DNA of 63,104 nt, the filler included, from Collodictyon triciliatum (Eukaryota), in assembly GCA_043381765.1 (NCBI GenBank). It is 14 parts of 14 records of this genome, joined end to end, with 100 filler letters (N's around TTAATTAATTAA, not from the genome) between each part and the next. Parts side by side here need not be neighbours in the genome. Positions count along the whole stretch, not along the records: positions 4,717 to 9,330 come from JBHJMP010005917.1; 13 more parts are not named here. One strand, 5' to 3'. How positions within the stretch are numbered: position 1 is the first letter of the stretch; each line of letters starts with the position of its first letter. This document shows positions 1-63,104 of the stretch, piece by piece. A program made the translations under genes and the position numbers. The notes beneath the pieces were generated by a model that was not told the origin of the DNA, searched no databases, and was given only the letters and a program-made list of their open reading frames with translations.

Positions 1-176
1 CAAAACAAAACAAAACAAAACAAAACAAAACAAAACAAAACAAAACAAAACAAAACAAAACAAAACAAAACAAAACAAAACAAAACAAAACAAAACAAAA
101 GGACTCATTTACCCCAAACAGGAATACTAGAATGTCACAGGAATAAGAGTGCTTATTTATTTATTTTTCCATCCAG

Positions 177-2263
177 ATTACAAAACCGACACAAAGATGA
201 GCCACACAACATAAGGAATCCATTTACATCCCTTGTTCAATTTTATCCCGTTGCATACCCCATACCCAAAAGTATGTCCAAGACATAACCACTATATATA
301 ATTCGTCAATATCCATGGTTCCATATATAGTTTGAAGCGCTTTCTTACTTAGATTCTATTTTCATACCTTTTAAAGGATACAGGAAACCATCCAACACTA
401 TCATCACTGCCGATGGCTATCCACTTCTATTTCGTTTCTTAAAGTCTCCGTGTGTTCTGATTCGTGGAGTAATGGAGGCTAATGTAATATCCAAATGCTT
501 TGCATTGATATGATTTTAACATTATTGTAATACTATCTATTTCTGTCTTCATACCATTTCAACTCTAGGAACTACAATTTCATGAAAAATTAAAACGGGA
601 TTCTTTTTGGAGATGGTTTTTTTTTAATTTTTTTTGGTTAAACACACTTTTTCCCTATATTCCTATTTAAGGGTCTTCTGGAAACATCACTTGACGACTG
701 GACTGTCGGGTGGTCTGGTAGATATTTAAATTTTTCAAGATTTTGTCAACCTTAGAATGAACTAGGCCTGTCATTGTAATTGAAATATTTAATATATCAA
801 CGGCATCCATTAGGAGCGCAGATGAAACCTTTGTTCTATCGCTCATTGCAATTTCATCAGGTTGTGCGATGTGTTTCACCCCAATCTCTATACACACAAG
901 GGAAAACAAACTTTCACTGAGAATTTTTTCCCTTTATTCGTACTTTCACTGAGAAATAAATTATGATAACTTAATTTCATTCAACAGAGATTCAACCATT
1001 TTCCGAGAAGCTCAGAATTAACACGAAAAGATAGATTATGTGTAAATATTCAAAAGATGAAATCAATCCATGGATATCGGGTAAGTTATAAAAGCTGAAT
1101 GTGTAAATAAAAAGTATGCTATTTCTTATTCAAATTGGTTGATATTGCAATTTCGTAAGCTTTAATTGCCGTCATTTGAATACGCTCGTTTTTTTTATCT
1201 CTCAAATACGCATTTTGAAGGCCTTATATCTAAGGACTGAAAAAAACAATAATCATTTTACTAGGCATTTGATATCATCCCTCGAACTTACATTCTACCA
1301 AAAGAATATGACGTAATCGAAAAAATTGTCCAATCTGTATATATTGAAATAAACTTTTACATAATCCTATAAATGGATACCAACATACTAAAGATTGGAC
1401 ACTATTTCATTCATTCTGAAAGTTGTTCTACCAAGACGCCGAAAGGCACACTGGTTCTATATGGATATCGAAGCCAAATTGCTCGTCGAGAGGTTTTTTT
1501 TTTTGAAGGATTAAAAATGTATCTTTTTTTTCTTTACTCTATTGATCCTTCAATAGGTAAAAATTCATCGACGCTTTATATTCTCTTTTTTCCACTATGT
1601 AATCAGTTGAGTGAAATAAATGTATCCAGTCTTTAGAGATAATTTTTGAATAACCCTTTAATATCTGAAAAATTCTATTATTTGATTTTTATGTCACAAA
1701 GGTCGAGGAATTTCCATGATATCACACCCTGATGAAGTTGACCCCGAAAACAGTTGTGTTATATCACGGTATATAATTTATCATATTTAGAGTTCCTTCA
1801 TATATAAATCAGAATTTCGATATTAAATGCCATCAGTGCCGTTTTCATGGATCAAAATTTGCAGATATTTAGTTTCAAGGATTTTTTTAAATAATAAAAT
1901 AACATAGTTACGTCGAGCATCCGTTTCTGATTGATGGCTATAAATTTGATCTTCGCATATATGTTGTTGTGACATCATTTGACCCGCTTCGGGTGTATTT
2001 ATACAATGAAGGATTAACTCGATTTTCGACTGAAAAGTAAAACTCAAATCTTACTATTCTCGGATTTTTTATAAAAAAAACCCACAGATTGTAAAATCTT
2101 TATGGTTCTATCATTATTAATATATGATTCAACTTTTATCTTTTAAACAATCCTTCACCTAGGTATAATACAACCGATAAGGACATCGAAAATTTTTTTG
2201 TCCATTTGACCAATTACAGGTATTGAGCTTTCATCTAGATGTACTCATCCTTCTTAAAGTACG

Positions 2264-2305
<42 letters not shown>

Positions 2306-4448
2306 ACAAAAACAAAAACAAAAACAAAAACAAAAACAAAAACAAAAACAAAAACAAAAACAAAAACAAAAACAAAAACAAAAACAAAAACAAAAACAAA
2401 AAAGCATAACCCATTTATTTTCATACCTCTATTCTCACGGTTTTTAATCAACCAAAATACCACTTTCTAATATCGCTTCGTAATACTGTAGCATCAACAA
2501 AAATAGTCAGAATTTCGTTGCAAACACAAATGCTGACGCAGACGACGTTGGAAGTAAATGGTCAGCATTTAATCAACAAATATATACACTAAAATAACTG
2601 ACATAGTTACCTCAGAATTCGATCGAAAGTAAAAAACAACTAAGAGTACAAAAAGAAGATTTTTTCATTGAATATATAACCCCACCACTTTTGCATTTTT
2701 TCACTTGTATTATATAATAATTTTAAACCCAAGGAGTCTTTCGGCATTCCGGAGATACCTCACAAAACACAACCATGATGTGAATGAGCTATTTAGGAAA
2801 ATCAAAACTTTGATACTAAAGGTAATTTTTTTTCGATTTGTTGTTATAATCAATAATTTTTTTTTGTACTTTTGAGAGAAAGCTTTAACTGAAATAGAAA
2901 ATAATATCTCTTTTGAATTGAATGGTCAATTTATGTCTTGAGTACATGCACTTTTTTTTTTAAAAAAAATCTTGCTCTAAATGAAGATTGATTTTTTCTG
3001 AATATTACCAACCAGAGTCTTATTTCAGTCGAAGATATTGTATCTGGAGCAGTTCGAAGTTTTGTTCCATATAGGTTTTTATTGCAACTGGCATAACGTC
3101 GTTTTTAAATGTACCATGTTCCAGCAAAACGGATAAGAAAATTCTTTATTTGTAACGTAGCGGCATTAACGATTTATTGTTTACTGTAGGAGAAATTGCT
3201 TTGAAATATATGGGTACGATATAATCATAGACAAGGATCTGAGACCATGGTTGCTTGAAGTAAATCTGTCTCCTTCACTTTCGTGTGATTCCCCGCTAGA
3301 CCATAAAATTAAAGTAAGGGGTTTTATTTACTTATTGATCAAATCCAATCAGATATCATACGTATAGGAGGGCTGCATATATATATTTGCAATCATCTCA
3401 ATATTCCATTCCCTAATGAAGTAAGATACATTGTTTCTATGGCTAATTTTTTTTCAAGTCTAATTTGATAGCAGATACGTTCAATCTAGTTGGAATCATG
3501 GTAACTACTCTCTTTCTTTTTATCTTCCCAATTGTAATTTTAATTGAATGAATCATATCCCAACGAAATATTGTGAAATTATCCTAGACAGACTTTCGTT
3601 TGGAACATGCCGTGCCTATGGCATCTCGTTTAGCTATCTATTATGTTTGTCTTAGTTTTATCCTGGGAAGTTGATCACCTCCATTACCATTATTTATGCG
3701 CACGAATGTAAATACAACTAGTAAAATAAGTAATATTTTTTTCTTCACTTCAAAAGAACGGGCGCATAAAGTCTTCACCTGCTGAGAATAAGGCACTGGT
3801 CAAGTACGAATACCCTATTTCATTTTTTGAGCTTACGCAGAATATTTTTGAGTGTAGTTGTAATATGAAATGCTCAGTTAAAATACGATTTGAAACAAAA
3901 ACAATCAGCTGGTTAAGATTGATATCGATACACTCTATATTATTCTATTATCATCTTAACATAAAAAAAAAAGGGAGTTTAAGGAAGAGCTATCTCGGCT
4001 GCGCAACTTTGAGCTGATATTTCCATCTGAAGAATTTTCGCACCTATCTCAATATTTTGATGGAGCACGTTCGGGAAATGATTTACTACTGCAGCATATT
4101 TTAAAGTAAATCATGAAAATATTCGCCCAAAACTTTACTTGCTCAAAAAAAATTAATATGAATAATTTTATCGAGTATTAATATACGATGCTCTATTCCA
4201 AATATAAGAATGTATAAGGTCTGCCGTTTTTTAAAGTGTGGTGGTTTATTCCTTCTAAAATTCTCTTATATTCACCAGAGAGCGTCAGGATACCGCAGTT
4301 TCGCTAGATACTAGGTTGGGTTGTTTCTGATGGTTCATATTATTTCCAAATAATATTATACTTTTGCGCTTACTTTTTCTTTAAATAAAAACTCATTCAG
4401 TCCCAAACTGCATCATCGTCAGCAAACCAACCAAGTAAAGGAGAAAAA
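177..4448 (+). CDS. Tubulin polyglutamylase, TTLL5/TTLL4-like (multi-exon, partial at both ends)
   Basis: Spliced exons translate to [17 protein letters not shown] (~989), [48 protein letters not shown] (~1910-2035), HLTNYSINK, and [39 protein letters not shown] (~3190-3313). These are the TTL-domain core motifs. A stop at 4107-4109 can be bypassed by in-frame downstream exons. Confidence 0.93.
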
Positions 4449-4616
4449 GTATGGCCTTACTGAATTTATGTTGAAATCGTGAAGGATATCGAACCTGCCA
4501 CCTACTTTATAACAACAATACCAACAATACCAACAATACCAACAATACCAACAATACCAACAATACCAACAATACCAACAATACCAACAATACCAACAAT
4601 ACCAACAATACCAACA

Positions 4617-4716
4617 NNNNNNNNNNNNNNNNNNNNNNNNNNNNNNNNNNNNNNNNNNNNTTAATTAATTAANNNNNNNNNNNNNNNNNNNNNNNNNNNN
4701 NNNNNNNNNNNNNNNN
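4617..4716. other. Artificial contig-joining spacer (first of 13)
   Basis: N44-TTAATTAATTAA-N44, which has stops in all six frames. It recurs at 9331, 14043, 18757, 23469, 28178, 32887, 37595, 42302, 45788, 50495, 55192 and 59895, each 100 nt long. Confidence 0.99.
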
Positions 4717-5637
4717 TTTGTCTATCCTTTTGCTCTTCCCCAAGCTACATATTGTATATCGGCTTTATTTTATTTTCTTGAAACCCTACGAATAAAAAAT
4801 AACAACCAGGATACAACCTCAAAAGCTGGCTCGATGGTGCGAATGAGACCTGTATATTTTGATAAGCGCCTCTTTGCTACCCCCCAAACATGTTTCCTAA
4901 TGATACAAATTAAAAAAAAGCGTCCACCTATACCAAATATCAACCGTGTGTTTGTTTCCTTGTTTATTCGTGGCCGTGAAAATTTTTTTCCCAAGGATCG
5001 ATCTGATCTATACCTCACAATGTGAATAAATAAAGTGATTACACAAAGAGACAGGGTTGAGAGGAACAATAAAGAAAAAAAACGAATAAGAAAAAAGAGT
5101 CCTTTGCTGAGAAATAAGCACACTGAGGCAGAAAAAGGACACATTCTTCAGAAAATAATATTATTACACTGGCGTTCTTTCCTTCTTCTCCCAACACACC
5201 ACATTCTGAAGCTGAAAGAAAAAACACGCAAGCGATCAGAAAGAGCGATCCCGAGAAGTATGAGACCGCCTACCAGGAGACCGACACCTATGAACGCCTA
5301 CTGATCGACGCAAACCGAGAAGGCCGACGCAGCCATCCTGGAGAGCGAAAAGGTCACTTGACCGCATCCCTTGCAACACAGGTTATGCACCGAGACACCG
5401 ACGATCAGGGCGCCAGCTGCCACTGACCTGTGAGTACAACAAACTACTAATAAGACGGAGCGAGCTATTTGAAACAAATAATATTAATATTAATAGTAAA
5501 GGGTAATAAAAAAGATGGAGCTCTTTGAAACAAATGATAATAACGATAATAACGATAATAACGATAATAACGATAATAACGATAATAACGATAATAATAA
5601 TAATAATAAAGGGGAATAAAAATGACCTATAAGCTCA

Positions 5638-5693
5638 AGCCATCGGCCCACAGGCAGCAAGATTATTATGATTATAGTGCTCAGTATTGGTTG
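5638..5693 (+). repeat. Dispersed repeat, copy A
   Basis: Ungapped 56-nt match to 39732-39787 on another contig, 44/56 identical by manual count, with shared core TATAGTGCTCAGTATT. Confidence 0.6.
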
Positions 5694-6169
5694 CTCTGAT
5701 TCATCTTTTCTTTTTCTTTTTCTTTTTCTTTTTCTTTTTCTTTTTCTTTTTCTTTTTCTTTTTCTTTTCTCATTCAGCCTGCAAATGGATAAACTTCATT
5801 GCAAAGGTTGTGACGAACTTGGTTTTACCCCTTTCAAGGCACACCACTTTTTATAAAACGAAAGTGTACCAATATATGCATAGCAGTTTATTGCACAGAA
5901 AACCATCGAATTAAATCTGGATTGACAAAAGCATGAGCTTTGATAAATCCAAGAAAGAACCTGAATAATATAATAGTATGATTAGAATATATAATAAGGT
6001 AAAAAATACTTAGTAATTTCATTATATTCCTGTAATCAATTTATATTTTATTTCCATTATGCAATATTAATTCTTTAAAATTCAAAAATACAAACAAGCC
6101 CTTGCCTTGGCCCAGACAGAACCCTACTTTTAAACCTACCACCAAACATGCATTTCAGAAAAGCATACT

Positions 6170-6290
6170 ATCCACACTTGCGGCGGTAATCATGTTGTTT
6201 GGGCCGATATATTGACTTTCAATCGCAATGGCTATACGGCCGCCCTTTCGAACTCGCCGAATCAGCTCTCAGCGTTTTGTCTCAAATCAC
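6170..6290 (-). pseudogene. Possible SAM-methyltransferase exon fragment
   Basis: The minus strand reads DKTLR/ELIRRVRKGGRIAIAIES with a frameshift, after an acceptor-like tttctttttgtaag. It resembles the E..RVLKPGG motif. Weak. Confidence 0.25.
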
Positions 6291-6454
6291 TTACAAAAAG
6301 AAACTTGGTGAGTTTGTTTGCCACAATGCGCACACTTTGAAAGTCTCGGTAGATGCTTAGTTTTACCTAAATTGATTTTGTGCAGTTTTTTCGTTGTTAA
6401 ATTGACTGATTGACTGATTGACTAAAGTTTTATTAAAATTGAAAACTCGGTAGT

Positions 6455-8330
6455 TTTCTAAAGGAAAAAGTAAAACAAAGACTTTCAGACGAAGAAAAGA
6501 AAACGCCTTGAGTCGGAGAATCTAAAGTCTGTAAAAACAGACTACCGAAATGTGTAAACATCTCTGGATTCGATTGTAAATAATGCGGATGACTATGAGA
6601 AAATTAACGATACGGTTTTATTGTATCATAATTTTGTTACCGACACTTATCTGTTTGAAACATGTTACATATTGAAATCACAACAGCTCCCAACAATCGA
6701 TGAAATGGTTTTTTTTTGTACGTTTTAAAGACAGTTCAGAGTAGTTTCACAAGGTAGACCAGCAAGTTTAAAAAAAAAAAAATACCAGAAAAGGGCTATG
6801 ACATGATTACTTTTTATCTCTATGATTTTCGATCCCTTTTGTCCCGAGAAGAACGCTTTCCTTGGTTGGACTGTCTCATGCATTACCGTACTTGGCGAAG
6901 CAAGTGTTAACAGCTTATCATAATAACATTAAGGAGCATTTTGTAAAGAGGTTATTGTGCTTTACAAATCAAACAGTACCTAAATATGAGAATATGACGG
7001 AAGCTATTAAAAAGGCAGAGTTACGAAAGTTAAAAAAGCCGTCTTTAAGAAACTCGAAATATCGGAATAATATAAAGGATGGGCTAAAATAAATTTGAAT
7101 CGTATCATTCCCAGCGATATTGTAAATGGTATCGAATATGACGTCAAAGCCAATCCAAGTAAGTACATTCCATGTCTCATTTGCATGAATCGCATTTTTG
7201 GGGAAATTGGAGCCAAACTGTTTCAATCAATATCTATAAGAAGTAACAATATACCATGTCATATTACTCCAGATACTGCATGTTTGATATATCTATTAGT
7301 GTCAGGTCGAAAATCATTATTAATGAAGAATATATCAGGATGCAAAGAGACACTATGGGATAAGTTCTTTGAAATGAAGAAGAGGGTCTTCATCAAAGAG
7401 GCTACAATTTTAAATGCACGACACAAACAGATGCCTTGGCGGCGTCATTATTGTTTGAAAAGAAAGGGATTTCAAATTCAAAATCCAAATATAACCAAAA
7501 CAACCCAAGAATATGTTTATATAGACGAACTTTCCGAAGAGCATTTATCTTTATTAGCGGAAAAAAAAATAGTTGGAGTGGGCGCAGGCAAGTTTAATTT
7601 TGTTTACATGGTGGATGAGACAGGCAAGAAATTACGTTGCACGGCACACCAAAGAAGACATGATAGCAAATCTCTTTAAAATCACAAATTACTCTTGCGA
7701 AAAAAAAAAAGTACAATTATTCAGCGATATACATGGCAACAGGTTTACAATGTGCTGTTTCTTTTGTTCCCCTGACTTTTGAAGAGAATCAGTAGTTTGA
7801 GACATTAAGAATATCTTTAATCGATTTAGAGACAGAACTGAGTAAACATAATTCATGCACGGTCGATTATGAATAATTTCGAACATATGTATCTGTGAAA
7901 TCAAGATACCAGATAGAACTACCTAGATTTTATGACATGATAACTTTTTGAAAGATGATATGGAGACAGTATGTTCATACAAAAAGAAGTGAACAGTTGT
8001 TTGTGGACCGAATGGAAAAGACATTTGGCAAGGATGTTGTAATGACGTATGGAGACTGGAGCAGAAAATGTCCGATGAAACATTTTATTGCCACAATCGG
8101 AAGAGGATTACGAAAAATACTGTCCAAACGTTTTGAAGCAGTTAGCGTAGACGAATTCTAAACCTCCAAGATATGTTGTAACTGCGAAAAAGAACTGGCA
8201 TATATGAAACTGAAAGGAAATTCAAAAAAAAAGTGTATAGAGGTCTCATATGTAAAGAATGCAATCGCTCAGAAAGCAAAGTGTATTCTTGACAAGGGAC
8301 TTTAACAGCGCTAATGATATCCCAAGAAAG
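6455..8330 (+). pseudogene. Fanzor1 (eukaryotic TnpB-derived RNA-guided RuvC endonuclease), decayed
   Basis: Intronless, and colinear across frameshifts and stops: N-term DYRNV*TSLDSIV..KINDTV..VTDTYLF; LPYLAKQVLTAYHNNIKEHFVKRL; RuvC-I IVGVGAGK (D>G at 7581-7583); WRQYVHTKRSE; YGDWS; RuvC-II SVDEF*TSK (8150-8170); zinc finger CCNC...CKEC; RuvC-III FLTRDFNSA (D at 8298-8300). Confidence 0.9.
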
Positions 8331-8349
8331 GTCTTTTAGTCCTTCAAAA

Positions 8350-8495
8350 TATGCCTACACCTCTCTTTAAAAAATAGGCTGTTGGGTCTTTCCTGGCGGC
8401 CTTCACCACTACACGGCCTTTATGAAAAAAGTGGTGAGACCTTGGATACTAGTGCACCAAGTTTACTAATCGAAAGATTCGTATACCCCTTCTAG
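8350..8495 (+). ncRNA. Candidate Fanzor omegaRNA scaffold / element right end
   Basis: Consecutive stems directly 3' of the ORF: GCCTA/TAGGC (8353-57/8375-79), TCACCACT/AGTGGTGA (8403-10/8430-37), CTTGG/CCAAG (8441-45/8457-61), and GTTTAC-T-AATC-GAAA-GATT-C-GTATAC (8461-86, GNRA loop). Confidence 0.6.
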
Positions 8496-9065
8496 TAGTA
8501 AATAAATGTTTGATTCTGTCCTTTTCTAATAAACAAATACAAGAACGTTCCATTCTCAATACATGCAAACTTTTTGCTGTCAAACCAAAAACCGGATATG
8601 TTGCGTACGGATGCTCTCGTTCCGTGGTCTCCTGTCATTTCCGTGATCCCCAAAGCAAAAGAACCATAACGTGGCTGTGGCATCCAAAGCCTGGAGCGGG
8701 ACGAACATACATAAGAGAAACATAGCCGGGATCAAGCAGTGTGAACATAAAGCTAGAGTGAGGCCATTGGAGCGAGTTCGATCTTTTGTGTTAAGCCACA
8801 CCTTCGCTTATACCTTCCTTTACTATGGCGGCCTCTCTTTCATCTAGTGATACGTACTTGAAGTCGTCGGGGTCTTTTCATTTTATTGCTTGCTTGCTTG
8901 CTTGCTTTCCTTTTCTTTTTTAAGGAAAAAACCCTAACATACTGGAAGTTTATAAGGAGAAAGGAATATAGAAGAGGTATTTTATTCGTTGAGACGATTT
9001 GCTTCAACAGAGGCTCTAAGCGGAAAGAATTCTACTCGAGGCGATTGGCTTGGTTTCTGGAAAGA

Positions 9066-9132
9066 ATGGAGACATCAGAAGAACTGGTTCTTCAGATTCA
9101 ACAGCAGCAACAAATAATCGAAAGGCTCAGCG
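9066..9132 (+). CDS. Possible first exon of a coiled-coil protein
   Basis: METSEELVLQIQQQQQIIERLS followed by a GT donor; the contig ends soon after. Confidence 0.3.
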
Positions 9133-10040
9133 GTATATGTAAGGTTGGTGTGACTTCTATAAAACTTGGCCCCCTTTCCTCCTGCTGTAACTCACAACGC
9201 CGGTCACTAGGATTATTCATATCCATATTTATTCTTTCCTTTTTTCTTTCCTTTTTTCTTTCCTTTTTTCTTTCCTTTTTTCTTTCCTTTTTTCTTTCCT
9301 TTTTTCTTTCCTTTTTTCTTTCCTTTTTTCNNNNNNNNNNNNNNNNNNNNNNNNNNNNNNNNNNNNNNNNNNNNTTAATTAATTAANNNNNNNNNNNNNN
9401 NNNNNNNNNNNNNNNNNNNNNNNNNNNNNNAAAACAAATAAAACAAATAAAACAAATAAAACAAATAAAACAAACAAAACAAACAAAACAAACAAAACAA
9501 ACAAAACAAACTAAACAAACTAAACAAACTAAACAAACAAAACAAAAAAAAAACGAAACAAACAAAACAAACAAAACAAACAAACTAAACAAACAAAACA
9601 AACAAAACAAACAAAACAAACAAACAAAACAAACAAACAAAACAAACAATCATACTGAGGTTACCTTGTAATTACAAGACTTTTTTTTTACCAGAAACTC
9701 ACGCAACATGACTGAGGCGCTTCAATCTGCGCTGTCGAGCCTCAGCCGCGTAAGCTGTTCCATTCATATTTTTCTACTTTTATCCCCGGTTCTTCTTAAG
9801 ATGGAAGAATATTGTGAAAAAAAAAAGAAAGCAAGAATTAAAAATGTAAGGGGGGGGGGGGGGGTTAGGGGAAAGGGAAAAAAAAAAAAAAAAAAAAAGA
9901 GGGGGGGGGGGGGGGGGGTTATGGAGAATGGCAACAAAAAAAAAGTGAAAAAGGAAACGCAAAAACTCAGGAATAACTTGACGAGCCAGCAAGTGACAAC
10001 TGATTTCTTTTTCCGCTGCTGACTTGATTGTCTCTCTCAG

Positions 10041-11519
10041 GGGAACAAGATATGGGTTCCCTCCAATGAGCATGGATGGATTCATGGCGAGATCGACGAG
10101 GTTCGCACTGGAGCTTATGTGGTCCGCACCGAACACGGTTTCGTTGTCATGAAGTATGGTAAATTATAATACTCACCAAAGAGGTCCTTCGACGAAGGAT
10201 CTCTGCCTACTACCTTGATCATGTCTCATCATCGAGACTAAAGAAATCTCAAACAAACATACCATGCTCCCGTTCATTATTATCATGTGTATTTCATATA
10301 AATCTTTCCTTGGTGAATTGATCCAATAAAATACTCGTAGGGTCGCTAGAGACGGGGGGCTGGTTGTGACGAAAGAGGACGGAGCTGTACTCTAAATTCC
10401 TTCTTATTAACTCTATGTTGAATCTTTCGTTTTAATATCTGTATCGGAGGATTTTTTCTTATCTGCCTTGTTCCACACACGCAGCCCTTTGGATCCTGCA
10501 CGACGTTGCACCATTACAAGTAACCACGCCACAGTACTTTAGACATATCATTTATCATTACCCTTTATTTTCTCCTCGTAACCCTCATCCACCAACCTAG
10601 CCACGCACCTAAACAATTTTTTTTTTAAAAAAAGGAGAGAATAAGGGGTCTAGTGAGGTCAGTGTGCTATATAAGATACCATTCTTCTCACCTTCATTTT
10701 TCTCCTTTTCTCTTCCCCACAAATAGACCCGCCGACCTTGATGACCCCCCAAACGACTTGACAAACATATCAGACTTGCACGAAGCTTCGATTTTGGGAT
10801 GCCTTCGCACCAGATACGCTAATTCCAAGATATACGTGAGCTTATATAAATATATTCCGTCTGTTATTTTTCTGTCCGATTTACGTTTTGACTGTCATTT
10901 TTAAGACTAATATCAGGCCATGATGGTACTATTTTCTATTTTCTCAAACATTTTCAATTCATTCTGGTATTTGCGTGTCTTGGGCGGCCTCTTATTGTAT
11001 ACTAATGTCCATCACGGGACCGTAATAGACCAACGTTGGAATGGTTTGTTGCTTAATTGCCTCTTAATTTTACCTACCTACCATCACCCTTGCCAATTTG
11101 ACATATAGAACTCCATATTAATCGCGAAAGAATGATTTCAGTGGTTTCTCCAAGGTCTTTTCTCGGAATAGATCTCTAACCTAATCCATTCATTTATTAT
11201 CGCGTGTCACAGATCCTCCTGGCTCTGAATCCTTGGAAGTCTGTTCCTCACTTGTATGACGAGGCTACCTACAAGACATTTGAGAACTGCAAACTCGACG
11301 AAGTCCCGCCTCACCTTTACAAGATTAGTGAGGAGGCCTTCAGGCGCTTGATATCTGGTAACGGACTTTAAATCACATGTACATGTATCATACATCTGAT
11401 AATTTCGAGCTACCTCATTCGTTGTTTATAATATTTTACATGTTCGGACAATTATCCACGAAATATGAAACATACACATCGGAAATAGTGGTTATGCTTC
11501 TGTTCGCTGTGCTTGTTCG

Positions 11520-11593
<74 letters not shown>

Positions 11594-13935
11594 TCTTGCA
11601 TGTTTCCTTTCTTTTCGAAATGATTCATTTATGTTTACTCTTCATAGATCAACAAAGCCAGGCAATTCTCGTCAGGTTCTCGAGACATACCTTGAAGACG
11701 CTATCATATATACATGAATAGAAATAAATCTGCACATTTAATGCCTAAGAAATCATTCGCATGCTCTGAAAAAAATAGCGGAGAAAGTGGTGCAGGAAAG
11801 ACTGAGTCGTGCAAATACATCATGAAATACATTGGAGACCGAGCAAGTGGAGGGAAGGTAAATATTGTGCTGCAAAACATTGATCAAATAATACTGTTAG
11901 TAATATCTAATAAAAAATAAACAAAAGCAACCCCCACATACCTACAGAATGTACATCTATACAAAGCCGAGTGAAAAGATATGCATGCCTCATAATTTTC
12001 AAACTTTTTGATTTTTAACCAAGTTAAATATTAGGCGACCGATATTGCCGAGCGAATTATGCAGTCTAATCCCATACTCGAAGCGTTTGGAAACGCTAAA
12101 ACATCACTCAACAACAACTCAAGTAGATTTGGCAAGGCAAGATTCGCCAATTATAATTTTTTTTTTTAAAAAAAATTCATGAACCTAATTTCCTCATATA
12201 TTTTGACTTGTGCTTATGTTTACCTCTATTAGATGCTAATTATATATTAATCGATGTTTATGACCTTTCAATAAATCTCCAAACAGTTTGTAAAGATCTT
12301 GTTCGATTCAAAACACGCAGTACTTGGGGCGACAATTGAAACATGTTTGGCAATTATTCCTTTTTTTTTTCGCTTCAGTTTTTCGTTAATTTAGTTATTG
12401 GGTACTTATATATATACACATATAATTACATATACACACGTATGCATACATACACGAGTACAAAAGAAGAATAAACCACTAACTTATTTTTTCTCTGGCA
12501 AATGGGAACTCAGACCTTTTGGAAAAGGTTTGTTGTTCACTTTCACTTTGTTAATTAGATACACAGAACGACATACTATTCAACTTACTTTCAATTCAGC
12601 GTTTGATTTTTTTTATGAAATGCCTTATTATACTTTTGCTAGTCCCGTGTGGTATCTCAAGCGAAAACAGACAGGAATTACCATATATTTTACCAACTGC
12701 TATCCTGCACGGATGAATACATTATTCGTGAGATTATTCTAGCATACCGTTTTGTTTATCTTTTCCACTATTTCGAATATTCCTAGAGGTACAGTAATAT
12801 TATAAAATCTCTAATTTCATGGTATAATTATTCTTGAAAGGTGATGCCAAACTGCGAGAACCCTCATTTTACCGTTATTTGGTTTCTGAAGATCACTTCG
12901 TTGACGATGTCGACGATGCTGAAGAGTTTAAAATCACACAGGTCTAACCTCATGGTTGTCTACGAGGAATATCATATTTGCACATGATTACTCTGAATCT
13001 GTTACCGTGTACGATATCCTCAAACTGGAATATTATATTATTCTATGCAATTGTAGAATGCCATGAAGTCTATTGGAATGACCGAAGTAGAGCAAAAGTC
13101 CATTTTCCGGTTCCTTTCCGCGATCCTCTATCTAGGAAACATCCAATTCGAAGCTAATCGAGATGGAAATGCTATATTCAGTACCAAGCAAGGTCTTTTT
13201 ATCATACTTTTGAAAGAGGGAGGGGAAAACAACGGATAATTATCTACCTACGCGGCGCCATTTCTTTCTTTACACAAACTTAGCGCGAGATAGTTAAAAT
13301 ATTCATTCGCTGAAGTCGCTAATTTCAATTTATTGTAATATCTGCAGTAAATGGTCTTTCTTCCGAGGAGTGTTTGAGGTTTGTGTCCATATGGAGAAGT
13401 TGTTTGCATTTACATAAATAAAAAAAAGGGAAGGGATAAGCCAGAATCTAGATTATCAGACTCCTGAATTTACAACTCATTTTGCAGCTTCACATGCGAC
13501 CTCTTGCAAATTGACGAAGAGACTGTTAAATACGCGGTAGTATTTATCACTATGATAAACTGATATCTCTGGGATTTTCTTACCAACAATACCATCCCCA
13601 TTTCCTCCCTCTCCAACTGTTAGTTCCTCGGCCGTCGTATAGTCGTCAACCAGGTCGCAACCGAGAGGAAGTACACCGTCCTGCAAGTGCGTATAATTTT
13701 TGCGCCCAATTTTCTCATACGACCAATATTTATAATCATTAACAGAACCTTCAAACTACTCCGAAGCAATCACTTCTTCGGTACCGATAATTTCGCATTC
13801 TATATAGGCTGAAGAAAGTCGTGACTCCTTTGCAAAATACGTTTATTCTCGCGTCTTTGAATGGATCTTAGTCAAGATCAACGGGAGCCTTGAGCCACCA
13901 AAAAAGACGAAGCCCGTCAGTCAATTCATCGGACT
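10041..13935 (+). CDS. Myosin heavy chain, N-terminal SH3-like region and motor domain (partial)
   Basis: [47 protein letters not shown]-loop [72 protein letters not shown] possible upstream exon lies at ~9695-9749. Confidence 0.97.
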
Positions 13936-14157
13936 GTGAGCAAATACCTATACCTATACCTATACCTATACCTATACCTATACCTATACCTATACCTATA
14001 CCTATACCTATACCTATACCTATACCTATACCTATACCTATANNNNNNNNNNNNNNNNNNNNNNNNNNNNNNNNNNNNNNNNNNNNTTAATTAATTAANN
14101 NNNNNNNNNNNNNNNNNNNNNNNNNNNNNNNNNNNNNNNNNNACCTTTTATAAATAA

Positions 14158-14231
<74 letters not shown>

Positions 14232-14267
14232 GAATCCGGAGTCTAACATTGACTTAGCTCGATACAG

Positions 14268-14555
14268 AAGGGCGGATGGCTTTTTGGATAAATAAATACT
14301 ATGAAGATTGGAATGTGGACAAGAAAAGAGTGCATGAAGCTCTTGAAGCTGAGAAATCTTGGTCCTCTTCAGCCGAGTTCCAGACAGCCAAAGTCACTCA
14401 AGTTCCGTTTGTCAGACACAATGCCAAAGAGATAGATAACGTGCCCCTCTACCACCGATGAGTGGAAGTGCTTTGGTGATAAGTTCCCTTTGGAGTACAC
14501 TCCATTCCATACCCCAGTCACTGATACCGCCAAGGATTTTTCAATGAAAAAGTAA
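14268..14555 (+). CDS. 3' end of an unidentified gene
   Basis: Coding-like ORF (AFWINKYYEDWNVDKKRVHEALEAEK...) followed by a second frame ending DFSMKK*. The two are joined by a short intron or a frameshift. No family recognised. Confidence 0.3.
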
Positions 14556-14714
14556 AAAAAAAGATGCGTGACTTTGAGCATACAACGAGAAGAAAACGCT
14601 TCATTAAATAACCAGGAGAATAAGTAAATTTCTGTCATTGAGTGCAGTTGTAAATAAAAAAAAAGTGGCCGATTAAGAAAAAAAAGAAAATGAATCGATA
14701 TGATTATTCAACCA

Positions 14715-16320
14715 ACCGAAATCGTATTTGAAGATGTCTTTCAACATGGACTGTTATCTGCTCCCAAAATATACATCCTATTCCGCAATATGACGGCAGA
14801 ATGCTGCATGGATGCAAATGAATACGCAAAATAAAATACAAAATCAGAATGATAGTTCACAAGTATGATAAGAGAGTCCTCACATCATATATCTTTTTTT
14901 AAAAAAATGGAAGATAAACAAAAGCAAACGCCTCTTCGATTTGACGATTCATCTGTGGCGCTAAAGGTGACTCAACTCATGTTTCCGAATCTGACGAGGT
15001 TCAAGATAAAATTCATCGGCAGAGAATTCAAATTACCTCCTTTTTTGAAAAAAATAATACACTTTCTGCTCTGAATTATACTTCGTGAAAGGAGAGGCAG
15101 AGAGATTATTTAGAAACTACAGCATGATTATGTTATTTTCATGGCAAAATTGGGCAAATCGTACCTGCTTGAAACTCAGAAGTCATTTTTCATATCGACG
15201 TGCCATATCCACCAAAGAAAAATAAAAGTTTTATAAGCTATGCATGTGTCAAAACGACATGGACGAGGCGACGGTTCTTTCTTAGTACCTTTTCCAGACG
15301 CGTGTATCTGTAAAATGATGCAGACACTTTAAAATTGAGCGGAAAAGAGAGAACGTGTATCAGAAATTTTGTGCAGCATTTTCTTAGGAATTCGGTTTTC
15401 ATTATGAGGATTATTTCATGTAATTACGAAAATGATGGGATTCAGATTGCAGTGAAGAATTTTTCTTACCAAATGCAAAAGAATGAAAATCGCATGTGCA
15501 ACCAGCTCGGTGGTAAGGCTTCCAAAAACATACATTTGGTGGCCGATAATGGCTGATGGTTGCCTCCGCCTGTTTATAAACACTTTCAAAAGTTTTTATT
15601 GGGCTTTGTTGGAAGTGAGAAGAGGCTTCTAGATTGGCAGTTGAAATGAAAAAGAAGGGTAAGATGGGCTGAGCTGGCTGGTGGCATTTCTCCTGAAACC
15701 TTTTTCAACTCGCTGATTTCGTGTGATATTATAAACGCAAATGTCGTTCAATAGCTGCGATGACCGCAAAATGCCACCAAAGATGTGCGTCGAATCCTGG
15801 AACATAACAGCAGTGCGCGTTTGTGTGAATGTCGCGGAGCAGGTCTCTTCCCGCTTGGGTTTAACAGGGTCTGTTCCTTTTTATCTGAAATAATGAATGT
15901 CCAAAAAAATTAAATATATTACAAAGATTCCATCATTGAAATGTAAAATACAAGATACCACAATAAAAACAATAGAGAAAATAATAAAATAAGATACCAC
16001 GCAACAACATGAAAGCGCACCAACTCATTCAAGCGCGAGCCGCTTTATCCGCCGAAGACATATCTAACCTTTGCATGCACCAGCAGCGAGGCGATGTGGC
16101 GGGGCGAAAGCGTCAAAGCCGAGGCCACCGCAGCAGGCTTCCAACCCAGCACCACTTCCTGCATAAAAAAACACACACATACACACAATCGTCTTTTCGC
16201 ATTCTTCAAAAATACGTAGCGCTCCACAAAGCAGAATCTCGCTCGCTGCCTCAGTCTTTCCCGTCTGTGATTCCCGGTTGGCTTCGTCTCCCTCAATTGG
16301 TCGCACAATCAGCATTCAGC
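14715..16320 (-). pseudogene. Kelch-repeat protein pseudogene (possible BTB remnant)
   Basis: Degenerate Kelch blades: PRHIASLLVHAKVRYVFGG*SGSRLNELVRF; GKRPAPRHSH/TAVMFQDSTHIFGG..LLNDICVYN; SAIIGHQMYVFGS; PSPRPCRFDTCIAY/FFGGYG; QHSAVILRNRMYILG. Stops and frameshifts throughout. Confidence 0.75.
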
Positions 16321-16459
16321 ATGGAGAAAGGCTGAGAGAACACATTTCGCTCACATTTTTCTTTTTCGTGGCTTTTCCTTATCATTGGATTTATGGCCAA
16401 CTTCGATAAAGATTAAAAAGAGAAAATGGAAAAAGTGAGATAAAATCAACAGAGAAGCT

Positions 16460-18055
16460 GCAATGAGGTCAATGACTTGCGAGAGTTTGGGGATGCGAGT
16501 GAGAAGATTGTCGCCTTCCTGACAATTGACCGGTATTGCGCATTCTTGGAGTTCGGCCGAGTCGTTTTGATGACACCAGATACTTTGTCAATCTTGTGGC
16601 TGAATCGGCCCGATACAACAAACTGCGAGACTTCGCTGAGGATTGAGATGCAGAAGCAGGTAGGACAAAGTCAGAAGGGCTGATGAAATCAAACATAAAA
16701 TTAATAATAAAGTTAACACACTGCAAAGTCGCGCCAGAGGACTCAGCCACAGAGCCGAGGGTGACGCTGCAATAAAGCTCGAGTAATTACGTGCATGCGA
16801 TAATGCAATGTTCTTTGGTAGGAAAGCGGCGATGCGTAGCAAAGAACCGGTAGAGTTTGATTTGCTCCATGATTTCTATTGAATAATATAGCGGCACGAA
16901 GTCATTATCTGAATGAGCGTCTGATTTATGATGCAATCATGGGAGCTAGGTTACAGTATGATACAAACATGCGTGGTTGATTAGACTGAATCTACGGACC
17001 GAGAGCCCAGAGGCAGACTCCTTGGTTGCACTGGTGGAGCGACTTCATCATATCCTTTGCGTGTGTGATTTTGTAGACAACTTCGAGTACTTTAGGTGCG
17101 CAGATGAGCTGAAAAGTAAATTAAAACAAAAAAATCAACAAAGCACGCATGCAATTAAGTGCTGCGAAAAAAAAAAAAAAAAAAGGGGGCACATGGGATG
17201 TCGCAATACAAAGTAATAATTTGAGAAAAAAGAAAAGACAAGAGAAGATAAAAAAAGACGAGGGCGATAAGCTGTGTGTGATTATCGTGGCGCAACCTTC
17301 TGCAGAACTACACAGTCCTTGGCAACTGCATCAAGCATGATTGTGTAAAGAAAATAAACTGCGTGTGGCTGCATCGTTTGTAGGATGTGAATATGGCCAG
17401 CGTGCCCAGGAAGAGAGTCGCTGCTATCCTGAGGTCCGATGGAAATAAAATATGCGTCTTAGTAAGCCTTCATATGATTGTATCTTTTCAGTCTCCCTCT
17501 TCATCTACCATGCTGTTTTCAAATACGTATTTATTTACATTTCTTTACAAATTTTATGAAAAAACTAATCTTTAAAGGAAATCTAAAATATCATAGGATG
17601 GTATTATCATACAATTCAGCTTGACTGCCGTACGCCTGAATACAAGTAGGGGGATGCAGTGATGAAAGTGGCATATGTATGTGAGAATAATGCGGTTATG
17701 AATACGTACACTATGGCCTTTTCGATTTTGTGGGGGATTGTGCCAGCATCGTGAAAAAGAAGCCGATAATGATTTTGGTGAAGACAAGATCGAGTCTTTG
17801 CGCAACACTGACAATTTTTTCAGTAATCCTTCGTTATGCACTCAGAGCGTTCTCCTTGTCACCGATGGTCGCGTAGCGCACAGCTTTGGATAAGTATGCC
17901 TCGCGCAATTCCAACTCGCCCAGATACTCCTCCTCTTTGGTCTTGTCATCGACGCGCTGCGGCTCTGCTTCGTTCTTCGCTTTTTATGGGCCCGGAAAGT
18001 CTCGTTGCAGGCAGCTTAAGCTTTTTGCAAACGCAAACATAGAATGATGCCATTT
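16460..18055 (-). pseudogene. PSMD6: 26S proteasome lid subunit Rpn7/PSMD6 pseudogene (retains introns)
   Basis: MASFYVCVCKKL; KNEAEPQRVDDK..LGELELREAYLSKA..IGDKENALSA*RRITEKIVSVAQRLDLVF; AATLFLGTLAIFTSY; *LLELYCSVTLGSVAES; EVSQFVVSGRFSHKIDKVSGVIKTTRPNSKNAQYRSIVRK/GDNLLTRIPKLSQVID. Colinear with Rpn7 and carrying several stops and frameshifts. Confidence 0.9.
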
Positions 18056-18224
18056 CTGCAGTTTTTTAAGTTGATTTTGTGATTTGGCTTGCAAGGAAAA
18101 TACAGGTGATATTACAGGATGTGGGAGGAGGTAGTAGTGAAAGAGCTTAAAGAGAGAGCTAGACCTACTGTTCTTTTTTCTTTTTTTTTACCTAGTGGGT
18201 TTCATCTGGGAAGGATAATCGAAG

Positions 18225-18756
<532 letters not shown>

Positions 18757-18856
18757 NNNNNNNNNNNNNNNNNNNNNNNNNNNNNNNNNNNNNNNNNNNN
18801 TTAATTAATTAANNNNNNNNNNNNNNNNNNNNNNNNNNNNNNNNNNNNNNNNNNNN

Positions 18857-18945
<89 letters not shown>

Positions 18946-18962
18946 CTTTCAATTTGTGCAAG

Positions 18963-19322
18963 ATGATGGAGCTTTTGGATATGATTGATGTAAGAGATAT
19001 AACGATGCTAAAGTAAAGTTTATAAAGCTCTGCACAGAATTGAAAGGAAGAATAAAAAAAAATAAAAAGAAAGAAAGAAAGAAAGAAAGAAAAATTGAAC
19101 GAGTGCATTTTTCACATAGAAAATTATAATGTAGTAGATGACAGAGCAACCGCGTGATGTCATAGATGTATATCGCACAGTACGTACCTGACCGTCGGGT
19201 ACTTTTGGGTGCCCGAGGATGCAACAGACAAATGAGGAGTAGTTATCAGCCTCAGCCTCGTCAAAAAACAGGTGTACCATTTGGGCCGCACGGAAGTGAT
19301 TGTCACGAAGGAAACGAAATGA
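18963..19322 (+). CDS. 3' exons of an unidentified gene (weak LOG-family-like C-terminus)
   Basis: GT-AG splicing gives MMELLDMID|MTEQPRDVIDVYRT|VYHLGRTEVIVTKETK*. The family assignment is speculative. Confidence 0.3.
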
Positions 19323-19929
19323 AACCAACGCAGTTCGCAGTCCTTGGTCCAGGAGAGAACAGAGGGGAAGGAACGAAGTACCCCACCAAGAGAATAAAAA
19401 TATATGGGCAAAAGAGAGCCGGGGAGAGAAGAAGAGAAAAAAAAAACTCGCATAGTTACACAGGTTCTCCAAAAGGCTATAGAATAGTATTTTGAAACCC
19501 TTGCTCTTTGATAAGGTTTCGATGAAGACGATGAAGATGGAAATATTACCGCAGTCAAACATGAGATCGAAGCCGTCGCTCCGGCAGACTGTTAGGCTTT
19601 TGCTCATCTTTTGAGAATGGCTGGTTCTCTATCTTTGTTCTGCTGCCGTAAAATATACTTCCACCGAAATAATACATGTTTTAATGACTAGTTCCATATT
19701 AGTTTCTACTTGCGTTTTATTATTATTATTATTACTATTATTATTTCCTTTTCTTCACTTTTGGCTCTTCTACTGATTCTTCAGACTTTTTCGGTTAATT
19801 ATCTCATTGATTTTTTTAATTTATTGATTTTATACACTTTATTGGTATGTTTAGTATATTGATTTTGATGATTGGTGTTATCTCCTATGTATTTTCTTGA
19901 TTGATTCTTTTATTTATTTATTTATTTAT

Positions 19930-23191
<3,262 letters not shown>

Positions 23192-23884
23192 TCTGCGTCT
23201 CCGGTCCTGTTTTCCGTCTGCTCTCTGGATTGCTGTGACTTTATATATATATATATATATTTTACCTTGTGATTTTTCCGTTCATAACGCATCTTTGTCT
23301 TTTTCTTCTTCCTCTTTTCTTTTCTTTTCTTTTTTTTTTTTTGTTTTTCTTACTTTTTCACACTCACATCAAGATGCCAAGAAGGAAAAAAAAAAAAAAA
23401 AAGTAAATATTTTTTTAAAAAAAAAATAAGGGTATATCTGTAAAAGGTATTATTTTTTTTTTTTTTACNNNNNNNNNNNNNNNNNNNNNNNNNNNNNNNN
23501 NNNNNNNNNNNNTTAATTAATTAANNNNNNNNNNNNNNNNNNNNNNNNNNNNNNNNNNNNNNNNNNNNTTTTTTATGTTTTTTATGTTTTTTATGTTTTT
23601 TATGTTTTTTATGTTTTTTATGTTTTTTATGTTTTTTATGTTTTTTATGTTTTTATGTTTTTATGTTTTTATGTTTTTATGTTTTTATGTTTTTATGTTT
23701 TTATGTTTTTTTTAGTGATTCGTCTGTTGAGGATAAAAAAAATATGTTTTTAGTGTTTTTTGGTGCCCCTGTGTCTTGCTCTCTGAGATGCCCACAGGCA
23801 TTTTTGGCTCTGATTCCACCTTGCCGAACAGGCACAAGTCCACTGCAAAGAGAGGGAAAAGGCAAACACCAAAGAGCCCGCGTC

Positions 23885-26800
23885 ATGTCCCAACTCTATC
23901 TCGAGTCCGGCTCTGTCGTCTCTCGCGTGCTGCACCAACGCGGGTCGTTGAAGCAGCTCGTTCTTTCGCCACAGTCACGTGTGCCCCAGTCACTCCGCAG
24001 AGCTGTTTACGCACTCGCGGCCCAAACGCTGCGCTATGCCGATCCAATCACACGAGTCTTGCACGAAAGCGGAGTGGGCGACCTTGTCAAGCAGGTGGAC
24101 TCTCGTCTCGCCAAACCCTGTTGGTCGCTTCTTCTTCTTCTTCTTCTTCTTCTTCTTCTTCTTCTTCTTCTTCTTCTTCTTCTTCTTCTTCTTCTTCTTC
24201 TTCTTCTTCTTCTTCTTCCTTGTTTTTCTTTATATTTCTCTTCTTCCTTTTAATCGCCACTCAAACACTGCCTATTGAGCTGACGCGTTTGTTGATGCTA
24301 GCAAATCCATGAGCATAGCGCGAGCCACGATCACACAGCCATGGCCATGTGCTATGATTTGGTTTTTGGCTGTGGCAGAATCCGTGGAGGTGGTGCTCTC
24401 AAAAAAATTCTGTGGGAGAGCAAAGACAAGCTCAAGGAGACCGCAGAGCGCCTCTGCAAAGTGAGCAAAGTCAAAACTCCTCGCCAGTTGATTCCGGAGG
24501 AGCTTCGCGCACAGAGTATGTTTTCTACCGTCTAATTTTTTTTTATTCTTCCTTTCAGTTTTGTGCTATTTCCACCGTCTAAATATTATTATTGCGGATC
24601 TAACAAAATCTCTTACAAAAGAAAAAAAAGAGCCCTCCTTTTCTTTTCTTTTTTTCTATCATCGTTGTGAATCATCCCAATCTGCGCAGATGGAAACGTG
24701 TTATCAGAAATCATTTGAATTGGTGGCTTCTTTATATATATATATATATCATAGCTTTTTTTTTTGAATGAGTAGGGGCTTGAACTTCGATTAATTCTGA
24801 GAAGTATTATGTATGCTTGTATTTAATTCGGTTCGCTTACATTTTGCGATGTAGGTAAGCTTCCTAGATATGCGAGAGTCAATACGATTGCGATTACTTT
24901 GGAAGACGTAAGAGGAAGAAAGAAAGAAAAACAATCATCAAATATGAAGGAAATTGATATATTCCTTGCTTTCAATTACTAAAAAAATTTAAAAATTTTT
25001 TAAAAAAAAAGGCGATCAGCTATTTTCATGGAGAAGGATATGAACTTGTGCAGGATGTTGCCCAGGTCATTCAGTCATCTTCAGATATGAAGTGTGTCTT
25101 CTTTCAAGAAATTTTGGAGATTTTTTCCCTTTATTCGATTCCAAGTGGAGATATATTGAGAGATGTTATAATACGCAATCCAAAAATATGGCAGAGTTTT
25201 TTTACGAAGTTGATGAAATTCTATCCGAATCTCCTATTGTATATTACTGTAAACGAATATGTAAATAGAAAAATTATTTACCCATTTTTATCCCTTAGGA
25301 CATTCTGTAAGGATTTACATGTACCTAATTTGCTTGTATTTCCTTCATCCGTCGAATTTCATGATCATCCATTTGTTAAGGAGGGCAAAATCATTCTCCA
25401 GGTAGAGCTGCTAAAAATATGTTTGTTAAAGTACTTCTGCTAAATTTATAATGTCGTTTAAAGGATAAAGCCAGTTGCTTCTCCGCAGTTGTACTAAATC
25501 CTCGGGAAGGTTCTCATGTCATAGGTTTAGCACATCGCTTACTTGTGTGTCGTTTCTTCAATTTTATACTTGAGCGTTATCGGGAAGTCATAGCGCAACG
25601 TATATATGTAAACCACATTTTTTTTTCTCGGCACAACTCTACTTAATTATATTCTCTCTTGCAAACTTGGATTTTCAGACGGATGTGCTGCTCCTGGAAA
25701 TAAGACGACTCACTTAGCATCGATTATGAAAAACAAAGGAAAAGTTACTGCCTTTGAAATCGATGGAAAAAGATTCAAGACTTTACAATTTATGTCCAAT
25801 AAGGCTGGTGCAACATGTGTGTATAATTATTTGTTCAGATACCTTTTTTTTTCTAGTGATACCCATGCAAATAATACACTGCCTTATGTTTTGATGATGG
25901 TTATTCAAAGAATTAGATCATTTTGACGTGAAATCTAATTCACCGTATTATATGTATTTAATGCGACAAAGAGGTTATTTACTAAAAATGCATAGGCATT
26001 GACCCCAACCATGGTAGCTTTTTGGATGCCAATCCGCTTGACTCAAGATATGCCGATGTATTTTCTCGACAACATGAAACCTCATTTAAATGAATAATGA
26101 GATAATATGGAATTGAATATATGCTCATTGATAATTGTCAAAGATAATAACAATAACAATAATGAAACATTTAGTCTCTTATGTTTAAATCAATTATACT
26201 TGGAAAATATTGGTCAATTAAAACATCCCAATTAGGTGGAGGGGATTCTCTTAGATCCGTCTTGTTCTGGTTCTGGGATTGTTGACCGTCTGGAATCATC
26301 TTTAACCAGTATTGTTTATATAGCTATTGTTTTACTCGTGAATTTTTTAAATGAATAATGTGATGTGATGAGGAGGTAGATAAATATAATTTTTCCTCAG
26401 ACACGTCCAAGAGAGTCCTATTTTACATAATAAAAAAAAAATTCCCTTTATTCGATTCAAAGTTTTACATAATAAAAGTAAAAGGAACAAGGAAACAAAA
26501 GCGTAGCTCGTATATTTGGTTTTTTTTCTTATTATGATAACCATGATGGGGAAGTGGTTCATGAAGAACACTTTTGTGAATGACAAATTATTATGAAGTC
26601 ATGCTTTCCAAATTATTTATTGTTTAAACTATTTATGTCTTTAGAGAAATCTAAAGAGCAAGAGGCTACCAGGTTGAAGTCACTCAGTGATTTTCAAAAA
26701 TCAGTGATTATGCATGCTTTTCGATGTGAGTTGGTTATTAATTCCCCTTCTAATTTTCTTAATCTCCCTTCTTTTTTTTTCAAACAAGCCCCCCCCGACA

Positions 26801-27636
26801 ACTTATCATATCCACCCCGACTCACATATCATCCATTATTCTACCTGCCAGTTCCATCTGTTCAAACAGTTGTGTATTCCACATGCTCTGTCCACGATGA
26901 GGAAAATGAGGGAGTAGTGCAGTATTGTTTGAAACATCAGGTGGCTGGATTCTGCATCGCTTTTTATTTGTTTTATTGACTTCCCTCTCACACTTTCATA
27001 CATGAACTTTAGCACTCTTTTCGGCTGTTATATTCATGCATTTGAAGTGCACATTCTCATGCGCTGTGACCCAAATATTAAAAAAAAAAAATATCGATGA
27101 ATATGTTGATGCTCACACACCGCCATTACTTAAAGGACCGCTTTCGACTCGGCAACGCCTTTCCTCAGTGGCCCCGAAGAGGCAAAAATGTTATACCGCA
27201 AGGTAAAGAGACAAGTGCTTTCCGCAGTAATTCAAGATGATAGGAAGCTATCAACTCACCTTGCACGTTGCGGGGGGGGGGGGGATGAATTTTTTTTTCT
27301 TCGGTGCCTGATGGGGTGAGATTTTCATGTTTAGGTGAGTATTGCGTGCGAACAGACCCATCCCAAGACATGACAATAGGCTTTTTTGTTGCACGGTTTG
27401 AACGAGTGGGGACTGACAGCGGCGATTCGGTCCAGACACCGATGGATAAAGTGTTTCCCACAGAGGTACAGAAAGAAATCCTCAAAGAAGATTCCAGAAA
27501 GACCCCCCACTCGCAGCAGGACCGCCCGACCCTGAAATACGTCCCTGTTCAAAACACAGGAGGTGCAACAAAAAGCAAAAAGAAAGGCAGAAAGAGTCGC
27601 ATGAAAACGCCGATTGTCTCTGTCAAGTGGAGCTGA
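23885..27636 (+). CDS. NSUN5: rRNA cytosine-C5 methyltransferase NSUN5/Rcm1 (apparently complete)
   Basis: MSQLYLES..RGSLKQLV..VYALAAQTLRY; LPRYARVNT; KIILQDKASCF; DGCAAPGNKTTHLA; ILLDPSCSGSG; VVYSTCSVHDEENEGVV; QWPRRG; GFFVARFER. Confidence 0.95.
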
Positions 27637-28402
27637 GGAAATATTTAAGAGAATAAATAAGTAAAAGAAACTGCCCGAAGAAAGGTGTCTCGTGTCGAAT
27701 AAACACGAATAATGAAGTGTATTTTTTTCTACATATTTTAATTGGGGGTTTTTTTGGAAAAGAGAATCAGAAAGATGGGTAAAAGTGTACTAGGGAGTGC
27801 TCCTAAAGAGAGAATAAGCTTTACAGAGTTGGATACCCTTTAACAATTAAAATTCTTTTGTTGTCCCAACATCTCCACCATCCTGCACAAAATTGAAAGG
27901 AAGAATAAAAAAAAAATTCTTTTGTTGTCCTCTTTTTGGTTATTTTTTTGTTTTATTTCTTCTTTTCTTGGAGAAGGGGACTTATATCAAACCGCTGCTG
28001 TGAAATCAAGAAAATAACGCAATTGGGTGCAATATCGAAGGAAAAATTATTGCATGTAATCTACATAGTGTTAAGATTGAATGTATGTAGATGTCATCGC
28101 AATAGAATTATAATAGCAATAACAGTAACAGTAATCTGTTAAGGGTATCCTCTCCATTCAAAGAGGGCGGATATATGNNNNNNNNNNNNNNNNNNNNNNN
28201 NNNNNNNNNNNNNNNNNNNNNTTAATTAATTAANNNNNNNNNNNNNNNNNNNNNNNNNNNNNNNNNNNNNNNNNNNNAGAAAAAGAAAAAGAAAAAGAAA
28301 AAGAAAAAGAAAAAGAAAAAGAAAAAGAAAAAGAAAAAGAAAAAGAAAAAGAAAAAGAAAAAGAAAAAGAAAAAGAAAAAGAAAAAGAAAGGAGAAGAAT
28401 AC

Positions 28403-31400
28403 CCCCACAGTATCGGGATTGCCATCCTCAATGAAAACCAGGTCGCGCAGATAAACTCCTCTAATAAAGATGAGAAAAAGAAAAAGCGAGCGAGAAAAAA
28501 AGCTCAATGTGCGACTTACAGACACCATACTCGACCATAATGGAGACAGCACTATGGTTTGGTCGGATATTGCATATCTTAAAGCTAACGCTTCGAAAGA
28601 TATACATAAAACTTTTGATATGATAAAATAAGCCAACAAACAGGAATGGTACGCAGGGTGGGTTCGAGGAGTGGATGTCTTCTCGGTAAGTTTTGTATGA
28701 GCCATCAGGATTCATGAGTTGCTCCAGTTCATCCATAACCTTTGAGATTTTTTTAAAAGACGTTGACACTTTTCACTCAGCAACAAATTACACAAGGAAA
28801 ACTTGGCAGATCATCCAAGCAGGCCGAATAATTGCATGTACAAACCTCAACCACATTTTTGCGAAGTAGTTCTCTGGTAAATTTCAGGCGATGGACAGCG
28901 GAGTTCCCAAGGCCTGCACAGACTGGAAGAGCATAATAAAATAAGAAAAAGAAAGAAGAAAAAGAGGCACACCAAATCGATGGACAGAGACAAAATTTAC
29001 AATAACAGATTTTTTTAAACACATATATAAATAATCCTCATCGTACTTGCGGCTATAGCATGGTAGTTTTTTAGTTTTCTTAATTCCTGTGGGATTTTGC
29101 GTTTGATGTTAGTCTCCTTAACCACATCCTTCAATAAAAAAACCATATAAAGTCAACAATACAAAAAAATGTAAATCAAATAAAATTAAATAAAATACTA
29201 GATTCAATTCAATAATTCGTGTGAGCTTTTTCTTTCTCTTGCGCACGCTTTCTTCCCACAAAACAATGCTAGCGACCCATGCAGATATCTGATTAAAACG
29301 AGCAATAAAAGCCATGATATTGGGCGCTCTGTGCTTGAGTTTCGGTTTGTTCCAGCTTTGATTCAGAAGTTCAGATGGCTGTTGTTGTGGTGGAGGTTTG
29401 TATGGTAGGATATGCAAATGTGAATTATTCATCAGGTAGACCGTTTTTAAAGAAAAAAAGAAAAAAGAAAAAAGAAAAAAGAAAAAAGAAAAAAGAAAAA
29501 AGAAAAAAGAAAAAAGAAAAAAAAGAAAAAAAGAGAAAAAAAGAGAAAAAAAGAGAAAAAAAGAGAAAAAAAGAGAAAAAAGAGAAAAAAAGAGAAAAAA
29601 AGAGAAAAGAAAAAGAGAGAAAAGAAAAAGAGAGAAAAGAGAAAAGAAAAAGAGAGAAAAGAGAAGGTAAGCGAAAGAAATGAGGTTACTTGAATTGCCG
29701 CGAAGAGTCTAAAATCGACCATGGTCAACAGTTGTGCAACTTGTGTTACAGTATAACGAGAGAATATTTGAGAGTGCAATAGTCCTTCTTTCGGAATCTT
29801 TACTCGTGATAAATAACAAGATATAAAAATAAGGAAAAAGTTTTAATACTGAGCATTCACACGAGACCACAACTGTTGTGATTGATTGGAGTCCTGAAAA
29901 AAAAAAAAGAAAGAGGAAGACTTACATGTTCATCCTGGAATTCACGCAGTTTGAAATCAAAAATTTTTGTATACGGAGTCCTCTCCGCTGAGGTGTCACC
30001 CCTGGCGGCGGCTTCCTGCAATATGTCAACACATATAGTCAATAATAAAACAGCCGCATACTGGAATGTTGATATGAGATCGGATAATAGCAAACGCAAC
30101 GACTTGAATTAAGAATCAAACTACATGGAGATGAATTCCTCTGCTCGAGCAAATATGTGAGTTAGATAAATGGCATATATATTCACACACTCTGGCTTTG
30201 ATCTGCTTTGTAATCAGGTTCCCTATTTGAGTGGCTAGAAGACTATTTGAATCCTAAGAAAAGGGCACCAATTTATCGATATATTAACAGCCTTGCCATT
30301 TTTATGAATGTTGAAATCACAAACGCAACTGCCAATAAATGGTTTTTTAAATAAAAAAAAACTCACATCTAAAGTCATTTCATCCAACAAGACCTGAGTC
30401 TCATCAAGCATATGCTCATCAAAATCCTCAAATCGAGTTTCAATCCAGTATCTAAAAAGGTTGTTAATCTTACTAATGTAAATGGGTGATAAATAGCAAT
30501 AGTACAGTAACTTCTGGAGTAAAATGAAAAGAGAATAAATAATATAACGTAGCAAAGTAAATGATATATGATGATAATAGACAATATTACTTCAAACAAG
30601 AGCCAACTCTCATTTGAATCGGGGCAACATATATTTTTTGCCAATCCGACATCATAATATTCTTTGGTAGTCTCCGCTGCGGTACTTGGAATCTATTTGA
30701 ATATATGATTATATATGAATTAAAATTAGACACATTGTTATGGCCAACAATATAGCAATTCGTTCTTTGTAGGGAACAATTTCAAAACCTCTCAATAAAT
30801 TTCCGAATAACAGTGTGTGGAGTGGTGAATGACTGGTATGTAATAAAAAATGTCTTCATCATCGCAGCATCTGAGAAGTGAGATTTCAATGATGAGCAAA
30901 ACATTTTTTTTTATCACGAGAACTCACAAACAATAAGGTCGATAGAGGGTTAAATGACGCTAAATTCCACATAGTCATTCACCTGAAAAGCGCTCATGGG
31001 TCATCCTCTCGATAATCTTATTCAAGGTGGCTGCGTTCACAGATGGACGACCGCCATCCTCAGATTCATCGGACATGATAATGTTATCCTTGGATTCAGG
31101 TTTGTCATTCCAAATGCTGAGAACAAGGGGGAAAAAAAAAAGAAGAGAAATTGATTAGTTTCAGGAGTAACCAGAGACAAGTATGAATTGGAGGGTCTTC
31201 CATGCATAAAACGAACTTGACATCATCCAAGGCAGATTTGTCGATGGCAGCGAGGTCTGCAAACATCAGTCCATTTTTTTTTTCAATTTGAGATTTATGT
31301 GAAACACTATTTGCTTTCAAGGTGACGGAAGCGAGAACCAACTATATCTTATGTAGGATAGATGCACGATGAAGTTTTGAAATGAGTATATTTTACCTGA

Positions 31401-32421
31401 CTTAGCCTCCTGTGCAAGCAACTTCTGCTCATATTCGATGAACATAGGATTCAGCGAATCAACCCTGGTTGACAATGCTTCCTGAATAGACTTCAATTGC
31501 AACTGGATGGAGGTGTCATCGCAATCATTCAACGCCGTAACGGAACCTGCAGTGTTATATTTTTTTTCATCAACTATAAGAAATGGTTATACACCAAGGA
31601 CAGCAAGTTACTTATATTCTCATAAATGCCATTATTGGGTGGCAGGCACATTGTTTTAAATCGTTGGAAAAATAAATCCTCAACACCATAATCACGTTAT
31701 TTAAATTCATCAACGGAATACCAATAATCTGAATGGCGCATTCACGAATATCCAGAGTCACGGCATGAAGTCGAATCAAGAACATGCTGTCTGTCGTTGC
31801 TGCGATGGCCTCATTAGCATATTTAATGAATTCCTGAAGAATTATGTTTAAATTTATTTTAAAAAGGATAGAAAAATTCTCCGGGAGAACGAACAGGTTT
31901 CCTTGATATATGTGACGCAACATTATTCTTGAGTGCATTTTTTTTTTTGGATTGAATAAAGGGAAAAAAAACTTTGAGTGCGTTTTTTGTCTGTTGGATA
32001 AGAACGGAAATCTTCTGTCTCTTTTTTATATTGAAAGACATGTCAATCAGCTTCGAGGTTTTGTCTTTCAAAGACTTTGCGTGCTTCTTCACAATACCCT
32101 ATATTTGATTGTGTTGAATTAATATTACTCAAAAACAAATTAGTGAATGCTGGTTAAAAACCTCATATCCGTCAGTATCCTCGTTCATATCATCTGCTTC
32201 ATGGGTGTCATTATCTGGCTCTTGACAAGACTCCATGTCTTCAAAAAAATCAGTTGAAGGTAGAGGCGGAGGCATTGGAATTTGGTCACCAACATAACGG
32301 GAATAGTCTATAAACTCGTCTCCTTCCTCACGTGAGGGAGGTGGGAGCTTTTTGGCCAATAAAAGGTGTTCTGGAAGGTCGTCTCCAAAACTCCTCCAGT
32401 CACTTTGTGCTTCCCGTTGGT
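28403..32421 (-). CDS. Ras guanine nucleotide exchange factor (REM plus CDC25 domains), partial
   Basis: [100 protein letters not shown]. Confidence 0.95.
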
Positions 32422-33079
32422 CTGCAAGTGTGTCATATATAAGTTATTTCCTTTTTTTTTTAAAAAAAAAAAATAATAATACAAAAATGACACTTACCAG
32501 AAAAGAATATCAAGTAGGACGAAAGGAAAAAAAAATTAAGGAAAAAAAATTAAGGAAAAAACTTTGAATCAAATAGAAGAAAAAATTGAAGTTAGATAAT
32601 GTGGCGATGAAATTTTTATAACAGAAAGAATTAAACAAATAAAAACAACAAAGAAATAAAAATGGAATTTAACAATATGGTCAAAAATTCTAAACCGGTA
32701 AAAATTCATAATCAACGCATGCATGAAATTAATGTTATATCAATATAGAGAGGTGAAAATCAGAAAGAGAATAAAAAAAGAAGAGAAAAAAAGAGAAAAA
32801 GAGAAAAAGAGAAAAAGAGAAAAAGAGAAAAAGAGAAAAAGAGAAAAAGAGAAAAAGAGAAAAAGAGAAAAAGAGAAAAAGAGAAANNNNNNNNNNNNNN
32901 NNNNNNNNNNNNNNNNNNNNNNNNNNNNNNTTAATTAATTAANNNNNNNNNNNNNNNNNNNNNNNNNNNNNNNNNNNNNNNNNNNNACGTGATAAGGTAC
33001 CCGTATCCAGATGCTTATACTGAATATGCACAATCTTGTTTAGGTCTTGACTATATGTATGAAAATAATAGTAATGATA

Positions 33080-33156
<77 letters not shown>

Positions 33157-33290
33157 TACATTTCCATTTCATTTCATTTTTCGAAAATTTCCCAACTACT
33201 CAAAATTGATTCTAATACCAAAACCTCTCTTGCTCAATTTGAATGAATAATTTTAAAGATAAGCGAATATTCTTTTCTATCCATCATTAG

Positions 33291-37449
<4,159 letters not shown>

Positions 37450-37694
37450 GTTCCCACATTTATCATGGAATCAATTTTCATTTTAGCCTCTCCATTTCTT
37501 GTCTCTTGTCTCTTGTCTCTTGTCTCTTGTCTCTTGTCTCTTGTCTCTTGTCTCTTGTCTCTTGTCTCTTGTCTCTTGTCTCTTGTCTCTTGTCNNNNNN
37601 NNNNNNNNNNNNNNNNNNNNNNNNNNNNNNNNNNNNNNTTAATTAATTAANNNNNNNNNNNNNNNNNNNNNNNNNNNNNNNNNNNNNNNNNNNN

Positions 37695-37925
37695 ACCAAT
37701 AAAAAACCAATAAAAAACCAATAAAAAACCAATAAAAAACCAATAAAAAACCAATAAAAAACCAATAAAAAACCAATAAAAAACCAATAAAAAACCAATA
37801 AAAAACCAATAAAAAACCAATAAAAAACCAATAAAAAACCAATAAAAAACCAATAAAAAACCAATAAAAACCAATAAAAAACCAATAAAAAACCAATAAA
37901 AAACCAATAAAAAACCAATAAAAAA
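37695..37925 (+). repeat. (CCAATAAAAAA)n tandem repeat
   Basis: About 20 copies of an 11-mer at the contig start. Confidence 0.95.
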
Positions 37926-37969
37926 CAATAATAAAATGAGCAAAATCATGTATGTAAGCAGAAGAATGA

Positions 37970-38500
37970 CACATGCATCTTCGATGATGAAAAAAAGTTG
38001 GCCGTCTTCTGTTTGCATAGTTTTTTTTGCTTAATGTGGCTGAGTGTCCATGCCAGAAAGAATTGCCACAGCAAGCCACATGCTAGCCACCCAAGCAAAA
38101 CGCACATGACACAAACGAACCATGCACCCGACGTCACATATTCTTTCCCTACATCGTTGCAGAGTTCAACCAACCAAAGATGCACGAGCATCTACAGTGA
38201 TAAAGTCATGAAGCTGTGGTTGCTGAACAAATCCTCAATCCCTGCAGACACACTATCACATCACATTCCTCAGCGACGTTGGTGGGGCGATGTTATGCGT
38301 ATCAACAGGAATTAAGAAACATGAAGAGACGAGAAACGGGTGCTACCTCAATAGCAAACAGAACGCATAAGGCCGCGCATTGGCGGACGTTCTTTCCTTC
38401 CGCACTGAGCCCAACAAGTGCTTCTCTGGTAGGTGTGCCTCTTTGAGAATTGTCTCTCAGCGGCTGAGCAAGGTACACCTTTTTGTTGGCACATAGGAAC
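37970..38500 (+). pseudogene. Degenerate WD40-repeat fragment (ATG16L-like)
   Basis: SSTNQRCTSIYSDKVMKLWLLNK/CRHTITSHSS/SDVGGAMLCVSTG resembles the D.TLKLWDL..C.KT...SSCND blade of ATG16L. Heavily frameshifted. Confidence 0.35.
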
Positions 38501-38560
38501 GAAGGCTATGCTCAACACATCAGCATCAGCATTAGCATCAGCATCACTGCCGAAACATCC

Positions 38561-39152
38561 GCCAAGGAGAAGGTTAAGCTGGCCCACTCGGGAGGCCTCA
38601 ACATATCCTGCTTCCTCAAGTGGTTTTTAGACAGAACAACTGGGTCTGCTGTTGTATTGTCATCGACGGCCAAGGCAAGGCTGAAGTGGGCCTATTGCCA
38701 CCTGTTTTGCTTCTGTGCGCTTGCCTTCCACCGCTTCAATCCATTTCAAACCATTCCAGAAAGAAGAAAAAAAGAAAAAAAGAAAAAAAGAAAAAAGGAA
38801 AAAGGAAAAAAGAAAAAGGAAAAAGGAAAAAGAAAAAAGAAAAAAGAAAAATAAAGAAAGGCTCAAGACACACGACCAACAAAACCCCACTCTGAAAATG
38901 ACTTCGAGGCAGTGCACGACAAGGCTCTCAAGATCGGAGCGCGGCAGGTGTTTATGGAGGACCTGTAGAAAAAGTTTATCACGGATAACATCTTCCCGGT
39001 CATCCAGGCAGAATGTATGTGCGAGCCGGAGCTCTATGGAGATTTCGCTGGCGCGGCTGGTGATTGCGTGGTGGCTGGTACACTTCAGGCTCGCCATATA
39101 AGTGCTGTACCGGATGCTGCGCATCATTGCTCCATGGTGGCTGCCCAAGTTC
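38561..39152 (+). pseudogene. ASS1: Argininosuccinate synthase pseudogene (5' part)
   Basis: KEKVKLAHSGGLNISCFLKWFLD (cf. VVLAYSGGLDTS..LKWL); an intron-like A-rich spacer; ENDFEAVHDKALKIGARQVFMEDL*KKFITDNIFPVIQA; ISLARLVIAWWLV; IIAPWWLPKF. It has stops and frameshifts, and the HGATGKGNDQ segment is deleted. Confidence 0.88.
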
Positions 39153-39731
39153 TCAGCGTCCTTCCAAGGCCGTCCTACTTACCCATATAGAGCCCATCCA
39201 TATTACTATTAATGAGGTGCGACAAGTTTATACCCTTCTTGCCCCTAGAAATAATAGTCAATGAATATACATTCCCTTAAATGAGGTGGGTTAAAACAGC
39301 TCCGTAAAAAACAGTGTAAGTTTTATGCCATTAGAAAAAATTGAGATGTTATTGACGGCTTTTCATGCTGATATTGTCTTAAGTTTGAATATCGAATGGC
39401 ATACAAATAAAACTAATTAGTTCGATTTGACAAAGCAATAAGATAAGCAGAAAGGTTATTTCGTTGTCCTATCTACATGAGCGACGACCAAGTAAATTCC
39501 CATAATTTGAGAAGAAAACGAGAAAAAAGCGGCTGTAAAATGAGAAGCATAATGAGTCGCCTGAAAAAAAAGGGAAACCGGACTAGCAATGATGCAGGTT
39601 TACGATAGGCAAAAAAAGCAAAGGGAGACACTGCAGCAAATAGAAGAATGGCTTCATGACCAAGCAATCCGCGCAATGAACCGAAGAGAACAAGAAAGGC
39701 CTGATGAAAGGGTTAGTAGGGCCCATTTTCT

Positions 39732-39787
39732 AGCCATCAAGTCAAAGATAGCAACATAATTATGAATATAGTGCTCAGTATTAATTG
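39732..39787 (+). repeat. Dispersed repeat, copy B
   Basis: Matches 5638-5693 at 44/56, ungapped. Confidence 0.6.
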
Positions 39788-40149
39788 TTATGCTTCGTTT
39801 ATCTGTTTCTATGTTTTCTTTTTTCTTTTCACCATTCCTAGGCGAAGCACAGGTACCAAAGGTAGTATTAAGTAGATATCTGTATCATTTTTATATTTAT
39901 ATTTATTTCCTTCACTACCCGAGCCATACAGAGCTGAGGGTGAATACCAGACCTTACTTTGTTAAGAAATCATCACATCCACTTAATCCTGCACCCACAG
40001 AGCACTTTGTCTCCTTTCAGCCATAACCAACGCCAGAGAGCAAAGACTGGAACATATATTTGTATTGGTATCGATAACAGAGCAGGAGGAGGAAGAAGAG
40101 AATGGAAGACCTTACAATTTTTGCGACTTTACGCCTACCAAAGAATCAT

Positions 40150-41299
40150 TGATTGGGACGGATAGCTGAGCACTGCTGCAGACGTCCTGAAGGAGATAAG
40201 TAGGAGCGCCGTGAGCACAAGCGTGCCTGTCCGTGGGGGCTAATACGACGGCAAAGAGTGCCCACCAGATGCCAACGAGGCCGATGCAAAGGTCGGGCAG
40301 GAAAGGAAGGCGTAAAGCCAGGAGCGCCGCCAGAGATATAGCGACGAGTGAGTAGCCGAGAAGATACCAGACAGCAACCAGACGGTGATAGCCCAGGCCG
40401 CGATGCCTTGCAGCCTGTCGGCAATGTGGAAGAGGGCGCCGACTGGGATGAGGGCAGTCGTTTGTCGCTGGTGAAGGCCGCAGGCACATAGGCACGCGCG
40501 AGGTGGATTAGGGTCGCAACGAAGGGCAGCAGCACAAGCCCGACAAGGACAGCCACGCAGATGGCCAGCGCCACGTAGAGCAGGATGTAGACGGTCAGGA
40601 GGATGACGTGGGCATCCAGCGCAACAATGTCACCCGCTGCCTCGGCCAGAACCGCGACTCCTTGGAAGCTTGAGACCTCCAGCGCAGCCATGACTCCGCT
40701 GCTACCTCGTCACATATGTCCGTCTGTCACAAGCACCAGGCAAAGCTCGCTCTGAGCATCGCGCGCGTCAGAGACGTCGCCATGGCTGTGCCTGTGAGCC
40801 CGAGTTCCGCAGCGCAGATGAGCGCATAGTTTGCTAGGATGTTGAAGAGGTTGGCAGCAAGGCCTAGGCCAGACACGGAGCCATACAGCCTTGCGCCTGC
40901 TGGTGCTTCTGCAGGACCGTGGACACAACGAGAAACGGCACCCCGGAAATCACCCAGAGGCAGTAGTCGCCCGCCAGCCGCGCAATGGCTGCATCATGTC
41001 CCCAGGGTGTAGAGATAGGTGCTCACACCGACGCAAAAGAACCACGACAGTTTGAACCATGTGTTGCCCAGCGCTGCTGCTGCCAGCTCATTCTTGCTTG
41101 GTGCCCCACCATCATCTGGTTCGTAGTATGCAGTAGGAACAGCAGCAGATTTGTCAATACTGTGGGGATTCCCAGGTGGAGCGGTTGCTTCAGCTCGACC
41201 CGAGTCTCCTACCCAGGCTCCTTCTGTGTCGCGGTGCTCTGTGTCTTTGTTTGCTTGCTGCTCGTTGCTGCCGTCATTGTTTTGGTACTCGCTGCTCAA
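40150..41299 (-). pseudogene. MATE-family efflux transporter pseudogene
   Basis: ELAAAALGNTWF..GVSTYLYTL; GHDAAIARLAGDYCLWVISG..LQKHQQAQG; ANLFNILANYALI..LGLTGTAMATSL; MAALEVSSFQ..LDAHVILL; AFTSD; RGLGYHRLVAVWYLLGY..GLVGIWWAL. No introns are evident; several internal deletions, stops and frameshifts are present. Confidence 0.85.
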
Positions 41300-41389
41300 C
41301 GTTCTGTGTGGATGGGTATCTTGCTTCTCCTTTTTGGGGGTGAGACTTTGTAATATGCGCGATGCGGCGTATGACTTATTCGGGGTTCA

Positions 41390-42120
41390 TTTTTTTCTTT
41401 CTTTTTCTTCCTTTCATTTTTGTGCGGGATGGTGGGGATTTTGGCTTTGGTTCGATAGTCATCGTTTGCATGGACGCTACTTGTTGGCCGGGTGACGTAG
41501 AAGTAGTTGGTAATCAGAAATTGCATCCTGCGGTTTGGCCTGTAACCTGGGTCTTGTGCCTGCATGAGAGATACAAGGCGAGGTTTAATATCTTTCTCAG
41601 CCTCTTTCCACATGTCTCTTCTCACAGGGTCTGAGTAGTAGAGAACGTGCAGGTAGCAAAGGAAGCTATTGAGGAAAGAGATTTATATGATGTCATTCAG
41701 CCTGTTATCAGGAATGGGTGGCTGGTTGTTGAGTCTTGCTTTGCGTGAGTATAAGCGTGTTATCCACATAGTCCATAGCAAATGGCCTCGCGTTACTGCC
41801 CAGAATGTTTTTGCCTCTGGACGCAGCAGTTGCAGAGGCCCAAATATCGCCTGGATTGGCCCAACAGCCGCAGTCGTCTTGAGTGTCAGCTGAAGAGTCT
41901 CACCGGCTGTTTCGCGCAGGTTTTGAGCGAAGGGATATTGCACAAATGTGTGCTCAATGGATTCATCGCGGTTGCTGCAAAGTGTGCATTGTTGGGAGAC
42001 TTTGCCAGCTTTTGCCGCGCGTGTGCCCATTCATAGCTCCCTATTGGTGATATTAAGCATTAGAGAGCGGTGATTTGGAAGGACTTGCGGGGTTCGTGAT
42101 TATCTCCAGCTTGCGGTGAG
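41390..42120 (-). mobile_element. Non-LTR retrotransposon (L1/Tx1-like) ORF2 3' remnant
   Basis: zf-RVT-like CTLC..DESIEHTFVQYPFAQNL and LLWTMWITR. The same frame continues past one stop (41683) into the 41625 ORF. An A-rich tract lies near 41390-41421. Confidence 0.75.
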
Positions 42121-42429
42121 AAGCCCAATATGTACATCTACCTCTAAACATATAAAGCGCCAAAATAACGCAATACGGCCGCACTTTAAACCTTTGATTG
42201 TTAATACTATATCTGAGTCATAGTAGGATGTTAATGGAACCGACCTTGTATTCATCGCGATATGAATCAACAGGTTGAATAGATAGGTTATGAAAAAAGA
42301 ANNNNNNNNNNNNNNNNNNNNNNNNNNNNNNNNNNNNNNNNNNNNTTAATTAATTAANNNNNNNNNNNNNNNNNNNNNNNNNNNNNNNNNNNNNNNNNNN
42401 NTTTTTCTTTTTTTTAATAATAAAAAAAA

Positions 42430-45188
42430 ATATAAATTTTTTTTTTTTTTTTTGCGCTTTCGTAAGCGCGGCGGTGTCGGCTTTGTTTTCCTCAGACCGC
42501 GTCACGACTCATGCGACTTTATCTTTTCTCGCAGACGTTGGATTGCACTATTTCCCCACATGTTATATTTTTCAAGTTAGAAGAGTGGCGTCGAGCTCCG
42601 AGTTAAGTTTGCTGTGTTTGGGCAAAGGCGGGCGCGTATGGGCGAAATGATGTGTCTTCAATTTGAATCAACAACATGGTATTAACTTGTGTGGTTGGTT
42701 GAAAATGCTATATGAAAGACGTACTCTCCTCGACTATTGGCTTTTGATTCGGCACAGTTCCTCTTGTGGTTTTCGATGAATGAGGATACCACTTTCACAC
42801 CACATATGTCGCATTTAACGACACTCTCTTGACAATGCTGGCTTCTTGAAGTCATTTGCAATCCCGTGGCTATGGACATGAAAAGACTTTCGGGAGTGGT
42901 TTGGCTGTCTGGGTACAGAGGCTCTAGATAGAATGCAGTGTGATTGTCAAGAAAAAGGAAAGAATAGTATTTTTTTTTATTGATATCACAAGTTCACTGG
43001 GAATAGAGTCCATCAATCTCTATATTCAAGTGAGTGAACCTATGTCCATGTCAATCTGGTGATGCAAAGATGTGATAGGCTAGTATTTTAATTGCATGTG
43101 TTTAGTGAAGTAAAGTGAAATAAAATGGAATTGAATAACATGGAACGATGCTTTTGCTTCCTGATACTGTAAAAATTAAAAAAAAATGCGCATAATCCTA
43201 ATCTTGACATAAATACATAGGTTGTTTAAGAGAAGGAGGAAAAATAAAATAAAATAAATTAAAAGACCAGACTGACCCCGAAATCCGATTTAATCTCATG
43301 AACTAGATGTTCCAGTTCAGGCAGTTTAGGTATTTCTGACACCCCTTAAAAAAAACAACTTTAGGATAGTGTGAGTAGTTTTTAATAAACAAACAAACAA
43401 AAAAAAAAAACCTTAACGGTTACATCCTACAGATAAAATAGATATGTGTGTCATCTGTGAGCATGTCGACAAGTCTTATACCGTGACTTTCCTCAATTTG
43501 ACGAAGAAATATCGCGTGTCTCTTTGAATGGATGAAAGATTTCATGGTTATCATATTCATGAAACGAGATTCAGTCGTTCCAGAGCCCAACGGGAATGGT
43601 TGAGTCAGCTCAGCCCAGGTATTGTAGGATGAGAAAGGCGTTGGTAAAGGGTACTGATGAAGCTGCTCTTGTAGCCTAGAGTATTATTACATGATTTACA
43701 CTACAGAATTATTCGTATGGCAGAGATAAATTACTGTTATTATTGTTTTTTATGAGACTTTGAATCTAATTAAGGAAAAAATTATTGTTCTTATGAGAAT
43801 AAAAGGGCTCATAATTTGACAGAGTATTCGCATTTTCCAATACTCGTGCACAAGAATATGCAGTAGAGAGCATCATCATACCCTATATGTCCTTTTGGGT
43901 GTGGCACTGCGTCATGAGAGGCGATTTTCATTTTTTGATGTACAGGAAGAGCGATGGGTTGTGGCAAAGCAGAAACTCGAGGAGAAAAATCGGATGATTC
44001 TGGTTGGGCCAGTTCAGATTCAGAAGCAGGTTCCAATGGTTTTGTCGCCGACGGCAAAGCCCTATCGACTCTCTCAGGAACAAAATCTCTTTGGTCTTGC
44101 AGTATGGTATCGAAAGAAGGGTTCGGGTTAGGTGGATTTGATTGGGCTGGGAGACTGGACACAAGGGCGTCAGACGTCGAGCTGAAGAATTGGGCTATAA
44201 CTTTTTTCTTTTCTTCCTCGTCTAAGCTTTCTGATTCCACTATTTGCATAACGATTTCGTCACGGTCATCTTTGTTGGATCCGATATTCCTTAATAATTG
44301 CCGAATCAGATATCTTCGAGCATCTTCATTGGACCCCTCCTCAGCAGGACCAACCGAAGAAAAGTCATATTCGAGCGAGTGTTCAGATGTTGGAGAAGGA
44401 GAATCCGTTGGTTCAGGACTTTTTATACGACAAGAACTCATATGTGCATTCAGCTCTATTATGAGATTAAATGGATTGCATTTGATTCTTTTGCTTCATT
44501 TTCTATGTATTTAACGAAAACAATTTTTCTTAACTAAATGAGTAATTTCTCCTCAGAAAATGAAAGAAAATGAAAATAGGTTCTATTTCTTTATCCCAGA
44601 GTTAAAAAACACATTCAAGCATGAAGAAATAACAAATAAATTCGTCAATATCTGCAGTTTAATTTAAATTTGCTTCAGGTTTATACAGTACGACTACTAT
44701 ACCTTTCAAAAGAAACCTTTTCCTGCAGTTTGAGCATTCGTCTGTTCTGGAGCTGCAGAAATCAATGTGATCAGCTATTTCAGAAATCTCAAACTCCATA
44801 TGACAAAAGTTGCATTCGATGAGCTTCTTTGCGCATTCAAGTTTGTGGGTTTGCATGCGAGCACGTATGACATTCTATCCTCCAAACAAGGATGCAGATT
44901 TTAGACTCGCTTACAATTAAACAGAAAAAAAGCATATACAATCAAATAACTATATCTTAGTATTGATATTTCTGTTAGATAAAAAAAAAACCAGAGAGCA
45001 GGCTGACCTCACCACATTCGCATTGGACAGTTGTATGATATTCTTCTATGTGCTCTGGCATTTTCATCTTAAGAACTACTTCTCCGCATTTTTCACAACG
45101 AGTTTGATCCCGTCGGCATCTGGCCTCGTGCATTACGTAGTTTGCAGAAGGGACAAGGCGCCCGCTGAATAAATGAATTAAAGAAAAG

Positions 45189-45246
<58 letters not shown>

Positions 45247-45536
45247 GAAAAAAGAAAAGAAAAAAGAAAAGAAAAGAAAAAAGAAAAGAAAAAAGAAAAG
45301 AAAAAAAGAAAAGAAAAAAAGAAAAGAAAAAGAAAAAAGAAAAGAAAAGAAAAGAAAAGAAAAGAAAAAAAGAAAAGAAAAGAATGATATTTCTTTCTGA
45401 TCCGAACAAAATGATCCTGAACAGCTTCGATTGGGTTTCCTTTACGTTCATACTATATATCAAAGAAATCCTGTGTGGAAAAACGAAGAGCGAGCAATAC
45501 AAACCAATGAAGGCACTCGTTCTTATCGGTGTCCAT
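42430..45536 (-). CDS. TRAF-type zinc-finger protein, TRAFD1/XAF1-like
   Basis: MDTDKNECLHC|GRLVPSANYVMHEARCRRDQTRCEKCGE..HIEEYH; ECAKKLIECNFC..HIDFCSSRTDECSNC; C-terminal CDICG..H..C. The 3' end is approximate. Confidence 0.85.
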
Positions 45537-46173
45537 CCTTAGCAGGGCCTCCTCCGCTTGTTTGCCTCTTGTTTCATACAGTAACACGAAAGAGTTACAC
45601 ATAAGAGTTTAAGCAAAGCTGAAATGTTCATACTTTACTTTGTTTCGTTTTTTCGCACAATCTGAGAGAAGGAAACCGCCTCGGCACTGGCGCGCAACTA
45701 GCAAAAAAGTGCTAAAAAAAAAAAAGGGAAAAAGTAAAAAAAATAAAAATAAAATGGAAAGAAAATACAAACAGGGATAAAGTTTGCNNNNNNNNNNNNN
45801 NNNNNNNNNNNNNNNNNNNNNNNNNNNNNNNTTAATTAATTAANNNNNNNNNNNNNNNNNNNNNNNNNNNNNNNNNNNNNNNNNNNNTGTTTTGTTGTTT
45901 TGTTGTTTTGTTGTTTTGTTGTTTTGTTGTTTTGTTGTTTTGTTGTTTTGTTGTTTTGTTGTTTTGTTGTTTTGTTGTTTTTGTTTCCGCTCCTGTAAAT
46001 AGAAGAAAATAATCCATTGGTGATAAGGGCATTAAATAACCACTTAATAATGTTGTTTTACTTTTTTTAAAAAAAAAAATTAAACCATAATAATGATAAG
46101 ATTGCTGATTATTGTCTGTTCTACTGCCCTTTTCCTTAGTTTCGTCGTTGTCTTCATTCATTTTTCGCCCCAG

Positions 46174-48673
46174 AGTGTCAAAGAGCCACGCCAACTTAGA
46201 CGAGACCCATGTCGCTTACAAATTTGTGTCGTATATATGTGATCATCACGAATTTATATTTTCGGTCAGTAAACTAATTTGCAAGACTTTTGTCTTACCA
46301 CATATTACTCGCGATTCAATCCACCAATACCGGAAATTGACTTTTAGTGACGGATTTCTACATATACAGGTAAAAAAAGCGCAGGCGATTTCGAATGACT
46401 TTATGAAGCATATGAAACGATTAGCCAGTACTGTTGATGAACAAAATCTGAAACAAATCAAAAGCACGAGCCATAATGGTCTTGAACTCAGACAGGGTCG
46501 TGAACAAGTCCTATCTGCTTGGGAACAACCAATGTCAGTTTTTTATCCCTATTTTCCATACCTTCATAGACGCTTCCTAAAAATAATGCGACGAAACAAT
46601 ACCACTTCCCGAACTCTAACCTGCCGCTTGGTGTTCAATGTCCTTCTATTTTTGAATACCCTTAGTAAAAAGGACTCTACAGAGAGGATGATGCAATCTC
46701 AGATGGAGGACAAAGGCCCGATAATCAAAACCCTTATAAATTCTACTGTGAAGGGACTTTTTGAAGAACCCGCTTATTATTGTTTGGAACTCTTTGGAGT
46801 GAGAATATTCCATCCAGTTTCCTTTTTTTTTTTTCTCACTTTCTTTTTCATATTTTTATTTTTTCTTTTATGGGACATGCTTCGCACAGCTTTTTTGATT
46901 AAATTCAGCGTTCTTTTAGTTTGAAGATTAGAACATTTTTTTTCTTTGGAAGACCATCTGTGAAGACTTTGATGTACAAAAAACTATATGTCACTAAAGA
47001 AAAAAAACCACTATAGATTCGCTCTCGCCTAAACCTCCAAAAGAAGAACGCTCTATCTGTGTCCAACGGCACAGTCTCGCACACTCAGTCGTTAAGGACT
47101 TTAGTATCCGACCACATTGACTCGCAGATAGAGAATTCAAATCCCAAACTAATATGTGAACTATCAAAAGGTTCTTTTCCATTATTGTGCAAATATAGGG
47201 ATATATATTATTCGCTCCAAGGGATCATGACTTAAGAAAGCACATTCGTGTATTTGAACTCTTTTCATGTTGAGCGGTGATTTATTGATTTTCACCGTCA
47301 CAAATACAGCTACAAAACAAAACGAAAGTAGCTGGACCGATTCTATTCTTCAACGTGCCGAAAAGCGCATACTTGAGGAACGATCGAGATGCAATCGCCC
47401 AAATGACATATCCCTTATGAGTGTTGGGCAGCTTCTCGATGAAAAAGCCTCTATCAAGAGGGAGTTGAGAGATTATGACAATGCATTTATGGATAAATAC
47501 GGATTCGAGGTCCGCAGTAATGAATCAGAAAAAAAATACTTTTCAAATTATGGGACAGATTCTTTGTTCAAAAGCCTTATCTCTTTTAAAATATTTCGTT
47601 TTTTGATCCGTCGCAATATAGCCCACAAAGTCTGATAAGGAAGTGCTTCGACCGTTGTACCACAGATATAAGTCCATCAAATCACAACTTGAGAATCCGC
47701 TCAAGAAAACAGAGAATCTTGCTGGAGTCCAACATATTGAAATTCCAAGGTTAATAATGTAACAGTAACATTTGTACCAAGTGTAATATCAGTCAATAAA
47801 AAAAAATACAGTTCATAACTCCTCTCTTTTACTTAGGCATACAGCTCCTCCTCAAGAGGAATCAGCACTCAACAAACTTCTGGAGGAAAAAAAAGTACTT
47901 CAAATCAAACTGCACCACTACCAAACTGAATTCTACAATAAATATGGGTTAGACGCGAAATTAGTGGTAATTATTTATTTAACTTGAGATGCGAAGAGAG
48001 AGAGTGAGAGAGAACAAATAAAGGCTTGACGGTCATAATTATTTTTTAATACATGAAATCTCATTTGAAAAACTACGTGTATCTCCAAAAACAAGATAAT
48101 TTAACTCAAGAATGCGAAAAGTAATACATTTTACCATGTACTTATTTTCGCGTGATGATGCGGTCTCATGTAATTTGTGGTATAGGTCGACTCCTCCATC
48201 AAAACCGACTACGCAAGATACAAGGTAGAGTATAATCACGGAAATTGTGAGCGCATCTTTTTTTTTAAAAAAAAAAGCCACAGGGGCTCCAAATAACACA
48301 TTCACGTCATTCTTGATGCCAAATAATCATTTAGGACTTGAAATCACGGATAGCTGAATTAGAATCAGAGAGAGCGAAAAAAGGAAATCTGTTTTCTGCC
48401 TTGGCATCACATTCATTCAAGCCAGACCTACTGAGTGGTTTGCAATCATCCCATATCTACTTACCCAAACATGAAAATAATAATAATATAGCTGCTTGCC
48501 TTGATTCCTATATTCTTCCAATCAATGCGACCTATAAAAATCTCACTTTTTTATTTTCTCTTAGGCTTCAACTCTGCGATATGATTATTATGCTGATAAC
48601 ACACGATATTTCGGTATACGCTCTTGAATTTTTGTTGATGTGTATAAGTGCGATGTTGTTTCTCAATGAATAA
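46174..48673 (+). CDS. FAM13-like protein (end of RhoGAP helix plus FAM13 C-terminal domain), 5' partial
   Basis: FVSYICDHHEFIF; IIKTLINSTVKGLF; RPNDISLMSVGQLLDEKASIKREL; KSDKEVLRPLYHRYKSIK; EEKKVLQIKLHHYQTEF..YARYKDLKSRI. The 3' end is uncertain. Confidence 0.75.
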
Positions 48674-48878
48674 AAGATAAGAAAGAAAGAAAACTAAAAC
48701 GAATCACAAGAATTTGTGGATTCGTTATAAACCGTTAGAAGGAGGCCAGATATAATGTTGGTTAATCTTAAATAATCACTAGCATTATTATGATTTGTGC
48801 CGTAACAAAATCGATTATCGTGAAATATTGCGCAGAAAGGGTCACAGCACTGGTGCTTTATTGCGCAAGTGGAAGATA

Positions 48879-50342
48879 TCATTCGCTTGGAGCAGCGTAC
48901 GGTGCATTTGTGCGAATGTATTGGAAGACGCCATTGGGCACTAAAAACTGTATGGAAGTGTTCTCATCCAATCGCTTCCGAATCAACGATGAGCTCATGT
49001 TGTTGACAATCTCTGTGGTTGTAATCCAGATAGTGTTGGCGTATAAAGACAGGATTGGTGAGTCGTTGATTGACTCGGCCAAGGATAGAGCACCTGACCC
49101 CGGTTCGGTGCGGACTTCCTCATCCCTCTGATGACAGATAATAGGGAAGTGTGTCAGGAGCTCATGAAGCTGAGACTCGATCCAAACGCCGGGCTTGAGC
49201 ATCGAGAGAAGCAAATCCTGTCCGCAATTTAGAGTCACTCTCACTTCTGGGATTTGGGAAATGGAGCCGCATAGAGATTCTGTGGCTCTAGTCTTGAAAG
49301 CACTCAGTTTCATAGCGAACTGATGCAGAAGTGGCTCGGGAGGAGACTCCGAGCCAAGGAGAGCAAGGTCATCTTTCGTTACTTGAAATGCGTCACATAC
49401 ATCTGCAGTGCTAGGCACAGAGTTTTCCGTCAGTTTGCTCAGATAGTTGACAACGAAACTATTCGCATCTGCGTCAGCATAATTCTCGTGTCCAATGTCG
49501 TATATGAGCTATCCATGATTTTAGGAAAGTGAAAGAATAAAAAGGTATTAAAAGAGGGGAAATAGTGAGGTGTTGTGGGGTGAATATGTTAATTTTTGCA
49601 CATATCTCTTTATAAAAAAAAACTAGGAAAATAATAGACTAAATACGTAACAGAAAGAAAAAGCCGAGAAAAAAACTATTTTTTGTCCATTTACATTACC
49701 TTTAATGCTCCTTGCATTCGCTTTTTCATGTTTTTGAGGGTAAAAAGTGTGCGCGAGTAGTCTTGTTGTTGGACCTCCCACTGGTCTGTTTGAATCCAAT
49801 CAGACTCATCCGTTGCCTTTTGCACCATCTGAACCTGTACCAAATTAGGCTCGTTGACAGAAAAAAAAAATAATAGACTTGTTGACAGTTAACATACGCC
49901 TATCAGTGATGGAGTGATGATGCGATGGAATCATGGCATATAAAACAATTCATCGAGACAAGATTGCACCAACCCGATGCGCGGCGGATAGAAGCGACGG
50001 CTTTCTTGAGCGATATCCATCATGTACCGGGGACATCAATCCTCCCAGCACATGCAGACCCATCGACCGAGCAAAATCACGCGCGTTTTCCATTATGTGC
50101 ATGTGGAAGTTTGTAGGTGGATTGAACGAGCCACAGGCAACAATGACCAGCGCAGATTCTGACAGGCACGGCCACGTGAGTTTGCTTGCGACCCAGTGCG
50201 GATTCGGCCATGCGGCATCATTTCCTGCGGCAGATAGTCTCGGGCGCTTCGGCTCTTGTGCTGCGGGGTCTTTATCTTCTCTCTCGCGCTGGCGGGCTTT
50301 GGGCGGTCTCTCGGGCTCTCTTGCTTCTGCTGCTTCGCTCAT
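48879..50342 (-). CDS. NMNAT: Nicotinamide/nicotinate mononucleotide adenylyltransferase (complete)
   Basis: VACGSFNPPTNFH; GGLMSPVHDGY; AHRVQMV..SDWI..DQWE; CGQDLL..PGVW; NMSSSLIRK..SIQFLVP..QYI. Confidence 0.95.
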
Positions 50343-50723
50343 TACCACGAATCCTTTCGTTTGGGCAGCTGCGTAAGAATGGAAGAGAGAGCCTCGCGCG
50401 GAATGAGAACAGAGAAGAAGAAGAAGAAGAAGAAGAAGAAGAAGAAGAAGAAGAAGAAGAAGAAGAAGAAGAAGAAGAAGAAGAAGAAGAAGAANNNNNN
50501 NNNNNNNNNNNNNNNNNNNNNNNNNNNNNNNNNNNNNNTTAATTAATTAANNNNNNNNNNNNNNNNNNNNNNNNNNNNNNNNNNNNNNNNNNNNAATAAA
50601 TAATAAAAAATAATAAAAAATAATAAAAAATAATAAAAAATAATAAAAAATAATAAAAAATAATAAATAAATAAATAATAAATAAATTGACAAATTAGCT
50701 AAGCTCTTACTCCTGTTGCACAG

Positions 50724-53700
50724 TTAGACACCTTGCCTCCATGGTTTCCTATGTTTAGTTGTATTAAGCGTCTAAATATTTCGAATAATAAGGTTTGGAT
50801 AAGGGTTTATATATATTTGTGCATGTAATATATATGCATAATTTCATACATATGTATTAAAAATTCTATCGAACACATGAATTGAGCAACAAATTTCTTG
50901 GTAGATGTGCTCCTTGCCTGATGAGATGTCCATTTTACAATCGTTAGCTGAGTTAGATATATCAAATAATAGTGTATGTATTATACTTTATCCAAATGCA
51001 TGGAATGAAATCAATTTTTTAAGTGGATGTCTTTCAATATGAAAGATAAATATAGTATTATTTTTGAGAGTGTCTCTCTTTTTTCTTTCGAAAATATAAC
51101 ATGAAAACGCATGATCTGACTTAGTTATCTGAGATTCCACAAGTTCTGTTTACGTTACAAAAGATGGAAGCTCTTAATGTATCCAACAACCAGGTGTGTT
51201 TGAAAAGTTCTATGAGGACGATAGAAAGTAGAAAAAATAATGTAGTATATTATACTTGTCTTATGTAAATTTTAAATTTTCTTTAAAATAGCCAAACTTA
51301 ATTACATTCGTTATGTAATTGCTGATTTTTTTAAATCAAATTATAGATACTTGAAATTTCTCATCAAATATATATGCTTGCTAAATTAAGAAGGCTAGAT
51401 ATTACCAAAAATCAGGTATATTGACGCGACCTCTCCGCCTTTGCTCCGCTTTTTCTAAACAGAAAATTCCATTCATGATATTTGGTCATCTCATTTTGAT
51501 AAATAATGGAGGAAAAACAACAACTAGGTTCAATACATCCCAGAGTCTCTAGCCTTTCTTTCAGACCTTACAGAATTAAGCCTCGAAAGTGAAGATATGA
51601 TATACCCATCATCACAAACATGTCGACAAGGTCTCCCTAACATTCAGAGGTTTCTGAGAGAAAGGCTTCATGAGCCTGCAACCCTTCTAACGAACAGAAT
51701 TCTTATATTGGGTGAGCAGGCAACTGGAAAAACTACCCTAACAAAAACTCTCCTTCAAAAAAGTTCCAAATTCAAATCTACTTGCGAGACTGTGAGCATG
51801 GCCACGGTTGGTGCTGATATTAACGATGAGATTATGGAAATTGATATAAATGGATATCAAACCAAGATATCTTTGTGGGATTTCGGGGGACAAGCTGAAT
51901 TTCAAGTTACCCACCCCTTTTTTCTTTCGAACAAAACACTTATACTTGTTTTATGGGATATATCTATTGGAGCTGAGAAGAGTAAAATATTGGAGTGGCT
52001 ATCTCTTATCGAAGCCAGCACCAAACAGTCGCCCTCTCTACCCGATTTACCGAGGGTAATCATCGTTGGAACAAAATCTGACCATGGAATCGTGAAAACT
52101 GCAGCTGAGAGAAAGAGAAGACTTGAAGAATTACGGGTTATGTTGGATGCCTTTCGAGGGAAGATACAATTTGACGGATTTGTTTTGATAAGTAATCAAA
52201 GTGGTGAAGGTATACCAGAGTTAAAGGAACTGATACATACATCTATAAAATCACTTACCGAATCGTTTGAAAAATTGCCCTCTATCTATTCTGTTCTGTG
52301 TACCTTTTCTCAGATGGTATGTCGCATACGAGACCCACCGTTGGCAAAATATGCCGAATTCAACGAAATATGCTCCATATACGATGGTCAGAAAATCCCA
52401 GAACCTGATCCATATTTAAAACAAATGCATCATTTAGGACTCGTTGTGTGGCATGACATATATCCAGTCAATAATATTGTCATATGTGACCCACGATTCC
52501 TGATTCGCGTATTCGTTCAAGTCTTTAATTTTTTAAAGACATCAAAAGACGCAGGGACTTATATGCACCGCCAATTGGTATCAGAGCTAAATCAAGAATT
52601 CCCTGGCCTAGCCGATTACATTATCGAACTATTTCGATTATTCCGTCTTAGTGTATCATGCTCAGAGGTTGAATTATTTCCGTCCATACTTCCAGTAGGA
52701 TTACCACCTATTGATATATGGTCACAAAATCCAACAGTAAACAATTGCTCGTCGTGGATTTCAATATCTGTGGATTTTTCGTTCCTTCCGAAGGGGTTTT
52801 ATGGGTCGCTCGTGGCCAGTTTTTACAAGTTTTGTGATAACCCATCATCCAAACTCGAGGGAATGATGTTTTGTAGTGGCTCACATTGCGTCCTCCACAC
52901 ATCAAGAGTGATTCGGACAACCCATGCAAGGAATGATGAAAGTCATGCAGCTAGTAGCTTAGTGAGCATATGCATCGAAAGATATTCTGGGTCTCATTCG
53001 ATATATATTACAGTCAGAATAAAGCAAGACAAAGACATGCACGCATGTGACGCGATTGAAACCCTGGAAGCACTGGTGAAAGAGTCTTTGGTGAGCTACC
53101 CTGGCGTATCATGGGAGACACGTATCTTGTGCCCGGGTTGTATTTACGAAGGAAAACCTTTGAGCCGGGCGAGTAAAGAGCAAAAATCTATTATCTCTGT
53201 AAAAGGTGGTCAAAAATGCAATAGTTTTCAACACTTGGTGACCGAGCATGAATGGAGAAACGGGCGACTGAGTTCAGACCACCCCAAAGAGTACGGAGAA
53301 ATGGATGATTGCCCTGTTTTGTTCTGGATTGACATGGAATCGTCTCTGGTCACACACAACACATGGAGATTGCACTTATTGTGTGACCGTCCAAATGAAC
53401 CCCACGCCACAACCCACGAAGGTTATGTCATTCAAACGCCCGCAACATTCAGCAAAAAGTACTCTCGCGCGATTTCCAGGTGTCTGCAGCTCGGAGCTGT
53501 GCTCTGTTCCTGGCTCCCCATGGTGGGGAATGCGTCAAAGTCCCTTATTCTCTGCCAAGAAAAGATTGATGCATTCTGCGATGATAGACAGTCTTCCTTA
53601 GATTCAATATTCACATCTAGCAAATATGAGTCAACTTCGGCCAATTCTTCGCTATCTTCATTGGAACTTCTGGATGAAATAGACCCTGCCCATCACTGGA

Positions 53701-54096
53701 GGAATATTCTTTATCCTGTTGTCCTCCCCGGGAAGCAAAAAAGATGGCTCTGTCGCGATTGCCGCCTCATATATGAAAGGACTGCCATAGTTCGCCATTA
53801 TTCTCCAAAGTCAGCTTACATACAATACAAGCAAAGGCGGTTTGGAGGTATGTCTAGTAAACTCATCCGTGTCTTTGTTGTCCTTGATACTCAGAAGGAA
53901 TTGATTCGACTTTGGAGGGACTCCACCATGCGTGAAAATCTTGAGGACATCCAACTATCTGGTGGCTTTCAGGTTTGAAATTTATTCATCATTTCAAAAC
54001 TGGTTCGGGTATTGCCTTGTAACTTGATGTGGGCGTTAATCCAACTAGTACATGGCAATTGTGTTGACAAAAAATTCAAGAGACAAAATATTAATG

Positions 54097-54190
<94 letters not shown>

Positions 54191-54606
54191 TAATTATAGT
54201 GATAATGGAAAACCATATATAATTTTTATATGTAGGTGGATTGCATACCACGCTCATGCGCTGATGAATTTCCATTCAGAATCCAGCTGAATTCTACAAG
54301 CACATTTGAATTTTACGTAATTAAACACATCCAATATTCCGTTTTGTTAAATTAAAAATAAATAACTTGCCATGGTATACCAAAGAAGCAAAAAGCAAAC
54401 AAAAAGCAAACAAAAGAGCAAACAAAAAAACAAACAGAAAAGCAGCGAAACTCATGGCAATACATGAATCCTTATTTTAGGCAAAGTCCAATTCTATCAG
54501 AAATGAGTGGATGCGTGCTTTAAAAGCAATTCAAAGGGAAGTTGACTCAAGTGATGTCTCCAGCATATTCAGAGATTTCTCGGTTGCATCCGATGGAAAT
54601 AAATAA
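50724..54606 (+). CDS. Roco protein: LRR-Roc-COR-PH (5' partial, no kinase domain downstream of COR)
   Basis: LRR exons at 50724-50792, 50905-50973, 51125-51193 and 51347-51415. Exon 51528-53972 holds the P-loop GEQATGKT, WDFGGQ, VGTKSD and COR. A PH-like C-terminus (AYIQYK..FVVL..FPFRI..FEFYAKSNSIRNEWMRAL) is completed by exons 54236-54316 and 54481-54606. Confidence 0.9.
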
Positions 54607-55294
54607 TTCGAATCAAACAATACACTTATTATATATTGCAACAATTTATCGGTGACGAAAATAAAACAATCCAACGCCTATAACATCTTTGTTTTCGATT
54701 TATCGAAATTCTCTAAAATAAGTCATAGAAGTGCAGTAGGCATTTGCGTTAGTTATGATTGTGATAAGGGTGAATGTGACTAAAGTTATTTGCTTTTTCA
54801 GCTATAGGGTAGCAGCATGCATTTAAAGTTATTCATGCAAAGTCATTCCTTTTTGTATGCCTTAGCTGAGGGCTCTTTGATAAGTGAATAAGAGAAAAGA
54901 TTACAAAAAAAAAAAGAAAAAAAGAAAAGAGGGGGATAAAGAGAAAAAAAAAGGAAAAAAAGGGACAAGGAAAAAAGAAAAAAAAAGAAGCGTATCCCCC
55001 CAAACATGAAACCAAGTGGCCTTCAGTGAAGAGGAAACTCAAAGCAGTATACATTCCCGTCATCCCCGCCCACAAGAATAGAGTTACGCAACACAGCGAC
55101 AGACGTGATGCGATTACAAATTTTGATGGGTCGGACGTGTGTCGCCAAACTAAAGGTTTTTTTTTTTTGCCGTTATTCAAAATTGAATAATNNNNNNNNN
55201 NNNNNNNNNNNNNNNNNNNNNNNNNNNNNNNNNNNTTAATTAATTAANNNNNNNNNNNNNNNNNNNNNNNNNNNNNNNNNNNNNNNNNNNNAGC

Positions 55295-55500
55295 TTTTTA
55301 GGTTTTTAGGTTTTTAGGTTTTTAGGTTTTTAGGTTTTTAGGTTTTTAGGTTTTTAGGTTTTTAGGTTTTTAGGTTTTTAGGTTTTTAGGTTTTTAGGTT
55401 TTTAGGTTTTTAGGTTTTTAGATTTTTAGATTTTTAGATTTTTAGATTTTTTTTGGTTTTTTTTGGTTTTTTGGTTTTTTGGTTTTTTGGTTTTTTGGTT
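55295..55500 (+). repeat. (TTTTTAGG)n microsatellite decaying to TTTTTAGA/TTTTTGG
   Basis: Tandem 8-mer at the contig start. Confidence 0.9.
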
Positions 55501-55788
55501 TTTATTTCTGCGTGAAAGTCGAAGCCAAGCAGAAAAGTCGCCGAAGCCAGATCTGTTGACAATTCCGGCGGAGATAATTTGACTGTTCAAGTTTTTGAAT
55601 TTAATACATTTGTGGAAAGGGCGCAGTGCCAAGCAGAAGGAGAGGTGAGATACAGAGGATTTGTCTTGTCATTGCTGGTGTGGCGCGCGGAAGTCCTTAT
55701 TTCTTTATCTGGTTTGTTTGTCGAAAGCTGAGTCTGTCTATAGATTTCATATTTCACATTGTTTGCGTATTTGTTGGGCTTGTTACAG

Positions 55789-57690
55789 CCCAATTTTGTA
55801 TGGGAATCAAGGCGAACTACTCAAAGAGCCTCAGGAGAAAAAGATATCACTTGACATGTATTTTTCGGCGATAATTCAAAACGTCATGGCGTTGAAGCAT
55901 TCAACGAATAGCTTAGATATCATAGATACTCACAATGAAAGCATACAAGACATCTGCTGTTTACTTTTAAATTGGTTAAAAATATTAATTTTTTATTGAT
56001 GGTTTGACAGCAGAACACAATAGCAAGCATGCCGAAGCGAGTCTTATCCGAGCAGCATAGAATTGTTGATACGCAAGTAGCCAAAGCATCAAGGCTGAGG
56101 AAGAAAACACCGGAGAGGGCTGAAAGAAGCATGTCCTTCAAGTTTTCGTTGTCTCGGTATGTGGGCAAAAATCCTTAAACAATCGCAAATGATAATGTAT
56201 CTCAATATTCATCTGATTCTGGTTTTTTCAATCACAAAACAAACCTGAAAGAATTTCGAAAAAAATCAGGGTAAAAAACTTTCATGTGTTGGAGTCCTCT
56301 GCCCGAGATCCAAGCGAGGTAATCCATTATGTCGAATCAAACTACCTGGTGAATCCAAATGTGATGAAGGCAGCGAGGTATATGAACCAGCTGCAAGAAT
56401 TGCATGTACGGGACAGCAAAGACCCAGGCGCACTACAAAAGGATACACGAAGCACGAAAGATTTGACAGAATCATTGGGTGCATCGCGATTGCCCCTAGA
56501 AAGAATAAAGCGCATCAAAAAGGCAAAAGAGGCATCCAGCCAAGGGAATGAAAAAGCTGACCATCTTTCAGTAGCAGTTGGAATAGGTGCTGAAGAGCTG
56601 CAACTTCTAGCCTCAACTTTGAAATCAGGTCGTTGTCTTACCTAATAACTACTTCAGCTACATTTAATTTTCTTGAAAAAAAAAAAAGGTATTTACGCTT
56701 TTTTAAAAAAAAAATAATCTCACAGGCCAGGGAATCTCGAGTGTGATCCAACATCTCTCTAAAGATCAGTTGGACTATATATCGTCGTATTTGGCTGTTG
56801 GTTTGAACGAAAATAACCAAATAGTCCAAGGTAAAGAGCAAGAAAGTCTTCATATGCCCTCAGTGATTTCATCATCTGCTCCTAAAACATCAAGTGATTT
56901 AAATTTCAAAGATACCAATATAACACACGCAAACGCTGCAAACGCTGGTTGTTTGGCTAGTGCATCTCTGGGCAGTTCAAACCTCAAACAAGTGGTGGAT
57001 CAAAACTCTGAAAGTAGAACCGAAGGGGTGATATGGTTTGACGAAGATTTGGACCGCTTCACATCGTCCATACCAATCCAGAGGTCATGTGCGACTTCGA
57101 TGTCAAGTTATGATGCTGATTTGTGTTCTGATACGTTCATATCGAATTGGAAGACCAGTAGCTATATCGACCGAGAATTATTGGGTGATGGGTCTATGTC
57201 CGAGCTATCTGGAACGTATATGGAAGAAAATTGTGTATCCCGCATGGCCTTGGGTCTCTGTGATGAAAAAGGACTAAGTTCACTAAATCACTCAAATTTT
57301 AGGATATATAATCACACAGGCGACCATACGGCAAGCACACATCCCACCAAATTAAGCTGCCCCGCCGACCAAAAAGCCCTTGAAAGTCCCCAAGAGATTT
57401 TTAGTCAAGAAAGTCTTTTCCGTTTTGATTTTACCGGCCAAGAGGAAATTGGAAATCATGCAGTAGCAAATGCAGCAAATCCAGGGACAAAAGACGCAGA
57501 TTCGATTATCGGGCTCGTAGGGGATACAAATTCGCATCACGATGCGTTGTTCAGTGCTGGACTAGAAGATATGTCAAATATGGGAATTGATAAAAACTAT
57601 TACGGTATGGGACAATTCTATTCCACAGCCACGATGTCGCCCTTCCACTCTATCGACATGAGTTCTTTTGATTTCTTCGATGACCCTTGA
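55789..57690 (+). CDS. Hypothetical protein (multi-exon, Ser/Asp-rich C-terminus)
   Basis: Frame-consistent GT-AG junctions (e.g. LSR|VKNFHVLESS) and a 315-codon terminal ORF. No family recognised. Confidence 0.6.
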
Positions 57691-58390
57691 CTCCTATTTC
57701 AAGTCCCATCAAAGTCTGTAAATTGTGATGAAAGCTTAGCACATAAATTATAAACCTATCAACTTCATATCGTATGTTACTTTGATGGCCCACAGAGTTC
57801 AGTTGCCTTTATCAACTCGAAAAGCTGAACATTCTTACTTCAATTATTTCATGTCCGCCTAATTATACACAGAACGTAGGCTGGGTTAGGTGATTGAACC
57901 GATTAAAATATGCAACTTGACCCCAACCATCAGCCAAGCTACCATCATAATGTGATGCTATTCTTTCCATTGTAATATTTTATTTGTTCGTTTGGCGTTT
58001 GCAGCGAGTGCCCTTCGTCTCTCAACTCTATATTGAATGGGATGCTTTGCTAGAAGGTTTTCCAACTCAGTCAAGCGCTAGAAGTAAAGGAATTAACCAC
58101 GACTCAGACCTAAAACTTTAAAAATAATTATACTTCGGCCGTTTGCAGCTAGTTTGCTTGTTTGTTCAATTGGCATCGCCTACAAACATGCAAGGTAAGA
58201 ATAGAAGCGAAACCGACCTGGCTCTTCAATAGGTGCGATCAAGTCCCACCCGTGGACACGCCGTTGCATTCTCTCAACTAAACGTCAAGTCCATGCAAGA
58301 ACTTATATACCTACATTTATGCTGATGCTGCGATATTTCTTATTGAACTAAAGGAAAAACATTAACAAGAACGACTTGGGAGGCTCGGAA

Positions 58391-59758
58391 ATGAATTGCT
58401 CCAACTGAGTTGATGATGCGATTGGGAGTGTGGCAATAACATCAGAAACTCATCACCAAGAAGAAGGCACCATTGGGCAACAGAGGAACAAAACGGACTT
58501 TGCTTTTAACATTGAGGAGCAGAGCACGTCCAGACATATTGAGAGAATCAAAAATGAAAAAACGAACACACCGATAAGCGAGACGCATCCCCACTATCCG
58601 GAATCATACCCCATCTAAAACTCAGTCAATGTGTGAGAGAGGCCTCTTCCATCTGGTTTAAGACAGTATTGAAAACTCTTCCCACAACGGTAATTTGTGT
58701 AATGTTTGTATGGTTGTATTACATCCCTGCGATTGTTCTACCGCCTAAAATGATTGATTCTATTAGAGACCTGTTGTATGATAAATTTTTATACTACATG
58801 AGTCACTGGCTCTATCGACCTGTTTATGGTTGATTGGGGTGCACATTTTCAGCTTGACAAAAGATGGCTCTGTCTCTGCACTTGGGAAGGGCCTGGCTGG
58901 GTTTTATCTGGTTGTGGTTTTATTACTTTTCAATTTAATCAACACTTATTTAAAATCGCCACTTATACACCAACTTGCCTTCCAATTCTTGATTTTCCCT
59001 GTTCTATTCCACGTGTCTAATTGGTACCAGGCTCTTGTCCTAGTGCATTTGTCGAAGGAACACATGGAGAAATGCCTCATTCAAAACAAGTGTTGCAACC
59101 ACTACATACAACTTATTGGCAGAATCTTGTGACAAATATATCAATCACTCATTCAACTTCACTTCAATTTATTATGGTCAACTTTGCTGGTTCTGTAATA
59201 GAATTTACGGCCACGGCCACTTTCAAACATCGCATGAAACTTTGTTTTCGCATCAAGAATGCCACTGAGTCTATGTATCGCCTTTGTCTATCAAAGATAA
59301 AAGGAAAAAATCATCTCGTTTTCCCTTTTGATTCAATGGAAAATAATCTCTTCACACTTCAGAACACTGCACACGTAAATGCGAGGCTACTGAATGAACA
59401 GGAGAACTATATACGCGATGCAATTACCATCAGAATGGACACTTTGTATGATGGTATTAGCTCTGAAATATTTTCACTCATCATAGTTCCCTTGCTCATG
59501 TATTTTTTGCACCCCTTGATTCCAAAAGCGTCACCATTCCAAACAATTGCCTCCATCCGGGAATGCTTTTACCAAATAGCAATTCAACTTTTATTTGAGT
59601 GTTTTGGTGATTTAGCCTCCCTGACCTTTGAACTATTCTGCGGCCATCTCAAACCAGAAAGAATCGACAACTGGAGGCCTTTCGGGGGTCATGTATACTT
59701 TTTCTGGTCCATCCTATGCGTAATCCAAACACAGCTCAATATTCTATACTATGCTTGA
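58391..59758 (+). pseudogene. Multi-pass membrane protein, frameshifted
   Basis: Four successive ORFs (58430, 58633, 58830, 59021), each shifted in frame from the last; the last three carry hydrophobic helices. No plausible intron restores the frame at ~58830. Confidence 0.5.
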
Positions 59759-60548
59759 GGGCGTATCTACTCAGTACATCTTTTTTCTTTTTCTTTTTTC
59801 TTTTTCTTTTTTCTTTTTCTTTTTTCTTTTTCTTTTTTCTTTTTCTTTTTTCTTTTTTCTTTTTCTTTTTTCTTTTTCTTTTTTCTTTTTCTTTNNNNNN
59901 NNNNNNNNNNNNNNNNNNNNNNNNNNNNNNNNNNNNNNTTAATTAATTAANNNNNNNNNNNNNNNNNNNNNNNNNNNNNNNNNNNNNNNNNNNNAGAACA
60001 AGAACAAGAACAAAAGCAAAAGCAAAAGCAAAAGCAAAAGCAAAATAAAGTATATAGTATAAAGAAAAGGAAAAATAAAACAGACATAAAAGTAATAATA
60101 AAAATAGTTTTACTTAAGAACTGAGAAATATGCAGCCGATACCTTTTTTTAATTTTTAAACGATTTGTCTCCGTTTCTTTATTTGATACACACATTGTTT
60201 GATATTAATATTCCTTACTACTCTGCTTCTATTAAAATCAATCGATATTGTAAGAAATGATTAATTAAAGCAGAAAACAATGTAAAATATACAAATATTA
60301 ATACTGTTCATCAGCCGTGAAATATAATGAGTTGAACAATTCTTATCGATTGCACATTTTGATTGATGACAATAACTGTTGGATTTAATGAAAAATAATT
60401 TTTGCAAACCAGGCCTATCAAATATACAGTTTACCAACAACAAAAAGGGACAACAAAATTCTGATAACAATACTAATTAGCCCCTTTAATCAATAGCAGA
60501 GGAAAGAGAAACCATTATTTTAATTTCTATTCATATCTTGACTAATAG

Positions 60549-61342
60549 GCAAATCTCAAGTTTTTGATCAATCTAATGCAAAAACCAGATGGCCATTCAC
60601 TTACTCCAGACACGCGCACCATAATTCTTATTACACCCCCACCAGTTGATGAAGACACCTTCCTTAAATCCCCAGGAAACTCGAAAAAGCCATTTTCTCG
60701 TAATTTGTTTAATACAGAAAGGTATATCAAGTATTGTTCCTTTTTTTTTTTTTTACTCCATAAAAGTACCATGCAAATTAATCTGCTTGTCGTGTTGCAA
60801 GTTTTCTGGATTTCCATTTGACTCGTCAAACTATTTATATCCAAGTTAATGTAACACCTTAGGTATGCCAACGCTTCTATCGAGGTCGCAAGACAAGAGA
60901 GCAGATTTAACCAAGTTCCTGTGTATTACATCGATATTTTTCATCACATATTGGACATGCCTGAGCCACTGAGTCAGTATCTGCACGATGGATTGTAAGA
61001 GTTGATTGTTTTTCCCTTAATATATCTCTAAATTATTACAGTGAAATCTTTGTCTAATATGGACTACCATATATGAAAAACAAACAAACAAACAAACAAA
61101 CAAACAAACAAACAAACAAATTACTCATACCCGATATATTCTTTTTCTCATTATTTATATATGTACCCTACGTAATTTACAGGCATTTTTCTGCTACTGG
61201 AAATCGTGCGTTAAGCGACAAAATACTGGAGGCATTATCAAATATTCCAGGGCTGAGGAAAGGCGATATCAAATACGACAATCCCCCATTTTCCATAGTG
61301 GACCATATCCATCCTGAAATGACGTTTCATATATCTACTTAA
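60549..61342 (+). CDS. IAH1: SGNH/GDSL esterase, IAH1-like (3' part)
   Basis: IILITPPPVDE; YANASIEVA; YLHDGL|HFSATGN (DxxH catalytic block). Confidence 0.88.
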
Positions 61343-61798
61343 CCCCATTTATTACCTTGATGCCCACAACTACTATCATTATTTTACCTTTTTTATTTCT
61401 TTTTTTAAAAAAAGAAATAAAAATAACAATCGAACTTACCTTCTAGGTTTAATTAATTCCCAAGATTCGAAATAAATTGTTTGGAATAAATTCAAGGTAT
61501 CCAATATTTAGACTTTATTATAATGACGATATTATCGCTGATATGGTAGTGTGATTGATAAATGTAATGGGCAAATCTCAATATTTTTCTTTTAGAAGAT
61601 TTTCTAAAAAGAGACCACTATTTTGATTCGGGACGATGCAATAGAATATAGGGTAATTTGGAAATAAACGAGTTAAAAAAAGAAGGGGCTGTGTTTTTTT
61701 TTTCTCCCATTGAATGAATGAATGAATGAATCATAAGCATGGCCTGATTAAGATGTTTCAAAATGATGAGGAAAGTAAATCCATTTCTATTGGCCGAA

Positions 61799-62918
61799 TC
61801 ACGCAGAGATAAACTTCGTGTAGAAGAATACGGATATCTAGATAAAACAGTTTTTATCATATCATTCTTTCTCCTTACCCAAAACAGTATAGAAAAAAGG
61901 ATACTTTTTAACTCTCAAAAATAATTGTAAACTACAGAATTATCGAGATGTACTCAGGTCATAAGTAGAAAAAGTTTACTTGATTTTTTTTTTAAAAAAA
62001 AATAAAGAGCTTAATACCTCCTTATAATCAAATAAAGGGGAGGGAAAAAAAAAAAAAAAAAGAAAGAAAGAGTCTAATACCTCAGATGCGTCCAAGAAAC
62101 AAGTCAATGGGCTTTGGCCAAACACGTGATGAGCGTCCTTGTGGTAAAACAATAAACCTTGCGGGCAAGAGTCCAATGCTTCAGACACATGGTCTGGAGT
62201 GGCCGGATACATGTCGATGAGCTGGAAGGGAATACTGTTGTAATGGGAGACCCGAAATATTTCTGCCTCCATCACTTTTTCCCGCATCCAAAAGAATCTA
62301 TCCAGTTGACGTATATTTTTTTTTTTAAAAAATATTAAACATGAGAGCACTGAGGAAGTAAGGTTGCTTTTGTGGGTTAAAAACATAATGCTTTACCAAA
62401 GCAACCACTGCTTTTCTTTTTTCTTTATAACTTTTGTACTAAAAATACGGCGAATGAAACTTGTAATTTACAATTGGATAACTAAATATGAGCTTAATGC
62501 TGAAAAAAACGAATGGGGCACCGGAATGAAGCCTCCGTATTGTAATAAGAGATTCCCTTCCAACACAAGACGTCTAATAAATAGAACGTCTTTCGGTGCG
62601 TGCTGTAAAGACAATCTACGATACAGTGTTCTCCATTTCTCTTCAATCTACATGTAATTATGCTGTAAAATACAAAAAAGTTTTTTATTTTTATTTTTGT
62701 TTCGCTCATATAAAGGGGCAGTGTCAACCAAGAGGTAAAAATATATAAAGCTTAAGACATTTAATGCTTATTGTGCGAGCGCACAGAACCTTGGATTTCC
62801 ATCAGGTAGATTCGAATCAAACACACAAAACACATTCCCATCAATTGTCCTTGCAACCGTCTTTCCATTGCACGATATAACAAGGCAGCGTTGCGATATG
62901 GGAACTGGGATGACAAAC
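61799..62918 (-). CDS. SNUPN: Snurportin-1 (3' part)
   Basis: FVIPVPISQRCLVISCNGKTVAR; CIVDCLY..TFYLLDVLCWKG..TEASFRFFW; GLLFYHKDAH..GQSPL. The last exon is uncertain. Confidence 0.9.
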
Positions 62919-63104
62919 CTTCAGGGAAATATGTAAAAACAAGATCAATAATATAATTTTGACTTATTTCAATATAATGAAATATAAAAAGATGATGCTA
63001 GAACATAATTATCATTACTCTTTTTTTTTTTTTTAAAAAAAAAAAAACAACCAACAAAAAAAACAAAACAAAAAAAAAATTTTTTTAAATACTTTCTAAT
63101 TGCA

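Follow-up and report, generated by a model that had tools for sequence, protein, structure and literature searches.

Do the short reading frames scattered along one part of this stretch of DNA descend from a single gene and, if they do, which gene was it, what became of it and in what kind of element was it carried? In the window (the whole stretch of DNA that was analysed, 63,104 nucleotides with filler), positions 6489–8413 of the + strand very probably hold a decayed, non-functional copy of Fanzor1, lying in a single-gene, transposase-less repeat of about 2.6 kb that belongs to a eukaryotic genome. Fanzor1 is a TnpB-type RuvC endonuclease of eukaryotes that is guided by RNA and travels in their transposons.

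A map of the N runs showed that the window consists of 14 unlinked assembly pieces of about 4.6 kb, each joined to the next by a linker (N44 + TTAATTAATTAA + N44), which does not support reading it as a single 63-kb locus. The piece of concern here is the following.

4717..9330, no strand assigned: assembly piece with the pseudogene, 4614 bases, with a 100-base linker on each side

Since 100-base linkers bound 4717–9330, the pseudogene is physically linked to this piece only. Long microsatellites flank the piece, and the draft pieces of the window break at microsatellites. None of the nine flanking open reading frames (ORFs) tested on the piece had a credible family match in Pfam, a search with 152 family proteins gave zero matches in the window outside 6300–8600, and Rfam and tRNA scans of the whole window returned nothing.

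The gene remnant and its lesions

We aligned window positions 6300–8700 to an intact relative, P0001 (a 648-aa protein encoded on a 2610-base contig of a public (ENA) assembly, and compared as protein), by dynamic programming that allows for frameshifts. Residues 2–642 of P0001 aligned to 6492–8413 with 381/629 identical (61%), so that a single protein is indeed recovered from the scattered frames, as the sequence-only reading had proposed; it had also placed the locus rightly, and only its limits (6455–8330) were slightly off, the coding remnant running from 6489 to 8413. Within this remnant we recognized the features listed here.

6492..8413, + strand: Fanzor1 pseudogene body, in 12 frame segments with 8 in-frame stops and about 11 frameshifts
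6489..6491, + strand: former start codon, now ACG, preceding the first aligned Lys
6492..6506, + strand: N-terminal basic stretch KKRKR, the same in P0001
7427..7435, + strand: WED-domain motif TDA, for which the Fanzor1 form is TDG, as in P0001
7569..7595, + strand: RuvC-I, IVGVGAGKF, in which DPG has lost both its catalytic Asp and its Pro to substitution
8045..8062, + strand: TYGDWS, with the Gly at the canonical RuvC-II position kept (G521, invariant in relatives)
8147..8173, + strand: VDEF*TSKI, with the alternative RuvC-II Glu kept (E555, invariant in relatives)
8174..8268, + strand: C4 zinc finger, CCNC...CKEC, with a frameshift at 8225 within an A run
8289..8321, + strand: RuvC-III, LTRDFNSANDI, with the catalytic Asp kept (R603 and D604, invariant in relatives)

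Searching the whole window with P0001 by tblastn gave E values of 2.9e-85 and 1.5e-69 at the pseudogene locus and nothing better than 1.1 elsewhere. A profile search gave the same answer: a hidden Markov model (HMM) built from 44 relatives matched 6 of the 2507 six-frame window pieces (E 1.4e-49 to 0.007), all at the locus, on the + strand at 6558–8302 and colinear with the profile. A 202-aa window fragment matched P0001 at E 1.4e-51 and had no match among GTDB genome contigs. Judged by these comparisons of sequence, the match of the locus to P0001 and its relatives is far beyond chance.

Curated Pfam models barely detect the locus. A match to PF07282 at the zinc finger was weak (E 0.0097; 16.5 bits, under the cut-off of 26.3), the other Pfam matches on window fragments (Endonuclease_7, DUF5958 and UPA_2) were rejected as noise, and a local Pfam search of P0001 found no family.

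Comparison with known structures placed the protein in Fanzor1, the family that the sequence-only reading had named. Window fragments matched PpFz1 (E 9.2e-08 and 0.0015) and SpuFz1 (5.9e-05 and 0.085) in the PDB, and their significant matches were to Fanzor1 chains only; P0001 itself matched GtFz1 (2.1e-28), PpFz1 (2.7e-24) and SpuFz1 (3.7e-23), with no Fanzor2 or TnpB chain at E ≤ 1, and over the whole length homology to Fanzor1 was stronger than to Fanzor2 or TnpB. Chains of SpuFz1, PpFz1 and GtFz1 took ranks 1–7 (TMq 0.60–0.76; E 1e-27 to 3e-22) in a Foldseek search with an AlphaFold model of P0001 (pLDDT 85.8, pTM 0.83), which lay on SpuFz1 with a TMq/TMt of 0.76/0.81 at about 20% sequence identity. 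The Fanzor1 fold, with its REC2 pair of long helices (460–481 and 484–512), is thus seen in the model of P0001, not in the broken copy. A Fanzor2 or IS607-type TnpB identity was rejected, since in that search ApmFz2 (9b0l) reached only TMq 0.22 (rank 16) and the TnpB chains only 0.20–0.23 (ranks 27 and 39).

The implied novelty of the protein fell away. There are 3147 representative relatives at E ≤ 1e-3, Fanzor1 elements of like build were described in 2013 (PMC3627910) and the RNA-guided activity of Fanzors was demonstrated in 2023 (PMC10432273, PMC10530073); the pseudogene is unremarkable within a large Fanzor1 family that had been described already. Among JGI metagenome contigs we found nothing but one distant locus, at 21% identity, which was left aside.

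All the motifs that had been claimed for the catalytic half (RuvC-I, YGDWS, DEFxTSK, the C4 zinc finger and RD.NSA) were located in that order at 7569–8321. The basic stretch at 6492–6506 looks like a nuclear localization signal, and N-terminal localization signals have been reported for Fanzors (PMC10530073). In RuvC-I, the window reads GAG where D364 and P365 of DPG are invariant in 44/44 relatives, and since DPG is lost we class the locus as Fanzor1-derived rather than as a working Fanzor1. The TDG motif, named for the Fanzor1 WED domain by Yoon et al. in 2023 (PMC10711439), reads TDA; T312 is invariant, D313 and G314 are present in at least 90% of 44 sequences, and the change is a single-residue decay of the window copy. 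A Gly or Pro at the canonical RuvC-II Glu site together with an alternative downstream Glu marks the rearranged Fanzor active site (PMC10530073, PMC10711439), and both the Gly of YGDWS and the Glu of EF.TSK are kept here; from the alignment, these columns would be the structural equivalents of the RuvC-II sites. The C-terminal Fanzor motif ([TS][TS]-x-x-C4 zinc finger-x(5,50)-RD; Bao and Jurka 2013, PMC3627910) is present at 8162–8300 as TSKI-CCNC...CKEC...RD, despite a preceding stop and two frameshifts.

That the copy is dead, as had been concluded before, was borne out by the ACG in place of ATG, the VGAG of RuvC-I, the 8 stops and the roughly 11 frameshifts. The stops are TAA at 6555, 7068, 7677, 7874 and 8159 (the last within VDEF*TSKI, where relatives have Arg), TAG at 7793 and 8375, and TGA at 7949. 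The corresponding P0001 residues are K, Y, R, N, K, R, R and Q. Because three kinds of stop fall at such varied residues, recoding cannot explain them, and an alternative genetic code or programmed frameshifting was ruled out on these grounds together with the 11 frameshifts.

Copies of the element in public runs

The window copy belongs to a multi-copy repeat: two organism-labelled public runs, X1 and X6, contained 461 and 435 contig pieces that are 80–99% like the window element, with up to 21 distinct contigs across a single position of it; diverged pieces of the same element were also present in a freshwater metagenome. The runs with many copies (organisms A and B, and metagenomes) account for no more than 0.10 of the words sampled from the stretch, and may therefore come from relatives rather than from the source. 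A Fanzor family in the source genome, as the sequence-only reading had deduced, is supported only indirectly, by these diverged pieces and by the intact relative in public data. No RNA runs were among the listed public holders of the window sequence.

Coverage by these runs shows a repeated unit that begins at or before 5850, the position at which the compared stretch began and its left limit thus unreached, and extends to about 8475. It includes a part upstream of the gene.

5850..6488, + strand: upstream non-coding part of the repeat, covered by X1 and X6 contigs, with a summed word depth of 58.8 to 483

Two X6 records (5902–6303 and 6235–6596) tile this upstream part into the start of the ORF. 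On the other side, coverage in X1/X6 dropped from 181/115 in 8375–8475 to 3.5/1.9 in 8476–8576, placing the right end of repeat coverage between about 8436 and 8478.

Other copies are less damaged where the window copy is broken. The T at 6490 that makes the start codon ATG was carried by 12 contigs of X1 and 9 of X6, which is all of the depth there, and was absent from run X2 (none of a depth of 13.8); AG at 8159–8160 in other copies makes the codon of the window's stop one for Arg. Among 36 codons with the best-supported differences, the other copies' letter led to the P0001 residue in 19 and away from it in 3, was synonymous in 6 and did neither in 8. Run copies of the window's family are thus closer to P0001 than the window copy is.

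A live gene would look like this one if its lesions were artefacts of a short-read draft, that is, homopolymer miscounts or a chimera of diverged repeat copies, and the setting lends itself to such errors: the window is made of draft pieces of about 4.6 kb that break at microsatellites, the element recurs many times over in related data, and no fewer than 4 of the 11 frameshifts (6708, 6768, 7698 and 8225) lie in or adjoin homopolymer runs of 9–13 bases. Several of the frameshifts in such runs could be partly assembly errors. We nevertheless consider a live gene improbable, as the eight substitution-type stops, the change of ATG to ACG and the replacement of the RuvC-I Asp by Gly and Pro by Ala are not homopolymer errors, and the same copy recurs in independent runs, where 34 contigs of X1 and 24 of X6 are at least 99% like the window. 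A 195-base contig of run X3 is identical to 8041–8235 with zero differences, the TAA at 8159 included, although X3 could be the window's own sample.

Giant-virus relatives, element ends and a candidate guide RNA

In the Atlas, the closest clusters score 0.99, have 52 to 126 members apiece and are 92–100% viral, mostly Nucleocytoviricota, and PF26935 (DUF8286) is found on 74–95% of the members in the four nearest Atlas cluster sets as well as in the precomputed database annotation of P0001 and P0002. The second-closest representative, P0003, has IMG/VR relatives at 49% to 88% identity (4/5 of them at 80–88%) on contigs of 57–255 kb, one of which is labelled as a giant-virus genome bin. The viral unit in which these relatives lie is 3.3 kb long, has inverted ends of 33 bases and contains a DDE_3 ORF (E 1.3e-13), and the viral Fanzor1 ORF stops a few tens of bases short of the unit's right end. 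By analogy, this suggests, but does not show, an IS630/Tc1-mariner-type carrier for the element described here and exchange between giant virus and host.

The viral character of this kin raises the question of whether the stretch is itself giant-virus DNA, either a viral region that had been integrated or a contig of viral origin that was placed in the eukaryote's bin. The largely viral nearest clusters and the IMG/VR contigs speak for this, as does the fact that the run holders are mostly freshwater metagenomes. Against it, the hundreds of pieces at 80–99% likeness that X1 and X6 contain are consistent with an element that multiplied and decayed within a cellular genome, the window copy has itself decayed heavily, its flanks are microsatellites and its nine neighbouring ORFs lack credible family matches; moreover, an IMG/VR search for close relatives of P0001 found none, and the window copy is only 45% identical (257/569) to the viral Fanzor1 of locus L002 versus 61% to P0001. 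A viral origin of the stretch itself thus seems to us a slim prospect, and we retain the reading of a decayed repeat copy in a eukaryotic genome.

No transposase was found on the 4.6-kb piece, either by Pfam on the two upstream ORFs or by tblastn with the viral transposase. Two further features bear on the ends of the element and on its 3' part.

5842..5868 with 8410–8436, no strand assigned: inverted repeat bracketing the element, 74% complementary, with an 11-base exact core
8230..8480, + strand: 3' end of the ORF and the short tail to the repeat end, the expected site of a Fanzor1 guide RNA (omega/fRNA) scaffold

This was the sole inverted repeat bracketing the element, and we rejected it as proof of the element ends because its score was equalled or beaten in 94 of 500 shuffles and in 84 of 433 real windows. 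Candidate ends compared with the viral inverted ends scored 13–24, where the 99th percentile of the null was 22, and the lone score of 24 was out of register; the resemblance does not rise above background. Separately, a possible hairpin at 8404–8436 is followed by CTAG at 8448–8451, for which a Helitron-type reading was considered from the sequence alone.

In this one copy, the 251 bases at 8230–8480 fold at −66.7 kcal/mol (z −2.37), and 4 of 200 shuffles did as well; the structure signal is only moderate and hints at a candidate guide RNA. That the remnant was kept as a source of non-coding or guide RNA, a ‘ghost’ locus on which intact Fanzor copies at other sites would draw, is likewise improbable: this signal and the mention by Saito et al. 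(PMC10432273) of guide sequences from ghost loci are in its favour, but the region has no Rfam match and decay is even along the locus, its 3' end included (frameshift at 8322 and stop at 8375).

How the decayed Fanzor1 element once worked can be sketched by analogy. The guide RNA of the intact protein would have been a transcript of the gene's 3' end and of the right end of the transposon, and the protein that bound it would have cut DNA beside a short target-adjacent motif, presumably through the rearranged triad of the RuvC-I Asp, the alternative Glu and the RuvC-III Asp; movement of the element itself may have depended on a transposase supplied in trans from another locus. We further entertain, as a tentative proposal that is rather doubtful at present, that intact elements of this kind are alive in the source or in close relatives: transposase-less, 2.6 kb long, encoding a compact Fanzor1 of about 648 aa with an N-terminal basic signal, from the clade that is otherwise known mainly from giant viruses, they would be mobilized in trans and would pass between giant viruses and a eukaryotic host living in fresh water.

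Significance and comparison with known systems

A dead copy adds one host lineage and one decayed transposon to a known family, and is of little importance alone. It does flag a high-copy, Fanzor1-only element in a probably freshwater eukaryote, and its closest kin of known context lie in the genomes of giant viruses, a point of interest for the long-standing proposal that Fanzors were carried from one eukaryote to another by viruses. P0001 is an intact relative that could be tested directly; if the family were indeed alive, it would offer a host–virus pair for studying the biological role of Fanzors and another natural nuclease to test.

P0001 and the window copy have in common KKRKR, YGDWS, EF.TSK, CCNC...CKEC and RDFNSAN, in colinear order, whereas the open frame, ATG, DPG and TDG of P0001 are absent from the window copy.

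The prototype Fanzor1 element is SPu-1 of Spizellomyces punctatus, with its protein SpuFz1 (PDB 8GKH, 9CEU–9CEZ; PMC3627910, PMC10432273), a transposase-less element of about 2 kb with a single ORF for a Fanzor1 of roughly 630 aa. It occurs in many copies, some of them broken (PMC3627910). The window element is likewise single-ORF, transposase-less and multi-copy. SPu-1, however, shows TA duplications and clear inverted ends of 33 bp, whereas the inverted repeat that brackets the window element is no better than chance, and SpuFz1 has demonstrated activity whereas the window copy is unable to make protein.

The giant-virus loci L002–L005 from IMG/VR belong to the same Fanzor1 sublineage as the window copy, and PGv-1 (Bao and Jurka 2013) is a like giant-virus Fanzor1 element in an IS630/Tc1-mariner-type context. 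The opposite strand of the giant-virus unit encodes a DDE_3 transposase of 346 aa, of which the window has no trace.

CMe-1A of Cyanidioschyzon merolae, described as ‘non-autonomous’, is an old family with Fanzor1 only, in which copies share about 80% identity with the consensus and some are still intact (PMC3627910). Its spread resembles the 80–99% likeness within the window's family, but host and lineage differ, and the two are set side by side here by description.

Reconstruction of a decayed Fanzor1 gene

When the locus (window 6489–8413, + strand) is read in three frames, the longest open frame is 202 codons, and the motifs named in the sequence-only reading are spread over pieces in different frames. 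Searching the 202-codon piece (7071–7679) against longer proteins among 5.8 billion gave two matches from 3620 candidates: P0001 (648 aa; E = 1.4e-51, 50% identity, whole fragment covered) and P0002 (677 aa; E = 1.4e-15). P0001 is an unbroken protein with KKRKR at its N-terminus and the motifs VDPGK, TDG, YGDWS, NEFRTSK, CCNC...CKEC and RDFNSANNI. A plain tblastn search of the whole window with P0001 gave E = 2.9e-85 and 1.5e-69 at the locus, and at best 1.1 elsewhere. With a purpose-written frameshift-aware alignment (codon matches, a stop penalty, and one- and two-base shifts), window 6492–8413 aligned to P0001 residues 2–642 with 381/629 identities (61%), divided into 12 frame segments and interrupted by eight in-frame stops.

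A profile search was made with an HMM of 44 family proteins and covered every stop-to-stop piece of at least 15 codons in six frames of the whole window (2507 pieces). Six pieces matched (E = 1.4e-49, 6.3e-26, 2.9e-14, 1.8e-08, 7e-07 and 0.007), all on the + strand within 6558–8302 and in profile order; no other piece in the window scored. Together, the alignment, tblastn and HMM results establish that the locus is real and far beyond chance, and the scattered frames do rebuild one Fanzor protein, as had been proposed.

Curated Pfam models hardly detect the locus (PF07282, E = 0.0097, 16.5 bits, under the 26.3 cut-off). PF26935 (DUF8286) is assigned to P0001 and P0002 by precomputed annotation and by the protein Atlas, and our local Pfam-A copy gave no such match; the model seems to be absent from that library, so that Pfam scans under-report this clade. 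Against solved structures, fragment 7952–8302 (X at its TAA) matched Parasitella (E = 9.2e-08) and Spizellomyces (5.9e-05) Fanzor1, and fragment 7071–7679 matched the same two (0.0015 and 0.085), both fragments at colinear places. P0001 itself matched Guillardia (2.1e-28), Parasitella (2.7e-24) and Spizellomyces (3.7e-23) Fanzor1, the remaining rows being myoglobin noise (E = 0.38 and 0.62). When its AlphaFold2 model (44-sequence alignment; mean pLDDT 85.8, pTM 0.83) was compared with the PDB by Foldseek, ranks 1–7 were Fanzor1 chains (E = 9.7e-28 to 3.4e-22, TMq 0.60–0.76; SpuFz1 from Spizellomyces, TMq/TMt 0.76/0.81); Cas12 proteins lay below them, Mimivirus Fanzor2 took rank 16 (TMq 0.22), and TnpB appeared at rank 27 and again at rank 39. 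The sequence and structure matches thus uphold the Fanzor1 identity. Membership features were drawn from passages of Bao and Jurka 2013 (PMC3627910), Saito et al. 2023 (PMC10432273), Jiang et al. 2023 (PMC10530073) and Yoon et al. 2023 (PMC10711439).

The locus descends from a Fanzor1 gene and has lost function, and here too the earlier reading was right. The codon at which relatives start is ACG in this copy (6489–6491), and the frame contains eight stops (five TAA, two TAG, one TGA) and about 11 frameshifts, a count that depends on gap penalties, at least four of them within or next to homopolymer runs. In RuvC-I, GAG stands in place of the Asp-Pro-Gly found in 44/44 aligned relatives, and the WED-domain TDG motif has become TDA. 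Still kept are the Gly of YGDWS, the alternative RuvC-II Glu, the zinc-finger cysteines and the RuvC-III Arg-Asp. No single stop-codon reassignment could rescue the frame, since all three stops are involved and P0001 has K, Y, R, N, K, R, R and Q at the eight positions; the standard code yields long open frames in this assembly, as the following example shows.

51528–53978, + strand: 816-codon open frame, on another piece and unrelated to the Fanzor1 locus

By Atlas features, this frame resembles a ROCO-family protein (LRR, Roc GTPase, COR), with chordate and bacterial clusters among the nearest.

A multi-copy repeat in public sequencing runs

No second copy was found inside the window. Words of the sequence were looked up in an index of public runs and occurred in 15 runs (10 studies), most of them freshwater metagenomes and two organism-labelled (coded A and B), each with at most 0.10 of the words sampled. 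Contigs of four runs were placed on window 5850–8850 at a likeness of at least 80%.

Contigs placed on window 5850–8850, by likeness to the window
Run: contigs; 99%+; 95–99%; 90–95%; under 90%
X1: 461; 34; 115; 160; 152
X6: 435; 24; 97; 168; 146
X2: 165; 4; 18; 72; 71
X3: 4; 1; 0; 0; 3

Up to 21 different X1 contigs cover one position (7062), which can only stem from many diverged copies. Coverage is unbroken from the left edge (5850) through bin 8375–8475, beyond which it falls in X1/X6 from 181.1/114.6 to 3.53/1.93 and then to zero; these depths are sums, do not give copy numbers and were not used as such. The X2 metagenome has thin coverage (1.4–2.9) across the flank, which fits the orthologous locus, either in the source itself or in a close relative. 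As X6 and X1 contigs tile from 5902 over the ORF start, the repeat extends upstream of the start codon by at least 590 bases.

At positions where the window stands apart from nearly all other copies, the letters of those copies restore sense. T at 6490 restores ATG in 12 X1 and nine X6 contigs (all depth there), and in none of the X2 depth of 13.8. AG at 8159–8160 gives Arg where the window has TAA, and A at 7639 gives Tyr (alignment column Y383), kept in at least 90% of the 44 relatives. Four X1 and three X6 contigs, about half of the depth, have four additional bases after 8276, where the alignment needs a frameshift. Among the best-supported 40 differences of 795, one is in the start codon (6490), one lies upstream of the ORF (5945), and the remaining 38 affect 36 aligned codons; the other copies' letter changes 19 of these codons to P0001's residue and three away from it, with six synonymous and eight neither. 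The window copy therefore has many mutations of its own, and most of the family is closer to the intact protein; better-preserved copies probably still represent it in related organisms.

Surroundings of the pseudogene

The window consists of 14 pieces, mostly in descending size (twelve of 4597–4616 bases, one of 3386 and a last of 3110), joined by identical 100-base linkers (N44 + TTAATTAATTAA + N44; at 4617–4716, 9331–9430, 14043–14142 and ten more places). It is not one locus, and nothing beyond piece 4717–9330 neighbours the pseudogene. Most pieces break in microsatellites, and this one has them at both ends. Two features concern its left flank.

5635–5734 and 39729–39830: repeat of about 100 bases, 76% identity, first copy just left of the Fanzor element and second on another piece
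5200–5435, + strand: G+C-richer stretch ending ...CTG|GTGAGT, some 400 bases to the left of the Fanzor1 repeat

The repeat at 5635–5734 either belongs to another repeat family, lying against the element, or represents a variable left end of the element itself. Some X6 contigs join the left part of this repeat straight to 5863 onward, without 5664–5862. From its sequence, 5200–5435 resembles an exon with its 5' splice site, and the Fanzor element may lie within an intron; ORFs in this stretch had no family match.

Family size and giant-virus relatives

In a full HMMER pass over 1.84 billion cluster representatives, P0001 had 3147 relatives at E ≤ 1e-3, 1703 at ≤ 1e-10 and 537 at ≤ 1e-30, most of those listed being 600–750 aa long. 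Its Atlas neighbours, a feature-based lead rather than an alignment, are clusters that have 52 to 126 members and mostly carry PF26935; their recorded taxa are 92–100% viral, chiefly Nucleocytoviricota. The viral lead was then tested by alignment with P0003, which ranks second among the representatives by summed score against the window. Five relatives of P0003 were found in IMG/VR (49–88% identity, four of them at 80–88%) on contigs of 57–255 kb, one labelled as a giant-virus genome bin. The viral contigs have a common unit of 3.3 kb with 33-base inverted ends (97% identity). It holds a 346-aa ORF on the opposite strand (DDE_3, E = 1.3e-13; HTH domain just below cut-off) and a Fanzor1 ORF whose stop lies 15–50 bases short of the right end.

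L002 (IMG/VR giant-virus contig) 1631–4952: complete-looking 3.3-kb transposon, the same unit occurring in loci L003–L005

The L002 unit carries an intact 634-aa Fanzor1 on the strand opposite to the 346-aa DDE_3/HTH transposase, and its ends are apparently flanked by TA. L003, L004 and L005 are 100% identical over all common sequence, yet lie on three different contigs. The L002 Fanzor1 is 45% identical to the window copy (257/569), against 61% for P0001.

The sole inverted repeat bracketing the window element (5842–5868 and 8410–8436, 74% complementary) is at chance level as a pair of element ends, being equalled by 94/500 shuffles and 84/433 real windows, and its arms do not match the viral inverted ends above background. 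Its spacing of about 2.6 kb, beside the 2610 bases of the P0001 contig, is suggestive and nothing more. No transposase or remnant was found on the 4.6-kb piece (nine flanking ORFs without a credible Pfam match), and tblastn of the window with the viral transposase gave only matches at E = 0.12 and 1.6, neither of them on this piece. The final 251 bases of this single decayed copy fold with z = −2.37 (4/200 shuffles equally good), and no Rfam match was found in the window, this putative guide-RNA region included.

By analogy with the family, as described in passages of PMC10432273, PMC10530073 and PMC10711439, an intact member would bind a structured RNA from the 3' end of the gene and the transposon right end, recognise a short motif adjoining its target, and cut double-stranded DNA with a RuvC triad whose RuvC-II glutamate is relocated; the element would need a transposase in trans. 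The sequence-only reading was correct as a reading, and the object itself is an ordinary find: a new, dead member of the known, very large Fanzor1 family, in a sublineage that it shares with giant viruses.
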